Shown: piece after piece, positions 1 to 39,913 of the stretch
Layout: every line of letters begins with the position of its first letter
How positions within the stretch are numbered: the stretch's first letter is position 1
Source: a virus
Taxonomy: Duplodnaviria > Caudoviricetes
IMG/VR virus record: IMGVR_UViG_3300035102_000318
Location: 1 to 39,913 of that record
Length of the DNA: 39,913 nt
Direction: 5' to 3' (one strand)
Translations under genes and position numbers: made by a program
The notes under the pieces: generated by a model
What the model was told of the DNA's origin: nothing
Database searches by the model: none
Seen by the model: the letters and a program-made list of their open reading frames with translations, nothing else

Positions 1-2
1 AC

Positions 3-127
3 GACGAGGGGTTCCGCAACCATCTGGACAAGATCGACAGCCTGAACGTCTACTCCTACGACACCGGCGCGAGCGTGCCCCTGTCCCAGGTGGCCACCAC
101 CCGACTCGACTGGCAGCCGTCCGACAT
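3..127 (+). pseudogene. Host gene truncated by the prophage, probably an RND (AcrB/AcrD/AcrF) efflux permease
   Basis: Frame 3 reads DEGFRNHLDKIDSLNVYSYDTGASVPLSQVATTRLDWQPSDI with host-like codon usage. This resembles the 'G..VPL.QVA' segment of RND permeases. The frame runs into the phage end at 128 and stops soon after. Confidence 0.6.
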
Positions 128-195
128 TGTAAGCTGTCACACCATTTGAGAAATCTTTTCGTTTAAAATGAGAAAGCCAGCCGCCGTGTTCTCGG
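128..195 (+). repeat. Prophage end (attR equivalent) with putative transposase binding sites
   Basis: TGTA terminus. TGAGAAA at 147-153 and 169-175 (22-bp spacing). A degenerate inverted copy GTTCTCG at 188-194. Confidence 0.8.
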
Positions 196-245
196 GGCTG
201 GCTTGTCTTTTGCTACGCGCGTGGGTGCGGGCGCGTTGATCCGCC

Positions 246-1016
246 CTAGTAGTTCCTGATGAAGAGCTCCTTGCAGCCCGTCTTGTTGACCTTGCCGGTC
301 GTGTACGTTGTTGTGGTTGATGTTGTGTTGAAATCTTTAAATATATCACGCACTTGCTTTGTGTCGTTTATGGACAGCAGGAACCGCCCCTGGATGGTGT
401 GGAGCTGGTTGGCCAGGAAAGCGAAGTCTTCGTGGGCGAAGATGCCCTTGCCGTAGTGGTCCTCGCAGCCGTCATAAGGCGGGTCGATGTAGAAGAACGT
501 CCTGGGCCGGTCATACCGGGCTATGACGTCGGCGAACGGGAGGTTCTCTATGAATACGTCGGCCAGGCGCCAGTGGGCCTGCAGGAGGTCGTCCTGGAGG
601 CGGGCCAGGTTGAACATGGGGCGCTTGGTTGTCGCGTACCCATAGGTCGGCTTCACGATCCGCCCGCCGAACCCTGCCTTGAGGAGGTAGAAGAACCTGG
701 CAGAGCGCTGTACATCGGTGAGGTGTTGCGGGTCCAGGTCCTTCTGTTTTTGGAACTCGGACCGGCTGCTCAGTATCCACTCGAGCTCCTCAACCAACGC
801 TTTCAGGTGGTACTTCACAACCCTGAAGAACGAGACCAGATCCCCGTTTATGTCGTTGATCACTTCCGACCGGGAGAGCGCCGGGTCCTTCCGGAACAGC
901 ACCCAGGCAGCTCCGGCGAAGGGCTCACAGTAGCAATCGTGTTCCGGAATCTGCGGTTCGATCTGCTTGTACAGTTTGCTCTTGCCGCCTTTCCAGCCTG
1001 ATAGAGGGCTTTTCAT
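246..1016 (-). CDS. DNA adenine methyltransferase (Dam/D12 class), at the Mu mom position
   Basis: Motifs W.GGK, EPFAG (SAM binding), NDIN and DPPY (catalytic). ATG at 1016 is preceded by AAGGA. Confidence 0.92.
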   Translation of the reverse strand: MKSPLSGWKGGKSKLYKQIEPQIPEHDCYCEPFAGAAWVLFRKDPALSRSEVINDINGDLVSFFRVVKYHLKALVEELEWILSSRSEFQKQKDLDPQHLTDVQRSARFFYLLKAGFGGRIVKPTYGYATTKRPMFNLARLQDDLLQAHWRLADVFIENLPFADVIARYDRPRTFFYIDPPYDGCEDHYGKGIFAHEDFAFLANQLHTIQGRFLLSINDTKQVRDIFKDFNTTSTTTTYTTGKVNKTGCKELFIRNY

Positions 1017-1026
1017 CTTTTGATCC

Positions 1027-1055
1027 TTTACGGTTAAGCCTACAGCCTGTAGTGT
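1027..1055 (+). promoter_or_regulatory. Putative sigma70 promoter, antisense to the methylase leader
   Basis: TTTACG (1027-1032), 17 bp spacer, TAGTGT (1050-1055), directly upstream of a structured segment. Confidence 0.5.
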
Positions 1056-1061
1056 TCTGCC

Positions 1062-1160
1062 ACCCAACGCGTTGGGGCATGGAGCAGCTGGCTTCGGCTG
1101 GTGGTGCGGTATGTCAGTACCGCGCCAGTGGGGGTGCGGCTACACCCCCGCCTGTTCCTC
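1062..1160 (+). ncRNA. Candidate cloverleaf (four-way junction) small RNA
   Basis: Closing stem GGAGCAG/CTGTTCC, a cUUCGg hairpin, a 10-bp stem TGGTGCGGTA/TACCGCGCCA and a 7-bp stem GGGGGTG/CACCCCC. The G-U pairs work only on the + strand. Confidence 0.6.
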
Positions 1161-1218
1161 TTGTAGCGGCCCGCCGGAGTAACCCGGTGGGTCGTTGTCT
1201 GTTTCCTTGCCTATTCGA

Positions 1219-1230
1219 TTGTCAAAGAGC
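1219..1230 (-). promoter_or_regulatory. boxA-like antitermination element
   Basis: GCTCTTTGACAA on the minus strand, just after the stop of the last structural gene. One mismatch to boxA GCTCTTTAACAA. Confidence 0.4.
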
Positions 1231-1234
1231 CGGT

Positions 1235-1552
1235 TTAGAACGACGTGGCGTCGATCATGACGTCCTCTGCGATGATGGGTGACGGGCGCCCCGTTGTGTC
1301 CACCACCCAGCACTCGCAAAACCAGCGACCGGCGCGGTTGAGCTGCTCCCAGTCCTCGGGGGTCAGTTCGAAGTCGATGAGTGTGCCCTGGACAGTGCCG
1401 GTTTTGACCAATCGGGCATCAGCTCCCTTGAAGGTGGCTAGCAGAAAGGTGTAGGTCGCGCCGGTGAGGTCCTCCAACTGGCCGTTGGTCGTGACCGTGA
1501 TCCGGACCCGACGATACTCGCCATGGGTGATTTCAAAAGCATAGGCGTTCAT
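1235..1552 (-). CDS. Putative virion structural protein, BppU N-terminal-like
   Basis: Beta-rich pattern 'DLTGAT..F', 'FELTPED...L...G.W..E'. Last gene of the tail operon. Confidence 0.55.
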   Translation of the reverse strand: MNAYAFEITHGEYRRVRITVTTNGQLEDLTGATYTFLLATFKGADARLVKTGTVQGTLIDFELTPEDWEQLNRAGRWFCECWVVDTTGRPSPIIAEDVMIDATSF

Positions 1553-1561
1553 GGCCGTCCC

Positions 1562-1918
1562 CTATGCCGGGTCGTTGTTCAGGTCGAATTCTCCATCCGT
1601 GATAGTAATGGTGAACTCGTCCGGGGCGGTCCTGGTCGCGCTCAGCGGCTTGTGGAAGAGGAGCACCCCCCCGGTCTCGGCGGAGTAGACCCCGCTATGG
1701 GGCACGGAAACCCCGCCGGGGATGAAGGTCACGGGTTCATTCAGCAGGGGGCGAGCGCCGTTGACGGGGGGACCGTAGGTTGCCTCCTGCCTGGCATAGT
1801 TTCCTCCGGACACCTCGACGCCTCCGGCTGTGGGGTCTCCCGTAAAGTAAGCCAGGAAGAAGGTGGTCAGCCCGTTCAACATCAGCGCTTTGCCTTCGGC
1901 GGTATAGGGCATGGTCAA
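1562..1918 (-). CDS. Putative tail/fibre-associated structural protein
   Basis: 'LA.FTGDP...G.EVSGG.YARQ' pattern typical of small phage tail proteins; RBS AGGAG. Confidence 0.55.
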   Translation of the reverse strand: MTMPYTAEGKALMLNGLTTFFLAYFTGDPTAGGVEVSGGNYARQEATYGPPVNGARPLLNEPVTFIPGGVSVPHSGVYSAETGGVLLFHKPLSATRTAPDEFTITITDGEFDLNNDPA

Positions 1919-1922
1919 ACTC

Positions 1923-2921
1923 CTATTTTTTGATGTTACCAGTTAGCTCTATGACCAGCTGCCGGTCTCCCCGCAGCTGGATATTCAGGTCGCGGTTGCC
2001 CATCAGTTCGAGGACTTGCGCGATTTCCACGGTATCGCCCTCCACAACTAAAGAGACGTCGCCGCCGCCCGAGACAGACAGGACCTCCATGAAACCGAGC
2101 AGAGTCTCAAGCTGGGCATCACCCCCGCCGGACAAGGCCAGGACGTTCTGGAAACCGACCCGAGCGGTTAGTTCGGAGTCGCCGCCGCCGGATATCAACA
2201 GGTTTGCGGTGTAGCCCACACGGTTGGACAAGGCAGCGTCCCCGCTTCCGGAGGCGTTGAGGATATCGGTAAAGCCGAGGCGGGAAGGAAACTCAACATC
2301 CCCGCCACCGGAAATATTGAATGATTCGTTGAAATTGACCGGCTCCAAGCTCCCGCCATCCGTGGCCGACATGCCGGACACCGTGACCGTGTGGTAGGCC
2401 TCGTCATTCCACCGGGCGGCTAGGAACAAGTAGTCGCCATCGGGGCTGATGCCGGTCACGGTGGAACTGCCCACTTCGACGGCCCCGTCCATGACCGTCA
2501 GGGTCAGGGTTTCGGCGGCCGGGTCCCAATCCAGAATCAGCCGACGGGCTGCACCCAGGGTGTGCCAGTCATCGGCAACCGAGCCCCGAACCGTGTACCC
2601 CTCGGTAATACGCCACTGTTGAGCCCCGAAATTAAACTGGACGTATGCGCCAGCGGTATCGGCAACCCCCGAGTTGCCCACGCCGAAATACCACGCGGGG
2701 CCTCCGGTCGAGGCATCCCCCGCATACACATCGATGGCCCAACGGACTGGCCCGGCGTGGTGGTATTTGTACGATCCTCCGGAATATACGGTATGGGAGA
2801 GCCTGCCCGTTGAGCGAACACCCAGTCTCGGGCTGCCGGACAGAATCCATTCGGGGTCGATCTCCTGGAGCTCGGCACCGATGTACCCGGCAAAGTCGAG
2901 GTCGAACAGCACGGCCATCAC
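1923..2921 (-). CDS. Putative tail appendage/receptor-binding protein with five 20-aa SGGGD repeats
   Basis: 332-aa ORF coupled to its neighbours. Aromatic, beta-rich N-terminal domain; C-terminal tandem repeats. Confidence 0.6.
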   Translation of the reverse strand: MMAVLFDLDFAGYIGAELQEIDPEWILSGSPRLGVRSTGRLSHTVYSGGSYKYHHAGPVRWAIDVYAGDASTGGPAWYFGVGNSGVADTAGAYVQFNFGAQQWRITEGYTVRGSVADDWHTLGAARRLILDWDPAAETLTLTVMDGAVEVGSSTVTGISPDGDYLFLAARWNDEAYHTVTVSGMSATDGGSLEPVNFNESFNISGGGDVEFPSRLGFTDILNASGSGDAALSNRVGYTANLLISGGGDSELTARVGFQNVLALSGGGDAQLETLLGFMEVLSVSGGGDVSLVVEGDTVEIAQVLELMGNRDLNIQLRGDRQLVIELTGNIKK

Positions 2922-3118
2922 TCAACCTCCGAAACGCCGTCCACGGCCAGGATGGCCGCATGCTGCTCATCGGTCACGTCGGCCCACACGATCAACGTGT
3001 CCGCCGTGGGACCGGGCGACGATCCCCAGGTGCCGCTGTACACGGCGCACAGGGCGGGCACCCGGTCGGCGTCCGTGTCGGCGCTCTCGGCCACCAGCGG
3101 GGTCAGATATCGGCGCAT
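2918..3118 (-). CDS. Small hypothetical protein (66 aa)
   Basis: ATG at 3118 overlaps the upstream stop (TGATG); GGAGG RBS; stop overlaps the next start. Confidence 0.65.
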   Translation of the reverse strand: MRRYLTPLVAESADTDADRVPALCAVYSGTWGSSPGPTADTLIVWADVTDEQHAAILAVDGVSEVE

Positions 3119-3321
3119 CAACACCACCTCCAAAACGTTGTGCGGCATCGCGGGCAGTACCAATAGAGACTCGTCGGATCAGTCAGCAACTCCCGCCCCC
3201 GGCCCGCCCATCCGCAGGAGCACCGGACGCACGGCAGATACAGCGACAACGACCGGCCGGAGATGGCCGGAACGTCCTGCACGGGGCGGGCGGTGAGCGG
3301 GGCGTCGAGCGGGGGCAGCAT
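3118..3321 (-). CDS. Small Zn-ribbon protein (67 aa)
   Basis: ATG at 3321 after AGGAG. Sequence ...CVRCSCGWAG...YCPRC...; stop is coupled to the next gene. Confidence 0.55.
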   Translation of the reverse strand: MLPPLDAPLTARPVQDVPAISGRSLSLYLPCVRCSCGWAGRGRELLTDPTSLYWYCPRCRTTFWRWC

Positions 3322-3325
3322 GGGG

Positions 3326-3808
3326 CTACTCCTGGGGCTGGAGCGTGGCCAGCTCTGCCCGCAGAGCCTGAACAGCAGATTCGTTTTGGACCAGATACTC
3401 CATATCCTCATCCGTACTCGTCCCGGCGATATGGGCTCGCAACGGACGAACGGCAGCCAAGTCCAGCGCGCGCAGCTCCGTCTGGATGATCCTAGCCCGT
3501 TCAGCATCCAAAACGCTTTGCGGTTTATCAGCCTGGCTCAGAGAGTACCCGTCGCGGATCGGGCCGAGGTAGTCCACCACCCCGGCTGACTCCCAGCCGA
3601 CGTAAACGGTTTGGCCACGATGATCCTCCACGATGGTCCATTGGCCAGTCCCGCCGTCCCACACGGCTGCCTCGCCCTCTGCTGTTACAGGAGGCGGCGC
3701 GGAGGTCGAATGCGCAGGGAGCACAGGCAATTGGGTCAGAGGGTCAAGTCGCGTAGGAGATTGATGTTGAAATTCGCCAGTCTCACGATCAAAATGATAG
3801 ATTTGCAT
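3326..3808 (-). CDS. Tail fibre assembly protein
   Basis: 'IYHFD..TGEF', 'PAHST..PP' and 'W.IVEDHRG.TVY' motifs of the Tfa family; follows the fibre gene. Confidence 0.85.
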   Translation of the reverse strand: MQIYHFDRETGEFQHQSPTRLDPLTQLPVLPAHSTSAPPPVTAEGEAAVWDGGTGQWTIVEDHRGQTVYVGWESAGVVDYLGPIRDGYSLSQADKPQSVLDAERARIIQTELRALDLAAVRPLRAHIAGTSTDEDMEYLVQNESAVQALRAELATLQPQE

Positions 3809-3819
3809 CTTTCGTCTCC

Positions 3820-4767
3820 TTAGTATGCAATAATAGGCAACGCATGAATGTTTTTGGGAAGCGTCTCTGAACCACCGGCATGCCCGGTATACAGGACTGA
3901 AGGCGTGATTGAATTAGAATCAACATCCAGCACGAAACAAGACTGCTGCCCGGCAGAAGTACTCGTCCGGTAATTCAATGCAGCGTGATTGTGGGATTTT
4001 ATGTCGTCATTTTCGTAGGTGCTAACAGTACCTCCATCCGGTACACCTCGCCGGAATCTACCCCGCTGGTCAGGCACATTGAACGTCGTTACGCCGTCTC
4101 CCTCCCCATACGCCGTACCAATTACGGCAAACAAATCGGCATAATCGTCCCTATCGTACTCTGCCCCATCCATAACCAACGCCCATTCAGGCGGATTTTC
4201 GGACGGCCAATCGATCATGGTGCCGGGCGGTGGAGAGCCCTTTACCAAGGCGGCGATAGCCTGAGCCGTCGTAAGCGGCGTCATTATTTTGTTGTTGATC
4301 GTCCCGGCCTCGGATTCCGCCTGACTGGCCACTTTAGCCAGCAGTAGCTGCAACGTCCGGAGCGGGGTCATGAGGGCCGTATTGATGGCCCCTTCCTGGG
4401 CTTGCCCTTCGGAGGCCAGGGCGCGGTTGAAACCGGACAGTTTGCTGATAAGCGGCTCACCGCCGAGGTTCTGCAGGGCCTGGGCCGGGGTAGTCGCCCC
4501 AGTGCCTCCGGAGGACACCGGAACCATGGCCTTATCCGTGCTGGCATCCACCGAGAAGAGGATAATGTCGGCATCCCCGTCCCAGACTTTGAGATACCAG
4601 ATCGGGTCGGTGTTGTTGTCTATCCAGAGTTCACCGGGCTGGACGTCGGAAGGACGGGAATTGCCAAGGCGCGAACCGGCCAGGGCGCGGAGGATGGCCT
4701 CAATCTTCGCCACCAAGGCGCCGCCGCCAAGGGGAGAGCCGGGGATGTCGAGCAATTCTTGGGGCAT
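3820..4767 (-). CDS. Tail fibre protein with collar domain
   Basis: Collar motif 'PPG.MI.W....PP.W.L..DG..Y....Y.DLFAVIGT.YG.GDG.TTFNVPD.RG.F.RG'; end motif 'ET.PKNI'. Confidence 0.9.
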   Translation of the reverse strand: MPQELLDIPGSPLGGGALVAKIEAILRALAGSRLGNSRPSDVQPGELWIDNNTDPIWYLKVWDGDADIILFSVDASTDKAMVPVSSGGTGATTPAQALQNLGGEPLISKLSGFNRALASEGQAQEGAINTALMTPLRTLQLLLAKVASQAESEAGTINNKIMTPLTTAQAIAALVKGSPPPGTMIDWPSENPPEWALVMDGAEYDRDDYADLFAVIGTAYGEGDGVTTFNVPDQRGRFRRGVPDGGTVSTYENDDIKSHNHAALNYRTSTSAGQQSCFVLDVDSNSITPSVLYTGHAGGSETLPKNIHALPIIAY

Positions 4768-4768
4768 A

Positions 4769-7700
4769 TCAATATCCTTGGGCTATAAAGTTTATGGTCC
4801 GTTCGACCGGGAGGCCGTCCACGTTGACCGTTACGTTGAACCCCGACACGGATTCATTCGATACCACCACGTCCTCGCCGCCCTGGGCATTGACCACTTG
4901 GCAGACCACCGTGGGGGTCGCGTTGAAATCGCGGCCGTAGGTTACGTCGAGCCCGTCCGTATCCACGACCAGTCCGCGCCCGGTTTCGTTCCGGTCCGGG
5001 ACGTCCACGGCAATAACCAACCGGGTCAGAACCGGCGAGACCTCCTGGGAGGAGGTGGACAGCCTGATCCGGAAGTCAAACCGCTCGGCGGCGTAGTCCC
5101 CGGGGATGAACCGAGTCCATTCTCCCCAGGCTCCTGACTTGTACAACCGCATCTCGGGCAGCACGGTGATATAGTCGGCGTAGACGCCGTAGATGTTGTC
5201 CACGGCGTAGATGTCGGGGATTTCGTATACGTCGTCATGGGCTCCGTTCGCATAGACGTCGTAATCCATCTGCACGTTGCACAGGTGGGCCGAGGACAGG
5301 GACACGACGTCTCCGGGCGCGATCTGGTAAGTACCACTGTCCACGGGGATGCCGTTCAGCCACAGGTTGCCGTCCTCATTAACGGCCATATCTCCGCTCA
5401 GGGAGCCGGGCCATTCGAGCCCCGATTCATCGAGCACGGCCAGGACGTTGGCCACGGTCACACCACCGTCCACCACGGCCATGGTAGGATTATCGCTGTA
5501 GGCTCCCCCAGCATAAGCGGCAATCATGTAGGTGCCGTCCGCACCACCGACGGGCCGGGATAGTTCGCTGGTTCGGGCGACGAACAGGCCGGTGTTCCAG
5601 CTGGTCCCCTTGCGGATTTCGTAGGACACGGAACGCCAGTCGACAACGGGCTCCCAGCTCAGAACGTTGTCCCGGCCGCTGACGCTCAGTACCACCCCGG
5701 TCACGTCGTTGGGCGGCTGGTTCATGCCGTAGAGGGGCAAACCCAGGACCTCGGTCCACTTGGAGAGTTGGCCGGTGCTTGAGATTGACCGAACCCGGAA
5801 GTCATAGCTCCCGGTCTCGGTGCTTTTGAAGGAAAGCGAATTACCAGAGGCCGTGCCGCCGGACTCCCACAAGCCGCCAGTCGGACGCATCTGGGCTTCG
5901 TAACGGACCACCCTTTCGTCATTGGCGGCATGAACCCAGGAAAGGATGACGCCCGTCCCGAGTGCCTCGCCCGAGCCGTAAAAGAATTCGTCAATGGACA
6001 GGGTGCCGGGCTTGGCCAAGGAGCCCGTCGGCAGGGCCGTTGACGGCGCGGGATCGAACTTGATGCCTTGCTCTACGACCGCGAACTTCTCGGGACGGTG
6101 GATCAAGGCCATGAGCTCGAACTTGTGCTTGTCGGATTCGACGTTACCCACCATGCGGTACAACGGGGTGACCAGGTGCGTGGCGGTCAGCGCCCAAATG
6201 GAATGGACCTGGGGGATATTCGTCAGTGGTTCATCCCAAGTCAGGGTGTCGGTCGTGCCGGGCGCATTGGTCAGGACGCGGTCGACCGAAGTCAGGTCCG
6301 GCTGGGTCAAAGTTACGGTATAGGTCTCGCCCATGTCGATGGTCACCGACCGGTCCAGGGTGACCTGGGTGGCCGAGGCGGCTTTGAGCCGACCTCCGAA
6401 GGGGACGCCCATCTCGACTTGATCGGCCAGGGGGACGACCACGCCGGGAACGGCGTCGGCATAGTCCAGGCCGGACACCCAGGAGGCCACGTCCGTCTCA
6501 TACAACTCGGTCCAGACCTCCCATTTGGCCATGCGCAGGGCCTGGCCACGCGAGGTACAACCGACCAGGACCGAATGCTTCGGATTCCATCCGTACTTGG
6601 CGATGCCCTTCGGGTCCTCGTAAACCACAACCGCCGGACGGTAGTTGTCCGCCGGGTCGTTCCATGTGACGAAAGCCACTGAGTGCCGGGCTTTCCTGGC
6701 CGTGCCTTTGTGCTTGATGATGCCGTGCTCGACATTGGCCGCGCAGACAGGCTCATGCGAGGGGAGCGCCGGGGAATCCTGACTGAAGGCCACGGCACCG
6801 GAGGCCCAGTAACTCATGGCCCGCATGGCCGCCCCCAGCGCGGCGATCACGTCGTAGGCCTCCTCCTGAGTCTGTAGCACTACGTTGAGCGTGAATCGAG
6901 GTTCCTGCCCGCCGTAACCGTCGTCGACCATGCCGTCGTTGTACTGGCTGATCTGATACAGCCCCCATTTGTCCACGCTTGGTATGCCCAGGCCATAGCG
7001 ATCATTGACGATGATATCGCGGACGCACCAGGCCGGATTGTCGGTCCAGGCCTGTTTGAAGGTACCGTCCCATGCGCCGTTGTAGGTCCTGGCCACGGGA
7101 TCGTAGTTGACCGGCACATCGACGATCTTGCCCTTGATCCTGAAGGACACGGTCGGGATGGAACCGCCGAACAATTCGGAGTCCAGCGCCAGACAAATGT
7201 AATGCGTGTAAGGGTAGGTCATCTTGAGGTCGGTGATCTCGGTCAAAGCGGCCCACTTGATCGTATCCTTGATCAACAGGGTATTGGCGTCCTGAGTGAC
7301 CTTGCGGACACGGATGTCCCACGGACCATCCCCGGGCAACTCGATGCGGTAGGCCCGCTCGTAGGCCCCGGAGGCTTTGCCGAATACTGCATCCGTCACG
7401 GCCTCCGTCCATTCGCCGCCGGGCTGGCGGATGTCGATGGCCACATTTACGGTATACGGTCCGATGTTTCCCTGACCGTCCTGTTCGAGCAGGCCCTCAA
7501 AGCGCAGCCGGACGCGGGCGGCGTCCACGTCCGGGCTGGTGATGGTTCGGACCACGGGCGTGGAACTGGAGACCTCCGCCCCGACCTCGACCTCGGACTC
7601 GACGTCCGGGAAGCCCGGTATATATTCCTGATCGGCGGTACCTTTACGCTCCCACCAGGAAACGCCCTCGAAATTATAGCTGCCATCCTCGGCCATAAGC

Positions 7701-8491
7701 GGCGTACCGCCAAAAAGGATGGAACGCGCATCGAGCTCGAGCCCCACGTTCTCGCCTTCGCCGATGATACCAGCCATCCGCATGGTAGCACGGGACTGGA
7801 GGGTGTCGGGTTTGTCGTTACGCCGCCCGCCGCTTTCGGGTTCGATCTGTTCGATATGAGTCCCGGCCGAAATGAGGGTCCAGCCCGTTTCGTGCAGGCC
7901 GTAGAGGATCGGCACCGGGCCGCCCTGCTCGGAGGTGTTTTTGGGACCGTTGAACAGGAACGAGGGCTGGTCGTCGGTGTCGTTTCGGACCGTGTATCCG
8001 GAGGTCAGCTGCGGGGTGGAGGAAAGCATCTGCGATACCCCGCTCAACCCCATGAACACGCCTGCGGTGGCGATGTTGGCATAGGTCACACTCATACCGA
8101 ACGCCGAGAAAGCCGCAGTCTGCATGCCCATGGTGGGGCCGAGTGCGCCGACCACGGGCGGTGCCACAATGATTGCAGTAGCGAGCAGGGCCACGCCGAG
8201 CAGCGCCTTGAAGATGCCCCCGCCGGATGCTCCGGATGCGGCCGGGGCGATATGCAAGTCCGCCTGGCCGAGCCCGAGCAGACACAGTTCCTCGGTGCCG
8301 TAGTCCCGGGACTCGCGCAGAGATTCTCCTGCCACGACATGCCATTCACCTTGACGTATGGCCCGCTCGAAGTCGTGCCCCAACAGCACGACCAGAGCAC
8401 GGACGGCTTCGGCCGGATTGACGACGTCCAGACGGTAGGTTGCGCCGAAACACTCCCCGAGTTTGCCGTGGAGATGAACGGTTCTGATCAT
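4769..8491 (-). CDS. Tail tip protein: lambda gpI-like domain fused to gpJ-like host specificity protein
   Basis: N-terminal ~215 aa are gpI-like (LHGKLG..FG, AEAVRAL, PVPILYG...ISAG). They are followed in frame by gpJ motifs (VP.NYDP..RTY.G.WDGTFK.AWTDNPAW, GCTSRGQA.R). Confidence 0.9.
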   Translation of the reverse strand: MIRTVHLHGKLGECFGATYRLDVVNPAEAVRALVVLLGHDFERAIRQGEWHVVAGESLRESRDYGTEELCLLGLGQADLHIAPAASGASGGGIFKALLGVALLATAIIVAPPVVGALGPTMGMQTAAFSAFGMSVTYANIATAGVFMGLSGVSQMLSSTPQLTSGYTVRNDTDDQPSFLFNGPKNTSEQGGPVPILYGLHETGWTLISAGTHIEQIEPESGGRRNDKPDTLQSRATMRMAGIIGEGENVGLELDARSILFGGTPLMAEDGSYNFEGVSWWERKGTADQEYIPGFPDVESEVEVGAEVSSSTPVVRTITSPDVDAARVRLRFEGLLEQDGQGNIGPYTVNVAIDIRQPGGEWTEAVTDAVFGKASGAYERAYRIELPGDGPWDIRVRKVTQDANTLLIKDTIKWAALTEITDLKMTYPYTHYICLALDSELFGGSIPTVSFRIKGKIVDVPVNYDPVARTYNGAWDGTFKQAWTDNPAWCVRDIIVNDRYGLGIPSVDKWGLYQISQYNDGMVDDGYGGQEPRFTLNVVLQTQEEAYDVIAALGAAMRAMSYWASGAVAFSQDSPALPSHEPVCAANVEHGIIKHKGTARKARHSVAFVTWNDPADNYRPAVVVYEDPKGIAKYGWNPKHSVLVGCTSRGQALRMAKWEVWTELYETDVASWVSGLDYADAVPGVVVPLADQVEMGVPFGGRLKAASATQVTLDRSVTIDMGETYTVTLTQPDLTSVDRVLTNAPGTTDTLTWDEPLTNIPQVHSIWALTATHLVTPLYRMVGNVESDKHKFELMALIHRPEKFAVVEQGIKFDPAPSTALPTGSLAKPGTLSIDEFFYGSGEALGTGVILSWVHAANDERVVRYEAQMRPTGGLWESGGTASGNSLSFKSTETGSYDFRVRSISSTGQLSKWTEVLGLPLYGMNQPPNDVTGVVLSVSGRDNVLSWEPVVDWRSVSYEIRKGTSWNTGLFVARTSELSRPVGGADGTYMIAAYAGGAYSDNPTMAVVDGGVTVANVLAVLDESGLEWPGSLSGDMAVNEDGNLWLNGIPVDSGTYQIAPGDVVSLSSAHLCNVQMDYDVYANGAHDDVYEIPDIYAVDNIYGVYADYITVLPEMRLYKSGAWGEWTRFIPGDYAAERFDFRIRLSTSSQEVSPVLTRLVIAVDVPDRNETGRGLVVDTDGLDVTYGRDFNATPTVVCQVVNAQGGEDVVVSNESVSGFNVTVNVDGLPVERTINFIAQGY

Positions 8492-9186
8492 GCGGCCCTC
8501 CTGATTGTCATGACCGCGAAGCGTAACCAGGGGCCGAGAGCATCAAGACAGGAGAGACGGTCTTTCAGGTGGTGCAGCAACTGGCCGTTGCCGACATAGA
8601 CCGCGCAATGGTTAATATGCCTGGAGCCGATGCGCATCAGGATGCCGTCGCCGATCTCCGGCTGGCCTTGGACCTGTCTGAACCCGGCCTCTTCGAAGTG
8701 ATTGAGAAAAAGGTCCTCCTCGTCGTACCACCCTGGTCCCCGAGTGAAGGTGGGCAGAATCACGTTCAGTTCGGCCCGGTACCAGTCGGCAGCCAGGGCG
8801 TAACAGTCGGCCACTCCCCAGCGAAACTTTCGGCCGAGCAACGGAGCTGCCGCAGTGGCGCCGCCCCAGAAAAAGGGAGGCAGGGGTTCTCCGTCTCGCA
8901 TGACCACGATGCCGAAGGCCAAATCCATCTCAATCTGCCGAGCCTGGTCGGCTACGGACGGGTAATCCGGCCCGGCCGGGTGGGAGTGGATTACGGCCTG
9001 GACCTCGCCTCTTCCCTCCGCCTGAACCCAGGTCTGGGGTGAGATGCGAAAGCGCTCGGTGGGATTGTGCGCCGTGTTGGCGCAGGGAACATACTCGCCA
9101 GAGACGATGAGCCCGCAGGACTCCTCGGGATACGTCAGCTTGGCGTGAGACATGGCTGCTCGGATAGTCGCGACAGGGTACGTCAT
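8488..9186 (-). CDS. Tail tip protein K (JAB/MPN + NlpC/P60)
   Basis: E.CG and HSHP...PS..D JAB motif; DCY...NHCAVY.G...LLHH NlpC motif. Confidence 0.92.
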   Translation of the reverse strand: MTYPVATIRAAMSHAKLTYPEESCGLIVSGEYVPCANTAHNPTERFRISPQTWVQAEGRGEVQAVIHSHPAGPDYPSVADQARQIEMDLAFGIVVMRDGEPLPPFFWGGATAAAPLLGRKFRWGVADCYALAADWYRAELNVILPTFTRGPGWYDEEDLFLNHFEEAGFRQVQGQPEIGDGILMRIGSRHINHCAVYVGNGQLLHHLKDRLSCLDALGPWLRFAVMTIRRAA

Positions 9187-9881
9187 CGCCGCGCCCTCCC
9201 CACACCCGTAAAGCCGCCGAAAGGCAGCGCCGCCGTGCCGAACCGAAGCTTGCAGTCAGACTTGCGCTTGCCGCACTTATCCTCCGACGCGGCACACGCA
9301 TTACCCAGGTCGTCGAAATATTCGTTGCCGTCGTAGGGGCACAGAACTTTGTCGTAATCGAAGGCTTCCCCCGTCCACTTCCTGTATCGCCACGGGCAGG
9401 CGTCCCGAGTGACCTGTCGACCGGGGAGCTTCTTCCCCTCTTGATCTATGGAGGCCGCCAGCTCCCATTCAATGCTCTGATCGTCCTGGTCGACCTTCTG
9501 GTCGATGACGTAGACATCGGGCGGGAAATGGACGTTGGGGTCCGCCTGGGGACCGTTATCCAGGTAGTCTTTGAAGGTCCGCCACCGGATAACCACCGCG
9601 CCCAGCAGGTCATCGTACATCTTGACCAGAGCGATGAGCGAGGTGTTGAGATGGCAGACCAGCATTTTGGGTCGTGGCAACCTTCCTTGGCCGTTGGTTT
9701 CGAAACCCTCGGCCACGTATGCCAGGGGCATGTACAGGTTGCCCTGCCAGAGCACGGGCTGCCCGCTGTCCGTATCCCGGACAAAACGGTGCACTCCGCC
9801 GCCGAACACGGACGCATCCACTTCGATCAGTTCAATGCGGTCGCCGACATAGGCCCGCTGGACATCACTCTCAATCGACAA
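9183..9881 (-). CDS. Minor tail protein L (lambda gpL-like)
   Basis: C-terminal C.W.YR...C......DKC.K...C..RF....PFGGF cysteine motif. Likely TTG start at 9881. Confidence 0.9.
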   Translation of the reverse strand: MSIESDVQRAYVGDRIELIEVDASVFGGGVHRFVRDTDSGQPVLWQGNLYMPLAYVAEGFETNGQGRLPRPKMLVCHLNTSLIALVKMYDDLLGAVVIRWRTFKDYLDNGPQADPNVHFPPDVYVIDQKVDQDDQSIEWELAASIDQEGKKLPGRQVTRDACPWRYRKWTGEAFDYDKVLCPYDGNEYFDDLGNACAASEDKCGKRKSDCKLRFGTAALPFGGFTGVGRARR

Positions 9882-10224
9882 GGTCGAAAACCTCCTGGAA
9901 CGTCGCGGTAAGGGCATACCTGGCGGCGGGCTTGTGGGTCCTGGGCCATTGAGTACAAATCCACTTCCGTGGTGAGGCTTCGCCGGGCTCGGTCCAGAAG
10001 AAGGCCTCGGCCCCACCCCGGGCATCGAAGAACGCGATCAGGGCGTCGTATGCGGTCTTGGTCAGGTTGTCCCAGGGCACGTTGATCGTGTTATCCAGGT
10101 TGTTGATCCCATCCTTGGACCGTTGGGTGTAGCCGTCGCCTTGTTGTAGGTTTCGGACGCGGGGCTTGGTCGTTCCGGTCAGCGGCAATATAGGGGCGGG
10201 GGCATTCAGGGTGGGCAAACTCAT
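9871..10224 (-). CDS. Minor tail protein M (distal tail, lambda gpM-like)
   Basis: 'GDGY.QR..DG.N', 'GG..AF.WT.P' and 'ATF.EVF' motifs. Confidence 0.9.
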   Translation of the reverse strand: MSLPTLNAPAPILPLTGTTKPRVRNLQQGDGYTQRSKDGINNLDNTINVPWDNLTKTAYDALIAFFDARGGAEAFFWTEPGEASPRKWICTQWPRTHKPAARYALTATFQEVFDLVD

Positions 10225-12905
10225 ATTCTCGGCCCTCCATTAAGCTGCCCGCCCGGCTGGACCGCCTGACGGAGCTCCTCGGAAAAGACGGCCTTCATCT
10301 CCTTGCGGTAGGCTTTGGCCGCTTCTTCCAGATAGGCGGTGTCGGTTTCACGGTCGCCGCTGGGCGTGGGCAGACTAAAGTTCTGGGTTATATAGTAGGT
10401 ATTACCTCCAGCCATAGCCCCGTGGACTCTGACGCCCATGTCGTTGGTCACAGGGTCGCGGAACAGGGGGGCGATGACCTCCTTGCGGCGTCCCTCTCCG
10501 GCCACGCCGAGAGAGGCGCCATGGGCGAACTGGAAGAAGGTCGGACGGTCCACCACTTTGCCCTCGTACCGGGCCAGGGACGGGCTGGCGTAGGCACCGC
10601 CGTGGGCATTGGGCCACAGGCCGCCCAGGAATCCCCCGAACATGTCGGACAAGGGGCCGGTGATCCCTTTTTGAATGGACATGCGCAGAAGCTCGTCCTC
10701 GATGGTCCTGACCAGGTCCGTGAATTCGAGCTTGCCCGTGTGGACGAAATTGATGATCGCGTCCTCCATGCCCCGCATACTTGTGGAGACCAGTTCCTCG
10801 GCATGGGCGGCCGCATCGGACGCGGCGTCCGAGTAATCCTGAAATGCCCGGATGGCACCATCCCGCCACTCTCGGCTGGCCCGCAGCTTGGCCTGGGCCT
10901 CCCATTGGGCCACAGCTTCGGCGTCGGCGCCAGCCTCCCGGTAAACCCGGGCCTGAGCCTCAATGGCCTCCATCTGCATGGCCGACTCGCCCTTGACCAG
11001 GCGCAGGTACTCCTTGTGAAATTCCGTCAGGACTTCGAGGTTCTCCCTGGACGCAGCCCCCTTGGCTTTTTCTATTTCCAGCTCGCGCCGGCGGGCCGCG
11101 ACAATGGGGTCGACACCGTCCAGTATCGCGGCCTGATAACGTTGCTCGGCCTCAAGCTCGGCCTGCAGCATTTCTAATTTGGTCCGATTGATATGCCCGT
11201 AACTGTCAGTGGCCTGTTTGACGGCCTCTATTTCCCCGGCCAGGGCGGCGGTGTTCCGTTCCACCGCCCGGGTGGACTTGGCCACTTCGGCCGGGGTGTG
11301 CCCATAGTGGTCGTTGGCGTAGGCGATGACCTCGGCGAACTCCTTGACCTTGGGATTGTTCTTCCCCAAGACCTTGGCGAAATCGTTATATGCCTTGTTT
11401 AGACTGGCTATGCGGGCGTCTCCTTCCGTGCCCGTATCGTTCATGGCCGCGAGCTTGACGGTAATCGAATCAATGGCACGCGCCACTTTGTCCGCGTTGG
11501 AGGTGGACTCTTCAGGGGCGGGAACCACCGAACCGGTCGGCCGGTTGTTGGGGTTCCAACGGTCCATATAGTCATCAAAATCGCCACGCAGCGCGGCGGC
11601 GGTCTGGGCTGAGGCCACCGTCAAGGCGGTCAATTTCGCCTGGGCCTGCCGGACGCGCTCCTCGGCTTGATCCACCTCTTTCTGCATCCAGCCTTCTATT
11701 GCATACCCTCGGTTCTGTTCGAGCATTGCGACGGACTGGTCGTATTCAACCTGGGCTTGGCCAAGTTCGAGTTGGGCCTGTTCCACATCGTCCAGGGTGA
11801 CATCGGTTTCGACCAGGCTATGCAGCTTCTTGCCCAGACCGATGGCGGCGGCCATGATTCCAATGGCCACCCTTGCTTGTGATCCGCCGATGACGGCGCC
11901 GACTAAGCCGACCTCCTGCACGATGGTGGGGAGCTGATTCCAACCGTCGGCGACATGGCCGAGGAAGTCGAGGCTGACTAGACCGACCTTGGCCAGGTCC
12001 TCGGCCGTTTCCACGGCAGTGGCCGCCAGCTGGGACAAGCGTTCCTGGGTCTCAGGCTTGTCCACTTCCTCGGTCAACCGCTTCATGGCGTCCGTGGCCT
12101 TGTCCACGCCTTCAGTCAACGCGGGCTTGAAAGCCCGGCCCATGTGGGCTTCGAAGTCGTCGACGTACCGGGTGAAGGAGGAGACCTTCTTGCCCGCCTC
12201 CTGCATGGCCGATTCATAAGAACCGGCGATGCCCTGGGCGGCTCTCAGCACAGCGTTGGTCCTGACCTGGACCTTTTGGTGCTCGGTCAGGGCCGTGGCC
12301 GTCGTGCCTATTGCCCGGGCGGCCTTCTTGTAGGACTGCTCAAAGTTGACGTTGATGCCGATGGTCCGCAGGACCTCCACCTGAGCGGATTGAATACCGT
12401 AGACCATGGCTTTGAAGGCCTCGGAGGAGTTCACGTTGCCGATGACGGCGGCGTCCTGGGCCGCCCTGGACAGTTCCCGAGCTTTGGTCAAGTCCATCTC
12501 TGCCTGTATCATGGAGAGCAGCACATCCCGGGACTCCAGCATGGCGATGCCGCCGGTCTGCAGTTCCGAGGTATACTTGTCCAACTCCTCGCGGGAATAA
12601 CCGTAGTTCCGACCGACGCGCTCAAGCACGACGCCCAAAGTATCGTACCGTGCCGTGGCCATGGTCGCGTCCTTGGCGAACGAGGCGACCTTGTACGCCC
12701 CGAATGCGGCGGCCAGTCTTCCCGCAGTAGAGCGCAGGGAATCCAGCGAACCGTCCAGCCGCTTGGCCGAACGGTCCACCCTTTGGAAGGAGTCGCTGCT
12801 CGAGGACGCGGCCTTCTCCACTTCCTTGGAGAAGTCGCGCACCTTGATCGACCCTTTGTCGTCGACACTTATCTCGAGGTAGATCGATCCAGCGTTTCCA
12901 GCCAT
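10221..12905 (-). CDS. Tail tape measure protein
   Basis: 894 aa, Ala-rich and helical, with lambda-type C-terminus (NA.GG...PT.F.FA.G..G..GE...E.I.PL). Follows the chaperone genes. Confidence 0.92.
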   Translation of the reverse strand: MAGNAGSIYLEISVDDKGSIKVRDFSKEVEKAASSSSDSFQRVDRSAKRLDGSLDSLRSTAGRLAAAFGAYKVASFAKDATMATARYDTLGVVLERVGRNYGYSREELDKYTSELQTGGIAMLESRDVLLSMIQAEMDLTKARELSRAAQDAAVIGNVNSSEAFKAMVYGIQSAQVEVLRTIGINVNFEQSYKKAARAIGTTATALTEHQKVQVRTNAVLRAAQGIAGSYESAMQEAGKKVSSFTRYVDDFEAHMGRAFKPALTEGVDKATDAMKRLTEEVDKPETQERLSQLAATAVETAEDLAKVGLVSLDFLGHVADGWNQLPTIVQEVGLVGAVIGGSQARVAIGIMAAAIGLGKKLHSLVETDVTLDDVEQAQLELGQAQVEYDQSVAMLEQNRGYAIEGWMQKEVDQAEERVRQAQAKLTALTVASAQTAAALRGDFDDYMDRWNPNNRPTGSVVPAPEESTSNADKVARAIDSITVKLAAMNDTGTEGDARIASLNKAYNDFAKVLGKNNPKVKEFAEVIAYANDHYGHTPAEVAKSTRAVERNTAALAGEIEAVKQATDSYGHINRTKLEMLQAELEAEQRYQAAILDGVDPIVAARRRELEIEKAKGAASRENLEVLTEFHKEYLRLVKGESAMQMEAIEAQARVYREAGADAEAVAQWEAQAKLRASREWRDGAIRAFQDYSDAASDAAAHAEELVSTSMRGMEDAIINFVHTGKLEFTDLVRTIEDELLRMSIQKGITGPLSDMFGGFLGGLWPNAHGGAYASPSLARYEGKVVDRPTFFQFAHGASLGVAGEGRRKEVIAPLFRDPVTNDMGVRVHGAMAGGNTYYITQNFSLPTPSGDRETDTAYLEEAAKAYRKEMKAVFSEELRQAVQPGGQLNGGPRI

Positions 12906-13156
12906 CTCAGTATCCTATCCAGGTCCAGCCATTCCTCGACGGTCAGGTCCCACCGGCGAAAGGGGAACCCCGCGTTTTTCAGCCTGGCCGCCCGCAACAT
13001 CTTGATTGTGTATGGAGAAAACTTCTCCGGCCTGGCCTTGGGGCAGTTCTCGCAACTCCATTCCCAGAACCTCCCTTGCTCGGCCTCGCACTGCGCCTGA
13101 TCCGCGTCCGTGCAAATGCCCCTGGCCAGAGCCTGGAGGTCCCTCGTCAGTTTCCC
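12869..13156 (-). CDS. -1 frameshift extension of the tail assembly chaperone (gpGT equivalent)
   Basis: Open -1 frame with no start codon at its 5' end (KLTRDLQALARGICTDADQ...WLETLDRSTSR*), entered at the slippery heptamer G GGA AAC. Not present in the ORF track. Confidence 0.75.
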   Translation of the reverse strand, partial: GKLTRDLQALARGICTDADQAQCEAEQGRFWEWSCENCPKARPEKFSPYTIKMLRAARLKNAGFPFRRWDLTVEEWLDLDRILRWLETLDRSTSR

Positions 13157-13629
13157 TCGGCGTCCTCGGGACTAACGTCCTCCGCACCCTTATCGTCACC
13201 GACGGAAACCGATGCTTCTTCCTCCGCTTCGGGAGACAGTGCGACCACCGGCTCTTCGAAGATGCGGATGGCCAGTGCTTCGACCAGCTCCACGGCGTAC
13301 CGTTTGAGGTGCGTCTTCCATTTCGGGTCGTAGTGCGGGGAGTCCTTATCCGAGGAAACAGGGATCACGGGGACTTTGCCGTCGGCGTCGGGCTGGCCGC
13401 CGGGCTTGCCAAAGCAGCCCTCACCCAGACCGGTGATGATGGCCAGTCCGTACTCGCGGCGGAGACGGCCCGCCATGTTGACTACTTTGCCCTTGTCGCG
13501 TTTGACCCTGCCGTTTTCGTAACCGAATCGTTCGTCCTCGGTCGGAAGCCGGTAGAAAAGCGTCAGTTTCTGGCCTGCGGTCCGGGAGTAGAAGTCCATC
13601 CTATGGTCGGTGCCGGTGAATACGTACAT
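13147..13629 (-). CDS. Tail assembly chaperone (gpG equivalent)
   Basis: Lies between tail tube and tape measure; acidic C-terminus ending in GAG GGA AAC TGA. Confidence 0.8.
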   Translation of the reverse strand: MYVFTGTDHRMDFYSRTAGQKLTLFYRLPTEDERFGYENGRVKRDKGKVVNMAGRLRREYGLAIITGLGEGCFGKPGGQPDADGKVPVIPVSSDKDSPHYDPKWKTHLKRYAVELVEALAIRIFEEPVVALSPEAEEEASVSVGDDKGAEDVSPEDAEGN

Positions 13630-13640
13630 CTTTCGTTCCT

Positions 13641-14915
13641 TTAGGCGGCGTAGGCGGCCACCTGGTTTTTGACCCGGACGATGACCGAGCCGTGAGTGTC
13701 GTCCTGCAGGACCTGGAACGCGGTGTTCTCGGACAGCTTCTTGCCGTCCAGGGACAGCGGCGCGGATTCGATGCCAACGCGCGGGAAGATGATCTCCACC
13801 TGAAACTTGTGCCCGGTGTCGAACTCGGCGCCTTCGGCGATCACGCGGATACCGAAGTATTCATTGGCCGTCTGGGCCTGCTGCAGGATGGCATCGCGGA
13901 AGTCGCGGTCCAGCTGCAGGGTCTGGGACCGGCCGTCGCGCGAGACCTTTGAGGCATAGCCCCCCCCGGCACCAGGCGCGAACGTGACCTGCAGATTGTT
14001 GTTCATGGACCATTCCAGATTTTTGACATCGGCCGAGACCTCACGGCCACCCGCGAAGCTGGTGCCGTCCCAGGTTCCCCCGATCACGGCGGTCAGCTGG
14101 GACACGCGCAGCGGACTCTCCTGCACCCGGGGCGGGAAAGCGCACCAGGCCGGTTCGGTGGGGACGTAGAGGATTTTGTAGTCGACAAGGTCGGTGGCTT
14201 CGTCCGGAGCGACAATAGTCAGCTCGTCGAAACCCGCGCCCCCCACGGCGGTGAATGTGACTTCCGTCCAGACGCCGGGCGAGAGTTCGGCCCTGACGCG
14301 GTGGACGTTGTCCAGCCGCTCGCTAGCGTCATCGCCGTGAACCGCCGACGGCAGCGTCAGGGAAATGGCGTTTTTGGCTGCGTTGACCAACGCCTCGTCG
14401 ATGTTGTCTTCGACCATGCCGGTACCCTTCAGGGACCCGACGGCTTTGCACCAGCTGTCCTCGGCAAAGGTGAAAGTGAAAGAGTCCACGACCACGGTTG
14501 CGAAGAGCCGCTTGAGCACGGTCTTGCCGTAACGCTGGGCGGCGGTGAAGGAGGGGTTGCTGAGGTAGGTGAGCAGGTCCTCCTCGATGGGCGTGATGGT
14601 GTGGAGGAAGCCGGTCCCCGCGGGGGTGGTGGCGACCTCGCCCAGGCCGAAGGCGGCCAGGAAGGCGAAGTGCTGCGGCTGGGCCTTCTCGAAGTTGAAG
14701 GACCCGCCGGACAGCTGGCCGTTGTCGTACATCATGTCCGGCTCTTCCTTGCCAGTGGCCTCATCGGCGTTGGATTCGCGGCGCGGCTCCACGTTGAGCA
14801 CGTCGCCCAGGGCAACCAGCAGGGTGGTGTCCAGGTCCTGGGGCGAATTAATGTCGGCCTCGCGGTTGTTGGCGGACACGGCGATAAAGTTGTTGGTGGC
14901 GCGGACGGACCTCAT
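13641..14915 (-). CDS. Major tail tube protein (non-contractile tail)
   Basis: 424 aa, beta-rich, located before the chaperone and tape measure. No sheath or baseplate genes are present. Confidence 0.7.
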   Translation of the reverse strand: MRSVRATNNFIAVSANNREADINSPQDLDTTLLVALGDVLNVEPRRESNADEATGKEEPDMMYDNGQLSGGSFNFEKAQPQHFAFLAAFGLGEVATTPAGTGFLHTITPIEEDLLTYLSNPSFTAAQRYGKTVLKRLFATVVVDSFTFTFAEDSWCKAVGSLKGTGMVEDNIDEALVNAAKNAISLTLPSAVHGDDASERLDNVHRVRAELSPGVWTEVTFTAVGGAGFDELTIVAPDEATDLVDYKILYVPTEPAWCAFPPRVQESPLRVSQLTAVIGGTWDGTSFAGGREVSADVKNLEWSMNNNLQVTFAPGAGGGYASKVSRDGRSQTLQLDRDFRDAILQQAQTANEYFGIRVIAEGAEFDTGHKFQVEIIFPRVGIESAPLSLDGKKLSENTAFQVLQDDTHGSVIVRVKNQVAAYAA

Positions 14916-15097
14916 TTGTCACCTTCCTTTGCCGCCGGTTTCGCGGCGGGCTTGGTCGTCTTGGTCTTGACCTTCTGGAAGCGATCCTTGCTCTCGGAAG
15001 GAATCTCCTCGTACTGCCTGCCGTGCTCGAACCTGCGGCCAGCCTTGGGGCCGCTGATCTGTTCAAAGGCGGGCTGGGTGGGCTTTAATTCGTACAT
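14912..15097 (-). CDS. Small hypothetical protein (Mu gp38 position)
   Basis: 61-aa ORF overlapping both neighbours; Lys-rich tail. Confidence 0.65.
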   Translation of the reverse strand: MYELKPTQPAFEQISGPKAGRRFEHGRQYEEIPSESKDRFQKVKTKTTKPAAKPAAKEGDK

Positions 15098-15528
15098 GGC
15101 CTGTTCCCCTCTTTGTCGTAGGTGTAAGTGATGACCTTGATCTGCAGAGCTCTATCCGTTTCCACCAAGGACGAGGGCGATTCGGATGCGGACCACGCCT
15201 CCTCCATGCCGGGGATGCCGAGCAGCTCACCATCGAGCAGGGTGTGGACCTTCTCGGCAAATTCCAGGATGCCCATCTCCTTGGCGGCCCGGTCACCCAT
15301 GATGGATGCCTCGGGCTTACCGAGCTGCACCCAAAGGGTCATGGACACGTCCAGCGACTCCTCCTGGCTGCCGCCGCCCCCCAGGGTGCGCCGAATTGAA
15401 CCGTCCTTGATGCCTACGGCGGGCAGGCGCACCCTGTTGGGCAGGAAATTCTCATTTGGCGTGACGAACACGGCCACGCCGCCGAGTTCCTCGAGCTTCT
15501 CCTTGATGGCCTCGATCAGCAGGCGCAT
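15085..15528 (-). CDS. Putative tail completion/terminator protein
   Basis: Synteny after the gp36-like gene; 'LPAV.I' motif; size fits. Confidence 0.6.
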   Translation of the reverse strand: MRLLIEAIKEKLEELGGVAVFVTPNENFLPNRVRLPAVGIKDGSIRRTLGGGGSQEESLDVSMTLWVQLGKPEASIMGDRAAKEMGILEFAEKVHTLLDGELLGIPGMEEAWSASESPSSLVETDRALQIKVITYTYDKEGNRPCTN

Positions 15529-15960
15529 CTAAAACCCCTTCATGGTGTCGCGGGAGAAGACCCGCTCCGGGTTGGTGCTGGCCATGGCCGGAGCTTCGCT
15601 CTCCCGGGGCGTGGCCTCGGGGTCGTCGATCCCCAGGGTGAGCTTGCCCTCGCCCACCTTGGTCAGGAACTTCAGGGCCGCGTCGTAGCGCTCCTTGCGG
15701 TGCTCGCTCGCCCCGCGCCGTCTGGACTCGAGGTGATAGACGGCCATGTCCACGGCGTACTTGCCGATCACGGCCGGGACCGGGTCCAGGGGCACGGCGT
15801 ACCGCGCCCCCAGATACCCGTTGATCTCGGCATCGGCGTCGGCAATGGCCCGGTCGACCACAGCGGCGTCCACGATCCCGGCGTCCCGGTCATCGGTCAG
15901 CTGGACCAGGTCCCGCTCGTCGAGTTGGGCCTTGATGTCGTCGATGGTGCAGTAGGTCAT
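15529..15960 (-). CDS. Head-tail connector, Mu gp36/DUF1320 family
   Basis: 'Y.T..D', 'AI.DA..EI.GYL..RY..PL..VP' and 'RY..A.K.L..V..G' motifs. Confidence 0.9.
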   Translation of the reverse strand: MTYCTIDDIKAQLDERDLVQLTDDRDAGIVDAAVVDRAIADADAEINGYLGARYAVPLDPVPAVIGKYAVDMAVYHLESRRRGASEHRKERYDAALKFLTKVGEGKLTLGIDDPEATPRESEAPAMASTNPERVFSRDTMKGF

Positions 15961-15963
15961 GGT

Positions 15964-16260
15964 CTATCCCTTGGCCTTCAGGGCCTGCTCGAGCAGGGCG
16001 TAGTGGTCTTTTTTGTTCTTGGCACCGGCCCGGTCGACCTTCATGTCGTCCAGCCGGTCCACAATTTGGGCCTCGGTGATGTCCTCATACGAGGGCAGAA
16101 CGGTCTCGCCGCCGCCGGACTCCACCTGAAGCATAGGCTCAGCCTTCAAGGCTTCGAGCTGCTCCTCGGTGAAGGCATTGTCCTCGTACTCCTTCCATTT
16201 GTCCGAGTGGGACACACCGGCGCGGCGGAAGCCGTCGATGTGGGAACGAATGCGGATCAT
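15964..16260 (-). CDS. HI1506-like / Mu gp35-position protein
   Basis: 'GFRRAG..H', 'FT.EQL..L..EPML.V' motifs; follows the major capsid gene. Confidence 0.8.
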   Translation of the reverse strand: MIRIRSHIDGFRRAGVSHSDKWKEYEDNAFTEEQLEALKAEPMLQVESGGGETVLPSYEDITEAQIVDRLDDMKVDRAGAKNKKDHYALLEQALKAKG

Positions 16261-16281
16261 GATGGTTACTCCTTGCGGATG

Positions 16282-16312
16282 GCCGGGAGGAGGATCGCGT
16301 CCTCCTCCCGGT
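16282..16312 (-). other. Strong hairpin downstream of the major capsid gene
   Basis: CCGGGAGGAGGA-CGCGA-TCCTCCTCCCGG, a perfect 12-bp stem with no U-tract. Confidence 0.7.
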
Positions 16313-16323
16313 TGGTTGTCGGG

Positions 16324-17214
16324 CTAGACGAGCCAGGGCACCTTGACGACTTCGACTTCCTCGAAGTTGGTGTTGGAGGCCCCGTTCTCCAGGAACTGCG
16401 CCTTGATCACCTTCTTGGCGGCCGAGTACTTGCTCGGCGGCACGACGAGATGGGTGGGGGAGATGCCCAAGCCGACGCCCGCGTCGTTCTTGAGCTGGCC
16501 CATGGCGACCATGGCGGCCTCGAAGTTAGTTTCGTCCAAGGTGTCCTTGGAGCCGTATGCCAGCTGCCACAGACCGAAGCCCGCGTTTTTGCGGTCATCC
16601 ACGCCATAGCGGAATTGTTTCTTGGTGAAGGCGTTCTCGTCGGTGGGCGCGTCCATGGCCACAAACTCGGGCTTCTTGCGCACCTGCTTGATCATGGGCT
16701 TGAGCGGACGCGACAGGTCCATGAGGAACCAGGCGTCGCCCGCGCCGCCGCCGAAGTTGGATACAGAGGTCACGTTATCCCCGTCGCCGACCGGGTGGTC
16801 AGAGTCGAAGAAGTATTGGCCATCGTAGCACTTCTGGGTGAAACCCTGCTTGAGCAGCCCGTAGATGAGCTGAGAGGGATGGATGGCCGCCATGTAGGCC
16901 ATATTCTGGAACATGGGAGTGTAGACGCCCAACTGGTCGTCCATGATGTCGTTGCGGTCGACACCGACGGTCAGTTCGAAATCCTTGTTTGCGATGGTGA
17001 AGTCGTGGGCGGACAAGTTCTGGATCACGCGGTCGCCGATCCATTCGCGCATGCCGGGCAAGCTGCCCAGCCATTTGTAGTTGATCTGGGCCGAGGTGCT
17101 CGGCACCGTCATGGCCACCAGATCGGACATATCCTCAACACCGGCAAAGGCCTCGTTGAAGACGGTCGAGAATGCCTGGTAGCATCCCGCCAGTGCAGCC
17201 TGATTGACAATCAT
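16324..17214 (-). CDS. Major capsid protein, Mu gpT family
   Basis: 'VPST....Y.WLG..P.MREWIGDR', 'FE.TV.V.R.DI.DD..G.Y.P', 'CYDGQ.FFD.DHPV' and 'G.W..AYGS' motifs. Confidence 0.95.
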   Translation of the reverse strand: MIVNQAALAGCYQAFSTVFNEAFAGVEDMSDLVAMTVPSTSAQINYKWLGSLPGMREWIGDRVIQNLSAHDFTIANKDFELTVGVDRNDIMDDQLGVYTPMFQNMAYMAAIHPSQLIYGLLKQGFTQKCYDGQYFFDSDHPVGDGDNVTSVSNFGGGAGDAWFLMDLSRPLKPMIKQVRKKPEFVAMDAPTDENAFTKKQFRYGVDDRKNAGFGLWQLAYGSKDTLDETNFEAAMVAMGQLKNDAGVGLGISPTHLVVPPSKYSAAKKVIKAQFLENGASNTNFEEVEVVKVPWLV

Positions 17215-17266
17215 TGCTTCATCCTCCTGATGATTGAATTCGATTCAGCGTGTCCTTCCCGACCCG

Positions 17267-17659
17267 CTAGGCAATCTCCACCCAGACGCTGGAGCCCTCC
17301 AGGCCCAAGCACTTGCCCGCCGGGATGTCGTTGACAGTGTCGGCGCTGACGGTCTCGTCGTCCTCGACGTAGACGGTCTTGCCGATCTTGGCGGCGGTTA
17401 CCGGGTTGGTTGCCGAGTTCTTGAACAGAAACGCTTTCTTGCGTTCCACGAGCACATCCACGTCGCCGTTGCTACCGGCGCTGTTGTCCATGCGCTGGTC
17501 GGCCTTGCCGAGGACGGTGATCCCGGCGGTATCGGATGCCTCCACGGCGTGTCCGTCTGCGTTTGCGGCCGCCATCTTGCCCGCCTCGATGACGGTGGAC
17601 GCGGCCACGGGCACGGCGATCAGTTCGCCGTCTTTCTTGAGCGTGTTGCGGTCGGCCAT
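17267..17659 (-). CDS. Head decoration/cement protein
   Basis: 130-aa Gly/Ala-rich ORF between protease and capsid; 'IG..VY..DD.TV' motif. Confidence 0.7.
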   Translation of the reverse strand: MADRNTLKKDGELIAVPVAASTVIEAGKMAAANADGHAVEASDTAGITVLGKADQRMDNSAGSNGDVDVLVERKKAFLFKNSATNPVTAAKIGKTVYVEDDETVSADTVNDIPAGKCLGLEGSSVWVEIA

Positions 17660-17662
17660 GGC

Positions 17663-18787
17663 CTAACCCTCCTTGGCCTTGGGGCCGTACTTCTTGAACG
17701 TTTCATCGGAGATGCCCAGCTGCTTGTTCACGGACATCTGGACGTCGTCGGGGATGGTCGAGCCGGTGGCCTTGGGGTCGGCCTTCAGAGACAGCTCCTC
17801 GAGCGGGACCGCGCTGCCGGGCTGGCGCGACAGGACGATCGCCTCGAACTGCTTGGGGTTGGCCTCGGCCAGTTCGGAGCCCCAGGCGTCGCGCTCCTGG
17901 GGAGAGAGACGGCCGTCCTTGAGGGCCAGGGACACCAGGTCGTCGGCCTTCATCTTGGCCAGCTCAGCCTTGAGCGCGGCCACGCTCTCGCCCAGGGAAC
18001 CGGCGGCCTTGTCGGACGCCTGCAGGGCCTTGATGGCCTTCTCTGCGTCCTCGTCGCTGGCGCCGTCCGCCAGGCCCAGGGCCTTGAGAACGATGGGACT
18101 CAGCCCCACGTCCTTGCCGGAATCCCCGACCTTGGCCTTCAGGGCCGTCAGTTCGGTGTCCTTTTCCTTGTGGGATGCGGCCAGGTCCTTCAGGGCCTTG
18201 AGCACATCCTCTTCCTTGGCCGTGGCGTCCAGTCCGAGCGCCTTGGCCGCTTCTTCGGAGAACTTCATGTCTTCCTCTCCTTGATTGAGGTGAATATGTT
18301 TGGCGGCCAGGGCGGCCACATCCATCTTTGCTGCCAGAGCTCTGACGTCCTTCATCTTGGGCTGGTTGGTCAGGGCCGCGTTGACCAGGTAGCGCACCAC
18401 CCGGTCGGTCTTGCCGTGCAGAAAGACCGGGGAATGGTAGCGATACTCCTTGGCCTCGATGCGGCGGGCGGCCCGTTCGGTCCAGTCGATTTTGGCCCAC
18501 AGTCCGCCCTCTTTGCCCGGGCCGCGCCACTCCAGGTCTTCGAACCATCCTGCCGCCGGAGCTTCAACATCCTTGAGCGTCTGGTGCTCGTAGTCGAAGA
18601 CGACCTTGTGCCCCAGGTCCTTCCAGGCCGCGATCAGGGTCGCCGCGCCTTCCTCGGTTATATAGAGGTCTTCCTCGTCCTCGAGCCTGACCGCTCCCTC
18701 CGGAGCGAGCTGAATCCACTCCGGGACTTCACCCTCGGCGGGCAACACGTGCCCGAGTATGGCAAGCTGCAAATCCTTCCAGTTCAC
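17663..18787 (-). CDS. Mu gpI-like prohead protease/scaffold
   Basis: 'DYEHQ', 'APAAGW', 'WT..A...I...EYRY.SPVF' and 'ALTN.P' motifs; helical scaffold C-terminus with possible internal start MKFSE after GGAGAGG. Confidence 0.93.
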   Translation of the reverse strand: MNWKDLQLAILGHVLPAEGEVPEWIQLAPEGAVRLEDEEDLYITEEGAATLIAAWKDLGHKVVFDYEHQTLKDVEAPAAGWFEDLEWRGPGKEGGLWAKIDWTERAARRIEAKEYRYHSPVFLHGKTDRVVRYLVNAALTNQPKMKDVRALAAKMDVAALAAKHIHLNQGEEDMKFSEEAAKALGLDATAKEEDVLKALKDLAASHKEKDTELTALKAKVGDSGKDVGLSPIVLKALGLADGASDEDAEKAIKALQASDKAAGSLGESVAALKAELAKMKADDLVSLALKDGRLSPQERDAWGSELAEANPKQFEAIVLSRQPGSAVPLEELSLKADPKATGSTIPDDVQMSVNKQLGISDETFKKYGPKAKEG

Positions 18788-18840
18788 GATTGCGCCTCTC
18801 TTTTCGCTCCCGCCCGGCTGCCCGCATGGCCGCCAGGCGC

Positions 18841-18867
18841 GTTTTGAACTAGTTTTGAACTAGTTTT
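18841..18867. repeat. 11-bp tandem repeat (GTTTTGAACTA x2.5) in the G-I intergenic gap
   Basis: GTTTTGAACTA GTTTTGAACTA GTTTT; an AT-rich island in GC-rich non-coding DNA. Confidence 0.85.
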
Positions 18868-18938
18868 CACACCCGTTCCGGTAGCTCCGGCCCGGTTCGA
18901 GGTCCGCGTCGGCCACACGCCGTTTTCACGCGAAGGCC

Positions 18939-19481
18939 TCACCGCCCCCTCCCGAGGAGGAAGTCCTGGGCGGTCCGCTGGATATTCACCCGGTCCTCGT
19001 CCTGAACGACCACAAAGTTCCGGGCCGGGATGTCGCCCCAGGGGATGGCCTGGTTCCGGGTGTGGGCCTTGACCGCGACCGTTCCGTATTTCTCGGTGAC
19101 CCGCGTATGGGCCGCCACCTTGACGGCCACGGTCCCAAAGGCTCCTTTCTTGGCGCCGAAATGGAGAGTGCCTCCCTGGACCTTGGGCGTGCCGACCTTC
19201 AACTTGTCGCCCTCGACCACGTAGTGGATCGAACCCATGAGCCCGCCGCCCATACCCTTGACCACCAGGGGCTTGTTCCCCTTGCGGCGCTTCAGCGTCA
19301 CTGGGGAGAGCGGCGCCCACTTGGTCGGCCTGCCTCCCACTTCGAAATTCCGCTGGATCGAGGTCACCAGAATCTGCCCCGCGATCTTGAGCAGCGCCGG
19401 GCGGTCCTCCATCCTGGCCCGCACGCCGAAGAGCATGCCCAGGACTTCCCGGGACCTGACCTTCATACTGACGCCGCTCAT
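18939..19481 (-). CDS. Virion morphogenesis protein (Mu gpG family)
   Basis: 'NF...GRP..W.PLS..T', 'L..SI', 'VGT......HFG' and 'IPAR.F' motifs. Confidence 0.9.
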   Translation of the reverse strand: MSGVSMKVRSREVLGMLFGVRARMEDRPALLKIAGQILVTSIQRNFEVGGRPTKWAPLSPVTLKRRKGNKPLVVKGMGGGLMGSIHYVVEGDKLKVGTPKVQGGTLHFGAKKGAFGTVAVKVAAHTRVTEKYGTVAVKAHTRNQAIPWGDIPARNFVVVQDEDRVNIQRTAQDFLLGRGR

Positions 19482-19510
19482 TTGACTTTTCCCTTCTCCG
19501 GGCTTATGTT
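19482..19510 (+). promoter_or_regulatory. Putative sigma70 promoter, antisense to the late operon
   Basis: TTGACT (19482-19487), 17 bp spacer, TATGTT (19505-19510). Confidence 0.65.
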
Positions 19511-19516
19511 TTTGTT

Positions 19517-19619
19517 GACGGTCGGGGGTGGCCGCAGCCAGATACCCCTTGACCCGGCACCCGCCTGCTGCGGCAGGAGCGAGGGTTCGTGAAAAGGTCG
19601 CCCCAGTGGCGGCCTTTTC
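19517..19619 (+). ncRNA. Candidate ~100-nt structured small RNA convergent with the MuF-nuclease gene
   Basis: Own promoter, two hairpins with complementary apices (GCCGCAGC 19531-19538 / GCTGCGGC 19567-19574), then an intrinsic terminator. Confidence 0.6.
19592..19618 (+). terminator. Intrinsic terminator (possibly bidirectional)
   Basis: AAAA-GGTCGCC-CCAGT-GGCGGCC-TTTT. The U-G pair favours the + strand. Confidence 0.7.
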
Positions 19620-20871
19620 AATTCTTGGAAAAGAGCAGGCGACCCTGGCGTTGGTTGTTCATGTAGCGGCGGTTGGGGCTGGTGATCATGGTCCAGGCCT
19701 CCATGATGCCGCCCTTGGCCTGGGTCACCAGCAACGCCGTCCGGTCCTTGTCCGTCCTGATCATCTTGAGGAACCGCTGCCGGAGCACCACCTTGCCTGT
19801 CCCCTTGTGCCGTTCGAAGCTGGCCCACACTTCATGCGGATCGGTGATGGCTTCGGGCACCCAGGGCAGATACGGAGTCCTGTCCGGCGCAAGGTGCCTG
19901 CTCATGGATTTAGCATTGACCAGCACCGGGTTCCGGAATCCGTGCATGTCCGCGAGGAAAATCTTCTCTTCTCCTCCGAGGATGTCCTTGAGGGCGGCCT
20001 CGGCCTCCTTGGCCGTGCCCATCACCCGGCCGACCGGCACGTCGGACGCGTCCGGAACGAGCTGTTCCGCCAGCCCCTCACTCTCCCAACCCCCGGGTGT
20101 CAGCCGCTCCCAGGCGTCCCCCTTCATGGCCCGCCATTGGTTCATGGCCTTCTCGGACAGCTTGCTTCCCCAAGCTGCCCGGCCGGGGTTATAGTCCCAG
20201 CCCGGGCCTATCCCGACCGGCAGCTGCTGGACCTCGCCGGTCTTGCGGTCGGTCCACTCGTATAATTGATCCTCCGGTGCCTCGGTGCGGATAGGGAAAG
20301 GGCCGTCCTTCTCGTCGTCGACGAGCTGCTCGAGAGCGTACTTGGACAGGGCCTGCGCCCCGCACTTGCAACCGTAGTCGTTGGGCGGATAGTGGGTCTC
20401 CCACCACGGGTCGTCAGCGGGAAGGACCACGTTGTACCAGCGCATGTGCTCGGGCCTGGGCTCGGCCGAACTGGACGGCATGTAGCGCCAGTACGGCATG
20501 GCCTCGAGCACGTCCGGGTCGGTCATTTGCTTGTACCGCCCGGCCGAGTAGGCCACGGACAGGTTGGTGTCGTAGATGATCGCTGTGCGCCAGCCCCGGC
20601 TGCCCTTGTACTTCCAGCCGTGCCGCTCCACGATCTTGTCGAAGTCCTGCCGGAACTCCTCGAGGGTGGTGCCGTCGGCGATGGCCTTGTCCACGGCGCC
20701 GCGCAGATCGGCGAGCAGATCGGACTCGGCGGCCCCGGCCACGACAAAGGCTCGGGAGTGCATGCCGCCCATGATGTCGTCCCACGCCTGGGTGGGCAGG
20801 CTGACTTTGTCCCGGAAGTATTCCAGGGCGTCGTCAAAGGGGAGGCTTACGCCCTCAACGCTCCGACGCAT
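19618..20871 (-). CDS. MuF (gp30) minor head protein with C-terminal putative PBECR-type nuclease domain
   Basis: MuF motifs (AF.VAG, I..TN...AY.AGR..Q, R.EH..W, PPN.YGC.C, GW.YNPG). An extra ~130-aa domain ends '..R..Y...I.DP.EVW...R.....Y....R.G.LLF'. Confidence 0.85.
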   Translation of the reverse strand: MRRSVEGVSLPFDDALEYFRDKVSLPTQAWDDIMGGMHSRAFVVAGAAESDLLADLRGAVDKAIADGTTLEEFRQDFDKIVERHGWKYKGSRGWRTAIIYDTNLSVAYSAGRYKQMTDPDVLEAMPYWRYMPSSSAEPRPEHMRWYNVVLPADDPWWETHYPPNDYGCKCGAQALSKYALEQLVDDEKDGPFPIRTEAPEDQLYEWTDRKTGEVQQLPVGIGPGWDYNPGRAAWGSKLSEKAMNQWRAMKGDAWERLTPGGWESEGLAEQLVPDASDVPVGRVMGTAKEAEAALKDILGGEEKIFLADMHGFRNPVLVNAKSMSRHLAPDRTPYLPWVPEAITDPHEVWASFERHKGTGKVVLRQRFLKMIRTDKDRTALLVTQAKGGIMEAWTMITSPNRRYMNNQRQGRLLFSKN

Positions 20872-22399
20872 CGAACCTCCCGGCCAGCTCGGCCAGGGCC
20901 ATGGCCTGCTTCAGGACGGTGACCATGGCCGTCTCGGGCATGGTCCCGTAGTAGTCGACGATCCGATCGCGGAATTCTTCCAGGGACGCGGCCTTGCTCA
21001 GTTCGGCCTTGACCAGATCGACCAGTTCCTCGGTGGAGGGCATGGTCATGGCCCTGGCCAAGAGCACGTCGCGCGGGTCCTGGGCTTCCTGGGCGGCCTT
21101 AAGGATGGCCGACTTGAGCTCGACCGGCTGCGCTTGGCCGGACCGGTTGAGCGGAGTCTCGCCCTTGGCCCGCATGGGCACCTTGAACCGCGCGGCCAGG
21201 TACTCCTGGCTGAAGTCGAGCCCGACCTCGGCCAGGACCTTGTGGGTCTCGGCGGCAGCTTTGGTGTCCTCGGGCGGTTCGAACAGGATGCGGAACCCGG
21301 GCAGGCTGGCCTTGACGGCGTCCCAGCCGAAGTTGAAGCCGACCAGGGGCCGGAGCACCTGGCCGCGCCAGGTCTTGGACAGGCTGGTGCAGTCCGCCTC
21401 TGTCAGGTCCTGACGGACGTCGTTGTGGACATTGCCCAGGGCCTGGGACCCGACGTCTCCGGTGGAGCTGGTCAGGGTCTGGCCGAGGATCGCCCGAGAC
21501 ATCTGCTCGTCGCACCACTTGGCCAGCTTCTCGTACAGGCTGACCGAGCCGTACTTCTGGCCCTCCACGAAGTCGATCTCCGTGGCCCGGGAGATGATCC
21601 CGGCCGCGTCCGCGCCGATGGACCGCAGGGCGTCGAGCAGCTTCTGCTTCTCCTCCTCGGTCGCGCCCGGGGCGTACTTGCCGATGCGGATGGGCTGGCC
21701 GTATACCTCGGCGAACTGAACCCAGTCCTTCACGTCGTAGTTCTTGAAGAGGTACATCCACGCGCAGACGCGCATGATACCGGCCCGCGTGTCGTAACCG
21801 GAGCGTGCCTTGTACCGGTGGTAGACCAACTTGAAGGGAGGGGCGTCCACACCCATGACGGGCTCTTCCTCGGTCAGAAGTCGCGGCGTCATGGAGTTCC
21901 AGAAGGTGATCTTGCGGGCGTGGATATGGGTCAGGTGGCTGATCATGGCCTGGCCCGAACTGACGTCCCAGTGCGGTTCCAGGGCCGAGTACCCCTTGCC
22001 CAGCGCATCCAGGAGGTCCAGGACGTTTTCGTCGAAGTCCTCGAGCCCCTCCATCCATTCCCGGCAGAACTCCGCGATCTTGACGTCGCGGGCGTCGTCC
22101 GATGCCGGTGTGATCTCCCAGGGCAAACCCTGGACAGCCAGCTTGCGGGTCTGGAATTGGCTGAACAGGTGGGCGTCTTTCTCCTCCATCTCTTCGAACA
22201 GCTCGGCCTGGCGGCCGACATCGCCCTGGTCGGCGGCTTTCAGGATGTTGGCCAGCTTCACCGGGGTCAGCCCATTGGACGGATAGTTGGACCAGCGGTC
22301 GCGGATGGAGGACACGATAATCCGGTCGGTATCGGGCTTGCGGACATCGCTCAACTTGATGGGCCGGTTCAAATGATCATAGAGAGTGACGCCCATCAC
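20855..22399 (-). CDS. Portal protein, Mu gp29/DUF935 family
   Basis: 'LFEEMEEKD.H', 'W..FAE.YG.P.R.GKY', 'S.AILGQTLT' and 'ALG.VH..VR.D' motifs. Confidence 0.95.
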   Translation of the reverse strand: MMGVTLYDHLNRPIKLSDVRKPDTDRIIVSSIRDRWSNYPSNGLTPVKLANILKAADQGDVGRQAELFEEMEEKDAHLFSQFQTRKLAVQGLPWEITPASDDARDVKIAEFCREWMEGLEDFDENVLDLLDALGKGYSALEPHWDVSSGQAMISHLTHIHARKITFWNSMTPRLLTEEEPVMGVDAPPFKLVYHRYKARSGYDTRAGIMRVCAWMYLFKNYDVKDWVQFAEVYGQPIRIGKYAPGATEEEKQKLLDALRSIGADAAGIISRATEIDFVEGQKYGSVSLYEKLAKWCDEQMSRAILGQTLTSSTGDVGSQALGNVHNDVRQDLTEADCTSLSKTWRGQVLRPLVGFNFGWDAVKASLPGFRILFEPPEDTKAAAETHKVLAEVGLDFSQEYLAARFKVPMRAKGETPLNRSGQAQPVELKSAILKAAQEAQDPRDVLLARAMTMPSTEELVDLVKAELSKAASLEEFRDRIVDYYGTMPETAMVTVLKQAMALAELAGRFDASER

Positions 22400-23940
22400 C
22401 AGGCTCCTTCGTTAAATCGGTAGTGGGAGGTGCGGGCCGGGGTGTATTCCACCTCGCCGCCTGCCTCGAATCGTTGGGTGGCCCAGACGGCCAGGGCCAT
22501 GGCCACGGCCGCGTCGCCGTGCCGTTTGCCGCCTTTCTTGTCCTTGGTCCGGTCGTCGCGCGGGACCCGGGGCACACCCCGCAGGGTCTTGACCGCGCGG
22601 AGGTCGTCCAGGACCAAGTCGTCCTTGGGGAAGGACAGGCCCTTGTCCTCAAGGAGCGACTTGAGCCGGGGATACGCCTCCAGACAGAAGGCGTCGGCCA
22701 GGGTCAGCTGCTCGATGATGTCCGGGGTCCAGTGTTGCCTGGCCCGTTCGGCCAGAAAGGAGCCGTTGCCGCCCGCGTCCAGGGCGCCGCCGGAGAAGCG
22801 CGGCAGCCGGTCGCCCAAGAAGAACAGGGCTTGCTCCTGCTGGGTGAATGGGCAGTCCCGCAGCTCGAGCAGGAACGGCGTGACATAGGTCAGGTTGAAC
22901 GCCTCCTGGATCGGGGCGACCACGGTCAGGTCCACGAACCGCCCGAAGTCCTCGCCGAACCAGCTGGGCTTGACGAGCAGGCCGTTCATGACGGGCAGCA
23001 ACTCGCCGGTCAGCCATTCGCGCATGTCCCGGAATCGGGATTCGTCGGGCCAGTCCACGAAGTCCTTTGCGGGCGGAGCCCAGCGCAGCACCGGAAGGAC
23101 CGGGTCCATGCAGGCCTCGATGACCGTCCGGATCAGATAGGCACCGCCGGATTTTGAGGGGATGCAGTCCAGTTCCTCGTCGGCCTTATCCCCATACAGA
23201 CCATAGGTCTCGGCAATGAATTGCTCCTCCGCTTCCGGCGACCACTCATTACCGAGCTTCCGACAGATTCGCTTGAACAGGCCTTGGCTAACGGCCTCTC
23301 TGAAGGGGACCTTATGAACGACGGCACCGGGATACTTCCCGGCCCGGATATCCTGAATCAGTTGGTTGAACTCGTTGTCCTCGCCGTTGTGCGTGGAGAT
23401 GACCCGAACCACGGCACCCCATATGACCAGGGCCAAAGCCGCCTTCAGGAGCTCGTCAAGATTGTCCACGAAGGCCGCCTCGTCGAGGATGACCTTGCCC
23501 TGCTTGGAGCGGAGCACACGAGGGTGGGAGACCAGGCCGGTGACCTTGAAGCCGGAGGCAAAACGAATCCGGTAGACGGTGATGGCCTTTTTCTCGTCGC
23601 CGTCCATGAAGATTTCCTCGGCCTCCTCCATCTCACTGGCGACCAGGTTGTAAAATTTGGCAAACGACGCAGCATCCTTGACATACTGCTCGGTCATCTC
23701 TTTGTTGTAGGAGACGTACCAGGCGTCCATGCCGCCTTCTTCGGGCAATCTGGACGCAAGCAGAGCGTCCTCGGCGGCCTCTCCCCAGGAGATACCCGTG
23801 CGGCGGCCCTTCTCCATCACGGCCAGCTTGGCCGTTTCCTGGTTCCACGCCACCTGGTAAGGGAGGAGAATCGGCTCAGAGTCTGGAGTGTTGCCGGTCC
23901 TTATCTCATTGATTGCGTCTTGGACGATTCCGGAGGTCAT
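22396..23940 (-). CDS. Terminase large subunit, Mu gp28 family
   Basis: 'LLPYQ..W', 'EK.RRTG.SW', Walker B 'VILDEAAF', 'ISTHNG..N.F', 'G.DFGR..D' and 'RHGD.A.A' motifs. Confidence 0.95.
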   Translation of the reverse strand: MTSGIVQDAINEIRTGNTPDSEPILLPYQVAWNQETAKLAVMEKGRRTGISWGEAAEDALLASRLPEEGGMDAWYVSYNKEMTEQYVKDAASFAKFYNLVASEMEEAEEIFMDGDEKKAITVYRIRFASGFKVTGLVSHPRVLRSKQGKVILDEAAFVDNLDELLKAALALVIWGAVVRVISTHNGEDNEFNQLIQDIRAGKYPGAVVHKVPFREAVSQGLFKRICRKLGNEWSPEAEEQFIAETYGLYGDKADEELDCIPSKSGGAYLIRTVIEACMDPVLPVLRWAPPAKDFVDWPDESRFRDMREWLTGELLPVMNGLLVKPSWFGEDFGRFVDLTVVAPIQEAFNLTYVTPFLLELRDCPFTQQEQALFFLGDRLPRFSGGALDAGGNGSFLAERARQHWTPDIIEQLTLADAFCLEAYPRLKSLLEDKGLSFPKDDLVLDDLRAVKTLRGVPRVPRDDRTKDKKGGKRHGDAAVAMALAVWATQRFEAGGEVEYTPARTSHYRFNEGAW

Positions 23941-24536
23941 ATCTTGTACCCCAGCAGCTTGCGTATTTGCCGGTCCACCTCGGCGGTGGTATCGCCATTG
24001 GGCTTGACGCTTTCCCTAGGCTCAAGGGTGTCCGCGTAGTCCAGGGCCTTCTTCACATCCTGGACCGCCTTGAAGTCCAGCTCCGCAGGGTTGGCCAGCA
24101 TGCGGTTAAGCTTGAGCTCCGCCGCCTCGCGCATGGCCTTGACCGCGTCCTCGGTGGTGCGGATCTCGCGTAGCTCGAACCGGGCGGCGGCCTGGGCCAC
24201 ACGACCGGCTCGGGCGGCCTCGGCCTGTTTCAGGGCCAGGGTCTCCAGGGAGGACACGGCAAAGCCCATCTGCGGGTCCGGATTCTGTACCAGGCTCTTG
24301 AGCAGCTTGGCCCGGGCCAGGATGGTGTCGGCGGAGATGTCGGCAAGGGCCTGGGCAAGCTCCTCGCGCTTGGCCTTCCAGCTGTAGGTCTGTGCCCAGC
24401 GCTTCAGGGTGGACTCGGCCACGGGCTCGCCTTCCTCGGCCAGCCGCGCGGCCACCTGTTCGTAGGTCAGCCGGTCCACACAATAGAGCTCCTGAGCGCG
24501 GAAGACCGTTTCCGGGGCGTGTTCCCGTCCTTCCAT
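23937..24536 (-). CDS. Putative terminase small subunit (HTH)
   Basis: N-terminal HTH (A.ELY...LT..QVA......STL.RW....W), immediately upstream of TerL. Confidence 0.7.
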   Translation of the reverse strand: MEGREHAPETVFRAQELYCVDRLTYEQVAARLAEEGEPVAESTLKRWAQTYSWKAKREELAQALADISADTILARAKLLKSLVQNPDPQMGFAVSSLETLALKQAEAARAGRVAQAAARFELREIRTTEDAVKAMREAAELKLNRMLANPAELDFKAVQDVKKALDYADTLEPRESVKPNGDTTAEVDRQIRKLLGYKI

Positions 24537-24539
24537 GGC

Positions 24540-24785
24540 CTACTCCATGCCGAGGTATTGCCGGATGGCGGTGATCTTCTTTCGGGCTTCGAGCAGCTCC
24601 TGCTGCACGGACGCGAACTCGATGCCCTGGGAGGCGATGATCTCGCCCTTCAGGGTGCCAGGCTCCACGAACGGGGACAGCTGGTCCCGCAGGGACTCGA
24701 CCAGCCCCTCGAGGCGTATCTTCAGCCGGGCCTCCAGTTCCTCTTCTTCGGCCAGCTGGCCGCGATATTTTGCGCGCTCACTCAT
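24540..24785 (-). CDS. Hypothetical coiled-coil protein
   Basis: 81-aa ORF; ATG overlaps the upstream stop. Confidence 0.65.
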   Translation of the reverse strand: MSERAKYRGQLAEEEELEARLKIRLEGLVESLRDQLSPFVEPGTLKGEIIASQGIEFASVQQELLEARKKITAIRQYLGME

Positions 24786-25255
24786 CCGCCCATCTCCCTT
24801 TTGACCACGGGGCAAAACTGATTGGACTCAATCCGTCCGGCCAGTCGCTCCTGGGTGCGAGTATTCAAGGATATAATCTCTGCGAAGTCCTCGGCCATTC
24901 GCTCGTAACGGCGGACCAGTTCCACGTTGTCCTTGTAGAACTGGCGGGTCTCGGCCAAGGCCTCGCCGTACTTGTCCACGGTCTGGGTCATCCAGTTACG
25001 GAATTCGTCGAAGCGTTTGTCCGAGTCCACGCGGTAGCACTCGAACCTCTCGTCCGCGTCCTTGCGGTAGGCGTCCACGATGACGGTAAGCCGCCGGTTG
25101 TTCAGGTGACTGAGCAGGAGCACAGCCACGACCACCACCACCGGCCCGGCCAGGAAGAGCAGGATGATGCCGGTGGGACCGAGGGTCTCGAATATCTTGG
25201 CGATGATGGACAGCGCCGTGACGATCTGGGTGAGGGTTGTCGGGTCCATAATCAC
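24782..25255 (-). CDS. Membrane-anchored coiled-coil protein (lysis/packaging region)
   Basis: N-terminal hydrophobic segments, helical C-terminus ending 'N..CP'. Confidence 0.65.
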   Translation of the reverse strand: MIMDPTTLTQIVTALSIIAKIFETLGPTGIILLFLAGPVVVVVAVLLLSHLNNRRLTVIVDAYRKDADERFECYRVDSDKRFDEFRNWMTQTVDKYGEALAETRQFYKDNVELVRRYERMAEDFAEIISLNTRTQERLAGRIESNQFCPVVKREMGG

Positions 25256-25644
25256 CGAAGCCCGCCTTTGCCCCGGCCACGCCGGGACCGGTACCGGTCA
25301 ACGGCGAAGACAAACAAGACCAGAGCGGCCAGAGACAACTGCCCGACGAAAGCCCCGCTCCACCAGCTCCAACTCGCCAGCCAACCAAGAGGCCAAGCGA
25401 GCCACATGGCCACGAACACCTCACCCAAAACAACCGCAGCAATCAACAGCAGGGTACGCCATGGGGAGGAGTCGTTCTCGACGCCGAACAGATGTTCATC
25501 GAGCCACCGGGTAATGAAGCCCAGAGCGTCCGGATGCAGGGTCACCTGGTCGGCGACGATCAGAACCACGATTAGGGCGACCACACCGGCGGCCACCAGG
25601 CCGAACAGGCTGCACCACCCGTACAGGAACAGAAGCCAGTCCAT
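25252..25644 (-). CDS. Hypothetical multi-pass membrane protein
   Basis: About three hydrophobic, Trp-rich segments, basic tail, GGAGG RBS. Confidence 0.6.
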   Translation of the reverse strand: MDWLLFLYGWCSLFGLVAAGVVALIVVLIVADQVTLHPDALGFITRWLDEHLFGVENDSSPWRTLLLIAAVVLGEVFVAMWLAWPLGWLASWSWWSGAFVGQLSLAALVLFVFAVDRYRSRRGRGKGGLR

Positions 25645-25653
25645 CAGGACCTC

Positions 25654-26271
25654 CTATTGTTTGGCGCCGAAAACTTTGCCCATCTTGTCCAGGAGGGTCT
25701 CCGGTTGGAGCCCGACCTGGCCGAGCTTCTCGGCGGTCCGTTTGCTGACGTAGATGCGGAACATAAAGAGAAAAACCTGAGCAATGAGACCGGCGACAGA
25801 GATGAGGACGTACATAAGAAAGTCCGCCTCAATCCGTGTCAAAGCCTGCTCCATGCCGAAGACCACCCAGGTGGACACGGCCACAACGAGGAAGAGCAGC
25901 CAGACCGTAGCCCAGCCGAACACGCGCAGAAGCTTGGGCCGAGTCTGCCGGACGTACTCGTCGTTGGAGGCGATCTCGGCCTTGGCCAGGTTGCGGCCAC
26001 CTTCGGTGTCTTCAAGGTCGATCCCGGCCATGCGCTCCTTGTGGCGCATGCCCGCCTGTTCCAGCTTGTACTGCTGCTCCGGAGTCATGGGCTGGGCATT
26101 GGCCTCCTGTAGGCCGTCGGTGACCAGCTTGATCCCGTCATTGATCTTCTTGCCGGTCTCGCCGCCCACGGCCTCGGCTACCTCGCCAACGGTCTCGATG
26201 GCGCCTACGATGCCGGACACGCCGGGGATGAATTTAAGGATGCCCTTTCCCAGGGCGGACAGGACGCTCAT
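25654..26271 (-). CDS. Putative holin (3TM-holin-like)
   Basis: 'D....R......S.D.YV...RP' followed by two TM helices and 'Y...RT.EK'; lies downstream of the endolysin. Confidence 0.65.
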   Translation of the reverse strand: MSVLSALGKGILKFIPGVSGIVGAIETVGEVAEAVGGETGKKINDGIKLVTDGLQEANAQPMTPEQQYKLEQAGMRHKERMAGIDLEDTEGGRNLAKAEIASNDEYVRQTRPKLLRVFGWATVWLLFLVVAVSTWVVFGMEQALTRIEADFLMYVLISVAGLIAQVFLFMFRIYVSKRTAEKLGQVGLQPETLLDKMGKVFGAKQ

Positions 26272-26561
26272 CGCGGCACCCGCGCTTCAAAATCTTGGAT
26301 AGCCCGCTCGACGGGGCGCAAAGACCACGTGACAAGGGATCGATGGAGACGTGTTAGCGTTGTCCGAGTGAGATGGTTCGCCCACCACAATGCAGCGGCA
26401 GAGAAGATCAGCCACGCAAAAGGACCGCCCAAGACAAATCGGGCCGCATCAATCTCCAAAGGTTCTTCGTCGGGGACGTAGACAAGTAGCCACAGGGCGC
26501 CGAAAGAGCCCCAGAACCAAAGGGCGGCGAGGACGAGAAGGAGGTTTGCGGACACCATCAC
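26268..26561 (-). CDS. Small two-TM membrane protein
   Basis: Two hydrophobic segments; coupled to the endolysin stop. Confidence 0.55.
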   Translation of the reverse strand: MMVSANLLLVLAALWFWGSFGALWLLVYVPDEEPLEIDAARFVLGGPFAWLIFSAAALWWANHLTRTTLTRLHRSLVTWSLRPVERAIQDFEARVPR

Positions 26562-27004
26562 GCCACCCCCTTGTTATTTGCCCACCACTTGATCGCGTCG
26601 AAGCAGGGACATTCCTTGCCCGGATCGTAGTCGTGGTGACCACAGACGTGGAGACGGCCGAATTCGTCCATAAGTCTGGTGATGAGTCCGTGCAGGGCGT
26701 CGTACTGTTCGGGGGTGAAGTTAGCCTCGCCCTTGCCATCCGGGCCACGCCCGCCGACTAGGCAAATGCCGACCGAGAACTGGTTATGGCCTCGGACGTG
26801 GGCACCGACCCGATAGAGCGGGCGCCCGGTCTGGACCGAGCCGTCCCGCAGAATGACGTAGTGATAGCCGATGTCCGACCAGCCGCGCCCCTGGGGCGGC
26901 GGGTCGGTGTGCCATCTGCGAATCATGGCCGCGTCTACGAACATGTCAGCACGGGTATCCGAGCAGTGGACGATAATTTCGTGAATCTGTCGCATGGTCG
27001 TCAT
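26558..27004 (-). CDS. Endolysin, N-acetylmuramoyl-L-alanine amidase (T7 lysozyme/Amidase_2 type)
   Basis: 'IIVHCS', 'GW.DIGYH..I', 'GAHV.GHN..S.GICLVGG' and 'GH.D...K.CP.F' motifs. ATG at 27004 after GGAGG. Confidence 0.95.
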   Translation of the reverse strand: MTTMRQIHEIIVHCSDTRADMFVDAAMIRRWHTDPPPQGRGWSDIGYHYVILRDGSVQTGRPLYRVGAHVRGHNQFSVGICLVGGRGPDGKGEANFTPEQYDALHGLITRLMDEFGRLHVCGHHDYDPGKECPCFDAIKWWANNKGVA

Positions 27005-27177
27005 AGTTTCCTCCCTGCTGGTGTTCCCGAGGAGGCGGACCGGGCCGGGAGCGGCCTCGGCCCGCCGGATCGGGAAGGGCAACCAACAGCAAAAGAGTAG
27101 CTCCTAAAAAAAATATGCGCCTGAATCTGCGCAAAAATACGGGGAAAACAAGGAAGGATATGCCCGGAAAACGACGC

Positions 27178-27208
27178 AAAAAGGGGGCGGCCGAAGACCG
27201 CCCCCTTT
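27178..27208. terminator. Bidirectional intrinsic terminator between early and late regions
   Basis: AAAAA-GGGGGCGG-CCGAAGA-CCGCCCCC-TTT. Confidence 0.75.
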
Positions 27209-27271
27209 AGGTTGTTGATTGAATTGTCGTTATGCTGGTATAGGTAAGACGGAAACCATGCGGAGGGAGCA

Positions 27272-27625
27272 ATGAGAAACTACATTTTGATCGCCGTCCT
27301 GACCTTGATACTGGCCGCCATGACACCCCCCTGCCTGGCCGGAGGCTTCACGTCCGAACAGATTGAGCAGGGCCGGATACAAGTTCGGCAACTGGAAAAG
27401 CAGGGCACCAGGGAGGTGTCCGGGACCGGCGTCTATTACATCTGGCACGGCGACTGGTACGCCATGAGCTACGACCGGCAGCTGCGGACCATGCGGGCCA
27501 TTGCCGACGCGGAATACACGGCCAGCCAGGGACGATACACCCACATGCACATCGAATATGAAGGCAGCACCGTGGCCGAGGCCACGCCCACCGGAGGCAT
27601 CCGGGTGATCAAATCCAGACCCTAG
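27272..27625 (+). CDS. Moron-like exported protein (signal peptide), opposite strand
   Basis: MRNYILIAVLTLILAAMTPPCLA signal-like N-terminus, GGAG RBS, AT-rich promoter-like upstream DNA. Confidence 0.75.
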   Translation: MRNYILIAVLTLILAAMTPPCLAGGFTSEQIEQGRIQVRQLEKQGTREVSGTGVYYIWHGDWYAMSYDRQLRTMRAIADAEYTASQGRYTHMHIEYEGSTVAEATPTGGIRVIKSRP

Positions 27626-27630
27626 GGTTT

Positions 27631-27948
27631 TCATTCCTCATTCCCAATAAATTCAAGGGTGCCGTCGGGCAGTCTTTGAAACAGGTGGGCGCGGTCCGAC
27701 TCCACAAACACTCGCTTGCCGCCTTCCTCATGCTTGGTCACGATGTACGCGCCATCATGATCAACCCGAACGCGCCAGACTCCCCAGGCTGATCCGGGCA
27801 TTGAGGCGAGAAAAACCTCCATGTGGCCATTCGGGTATCTGCAGGGATAGGCCTCCTCAAAGACCGCTCGTTCAACCCGACATTCCATCCCGGGCTTCAT
27901 CTGTGAGAATTGGCGGTGCAGGTGCTTTAGGGAAATACTGTTCGTCAT
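27631..27948 (-). CDS. Hypothetical protein
   Basis: 105-aa ORF with GGAGG RBS before ATG 27948. Confidence 0.6.
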   Translation of the reverse strand: MTNSISLKHLHRQFSQMKPGMECRVERAVFEEAYPCRYPNGHMEVFLASMPGSAWGVWRVRVDHDGAYIVTKHEEGGKRVFVESDRAHLFQRLPDGTLEFIGNEE

Positions 27949-27989
27949 GAGACCTCCTTGATTTGGTATAGTAGCCGCGTCAGCCTTGG

Positions 27990-28457
27990 TCAACAATCCT
28001 CATCCCGGACTCGCTCAAGGTATTCCCTAACGCTGTCGGTGGTCACGCGGAGCGGCAACCCTTTCAAGACATCCACTTCACCTCGGGCGATCAACTCCCT
28101 GGCTTTCGTCTCCTGGATGCGGCAGACGACCATGAACTCGTCCAGTCGCAGCACCCTCTTTATCCTGAGCAATTCTTCGTCGCTGATCAACGGCATCACC
28201 CCGGCCACCACGGGTACGGCTAACCCCGGGATAGGCAGCATGGCCTGGAATCCCTTGGGGTTGATCAGGGAGCAGCCCGCCTTGCAGCCCAGGCAGACGA
28301 ACAGCATTTTCGAGCCGTCCATGCGCACGAACCACCGAGCCGGTTTGCCGTCCCGGCACTTGCGGCTTTCGTAGATTTCTTTGGACACATGGCCATCATA
28401 GGGCGCGTACCCTCGGCTGATCAGGTCCAGGGTCTGATTGACAGTTGCCTTGCTCAT
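27990..28457 (-). CDS. Putative late transcription regulator (Cys motif + C-terminal excisionase-like HTH)
   Basis: 'LRLDE....CRI.E....ELI..G.V......LRV...SV..YL' winged-HTH pattern; occupies the Mu C/Mor position. Confidence 0.6.
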   Translation of the reverse strand: MSKATVNQTLDLISRGYAPYDGHVSKEIYESRKCRDGKPARWFVRMDGSKMLFVCLGCKAGCSLINPKGFQAMLPIPGLAVPVVAGVMPLISDEELLRIKRVLRLDEFMVVCRIQETKARELIARGEVDVLKGLPLRVTTDSVREYLERVRDEDC

Positions 28458-28461
28458 AGCT

Positions 28462-28935
28462 CTACCTCCGGTAGATTTCTATGTCATCCACGGGCACATG
28501 GATGGCACCGCGACCGATCATGTTTACCACCACATAATCCCGCCCGTCGCTCAGGCGAACCGGAACGGTGGCCGTCCTGGTGACGTCGAACATGGCCTGG
28601 CCGTCCAGAAAATTTCCATTGGGCACCCTGACTGGCGTTCCCACCGGCACGGTTGGCGTGGCCGGGCCTTCGTCGGCGTCATGCCCGGCCTGGCTGGCCA
28701 CCAGCCCCCAGGCCTCGGCCTCGGTCATGAAAACGTACTTCCTGGGACCGGGGTGCCAGGTTTCGGAAAACGCCCCGGGACGGCCCTCGAGAGGCGTCCC
28801 GATCTTGAGCCGGTACAGTCCGGGCTTGCCGCCTTGCTTCGGCCAAAGCCCGGCACAAAAGAATTCAATTTTTGCTCCTGCTTTGCCTCGGAAACGGAGC
28901 AATATGGAAAACTCGGGATTGCGTTTCTCAGCCAT
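28462..28935 (-). CDS. Hypothetical protein
   Basis: 157-aa ORF in the early operon with phage-like codon usage. Confidence 0.65.
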   Translation of the reverse strand: MAEKRNPEFSILLRFRGKAGAKIEFFCAGLWPKQGGKPGLYRLKIGTPLEGRPGAFSETWHPGPRKYVFMTEAEAWGLVASQAGHDADEGPATPTVPVGTPVRVPNGNFLDGQAMFDVTRTATVPVRLSDGRDYVVVNMIGRGAIHVPVDDIEIYRR

Positions 28936-28950
28936 TATGCACCCTTGTGG

Positions 28951-29676
28951 TCATTGTATTTTTCCTTTTTCTTTCAATGACGCCATGACTCTCTCTGCCT
29001 CGGGGAACGGAATCTCGGCGTCTATGCGCAGGATGTTGAGTCCATCTCCCTGCATGCAGTTCAGCGCTTCCTCGGTTACGTAAACATCCACGCCCCATGT
29101 CTTTTCATTGCCCCGAACGATAAGGCCGCATTTGATCTCGTCTGGCTGCGGTCCTCGCGGCTTGAACTCCTCGCCATCGAAGCGTCCTGTCCCCTGGCAC
29201 CGATTCATGTACATGGAGTGAGTGGACCGGAACTCGCCGCTTTCTATGCTTTCCCGGACCTGATCCTGGAAGCGGGCCACGGCTTCTTTGAGGCCATAGC
29301 CCATCTTTAGCTTGGGCTCGAAAAGAAGGTTGGCATAGAGCCACCAGCGCGGAGCGAGGTAATAGGAGTATTTGTCCGCCTTGTAGAGGTCGCTGAGCGG
29401 CATGCCGCTATGGGAGCAGTGCCCGGCGGTGAGCTGCCAGCCCTTGACCCCGAACAGCCGTTGCGCGATCCGCGCCCCCAGCTTCCAGTGCTCCCGCTTC
29501 TGCTCGTAGTCGTCGAGGTAGTCCCGCCCCCAATGGCCGATGTCGTGGAGAAAGATGCACACGACCTGCCACGGCCTCGGCCACCGGCCATACAGCCGAC
29601 GCCAAGCCAGCACGACCAGGGCACTGTGAATGGGCGAGTGGCAGCCGATCAGGACGCTGATGGTTCCTTGTTTCAT
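28951..29676 (-). CDS. HD-domain metal-dependent phosphohydrolase-like protein
   Basis: H..HS ... LHDIGH ... EH...GA.IA ... GH ... ADK matches the HD superfamily signature. Confidence 0.75.
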   Translation of the reverse strand: MKQGTISVLIGCHSPIHSALVVLAWRRLYGRWPRPWQVVCIFLHDIGHWGRDYLDDYEQKREHWKLGARIAQRLFGVKGWQLTAGHCSHSGMPLSDLYKADKYSYYLAPRWWLYANLLFEPKLKMGYGLKEAVARFQDQVRESIESGEFRSTHSMYMNRCQGTGRFDGEEFKPRGPQPDEIKCGLIVRGNEKTWGVDVYVTEEALNCMQGDGLNILRIDAEIPFPEAERVMASLKEKGKIQ

Positions 29677-29684
29677 GGTGCTCC

Positions 29685-30119
29685 CTATTGGTTACAGGCC
29701 TTGGCCATGCGGTCATAAAGAATCACGTTCACCGTGGCCGCCAGATTCATGCACCTGGTTGTCGGAATGTAGACCACGTCTCGGCAGAACGATGTGATCC
29801 GTTCGCCGAGCGTGTGGTCTTCGGCCCCGAAAATGTAGAAGGCCCGCTCCGGATGCTGGTATTCAGGGAGAGGGGTCGCTCCATTGATGAGGTCCACGGC
29901 TACGGGTACACAGTCATAGGGAATGACGGTCTTGAGATTGTCCACCTGCAACAACGGTGTGTGGCGATATACCTTCATCGTGTCGCTGCCGTGCTTCTTG
30001 TACCGCTTGCCAGTGACCGCAACCATGGCGGCATTGTAGCAACCGGCGGCACGGAGAACGGAGCCGATATTCACGTCATACTTGGGAAGGTCCAAGCCGA
30101 TTGCGGCAAAACCTCTCAT
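29685..30119 (-). CDS. SpoU/TrmH-family (SPOUT) RNA methyltransferase, minimal TrmL-sized
   Basis: 'N.GSVLRAA' motif 1, 'YIFGAED..L' motif 2, 'VYIP...CMNLAATVNVILYDR' motif 3. Confidence 0.9.
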   Translation of the reverse strand: MRGFAAIGLDLPKYDVNIGSVLRAAGCYNAAMVAVTGKRYKKHGSDTMKVYRHTPLLQVDNLKTVIPYDCVPVAVDLINGATPLPEYQHPERAFYIFGAEDHTLGERITSFCRDVVYIPTTRCMNLAATVNVILYDRMAKACNQ

Positions 30120-30153
30120 TGCGTATTCCTCTCTGCTCTTTGCGGATAGTGCG

Positions 30154-30459
30154 TTATTCGCCTCGCCACTTCTTGACGGCTTCTTTGAGTGCGCGGCTAT
30201 TAACCATGTTCGGGTTAATTCCTTCGACAATTTCAGTGTATGAAAGAAGGCTCGCTATATGGTGTTCCACCTCGGCCTGCTTCGTGTCGTAACGTTCACA
30301 GTCGTATAGGCTCCACTGCACGATGGGCGCGACTTCGCTGTCGCAGTAGATGCGGACATTGATTGTCTCGCATCCGGGGTCGCACTCGTCACACATGCTG
30401 TCGAACTTGCCGATACAGCCGGTCGGCTTGTGGCGGATATGTTCATTTGCTTCAAACAT
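30154..30459 (-). CDS. Hypothetical protein
   Basis: 101-aa ORF, GAGG RBS, lower GC. Confidence 0.55.
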   Translation of the reverse strand: MFEANEHIRHKPTGCIGKFDSMCDECDPGCETINVRIYCDSEVAPIVQWSLYDCERYDTKQAEVEHHIASLLSYTEIVEGINPNMVNSRALKEAVKKWRGE

Positions 30460-30478
30460 TGGTCACCTCACTGCTGAT

Positions 30479-30754
30479 TTAGCGGCTGTACGATTCTTTA
30501 CGAATGTGCAGCTCGCGGTCGTTCTCGATCCCGGCGGGCACCCTGCACGGGCCGTATGCACAGCCCAGGCATACAACCTTGCCGTTGCCGAGCTCGCGGG
30601 CTCTGCAAACGACGTGATCCGAACGGCGGCCGTCAAAGGAGCTCTCCTTCGGCAGCGGCTTGCATTTCAGTCCCCGGGGCATCCACAGGTCCACCGGGCC
30701 GTTGCCCTTGAGCTGACCCCGATCATCTTCCCGTATGTACAGATCGGCTCGCAT
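30479..30754 (-). CDS. Hypothetical Cys-containing protein
   Basis: 91-aa ORF, GGAGG RBS. Confidence 0.55.
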   Translation of the reverse strand: MRADLYIREDDRGQLKGNGPVDLWMPRGLKCKPLPKESSFDGRRSDHVVCRARELGNGKVVCLGCAYGPCRVPAGIENDRELHIRKESYSR

Positions 30755-30773
30755 GGTCTCCTCCCATTTTCGC

Positions 30774-31073
30774 TTAAGATGAGAAAAACTCCGTGGCAGC
30801 CTGGGCCGCGATCCTGAAGGTCATGTCACACCTCGAGCACGCCCCGGCCACGTTGCACCGGGCGCAGGCCCGGGCCTTGATCGCCTCGAAGACCAGGCGC
30901 TCCTGGTCCGTGCCGTCGAGCACGTCCCGGATGCGCTTGACCTGGAGCTCCACGTTGCCGCTGTAGTAGCCGCCCACAACCTGGTAGACGGTGGAGCGGT
31001 TGAGCTGGGGGTGGCAGCGGCAGAACCGATGCACCGTGCTCCAACGTTCCTCGATGTCACCCTTCAGGCTCAT
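30774..31073 (-). CDS. Hypothetical protein (HTH-like N-terminus, C-terminal Cys cluster)
   Basis: 'L.RSTVYQV..G.Y' and C..C.....C..C; coupled to the gemA-like gene. Confidence 0.65.
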   Translation of the reverse strand: MSLKGDIEERWSTVHRFCRCHPQLNRSTVYQVVGGYYSGNVELQVKRIRDVLDGTDQERLVFEAIKARACARCNVAGACSRCDMTFRIAAQAATEFFSS

Positions 31074-31549
31074 ATGCCGAGGCTCTCCGGCCTCGGGTCT
31101 ATTCCCTTCTTTTCACAGCGCCCCACCAGGTCCTTGGCCAGGGTCTGTAGCTTGCGCTGGTCGTTGATCCACAGGAAACAGTCCGTCTTGAATTGCAGCC
31201 TGGCCCGGACATCCAGGCCGCTCATCTTCCAGCCCAGGGCATGCCACAAAGCCGCGATGTATCGCTTCTGCCGGGCGTGGGGCGTGTCTTCCGGCACCTC
31301 GTAGAACTTGGCTGGGTCCTTCTTCGGGTTTCGTTTCCGCGAGTCGGGGTACTCCACCCCTAAGTCCCGGAAGTGGTCGACCAGGTCCTCGAGCTGGGCG
31401 AAGCTCAGCTTGGTGGAGGAGCTCTCCTCGTAGCGGTCCAGGAGCATCTCCCGGTACTGGTCGTCATCCATGCCCAGGGCCTTCTGCCCGATCTTGACCT
31501 TGATAATCAGACCCTTTCTCCAGGCGACGACGTTGCGGTGTTTCGCCAT
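31070..31549 (-). CDS. gemA: GemA/Mu gp16 (DUF1018) family protein
   Basis: 'LI.K.KI....LGMDDD.YR.ML......SS..L...QL..L...F...G' and 'I.ALW' motifs. Confidence 0.85.
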   Translation of the reverse strand: MAKHRNVVAWRKGLIIKVKIGQKALGMDDDQYREMLLDRYEESSSTKLSFAQLEDLVDHFRDLGVEYPDSRKRNPKKDPAKFYEVPEDTPHARQKRYIAALWHALGWKMSGLDVRARLQFKTDCFLWINDQRKLQTLAKDLVGRCEKKGIDPRPESLGI

Positions 31550-31550
31550 A

Positions 31551-31991
31551 TTAAACCCCGTATAAGTCGGTATGATATTCAACGGCGCCGTCCATGCCGA
31601 AGCCGCGCACCTTGCGCCAGCATTCGTCGCACCGGTAGTTGTTGGTGGGCTTGCCGCAGTCGTGGCATTCCCTGGTGGGGCCTACGTATGCGTCTTGACC
31701 AAGGCTTTTCCCGGACCGTGGGCGCTTGGCCAGGTCGCGCTGAATCTGTACCCGCTTCATGTCCGGCTCCTCGTACCCGGCGGCCGTGGCGGCGCCATGA
31801 CCGAACGTCTCCCGCAGGAGAACGTTGATGGACCGGTGCCTGTACTTTTTGCCGAATCTTAGGGATACAAAGTCTTTCCGGCCACTGGAGGTGTGAACCG
31901 TAAGTTCTTTGCCGCCGACGTGGCGCACCACACCCGCCTTGTCTATTTCGTATCCGGGGAAATCCTTGACCGGAAAGAAACGGCTACCCAT
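31551..31991 (-). CDS. NUMOD4-like domain protein with C-terminal Zn finger
   Basis: 'PV.DFPGYEI...G.VR' N-terminus; 'CHDCGKPT.NYRC..CW' C-terminus. No HNH motif seen. Confidence 0.6.
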   Translation of the reverse strand: MGSRFFPVKDFPGYEIDKAGVVRHVGGKELTVHTSSGRKDFVSLRFGKKYRHRSINVLLRETFGHGAATAAGYEEPDMKRVQIQRDLAKRPRSGKSLGQDAYVGPTRECHDCGKPTNNYRCDECWRKVRGFGMDGAVEYHTDLYGV

Positions 31992-32214
31992 TGTCCACCT
32001 CCGGAACTCGGCGGGTGCAGTTGGTCAGCATCACGCATTTTTCGCAGGGGTCGGTCTTCTGTGCGGCCGCCAGCTGGTCCAACAGCCGACCGGCGCGGAT
32101 CACTTCATCCCGCGCAGTGGCCTGGCCCTCGGGCGTTCCATCCATCAATACCACGGCAAAAATATGCATCGCCTCTTCCCACGTTGGTGTTAAATCTATG
32201 GAGGTCTCGCTCAT
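31984..32214 (-). CDS. Hypothetical protein
   Basis: Short ORF coupled to the next gene. Confidence 0.5.
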   Translation of the reverse strand: MSETSIDLTPTWEEAMHIFAVVLMDGTPEGQATARDEVIRAGRLLDQLAAAQKTDPCEKCVMLTNCTRRVPEVDNG

Positions 32215-32287
32215 GCTGCTTTCCCTTCGGCTGCTCATCAGGCCCGGGCCGCCACGCCCGAACGACCGCCCCGCAGGGCGGTTTCGC

Positions 32288-32575
32288 TTATTTGTTCAGG
32301 GCCTCCTTCAGAACCTTGCCGGGTTTGAACTTCACTCCGACCGAGGGTGCGATCTCGACGGCCTCGCCGGTCCTGGGGTTACGGCCCTTGCGGCCCTTAC
32401 GTGTCACCGGCTCAAAGGAGCCAAAGCCGGTAATGACAACCTTCTCGCCCCGGATCAGGGCGTTGTGGAGGCTGTCCAGCATGCCGTTAACGGCGCGGAT
32501 CGCCGTGGCCTTGTCGTAGCCGGACTCCTGGCACATTGCTTTGTGGGTCGCGTCGATCAGTTCGGTCTTGTTCAT
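32288..32575 (-). CDS. HU family DNA-binding protein
   Basis: MNKTELI...GFGSF....RKGR.GRNPRTGE...I......KFKPGK.LK signature. Confidence 0.95.
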   Translation of the reverse strand: MNKTELIDATHKAMCQESGYDKATAIRAVNGMLDSLHNALIRGEKVVITGFGSFEPVTRKGRKGRNPRTGEAVEIAPSVGVKFKPGKVLKEALNK

Positions 32576-32784
32576 TTTGCCCTCCTTGGGACATAGGTTT
32601 CATATACGGTGACCACCGTCAGGGTCCTGGGGTCCACTACGGCCCTAAAGCCCAGCAGCTCCAAATGGACATTGTCCAACCTGCCAACCCCCATCACCTC
32701 GCCGCTGGCCAATACGGCGTTGAGAGTGGCTCGGCCGATATTGCGCTCGGCCATTTTCTCCAGGGCATAGCGCGAGATGCGCAT
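32572..32784 (-). CDS. DUF4258-like small protein
   Basis: 'S.YA.EKM.ERNI....L..VL..GE ... VV......VVTVY' pattern; real start likely at 32784. Confidence 0.6.
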   Translation of the reverse strand: MRISRYALEKMAERNIGRATLNAVLASGEVMGVGRLDNVHLELLGFRAVVDPRTLTVVTVYETYVPRRAK

Positions 32785-33212
32785 CACCCGAGCCTCGCCT
32801 CGGCTTCCTTGCAGTGTGCCCCCTCGAGGAGCGCAAGGTCGCGCTGCGCCCGTTCCTGCTGCTCCTTGGTCCAGCGGATGGTGTGTCCTTCCCACAGCCC
32901 GTCCGCCATGATCTCGAACTCGTGGCGGACGCCGAAATAGGTGTTCATGGCCTCGCGCTGCGTGTATCCGGAATGCTTGCCCAGAAAGTGAATCATGAAG
33001 GTGGTGTTGGTGTCCTCGATGATCCCGCCGACCAGGGCCGCGTCTTCCTTGCTGATCTCGCGCTCGGACAGGATGTGGACCAGCCGTGTATGCTCGTTCA
33101 CCGCCTCCTCGCGGGGGACCCCGTGAAAGACCCCCAACCAGTCGGTGACCACTTCGGCCTGCCACCTGAAGTATTCCTCAGCCATCATCATCGCCATCTT
33201 GTCGGTTGCCAT
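32784..33212 (-). CDS. Hypothetical protein
   Basis: 142-aa ORF, GGAG RBS. Confidence 0.6.
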   Translation of the reverse strand: MATDKMAMMMAEEYFRWQAEVVTDWLGVFHGVPREEAVNEHTRLVHILSEREISKEDAALVGGIIEDTNTTFMIHFLGKHSGYTQREAMNTYFGVRHEFEIMADGLWEGHTIRWTKEQQERAQRDLALLEGAHCKEAEARLG

Positions 33213-33233
33213 GCTGTTCTCCCGCGTTAAAGG

Positions 33234-33830
33234 TTATCCGAGCGGATTGAAGCTCGTCGAATTCATGGTCACGCCCGCCCAGTTCTGATTGTCTTCATAG
33301 GGATCGAATGACAGGGCGAACTGACGGGGCTGCCGGACCTCGCCGCGCCGCACACGTTTGAACCTGGACGCCTTGCACTCTTTGCAGCACGTTAACTGGT
33401 TCGCGTTAACAGGCCTGAAGAGCTTGCCGCATTCGACACAGTTCCTCAGAGTTTTTGGGGTCGGGGGCTTCGGCCCCGCCGCTTTCATCCTGGCTTTGGC
33501 CGCTTCAAGACGACATGCGGCCGAGCAATAGTCCTGTCTCCGCCGGTTCGGCCGTTCGAATTGAACACCGCAGAACGCGCATGTCCTGACAACGGCCCGA
33601 TGCTTGCCCAAGGGGAGCTTGCCCGGCTTGCTGGTCTCGGCTGGTTTCCGCGCGACCTCCTCGGCCCGATGCCGAAGGGCGGCTTCTGAATCCGGCCTTT
33701 CGGCTCTCTGAGCCTTCCTCTTTTCGCGGAGCGCCCCCCGACAATCGGTGCATTTGATGCACCGGTACCCGCCTGGAGTGCGGAAGGACTCTTTGGGCCT
33801 CATCTGTTTACAGCTCGGGCACTTCGGCAT
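33234..33830 (-). CDS. Basic multi-Zn-finger protein
   Basis: Three Cys clusters (CPSC..C..C; CAFC..YCS..C; CVECG..CC..C). Confidence 0.65.
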   Translation of the reverse strand: MPKCPSCKQMRPKESFRTPGGYRCIKCTDCRGALREKRKAQRAERPDSEAALRHRAEEVARKPAETSKPGKLPLGKHRAVVRTCAFCGVQFERPNRRRQDYCSAACRLEAAKARMKAAGPKPPTPKTLRNCVECGKLFRPVNANQLTCCKECKASRFKRVRRGEVRQPRQFALSFDPYEDNQNWAGVTMNSTSFNPLG

Positions 33831-33839
33831 AGCCCCCCC

Positions 33840-34448
33840 CTAGATCGCCGCCATATCCAGCGGGATGGAGGTCCACTTGTCTTCAGGGCCGGAGCGCTGG
33901 TGGAACCGGATGTATTTCTTGCTGTACTGGACGGTCAGGCTGTCGCGGATCGCGTCCATGGCCCGGTGCCAGCGTTCGTCGTCGATCTCCAGGCGGAGCA
34001 GGGGCAGGACCTTGGCGGGCGAGACGTTGCCCTTCTTGTCCACCTCGAAGGCCTGGTTGACCAGGGCGCGAATCTCCGGGCGGGCGTCTTCGGTCCATTC
34101 GGTCAGGCATTCATCCACCAACGCCTTGGCAGCCTGTAGGCGCTCGTCGAAGGTCAGGAACTCGGCCACGGCCAGCTGGACACGGAACTTGCCGTCATAG
34201 GTCAGTATCTGGACATTGCCCTTCGGACCACCCAGCTTGGCTTCGTACTTCTCGTAAGCGAGCTCCATCAGGGCGGTGATGTCGCCGATGGCCGACAGTT
34301 TGAACTCTTTCAGGGATGCCTGTAGGGACAGGGCCTCGTTTACGAGGTCATTGACCAGGCGGTCCTTCTCTTTGTCGTAATCCGAGACCTGCTCCGTCGG
34401 GACCAGGTGGCCCTTGCCGTTCTTCATGTATTTACGTTCATCCATCAC
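33840..34448 (-). CDS. DUF3164 family protein
   Basis: 'GHLVP', 'KGN....YDG', 'FDERLQAAK.L.DEC...W', 'W..AM.AI.DS' and 'Y.RF..R' motifs typical of transposable phages. Confidence 0.9.
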   Translation of the reverse strand: MMDERKYMKNGKGHLVPTEQVSDYDKEKDRLVNDLVNEALSLQASLKEFKLSAIGDITALMELAYEKYEAKLGGPKGNVQILTYDGKFRVQLAVAEFLTFDERLQAAKALVDECLTEWTEDARPEIRALVNQAFEVDKKGNVSPAKVLPLLRLEIDDERWHRAMDAIRDSLTVQYSKKYIRFHQRSGPEDKWTSIPLDMAAI

Positions 34449-35056
34449 CGTTCCTCCTTGGGTTGGAACCTGTCATTCATCACAGCCAATTCGTTAAGTA
34501 TCTTCTTCCTGACCCCGGTCTGATACGGGTCCCGTTCCATCATCAGCCGGACCAGTCGGCAGCAGGCACTGCGCTCCTGGGCAAAGGGATCGCTCGGGGC
34601 GATGGGGGGATAGGGGGTCTGGAGCTCCTCCCGAGCCTTGGAAGTGGTCCGGTATTTTGCAGTGTTGCCTTTGCGGCCGTGGCGGGCGACGAAGCCCTCC
34701 TCTTCCAGCCAGTTGATGTAGCGCGAGGCCATGGTGTAGGAAGCGCGGGTACTGACGGCCATGTCCTGCTTGGTCCAACCCGGCCCCTTGGCCCGGACCA
34801 ACCGCCAGATGCGGATGTAGAATTCGCTATTGCGTTGGGGCTTGGCCTTCGGGTTGTAAGAAAACCAACCGGGTCGAATCCGGACCAACTCGGACCGTTT
34901 GACCATGTCGTTGACACGCCGTCGCAGCCTCGCCTTTTCGTCCGCTTCCTCAAGCCCCAGGGATTCGTACAGCATGGCGTTGCTAACGTCCTTCTTGCCG
35001 CCCTCGGACAGTCCCTCGACCACGGTACGAAGTTGATCCATGCCTACCGTCTTCAT
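34445..35056 (-). CDS. Winged-HTH DNA-binding protein
   Basis: ATG 35056 overlaps the MuB stop; two wHTH-like segments ('Y...L..EG.V...GR'). Confidence 0.7.
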   Translation of the reverse strand: MKTVGMDQLRTVVEGLSEGGKKDVSNAMLYESLGLEEADEKARLRRRVNDMVKRSELVRIRPGWFSYNPKAKPQRNSEFYIRIWRLVRAKGPGWTKQDMAVSTRASYTMASRYINWLEEEGFVARHGRKGNTAKYRTTSKAREELQTPYPPIAPSDPFAQERSACCRLVRLMMERDPYQTGVRKKILNELAVMNDRFQPKEER

Positions 35057-35754
35057 GCCCGCCTCCAGGACCGGGTCTTGATCACGGCCTGCACCATGGG
35101 TTCGTCGGCGATGTCCGTCTGCTTGGCTTTGGCGGCCTGCTCGAGCAGCTGCATCATGTTCCGAACCAGACGGAAGTCGCCATCCGAGTGGCGGGCGATC
35201 AGGGAACAGGCTTCGGGGGTGATGTCCAGGTCGGCGGCCTTCACGCCGTAGACCACAATGTCTTCCTCGCTGACCGGGCCGAACTTTATTTCTTGAGTCA
35301 CGCGGCTCCACACCCGGCGGCGTTCGCCGAGTAGGCCGAGCAGTTCTTCCTCACCCACCAAAACAACCGAGCAACCGGTGGCGCGGTGGATGTCCCGGAG
35401 GTCCTCTATCCGTTTGATATGCAACCGATCAGCCTCATCCACGAAGATGGTCCTGGGGTTACGTTCAAGTTCCTGAACCAAGGTCACCTTGCACAGATTG
35501 GAGGAGCGGGGACGCTTTCCGCAGGCCTCATAGCAAAGCGCCTGCAGGAAAGCTGTTTGCGTCCAGTCCTCCCAGACGTCCACGCGGAGCCCCCCATGTT
35601 CGGCATAGTAGCTGTCCAAGGCCACTGTCTTGCCACGCCCGGCCTGTCCCCAGGCCAGGCCGATACCGGGTTGTCCGTTGGCGGTGTCTTCCATCCTGGC
35701 CACAGCTGTCTTGAAGCGTGTGACGTTGTCTGTCTCCACAAAAACCTGTTTCAT
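35053..35754 (-). CDS. MuB-like AAA+ transposition ATPase
   Basis: Walker A GQAGRGKT, Walker B IFVDEAD, 'LRDIH', 'G.FR'; follows the transposase. Confidence 0.93.
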   Translation of the reverse strand: MKQVFVETDNVTRFKTAVARMEDTANGQPGIGLAWGQAGRGKTVALDSYYAEHGGLRVDVWEDWTQTAFLQALCYEACGKRPRSSNLCKVTLVQELERNPRTIFVDEADRLHIKRIEDLRDIHRATGCSVVLVGEEELLGLLGERRRVWSRVTQEIKFGPVSEEDIVVYGVKAADLDITPEACSLIARHSDGDFRLVRNMMQLLEQAAKAKQTDIADEPMVQAVIKTRSWRRA

Positions 35755-35768
35755 CCTATTGCTCCCGG

Positions 35769-37916
35769 TTAGTTGGCTGCCACGCGCTCCCGCTTGCGGG
35801 CGTACAGCTCCCGCAGTGTGTTGAAGCGCTTGCTGGTTGTCTGGCGGTATTCGTCGGTGTTTTCGTATCCGCGCATCCATGCCCGATCCGCTTCCGTCAG
35901 TTCGACGCCGTCCCTCTCGGACAGTTCGAGCAGGTACTTGTAGCGGTCGTATTCGGTTAGGATGTTGTGGGCTTTCTCAGGCGGCATGTAGGTGGCTCGC
36001 TCGGCCATCTGCTGACGGGCCAAGTCCTTGGCTGCTTCGAGCTTGGAAATGGTTGTCTTTGGCAGAACCGTGGATCGATGGGGCTGCGTTTCAGGCTTGT
36101 CCTCGACAGACTTGACCACCCGCAGTCGGGCTTGTGTCTCGGGGATGACCACGTTTTCAAGCATGGTCCGGGCCACGTTGGCCGCGCCCGCCTCCTGCCC
36201 CTTGCGCAGTTGCAGGGCCGCTTTCAGCTCCTGCTGGTGGCGCTCGTCGCCCAGGATGCGGGCGGCGGGATGGACGCCGCGCACCTTGTCGGCGCGACAG
36301 AGAAAATTGCCCTGCTCGTCATAGACCAGGACGTAAGCCAGATCACCGGCTTCATCGTATTCCTGGGGGTCGAACTTGACCGTCACCTGATGGCGGCGGC
36401 TGTACAACTCCGGGTGGTAGTAGTTCTTGCCGAACATGCTGACCACGTTCCGCTGCACCGTCCGAAACTCCTTGTGCAACATCAACTCCCGCAGTCGCTC
36501 GAGTTCCCGCTCGTCCAGTCCGGGGCCTTGCCCTTCTAGGAAGACCTCGGCCGGACAGCGTCCGTTGAGGTGTCCCTTCTGCGGGCGCTGGATGTACTCA
36601 TCGAAGAAAAGGGCCACGGCGTAGTGAGCTTCCATGAGGGTCAGGGGACGGCCCCCGGCGTTCTCGTAAATCTTGCGGTGCATGCGCTCCCCCCGGAGCA
36701 TGCGGGGCGGCTTGGCCTGGATCGAGGTCCCCGAGTAGCTGGGAGCCCAGCGTTCAAGCTCGGCGAATGTGCCGAAGAACCGTTCGACCACCTTGGACTG
36801 GCCGTGGTATGGCCAGGCGAAAAGGGTTTGTATGCCGAGAGAATAAAACAGGCCGCCCACACCTGACTGGCGGAGGTCCTGACCGTTAAAATATTTGGAG
36901 CGGAAGGCCCGACCGTTGTCCAGATAGGCAACCTTGGGATACTTGCCAAGTACCAGGCAGGCCCGGCGCAAGGCCGAGGCTATGGCCTGGGTATCTTCCG
37001 AGGGCATGATCTCCCAGCCCAAAGGAAAATTCGACTTCATATCGAACCAGAGCACCAGTTCCATGCGCTGGGCTTTACCGGTCCAGGGATTGACGATCTC
37101 AAAATTCAGTTTGTGTCCGTCGGCCACAATGATGTCGCCCACTTCGATCAGGGAGTAGTCGCGCTCGATGAAGAATGCGCACTGATCGTTCCAGGCTTTG
37201 GCGCCCTTGCGGACGTATGTCCATTCGCCGAAGTGGTAGGGGAGAAAGTCTTCTCGGATGTACCTATAGGCTTGGCTTTGGCTGCCGATGGGCTGGTGCC
37301 CTTCGAAGGCCAGGGCCTTGTTCGCCTCCCTGTAAGCCGCCGCGACGGTCGGCTCCCCCGGACGCATGAGGAAACGGATCAGGGCGTTCTTCTGTATTTC
37401 GTCAAGGAGGCGCTGCCCCTTGCGACTGATCCCGCGTTTATCGGCGATGGCCGACAGATTCTTGTTGTCTTGTATCTGTTTTTTCCAACGCTCGATGGAC
37501 TTCCAGCTGACGTTGGGACCGACCAGTTCGAACAGCTTAGGCCAGGTCTGGGCCTTATACGCAGAAACGAAATCTTCCCGGGCCTGGATGGACTTTCCGT
37601 GATCCTTGAGCCAACTCAAGTAGATGTTGACCAGATCGAGTTTAGCGGCCGCCTTGGCTTTGCGTTTGCTGTCTAAGGGCACGGTCTTGCCCACCGACTG
37701 AACCGGGGCCGGAGCCGCATGGCTTGCGACCTCTGACGTGATGGCCGTCCGGACTTCCTGGGGGAGGCTTGCCAGCGCATACTCATTTCCGCCGCCTCGT
37801 CCGGCTCGTTTACGGGAAGGCCACCCCTCGCGGTTGGCTCGCTTGCAGACCGCCTGCCGACTGACACCCAAAGCGCCAGCGATTTCGGAAATCGTACACC
37901 AGTTCTGTTGCAGCAT
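35769..37916 (-). CDS. MuA-like DDE transposase
   Basis: N-terminal Mu HTH (A.REGW..R...GRGGG.EY...SLP); catalytic DGH, YLDNGRAF and K.VERFF; Mu C-terminal domain. Confidence 0.96.
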   Translation of the reverse strand: MLQQNWCTISEIAGALGVSRQAVCKRANREGWPSRKRAGRGGGNEYALASLPQEVRTAITSEVASHAAPAPVQSVGKTVPLDSKRKAKAAAKLDLVNIYLSWLKDHGKSIQAREDFVSAYKAQTWPKLFELVGPNVSWKSIERWKKQIQDNKNLSAIADKRGISRKGQRLLDEIQKNALIRFLMRPGEPTVAAAYREANKALAFEGHQPIGSQSQAYRYIREDFLPYHFGEWTYVRKGAKAWNDQCAFFIERDYSLIEVGDIIVADGHKLNFEIVNPWTGKAQRMELVLWFDMKSNFPLGWEIMPSEDTQAIASALRRACLVLGKYPKVAYLDNGRAFRSKYFNGQDLRQSGVGGLFYSLGIQTLFAWPYHGQSKVVERFFGTFAELERWAPSYSGTSIQAKPPRMLRGERMHRKIYENAGGRPLTLMEAHYAVALFFDEYIQRPQKGHLNGRCPAEVFLEGQGPGLDERELERLRELMLHKEFRTVQRNVVSMFGKNYYHPELYSRRHQVTVKFDPQEYDEAGDLAYVLVYDEQGNFLCRADKVRGVHPAARILGDERHQQELKAALQLRKGQEAGAANVARTMLENVVIPETQARLRVVKSVEDKPETQPHRSTVLPKTTISKLEAAKDLARQQMAERATYMPPEKAHNILTEYDRYKYLLELSERDGVELTEADRAWMRGYENTDEYRQTTSKRFNTLRELYARKRERVAAN

Positions 37917-37925
37917 GGTTTCTTC

Positions 37926-38168
37926 CTATCCCCGCATGTCTTCGGGCAGACTGAGATGCTGCTCAGGACATCCCATCTCTTTGAGCAGCTGGAGCACTTT
38001 CCTGTTGTTCCTGTTGCCGCGAACAGTCGCCTGAACAACTTGGCGGCTGATGCCGAGCGTGTCCGCGATCTTGGACATGTTCGATCCACGGGCAGCCAGA
38101 AACTCCCGGATCAAAAACGGGCGACGGCCACGTCCAGCGCCGACACATGCGTGTACATTTGGGCTCAT
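37926..38168 (-). CDS. Ner-like HTH regulator
   Basis: 'L..RG.NM..IA..LGISRQ.V..TV.G' HTH immediately upstream of the transposase. Confidence 0.75.
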   Translation of the reverse strand: MSPNVHACVGAGRGRRPFLIREFLAARGSNMSKIADTLGISRQVVQATVRGNRNNRKVLQLLKEMGCPEQHLSLPEDMRG

Positions 38169-38587
38169 CGAGCGGCCTCCAGCATCTTCTTGCGCTTCTT
38201 CAACAACTTGATCTCCTGTTCAATCTCGGCCACCTGAAGCACTCGGGCCTCCTCCTGATCGATGACCCTGGCCCCCAGGGGCTCCGCCATAACGGACAAC
38301 GGCCTGACATCGGCGGTCACTTCACAAAACAAGACAAGAGCCCGGGGCGACGGCATTTGATCAGTCGCAGCCGGGCTCAGCCATTTTTCAAACGTGGGAA
38401 GGGCGAGGTGCTGGGCGTTTCCTCCGGTGATTCGCACTCCGGCGGCGTCCGCCAGTTCGTTGAGGGCATCGACCAGTTCCTCCCTGGAACGGCCGTCCTC
38501 TTTGCACACCTGACGCATGGCCGCCTTGATCGCCGGGTCTACCCCGGACAGGCTGCTCACGGTCAAAAGTGATCTGCATTTGTGCAT
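38165..38587 (-). CDS. Putative regulatory protein (first early gene)
   Basis: Helical/HTH-like ORF with C-terminal coiled coil; alternative start at 38605. Confidence 0.6.
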   Translation of the reverse strand: MHKCRSLLTVSSLSGVDPAIKAAMRQVCKEDGRSREELVDALNELADAAGVRITGGNAQHLALPTFEKWLSPAATDQMPSPRALVLFCEVTADVRPLSVMAEPLGARVIDQEEARVLQVAEIEQEIKLLKKRKKMLEAAR

Positions 38588-38605
38588 CAGCGCCCCTTTT
38601 GGCAT

Positions 38606-38817
38606 CTGGTTTTAGTGAGGGGCCTGACGTTGACCCCTCACATGGGCGGCTGATAGGGTGTTTTTGCAAGTTTCTTTGTCAACCGCTTGAGGGTCATTTA
38701 TACACGTGAAGTGGATAAAATCAACTCGTAATCGAGGTTGAAAGTTTATTTATGTGTATTTTTTAATGTATCCCTCCGGCATAACTGGGATTTATTTCTC
38801 AACGTGAGGTTTACGCT
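38606..38817. promoter_or_regulatory. Divergent immunity/operator region
   Basis: AT-rich gap between divergent repressor and early genes. Imperfect palindrome TCAAC-TCGTAATCGAG-GTTGA at 38721-38741 and related CAAC/GTTG half-sites. Confidence 0.65.
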
Positions 38818-39393
38818 TTGGTTGCAAGTTCAGGCGATAACGGTGCAACCAGCGCCGGGAGCATCATCAAACGCATGATTGAGGCTTCCGGGGTTAAGAA
38901 TCAGGCGGCCCTAGCGGACGTCCTGGGCATATCCCCGCAGGCCGTCAACAACGCCAAGTCTCGCAATGCCATTCCCGCTGGGTGGATTCTTTTACTAGCT
39001 GAAAAATTTAGAGTTTCTCCGAGTTGGCTTGTTTTCAACGATGAGAACGCGCACTGGTCTGCGGAGGAATATCCTCATGCTCGGACCTTAATGGGCACAG
39101 ACAAGGGCAGCTTCCCGGTGACCAGACGGGCCGTATATGACCAAGTGGATGGAGAACACCGGCCGGTCGGGTCGGAGATGTTTGTGGCCCAACCCCGCAA
39201 AAAGAACGAGGCCGATGCTCATACGAACTTGCAATTGGCGTTGCAAATGCTCCAAAGTGCTAAGGAAGAAGTCCGAAGACTCCAGGAAGAAAATCTTCAG
39301 CTGAAGCTTCAACTTGAAATTTATAAAATGCGGGAGGAGGCCAGGGCGGCCCCCGAGAATAATGATCCGAACGGATTCAAAGAAAGCGCGTAA
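38818..39393 (+). CDS. Prophage repressor (CI-type HTH, no S24 peptidase domain)
   Basis: 'Q..LA..LGIS.Q.V...K.R..IP..W.......VS..WL' HTH; divergent from the early operon; coiled-coil C-terminus. Confidence 0.85.
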   Translation: MVASSGDNGATSAGSIIKRMIEASGVKNQAALADVLGISPQAVNNAKSRNAIPAGWILLLAEKFRVSPSWLVFNDENAHWSAEEYPHARTLMGTDKGSFPVTRRAVYDQVDGEHRPVGSEMFVAQPRKKNEADAHTNLQLALQMLQSAKEEVRRLQEENLQLKLQLEIYKMREEARAAPENNDPNGFKESA

Positions 39394-39504
39394 AAGGGAA
39401 GCTCTTGCGCTTTACAGGGCGAACACCCTCTACATCTGCATAAGTGATTGTTTAGTCAAATTTCAATATATATTTAATTTCCTTCGCATTTTACCTGGAA
39501 AGTA

Positions 39505-39542
39505 AAAAGGGTGTCCCTCCGACAGCGGAGGGGCACCCTTTT
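39505..39542 (+). terminator. Intrinsic terminator after the repressor (bidirectional form)
   Basis: AAAA-GGGTGTCCCTCCG-ACAG-CGGAGGGGCACCC-TTTT. Confidence 0.85.
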
Positions 39543-39714
39543 CTCAGCTTGGCTGAAAAACAATTCCCATACAGCGTTCTTTTCTCATTTTACAAAAAGC
39601 CCGTCAGATACCTCCGAAGAAACCCAAGGAGCCCACGCCAGTCCTACATTCGTCCGACGTTTGTCCGATGTTCCCCAGGCCCCCCCCTTTTCTCATCTCT
39701 CCTGCCCCCCTACA
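39540..39714 (-). repeat. Prophage end (attL equivalent) with three putative transposase sites
   Basis: TTTCTCA at 39540-39546, 39581-39587 and 39689-39695; TACA terminus at 39711-39714. Confidence 0.8.
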
Positions 39715-39760
39715 CTCGGGTCGTCTGCCAGGCTGTTGGCAGGCGATCCGCGTCATTTGG

Positions 39761-39803
39761 AAAAAAAAGAAAGAGCGGTTGCATCCATTCGGATGCAACC
39801 GCT
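39761..39803 (-). terminator. Host terminator downstream of the tRNA 3' end
   Basis: 13-bp stem AGCGGTTGCATCC/GGATGCAACCGCT followed on the minus strand by a long T-tract. Confidence 0.85.
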
Positions 39804-39812
39804 TGATTTCCT

Positions 39813-39857
<45 letters not shown>

Positions 39858-39913
39858 ACCAAAGGGATAATTTCACATCCATTTTTATCTGCTTCTATAT
39901 GTGTCTAGATTAT

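Follow-up and report, generated by a model that had tools for sequence, protein, structure and literature searches.

A conserved four-way junction RNA element encoded antisense to the DNA modification operon in prophages of sulfate-reducing bacteria

We report that a four-way junction (4WJ) RNA element, real, conserved and apparently unnamed, lies ahead of the DNA modification operon in prophages of sulfate-reducing bacteria. The element was recognised in a viral DNA of 39,913 nucleotides (IMG/VR record IMGVR_UViG_3300035102_000318, Caudoviricetes), the whole of which is called the window in this work. A first-pass annotation of this DNA had proposed a structured plus-strand RNA antisense to the leader of a methylase gene, a proposal which is now backed by covariation among relatives and by strand bias. 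On balance we lean towards a constitutive cis-antisense RNA of about 145 bases which damps leaky read-through into the modification operon, and it is likely that the element keeps potentially toxic modification genes quiet until late infection.

Results

The window carries a Mu-like prophage with genes for a transposase, a Mu portal, a gpT capsid protein and a CI-like repressor. The last gene before the prophage end is a D12 methylase with its start codon at 1014-1016 (Table 1), whose nearest cellular homologue is found in a Desulfovibrionaceae assembly (L206); no com gene was found anywhere in the virus record. The last ORF of the co-directional tail cluster is the likely source of read-through into the methylase leader. 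Mu-type ends are likely represented by the TG at 128 and the CA finishing at 39714, the 5-base flanks of which are unlike each other so that no target duplication was seen, and a tRNA-like fragment for which ARAGORN makes no call lies at about 39815-39860. The prophage also encodes, on the minus strand, a SpoU-family RNA methyltransferase (29685-30230; PF00588, E 1e-14; no PHROG match) and a type II hammerhead ribozyme (32225-32289; Rfam, 78 bits, E 6e-15) placed in the early operon directly 3' of the stop of a HU-like gene (32288-32575).

Table 1. Features of the 4WJ element and of its flanking genes in the window
Feature	Position	Strand	Description
D12-class N6-adenine DNA methyltransferase	246..1016	-	256 aa; PF02086, E 5e-31
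Predicted sigma-70 promoter	1027..1055	+	-35 TTTACG 1027-1032, 17 nt, -10 TAGTGT 1050-1055
P0, 5' hairpin	1063..1076	+	Perfect 14-bp palindrome; RNA self-pairing predicted
4WJ core	1081..1158	+	P1 7 bp, P2 5 bp, P3 10 bp, P4 9 bp; variable loops, invariant junction pairs
P1	1081-1087/1152-1158	+	7 bp
P2	1088-1101	+	cUUCGg hairpin
P3	1102-1127	+	10 bp; 11 counting U-G
P4	1128-1151	+	9 bp
Terminator-like hairpin and U-rich tail	1163..1208 (hairpin 1163-1198)	+	Predicted 3' end of antisense RNA
rRNA-type boxA	1210..1230 (core 1219-1230)	-	4 nt past stop of upstream gene
Last ORF of co-directional tail cluster	1235..1552	-	105 aa, no family match

The 78-nt four-way junction claimed in the annotation is borne out, since the plus strand of the core folds at -49.7 kcal/mol (z -4.76) with none of 200 shuffles equalling it, and its relatives covary. 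The minus strand of the same segment reached a z of only -2.64, with a centroid lacking a closed junction, the predicted whole transcript (1062-1205) gave -5.31 on the plus and -1.72 on the minus strand, and the structure model scored the window at 88.5 bits on the plus against 25.8 on the minus strand. Of the arms that had been described, the closing stem, the cUUCGg hairpin and the 10-bp arm stand, whereas the supposed 7-bp arm is P4 and has 9 bp. There are no unpaired bases between the helices, making the junction linker-free, and the core starts with GG and has no NCCA. Neither the terminator-like hairpin nor the boxA had been noticed in the annotation. The 5' hairpin P0 is present but had been placed one base too early (1062-1075); its RNA duplex is predicted to be favoured over the hairpin (-30.9 against 2 x -5.7 kcal/mol). 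Both hexamers and the spacing of the proposed promoter are in place, but it scores under the cut-off of a simple promoter scan; the predicted +1 is A1062, and the -35 adjoins the complement of the methylase ribosome-binding site. The words GCTACA (1139-1144) and TGTAGC (1162-1167), which had been suggested to pair, both occur, but their pairing is not conserved in relatives and is private to the window copy, as is the UUCG loop.

Relatives were collected by pattern and profile searches. A first P3 pattern gave 120 loci with L126 as the sole relative among them, patterns made from shared parts gave 32, 15 and 92 loci, and an nhmmer profile search returned 65 distinct matches. Sixty-one of these were parsed and, together with 5 model matches, make up the 66 relatives analysed here; the unparsed nhmmer matches L449, L311, L439 and L413 were omitted. 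By DNA search the element is present in 18 of the 301 genomes from the family to which G001 belongs. A structure-model search had matches in 14 of 151 order-level genomes, and in 4 of 151 at the level of the phylum. Nineteen of the 23 order-level loci, those with new ids, were examined, and three repeat known members; a capsid-protein search gave 4 distant loci which were not used. P2 is short in 35 of the 61 parsed relatives and extended by about 25 nt in the other 26. Diverged four-way forms were also seen before D12 methylases outside the main group (L454:717-792, L455:1501-1573 and L212:192-263).

Covariation analysis, which the annotation had called for, was carried out on the 35 short forms and came out in favour of the fold. 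In these sequences 97.7% of the cells are paired and 16 of the 31 pairs change on both sides, a result matched by 0 of 500 shuffles, although kinship among relatives can inflate this test; slid controls paired at 41-56%. It should be noted that patterns on P4/P1 or P0 were used to find many of the relatives, which inflates the apparent conservation of those parts, whereas P2 and the inner P3 pairs were not fixed by the search patterns. Among the 1085 cells G-U outnumbers A-C by 125 to 3, and this fixes the element strand as the antisense one (plus in the window), which gives the more stable fold in 65 of the 66 relatives. The annotation had reached the same strand from its G-U pairs and the UUCG loop, of which only the former argument extends beyond the window. 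Loop sequences are highly variable, with 24 and 28 distinct sequences among the 35 short forms, and some recur as exact reverse complements of one another. The near-identical elements L299:1197-1274 (minus) and L301:855-932 (plus) differ in this way in their P3 loops, which suggests inversion of the loop between the stem repeats.

The element had no counterpart in the resources searched. An Rfam scan of the whole window, and one of positions 900-1400 at E<=10, returned chance matches alone at the element, so that the scan for c4 and related families which had been proposed gave no meaningful match there, and the same database gave nothing in 20 methylase loci. A BLAST comparison with annotated phages and plasmids found nothing meaningful, and no description of it came up in a literature search of titles and abstract openings that included few subscription papers. 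In the available part of one catalogue (PMC10690425), unnamed candidates (DNAVirus_2851, 3104, 3131, 549 and 909) are found no more than 25 bp from D12 methylase genes, and the 4WJ element may match an entry of this kind.

It had been suggested that the fold is a relative of the C4 and CI phage RNAs or a tRNA mimic. The core does resemble C4-type RNAs processed by RNase P (PMC5320573, in part) in its length of 78 nt, its three stem-loops with variable loops and its GG start behind a short leader, but RF01695 gave no match at the gathering score or at E<=10, and none in 6 loci of the 4WJ family. ARAGORN called 0 tRNA genes, NCCA follows P1 in 0 of 66 relatives and TTCRA occurs in only 3 of 66, and the arms of 9-10 bp without linkers also speak against both. 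Loops do not covary with the flanks from -130 to +90: for 62 loop pairs native matching was no better than swapped, with 101-446 of 500 shuffles as high, and tests of pairing between loops and flanks, of identity between them, and of P3-P4 kissing all gave values no higher than swapped controls. Hence a C4/CI-type RNA or a tRNA mimic appears most improbable, and neither kinship was upheld.

On the antisense strand of the relatives the -35 of the family profile is TT-rich, and the usual T closes the -10 in only 11 of 47 promoters, being absent from 36. Several copies have TAGCTT with a pyrimidine run as in the rRNA promoters of the host family, which have similar -10 words and pyrimidine runs, one of them also without the final T. 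In 54 of 66 relatives a TGnTA motif lies about 32 nt ahead of P1, the window copy not having this exact spacing. A hairpin with a U-run follows the core on the antisense strand in 30 of 62 cases and on the other strand in none, and is missing in 32. At L303, contigs from 4 of the 24 listed RNA runs cover the region, which indicates presence only and carries no strand, ends or level.

In 54 of 66 relatives P0 is perfectly palindromic over 8 nt or more. Among hairpins from 53 members which had not been selected on P0, the tetraloop is itself palindromic in 39 of 46, with four different words, against 1 in 16 expected. Together with invariant junction pairs around free loops, and with the duplex predicted for the window P0, this would suit a folded and possibly dimeric RNA that works by binding a protein and not by pairing with the mRNA, either as a decoy or as an RNA antitoxin, its partner being Com, the modification enzyme or a host factor. 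We nevertheless regard such a role as unlikely, as the perfect palindrome was found in only 9 of 19 order-wide loci (counted by eye), and the element stands before four unrelated enzyme classes and also at sites without com, so that no single phage protein fits a decoy model. The spacing to the start codon is fixed, at about 55-80 nt ahead of the com or methylase start, which argues for action in cis.

The first opposite-strand gene is com in 42 of the 66 relatives; a D12 methylase comes first in 16, and 8 are unparsed; the identity of Com was confirmed at L126 and L296. The element thus precedes com in most relatives and accompanies the modification operon without replacing com, contrary to the earlier idea that it stands in place of com; in the window phage the gene is simply missing. 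Rough motif labels for the genes behind com, checked for one Mom and one C5-type example, give 21 N6/N4 methylases, 7 Mom-like proteins and 2 C5-type methylases, and one protein of L296 is a match to Mom of Mu (PDB 8bv8, E 8e-69). In a search by structure model only, 17 of the 19 examined order-level loci were again antisense before com (13) or a D12 methylase (4).

The methylase strand carries its own signal. A boxA (up to 2 mismatches) is present on this strand in 34 of 66 relatives and on the other strand in none, and is missing in 32; it usually lies a few to about 25 bases past the stop of a co-directional gene. The same word stands upstream of rRNA genes, about 80 nt from 16S and about 25 nt from 23S, at each of the 8 multi-copy loci examined in three genomes of the host family. 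The position of boxA right after the stop of the upstream gene implies read-through across the element, and we infer from the motif that Nus factors may bind there; a boxA is able either to block or to promote Rho termination (PMC12360218, in part). TTGACA within the boxA was considered as a sense -35, and no -10 at the correct distance exists in the window sequence. Taken with the antisense promoter, these signals imply two opposed transcripts predicted over a single leader of about 200 nt.

The promoter could itself be the regulator, by occlusion or collision, with the fold stabilising the transcript or leading cargo genes. A competing divergent promoter, momP2, is known from Mu (PMC3378877, in part), and a same-strand ORF with a ribosome-binding site follows at 110 nt or less in 9 of the 32 members that lack boxA as against 2 of the 34 that have it. 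Such a reading leaves unexplained why 31 base pairs are conserved and the junction positions invariant, however, and we rate it as distinctly improbable. The antisense promoter appears to run on into a cargo ORF at L353, L412, L397, L372, L376, L312, L434 and L453; seven of these eight ORFs have no Pfam family, and one encodes a nucleoside 2-deoxyribosyltransferase.

A further reading has the sense leader hide the ribosome-binding site until it is opened by the antisense RNA or by Com, which would make the RNA an activator or the sense fold the switch. With the antisense-covered part blocked, the unpaired probability of the ribosome-binding site does go from 0.58 to 0.63, and is higher in 37 of 55 leaders, but this effect is small and the predicted pairing partner varies by member. 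No conserved sense-leader fold hiding the site was found in the 55 leaders or in that of the window, the sense leader of which (1000-1100) folds no better than shuffles (z -0.29), and the G-U bias favours the opposite strand. We therefore consider a sense switch very improbable and, as there is no consistent folding effect on the ribosome-binding site, we infer the mode and direction of regulation of the antisense RNA.

Discussion

The cis-antisense reading which we favour can be put as a sequence of predicted steps. Host sigma-70 polymerase would transcribe from about 1062 to about 1205, in the lysogen as well. The methylase mRNA would be the tail-operon transcript after crossing a ribosome-free leader of about 200 nt, through which boxA and Nus would protect it. 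The antisense RNA would pair with this leader, contact possibly beginning at the variable loops, which would match the leader automatically in cis, and pairing together with head-on transcription would stop or destabilise weak read-through. Strong late transcription would then overcome the antisense threshold. Since the predicted 5' end lies about 46 nt upstream of the start codon and the ribosome-binding site stays uncovered, the RNA would act upstream without direct masking. As in the class of cis-encoded antisense RNAs, the structure is conserved opposite its target gene, and loops that vary freely or occur as reverse complements are tolerable for such an RNA. Plain antisense pairing on its own requires neither the invariant junction pairs nor the palindrome in P0.

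A broader proposal is that of a portable two-strand cassette able to gate any modification enzyme of a Mu-like phage, with a host rRNA antitermination signal on one strand and, on the other, a linker-free, protein-binding RNA dimerising through P0 as antitoxin or switch and not by simple masking, the four-way form and the three-way form described below being independent or deeply diverged solutions for one slot; we hold this to be doubtful. If the regulation is as we propose, an RNA layer common to Mom and three methylase classes would let phages swap modification enzymes while the control is kept. One promoter, one RNA and one boxA make up a small testable unit. The element further provides a natural example of a four-way junction free of linkers, and extends the use of the rRNA boxA by phages beyond lambdoid nut sites.

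Among known systems the closest setting is that of Mu, where toxic Mom is multiply silenced (PMC3378877, in part). Control of mom is a classic case of an anti-restriction gene silenced in several layers, worked out with proteins. Com is a translational activator, Pmom is C-dependent and momP2 is divergent (PMC3299994 and PMC3378877, in part). In both systems com and Mom or a methylase lie at the prophage end and face a counter-oriented promoter; here, however, the RNA which that promoter is predicted to drive is structured, conserved and closed by a terminator-like end, and boxA suggests read-through. The available parts of PMC3299994 and PMC3378877 make no mention of an antisense RNA in Mu.

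A second likeness is to an element upstream of com or dam in beta- and gammaproteobacterial prophages, which shares the slot, strand, -10, palindromic 5' hairpin and a GTG-N6-CAC hairpin with the 4WJ element but forms a three-way junction with linkers instead of a linker-free four-way one. It covaries at 25 of 29 pairs (alignment A2). Of 5426 E. coli genomes 556 carry it, and among the 15 matches listed none has a feature annotated beneath it. One unannotated copy between dam and holin in a Mu-like E. coli prophage (L450:3501-3641) would be a convenient test system. Covariance model R1 gave L212, itself four-way, as the only significant match in 100 methylase loci, and model R2, run against the 66 sources, reached at best E 0.17 in the 4WJ family and had no match in the window. 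Neither family is detected by the model of the other, and homology between them is unsupported.

The C4 RNA of P1/P7 (RF01695) and P4 CI, the latter presumably comparable to the 4WJ element, are likewise phage-borne, of about 77-78 nt, with three stem-loops and variable loops. They differ in gene context, and the 4WJ element lies opposite the strand of its neighbour gene. Kissing-loop antisense RNAs are also known from plasmids, as in RNA I of ColE1. The RNAI/Inc RNAs of I-complex plasmids are cis-encoded and act upstream of the start site by loop-loop contact, with a UUGGCG loop named for Inc RNA (PMC10724649, in part). These plasmid RNAs control replication, however, and the 4WJ family has no covariation for a pseudoknot between loop and ribosome-binding site; a YUNR start, on either strand, is found in only 12 of 42 P3 and 9 of 27 P4 hexaloops.

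SymR of E. coli is likewise a small cis-antisense RNA, which lies opposite the 5' end of symE, a harmful gene (PMC1891008, in part). Its 3' hairpin loop, TTGGCG, also occurs in P4 of 4 of 35 4WJ members. SymR covers the start codon, whereas the 4WJ RNA has a four-way junction and is predicted to begin upstream, its +1 leaving the start codon outside; the SymR model (RF01809) matches a control locus and none of the loci of the 4WJ family, so that identity with SymR is rejected. By analogy, the 4WJ element would thus resemble a cis-antisense brake on a toxic gene, such as SymR and the plasmid Inc RNAs, in the com-mom setting of Mu.

What the first reader, a model, noticed from the sequence alone, without database searches (positions are those of the whole stretch)
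19482..20050. MuF-nuclease 'toxin' followed by a pseudoknot-like small RNA instead of an immunity gene: candidate RNA-antitoxin or phage-defence system
Seen: the MuF protein carries a C-terminal extension resembling PBECR RNase-fold domains. The 136 bp behind it hold no plausible immunity ORF. They instead hold a complete opposite-strand unit: TTGACT-N17-TATGTT, hairpin 1 (GGTCGGGGGT...ACCCCTTGACC), hairpin 2 (CCTGC-TGCG-GCAGG) and a terminator touching the MuF stop. The two hairpin apices are exact 8-nt complements (GCCGCAGC / GCTGCGGC), allowing a kissing loop or a switch. Known: MuF polymorphic toxins usually have a downstream protein immunity gene, and type III antitoxins are pseudoknotted RNAs that inhibit RNases. 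Inference: the lysogen constitutively makes an RNA that neutralises, guides or is the substrate of a virion-delivered RNase. Alternatively it acts as antisense against late-operon leakage.
Basis: partly seen in the sequence, partly recalled or inferred. Interest (0 to 1): 0.88.

Follow-up and report, generated by a model that had tools for sequence, protein, structure and literature searches.

The report
Phage toxin with RNA immunity partner
Many Mu-like phages carry, right behind a head protein fused to a predicted RNA-cutting toxin, a conserved gene for a predicted small RNA whose two hairpin loops pair with each other; it is lost whenever the toxin domain is deleted or decays, so it likely serves as an RNA antidote where a protein antidote was expected.

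Summary
MuF (19618-20871, minus strand) ends in a PBECR2 domain. The 136-bp gap behind it holds an opposite-strand sigma-70 promoter and two hairpins with complementary 7-nt loops. In 43 homologues all 7 loop-loop pairs show two-sided changes, and G-U wobbles (17 G-U against 2 A-C) point to the promoter's strand. A mechanical promoter-plus-kiss test finds the element behind 91 of 112 PBECR2 domains that keep two predicted pocket residues. It finds it behind 0 of 9 domains that lost them and 0 of 30 MuF genes without the domain. Near-identical MuF pairs gain or lose domain and RNA together. The RNA also follows PBECR2 without MuF and occurs in cultured Thermus, Meiothermus and Rhodobacter phages. 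I found no Rfam family and no paper on it. Best reading: a trans-acting RNA antitoxin (immunity RNA) for a virion-borne colicin-D-like RNase, working like type III toxin-antitoxin systems but not a member of them. Not shown: transcription, toxicity, binding. The terminator is not conserved, which keeps antisense silencing alive as the main rival.

The parts
19618..20871 (-). MuF (gpF) minor head protein, 417 aa: Phage_Mu_F at residues 56-171 and C-terminal PBECR2 RNase-fold domain at 313-414; predicted pocket residues H326, R331, T394
   Evidence: Pfam; PHROG 220; conservation; fold match to colicin D/E5/CdiA-CT at Z 4.2-4.8
19482..19510 (+). sigma-70-type promoter (TTGACT, 17 nt, TATGTT), convergent to the late operon; the -35 box abuts the gpG start codon
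   Evidence: conserved position and consensus in homologues
19520..19554 (+). hairpin 1: about 10-bp outer stem, bulge, 3-bp apical stem
   Evidence: 13 of 13 pairs show a change on both sides
19532..19538 (+). loop 1, 7 nt, pairs with loop 2
19555..19589 (+). hairpin 2 with asymmetric internal loop; directly adjoins hairpin 1
19567..19573 (+). loop 2, 7 nt, complementary to loop 1
19592..19619 (+). terminator-like hairpin touching the MuF stop codon (lineage-specific, not conserved)
   Evidence: fold
18939..19481 (-). gpG / neck-1 gene, the next gene of the late operon (context, not part of the module: relatives have gpI or non-coding DNA here and keep the RNA)

Best explanation
The element is a conserved promoter plus a predicted 75-100 nt RNA whose two hairpin loops base-pair, and it likely acts as an RNA antitoxin that would bind and block the predicted colicin-D-like RNase (PBECR2) fused to the phage head protein MuF. 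Shown by calls: the promoter, the covarying two-hairpin/kissing-loop fold on the promoter's strand, the PBECR2 domain, and the joint gain and loss of intact domain and RNA. Inferred: (1) host RNA polymerase makes the RNA in lysogens and soon after infection, independent of late-gene activation; (2) the folded RNA occupies the RNase pocket, probably as a mimic of a tRNA-like stem-loop substrate; (3) this protects the cell while MuF is made in bulk during head assembly and makes lysogens immune to toxin arriving in sister virions; (4) cells without the RNA suffer transient RNA cleavage on infection until the incoming genome makes its own RNA. Domain plus RNA behave as one swappable cassette, like the toxin tip plus immunity gene of polymorphic toxins.
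For: Covariation: RNAalifold on an unguided MAFFT alignment of 43 homologues returned only the loop-loop helix, with 6 of 6 pairs showing two-sided changes. For the full structure, 27 of 28 pairs show two-sided changes and 86.6% of cells pair, against 36-49% when slid. The kiss replicates in 21 sequences not used before (78.9% paired against 27-54% slid). 28 of 28 distinct loop pairs match at 6 or 7 of 7 positions, against 39% of cross-pairings. G-U:A-C is 17:2 in the kiss and 73:24 in stems, which fixes the strand. Co-occurrence by a mechanical call (promoter score and kiss score): 91 of 112 PBECR2 with R/H331 plus T/S/N/D394, 0 of 9 without (Fisher p 1e-6), 0 of 30 MuF without PBECR. In 13 phylogenetically independent pairs, on average 10.1 go the same way, 0 opposite and 2.9 tie, sign test p about 0.002. 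Held-out metagenome loci: 19 of 19 intact domains carry it (13 by model at E<0.01, 2 weak model hits, 4 by eye) and 0 of 4 decayed ones do. Near-identical MuF pairs differ by the whole cassette: L202/L209 (99% DNA identity up to the domain), L178/L199, L205/L189. PBECR2 without a MuF domain in the fetched locus keeps the RNA (L082, L099). A different PBECR family has its own kissing-loop RNA, lost in the two members that lack the His. 89.4% of MuF toxins are followed by a small immunity-like ORF (PMC5576092), and the RNA sits in that slot. PBECRs belong to the Colicin-like group, whose pocket uses His plus Arg/Lys and whose studied members cut tRNA (bioRxiv 2026.08.28.747851).
Against: No direct evidence of transcription, toxicity, injection or RNA-protein contact. 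The sRNA table of R. capsulatus SB1003, the RcapMu lysogen (PMC5546546 Table S1), has no entry matching four motifs of RcapMu's distant homologue; that table is filtered and may miss structured RNAs. Only 12 of 122 positive loci have a strict terminator, so most transcripts would run antisense into the toxin coding end, as an antisense regulator would. Co-occurrence with an intact domain is predicted equally by antisense silencing. The two-residue rule was fixed after seeing the first set; it was then tested on held-out loci, where 3 of the 4 negatives are one clade. The mechanical call misses 21 of 112 intact loci (19 judged present by model or eye; L098 has none; L100 is unclear) and finds only 2 of 14 in the second RNA family. 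Fold matches are weak (Z 4.8 at best; Foldseek none). Iyer 2017 argues PBECRs may spare tRNA and target mRNA or crRNA.
Confidence: 0.55

Rival explanations
1. Type-I-like antisense control. The convergent promoter and its transcript silence leaky MuF-PBECR2 expression by base-pairing with the 3' end of the toxin message or by polymerase collision; the kissing fold only stabilises the RNA.
For: Convergent layout at the toxin's 3' end; no strict terminator in 110 of 122 loci; in several homologues the RNA overlaps the last codons (L008, L044, L052, L064, L154, L158). It also predicts loss when the toxin decays.
Against: Antisense pairing needs no intramolecular loop-loop covariation, yet this is the best-conserved feature. 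In this window and at least 12 other loci a terminator stops the RNA at or near the stop codon, and in L017 it lies about 60 nt away. It could not protect against protein carried in a virion, and it would oppose the essential late operon.
Confidence: 0.2
2. The RNA is a cofactor, cargo or dedicated substrate rather than an inhibitor.
For: The two hairpins adjoin with a 0-1 nt linker, so the kiss could be intermolecular (geometry is my inference). MuF is a head protein (PHROG 220). pRNA multimerises by kissing loops (PMC4201828, search listing only). Iyer 2017 proposes anti-CRISPR roles for PBECR.
Against: The RNA is absent from short-MuF phages and from SfMu, MP22, Fc22 and SS2019XII, where gpG abuts gpF, so it is not needed for packaging. 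It stays with PBECR2 when MuF is absent. Loop sequences track each other, not an outside target.
Confidence: 0.15
3. A cis element of the late mRNA or a new self-cleaving ribozyme that processes the F-G junction or controls gpG translation.
For: Self-cleaving ribozymes are enriched near Mu-like phage genes (PMC10085705 passage) and this genome has a type II hammerhead; the -35 box abuts the gpG start.
Against: Wobble pairs place the fold on the opposite strand to the mRNA. The element persists when the next gene is gpI or none and vanishes when gpG stays but the domain decays. No Rfam ribozyme match, and no invariant column in 43 sequences.
Confidence: 0.07
4. Chance hairpins in GC-rich intergenic DNA.
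For: The 74-nt core alone folds at z -0.8.
Against: Two-sided covariation in two independent sequence sets and strict co-occurrence.
Confidence: 0.01

Closest known systems
Type III toxin-antitoxin systems (ToxIN, AbiQ, TenpIN, CptIN)
   Same: RNase toxin paired with a pseudoknotted non-coding RNA proposed to inhibit it by direct binding (definition from PMC12373285 passages).
   Different: Single-copy RNA, not tandem repeats; own convergent promoter downstream, not co-transcribed upstream; BECR/colicin-like toxin, not ToxN-like; toxin fused to a virion protein; loop-loop kiss between two hairpins.
AbiF/RCd22 (HEPN toxin with RNA antitoxin)
   Same: Prophage-encoded RNase with its own RNA partner, a second, unrelated origin of RNA antitoxins.
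   Different: HEPN fold; RNA upstream with two abiF motifs (RF03085); no Rfam match here.
MuF polymorphic toxins (Jamet 2017; Zhang 2012)
   Same: MuF N-terminus with a swappable C-terminal toxin domain in the head module of temperate phages; the cassette swaps between near-identical MuFs.
   Different: The slot of the small immunity ORF (89.4% of 191 toxins) is filled by an opposite-strand RNA gene.
PBECR domains (Iyer 2017), including the inactive MuF-C of phage Mu
   Same: Same Pfam family and His plus Thr/Ser pocket.
   Different: The passages I saw mention no associated RNA; MuF-C phages lack the RNA.
Type I TA with convergent 3'-overlapping antitoxin (txpA/RatA type; names recalled, not from a call)
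   Same: Convergent small RNA at the toxin's 3' end.
   Different: Toxin is a 417-aa structural fusion, not a small peptide; the RNA has a covarying tertiary contact.
phi29 packaging RNA
   Same: Phage RNA with two complementary loops near head-assembly functions.
   Different: Dispensable in related phages and tied to the nuclease, not to the portal or terminase.

Membership tests
PBECR2 (PF18810) | Profile match over the curated cut-off | tested here: met
   70.4 bits against cut-off 27.1; ESM Atlas top clusters are PBECR2 at 0.92-0.94
PBECR2 (PF18810) | [quoted passage not shown] | tested here: met
   H326 and T394 conserved in at least 90% of 44 homologues; description
Colicin-like BECR RNase | Colicin D/E5-like fold | tested here: inconclusive
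   Top five VIA-align rows are CdiA-CT, a TA toxin, colicin E5 and colicin D, but at Z 4.2-4.8, rmsd 3.1-4.2, 75-86 aligned
Colicin-like BECR RNase | RNase activity and toxicity | not testable with these tools
   needs assay
MuF polymorphic toxin | MuF N-terminal domain plus variable C-terminal toxin in the head module | tested here: met
   portal upstream, gpG/gpI/gpT downstream
MuF polymorphic toxin | Small downstream immunity ORF | tested here: not met
   no ORF of 25 aa or more wholly within 19482-19617; the slot holds the RNA element in relatives
Type III TA | Antitoxin made of tandem repeats | tested here: not met
   one model hit in the whole window; single unit in the alignment
Type III TA | Antitoxin co-transcribed upstream of the toxin, terminator between | tested here: not met
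   RNA is downstream, on the opposite strand, with its own promoter
Type III TA | ToxN/AbiQ-like toxin | tested here: not met
   domain is PBECR2 by Pfam
Type III TA | Pseudoknotted RNA | tested here: met
   loop-loop helix covaries; topology differs from ToxI
Type III TA | RNA binds and inhibits the toxin protein | not testable with these tools
   no protein-RNA prediction or assay available
Type I TA | Antitoxin base-pairs with the toxin mRNA and lowers it | tested here: inconclusive
   complementary to the intergenic part of the late transcript; terminator in only 12 of 122
Any Rfam 15 family | Score at gathering threshold | tested here: not met
   window and 40 homologous loci: no match to the element

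The most novel reading that the evidence does not exclude
RNA immunity is the rule for a whole class of phage-borne polymorphic RNases. Several PBECR lineages (PBECR2 His-type, PBECR2 Lys/Arg-type, PBECR1/3-like) each carry their own kissing-loop RNA, swapped together with the toxin tip as one cassette. The RNA is a tRNA-like decoy that makes lysogens immune and lets an infecting phage switch off the toxin it has just injected. This would be a third independent origin of RNA antitoxins and the first RNA immunity factor of a polymorphic toxin.
Probability: 0.45. Interest if true: 0.93.

Novelty: new variant of a known kind. Interest (0 to 1): 0.86.

Why it matters
It would show that immunity to a delivered polymorphic toxin can be an RNA, extend RNA antitoxins to the BECR fold, and give a first handle on what MuF and PBECR domains do, which is open since phage Mu. 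It defines a widespread structured RNA family that Rfam lacks, with several subtypes. It also offers a genomic marker (RNA present or absent) for which PBECR domains are active. Cultured, harmless models carry it (Thermus phage Riverbug, Meiothermus MMP17, Rhodobacter RcapMu and RcWaterboi, Rhizobium RR1-B), so it is directly testable.

Tried and rejected
Rfam: nothing for the element in the window or 40 homologous loci. BLASTN of the element against cultured phages gave only chance hits. No RNA holder was listed among public runs; four DNA runs laid on the stretch gave contigs only. Foldseek against PDB had no match at E<=0.001. Model R1 was built with a mis-registered structure and not used; R2 replaced it. 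A first, more complex residue rule misclassed 6 domains and gave only p about 0.07 with the mechanical call on the tree; the simpler two-residue rule is reported. tRNA mimicry through a fixed anticodon is rejected, since the loop centres vary widely. A hammerhead reading of the L081-type RNAs was rejected by eye (core order does not fit). Earlier scan notes held nothing. Literature searches gave no description of the RNA; 'PBECR2' occurs in one paper of the library. The supplements of PMC10690425 had no PBECR or MuF terms in 6 files, but 3 files could not be searched, so an unnamed candidate there is possible; most subscription journals are not covered. Rows dropped before counts: L007, L023, L025, L066 (frameshifted, cut or spurious; L007 has the RNA); L070-L074 and L132 (duplicates); L075, L096, L113, L114, L118, L121, L122, L124, L126, L127, L130, L131 (gene end or downstream DNA outside the locus, or not resolved); L138, L188, L197, L212 (incomplete); L153, L157, L192 (in-frame TGA); L110 (too little downstream DNA). 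In the held-out set, L242, L258 and L265 were dropped (frameshift or cut contig), as were L267 and L268 and 22 near-duplicates.

Full report
Context. The window is a 39.9-kb virus record of a Mu-like transposable phage: transposase and transposition protein, portal, MuF, gpG, gpI protease and gpT capsid, all on the minus strand. MuF (19618-20871) is Phage_Mu_F plus PBECR2. 91 relatives of the C-terminal part, all with PBECR2, were found; those that carry a name come mostly from sulfate-reducing bacteria.

Observation. Between the MuF stop and the gpG start lie 136 bp with one promoter-like site on the plus strand, two hairpins with complementary loops and a terminator-like hairpin. Rfam has no match.

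The RNA is conserved and covaries. I fetched 66 loci by the C-terminal domain. Most show the same opposite-strand promoter about 100-135 nt behind the stop, followed by the same two hairpins. On a plain MAFFT alignment of 43 non-redundant, hand-picked clear cases, RNAalifold returned only the loop-loop helix, with two-sided changes at all 6 pairs. For the full structure, 27 of 28 pairs show two-sided changes and 95% of kiss cells pair. The shuffle control ignores relatedness, but the slid controls drop to 36-49%. A second set of 21 sequences not used before gave the two hairpins de novo and kept the kiss (78.9% paired despite a rough alignment, against 27-54% slid). All 28 distinct loop pairs match at 6-7 of 7 positions, against 39% of cross-pairings, and G-U outnumbers A-C 17:2 in the kiss, so the folded strand is the promoter's. 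The conserved helix is 6-7 bp. The terminator is not conserved: 12 of 122 loci by a strict test.

The RNA goes with an intact nuclease domain. I widened the set by PBECR2 profile, by MuF profile, by the MuF N-terminus regardless of its tail and by cultured phages. That gave 190 gene ends, 166 non-redundant, 165 scorable. Tails were classed by Pfam (83 of them; the rest by my own profile and by eye). A mechanical call (promoter score at least 10 and kiss score at least 26) was positive for 91 of 121 PBECR2, 0 of 23 short MuF, 0 of 4 other toxins and 0 of 3 Mu-type tails. Splitting PBECR2 by two pocket residues (R/H331, and T/S/N/D394) gave 91 of 112 against 0 of 9. On a MuF tree, 13 independent pairs went the same way 10.1 times on average and never the opposite way (p about 0.002, FastTree). 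Of the 21 intact misses, I judge 19 present from model R2 or by eye; L098 lacks it and L100 is unclear. The residue rule was set after seeing these data, so I tested it on new metagenome loci: 19 of 19 intact domains carry the RNA and 0 of 4 decayed ones do, three of the four being one clade.

Natural experiments. L202 and L209 share 99% DNA identity through the MuF core and 90% in gpG; L202 has a PBECR1-like tip plus an RNA, L209 has neither. L178/L199 and L205/L189 differ in the same way, with a decayed domain and no RNA in one partner. The RNA stays when the next gene is gpI or absent and when PBECR2 has no MuF in the fetched locus (L082, L099). In SfMu, MP22, Fc22 and SS2019XII gpG abuts gpF; Iyer 2017 calls Mu's own domain inactive.

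Wider family. Distant PBECR2 clades carry variant RNAs with the same logic, some with a closing stem. A PBECR1/3-like family has a distinct RNA whose loops also covary by eye (10 sequences aligned; present in 12 of 14 by eye but only 2 of 14 by the mechanical call, and absent in the two members without the His). Cultured phages with the element: Thermus Riverbug, Meiothermus MMP17, Rhizobium RR1-B, Rhodobacter RcWaterboi and RcapMu (read by eye).

The protein. The AlphaFold model (pLDDT 81) has CdiA-CT, a TA toxin, colicin E5 and colicin D as its top five matches, but weakly (Z 4.2-4.8). The colicin D range 604-697 aligns to model 75-165, which, if ungapped, puts H326 on His611 (catalytic role of His611 recalled). 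PBECRs are placed in the Colicin-like group, whose studied members cut tRNA.

Mechanism. The RNA sits in the slot where 89.4% of MuF toxins have a small immunity ORF. It has its own host-type promoter, is kept only while the pocket is intact, and conserves shape more than sequence. The simplest account is an antitoxin that binds the RNase (0.55). Antisense silencing explains the co-occurrence too and fits the missing terminators, but not the conserved kiss (0.2). A cofactor or cargo role (0.15) and a cis element or ribozyme (0.07) fit worse. Nothing here shows expression: the RcapMu homologue is not in a published SB1003 sRNA table.

Comparison and novelty. It would work like a type III antitoxin but fails three defining features (repeats, upstream co-transcription, ToxN-like toxin; definitions). 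Ten literature searches found no description (listed under Tried and rejected). Papers seen: PMC5512222, PMC5576092, PMC12373285, PMC10085705, PMC8601537 (passages); bioRxiv 2026.08.28.747851 (passages and one section); bioRxiv 2026.07.01.735769 (abstract and outline, not relevant); PMC10690425 (supplement search, 6 of 9 files); PMC5546546 (passages, supplement part 1 of 30 and two searches); PMC4201828 (listing only). Verdict: a real, widespread structured RNA family, undescribed as far as these searches reach and tied to phage PBECR nucleases; a new variant of the RNA-antitoxin kind; interest 0.86.

Noticed in passing
window 32225-32289 (-): Type II hammerhead ribozyme, 78 bits, E 6e-15, between a DNA-binding gene and the next early gene, overlapping both gene ends.
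   Followed up: no
L001, L028, L029, L030, L034, L116, L153, L157, L192, L225, L226, L232, L267 (MuF CxC motif): In 13 of 110 distinct MuF CxC motifs one cysteine codon is TGA, at either position and usually followed by a hairpin. Likely selenocysteine; if so, host selenium supply would gate synthesis of full-length MuF and its toxin tip.
   Followed up: partly
L107, L108, L179, L187, L193-L195, L202, L204, L206, L211, L213, downstream of MuF: A second, distinct opposite-strand RNA family behind PBECR1/3-like domains, with covarying loop complementarity; no Rfam match for L107 and L108.
   Followed up: partly
L081-L084, L086-L089, L091, L094, L095, L097, L099: Variant RNAs with a closing stem that joins the 5' and 3' ends, behind a PBECR2 subclade with Asn in place of Thr394; one genome (G079) has four PBECR2 matches.
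   Followed up: partly
L090, L101, L102: About 900-aa frames ending in PBECR2, probably portal-MuF-PBECR2 fusions, that keep the RNA.
   Followed up: no
L026/L220, about 220 nt behind the first RNA: A second, weaker model hit (E 4e-5) in the same gap, before gpG: possibly a duplicated or orphan RNA copy.
   Followed up: no
window 19482-19487: The -35 box is the reverse complement of the bases just before the gpG start codon in most relatives, so promoter and start region share sequence.
   Followed up: partly
L030 3021-3120: A palindromic insert of about 20 nt in the bulge of hairpin 1 leaves both loops intact, marking a tolerated insertion site.
   Followed up: no
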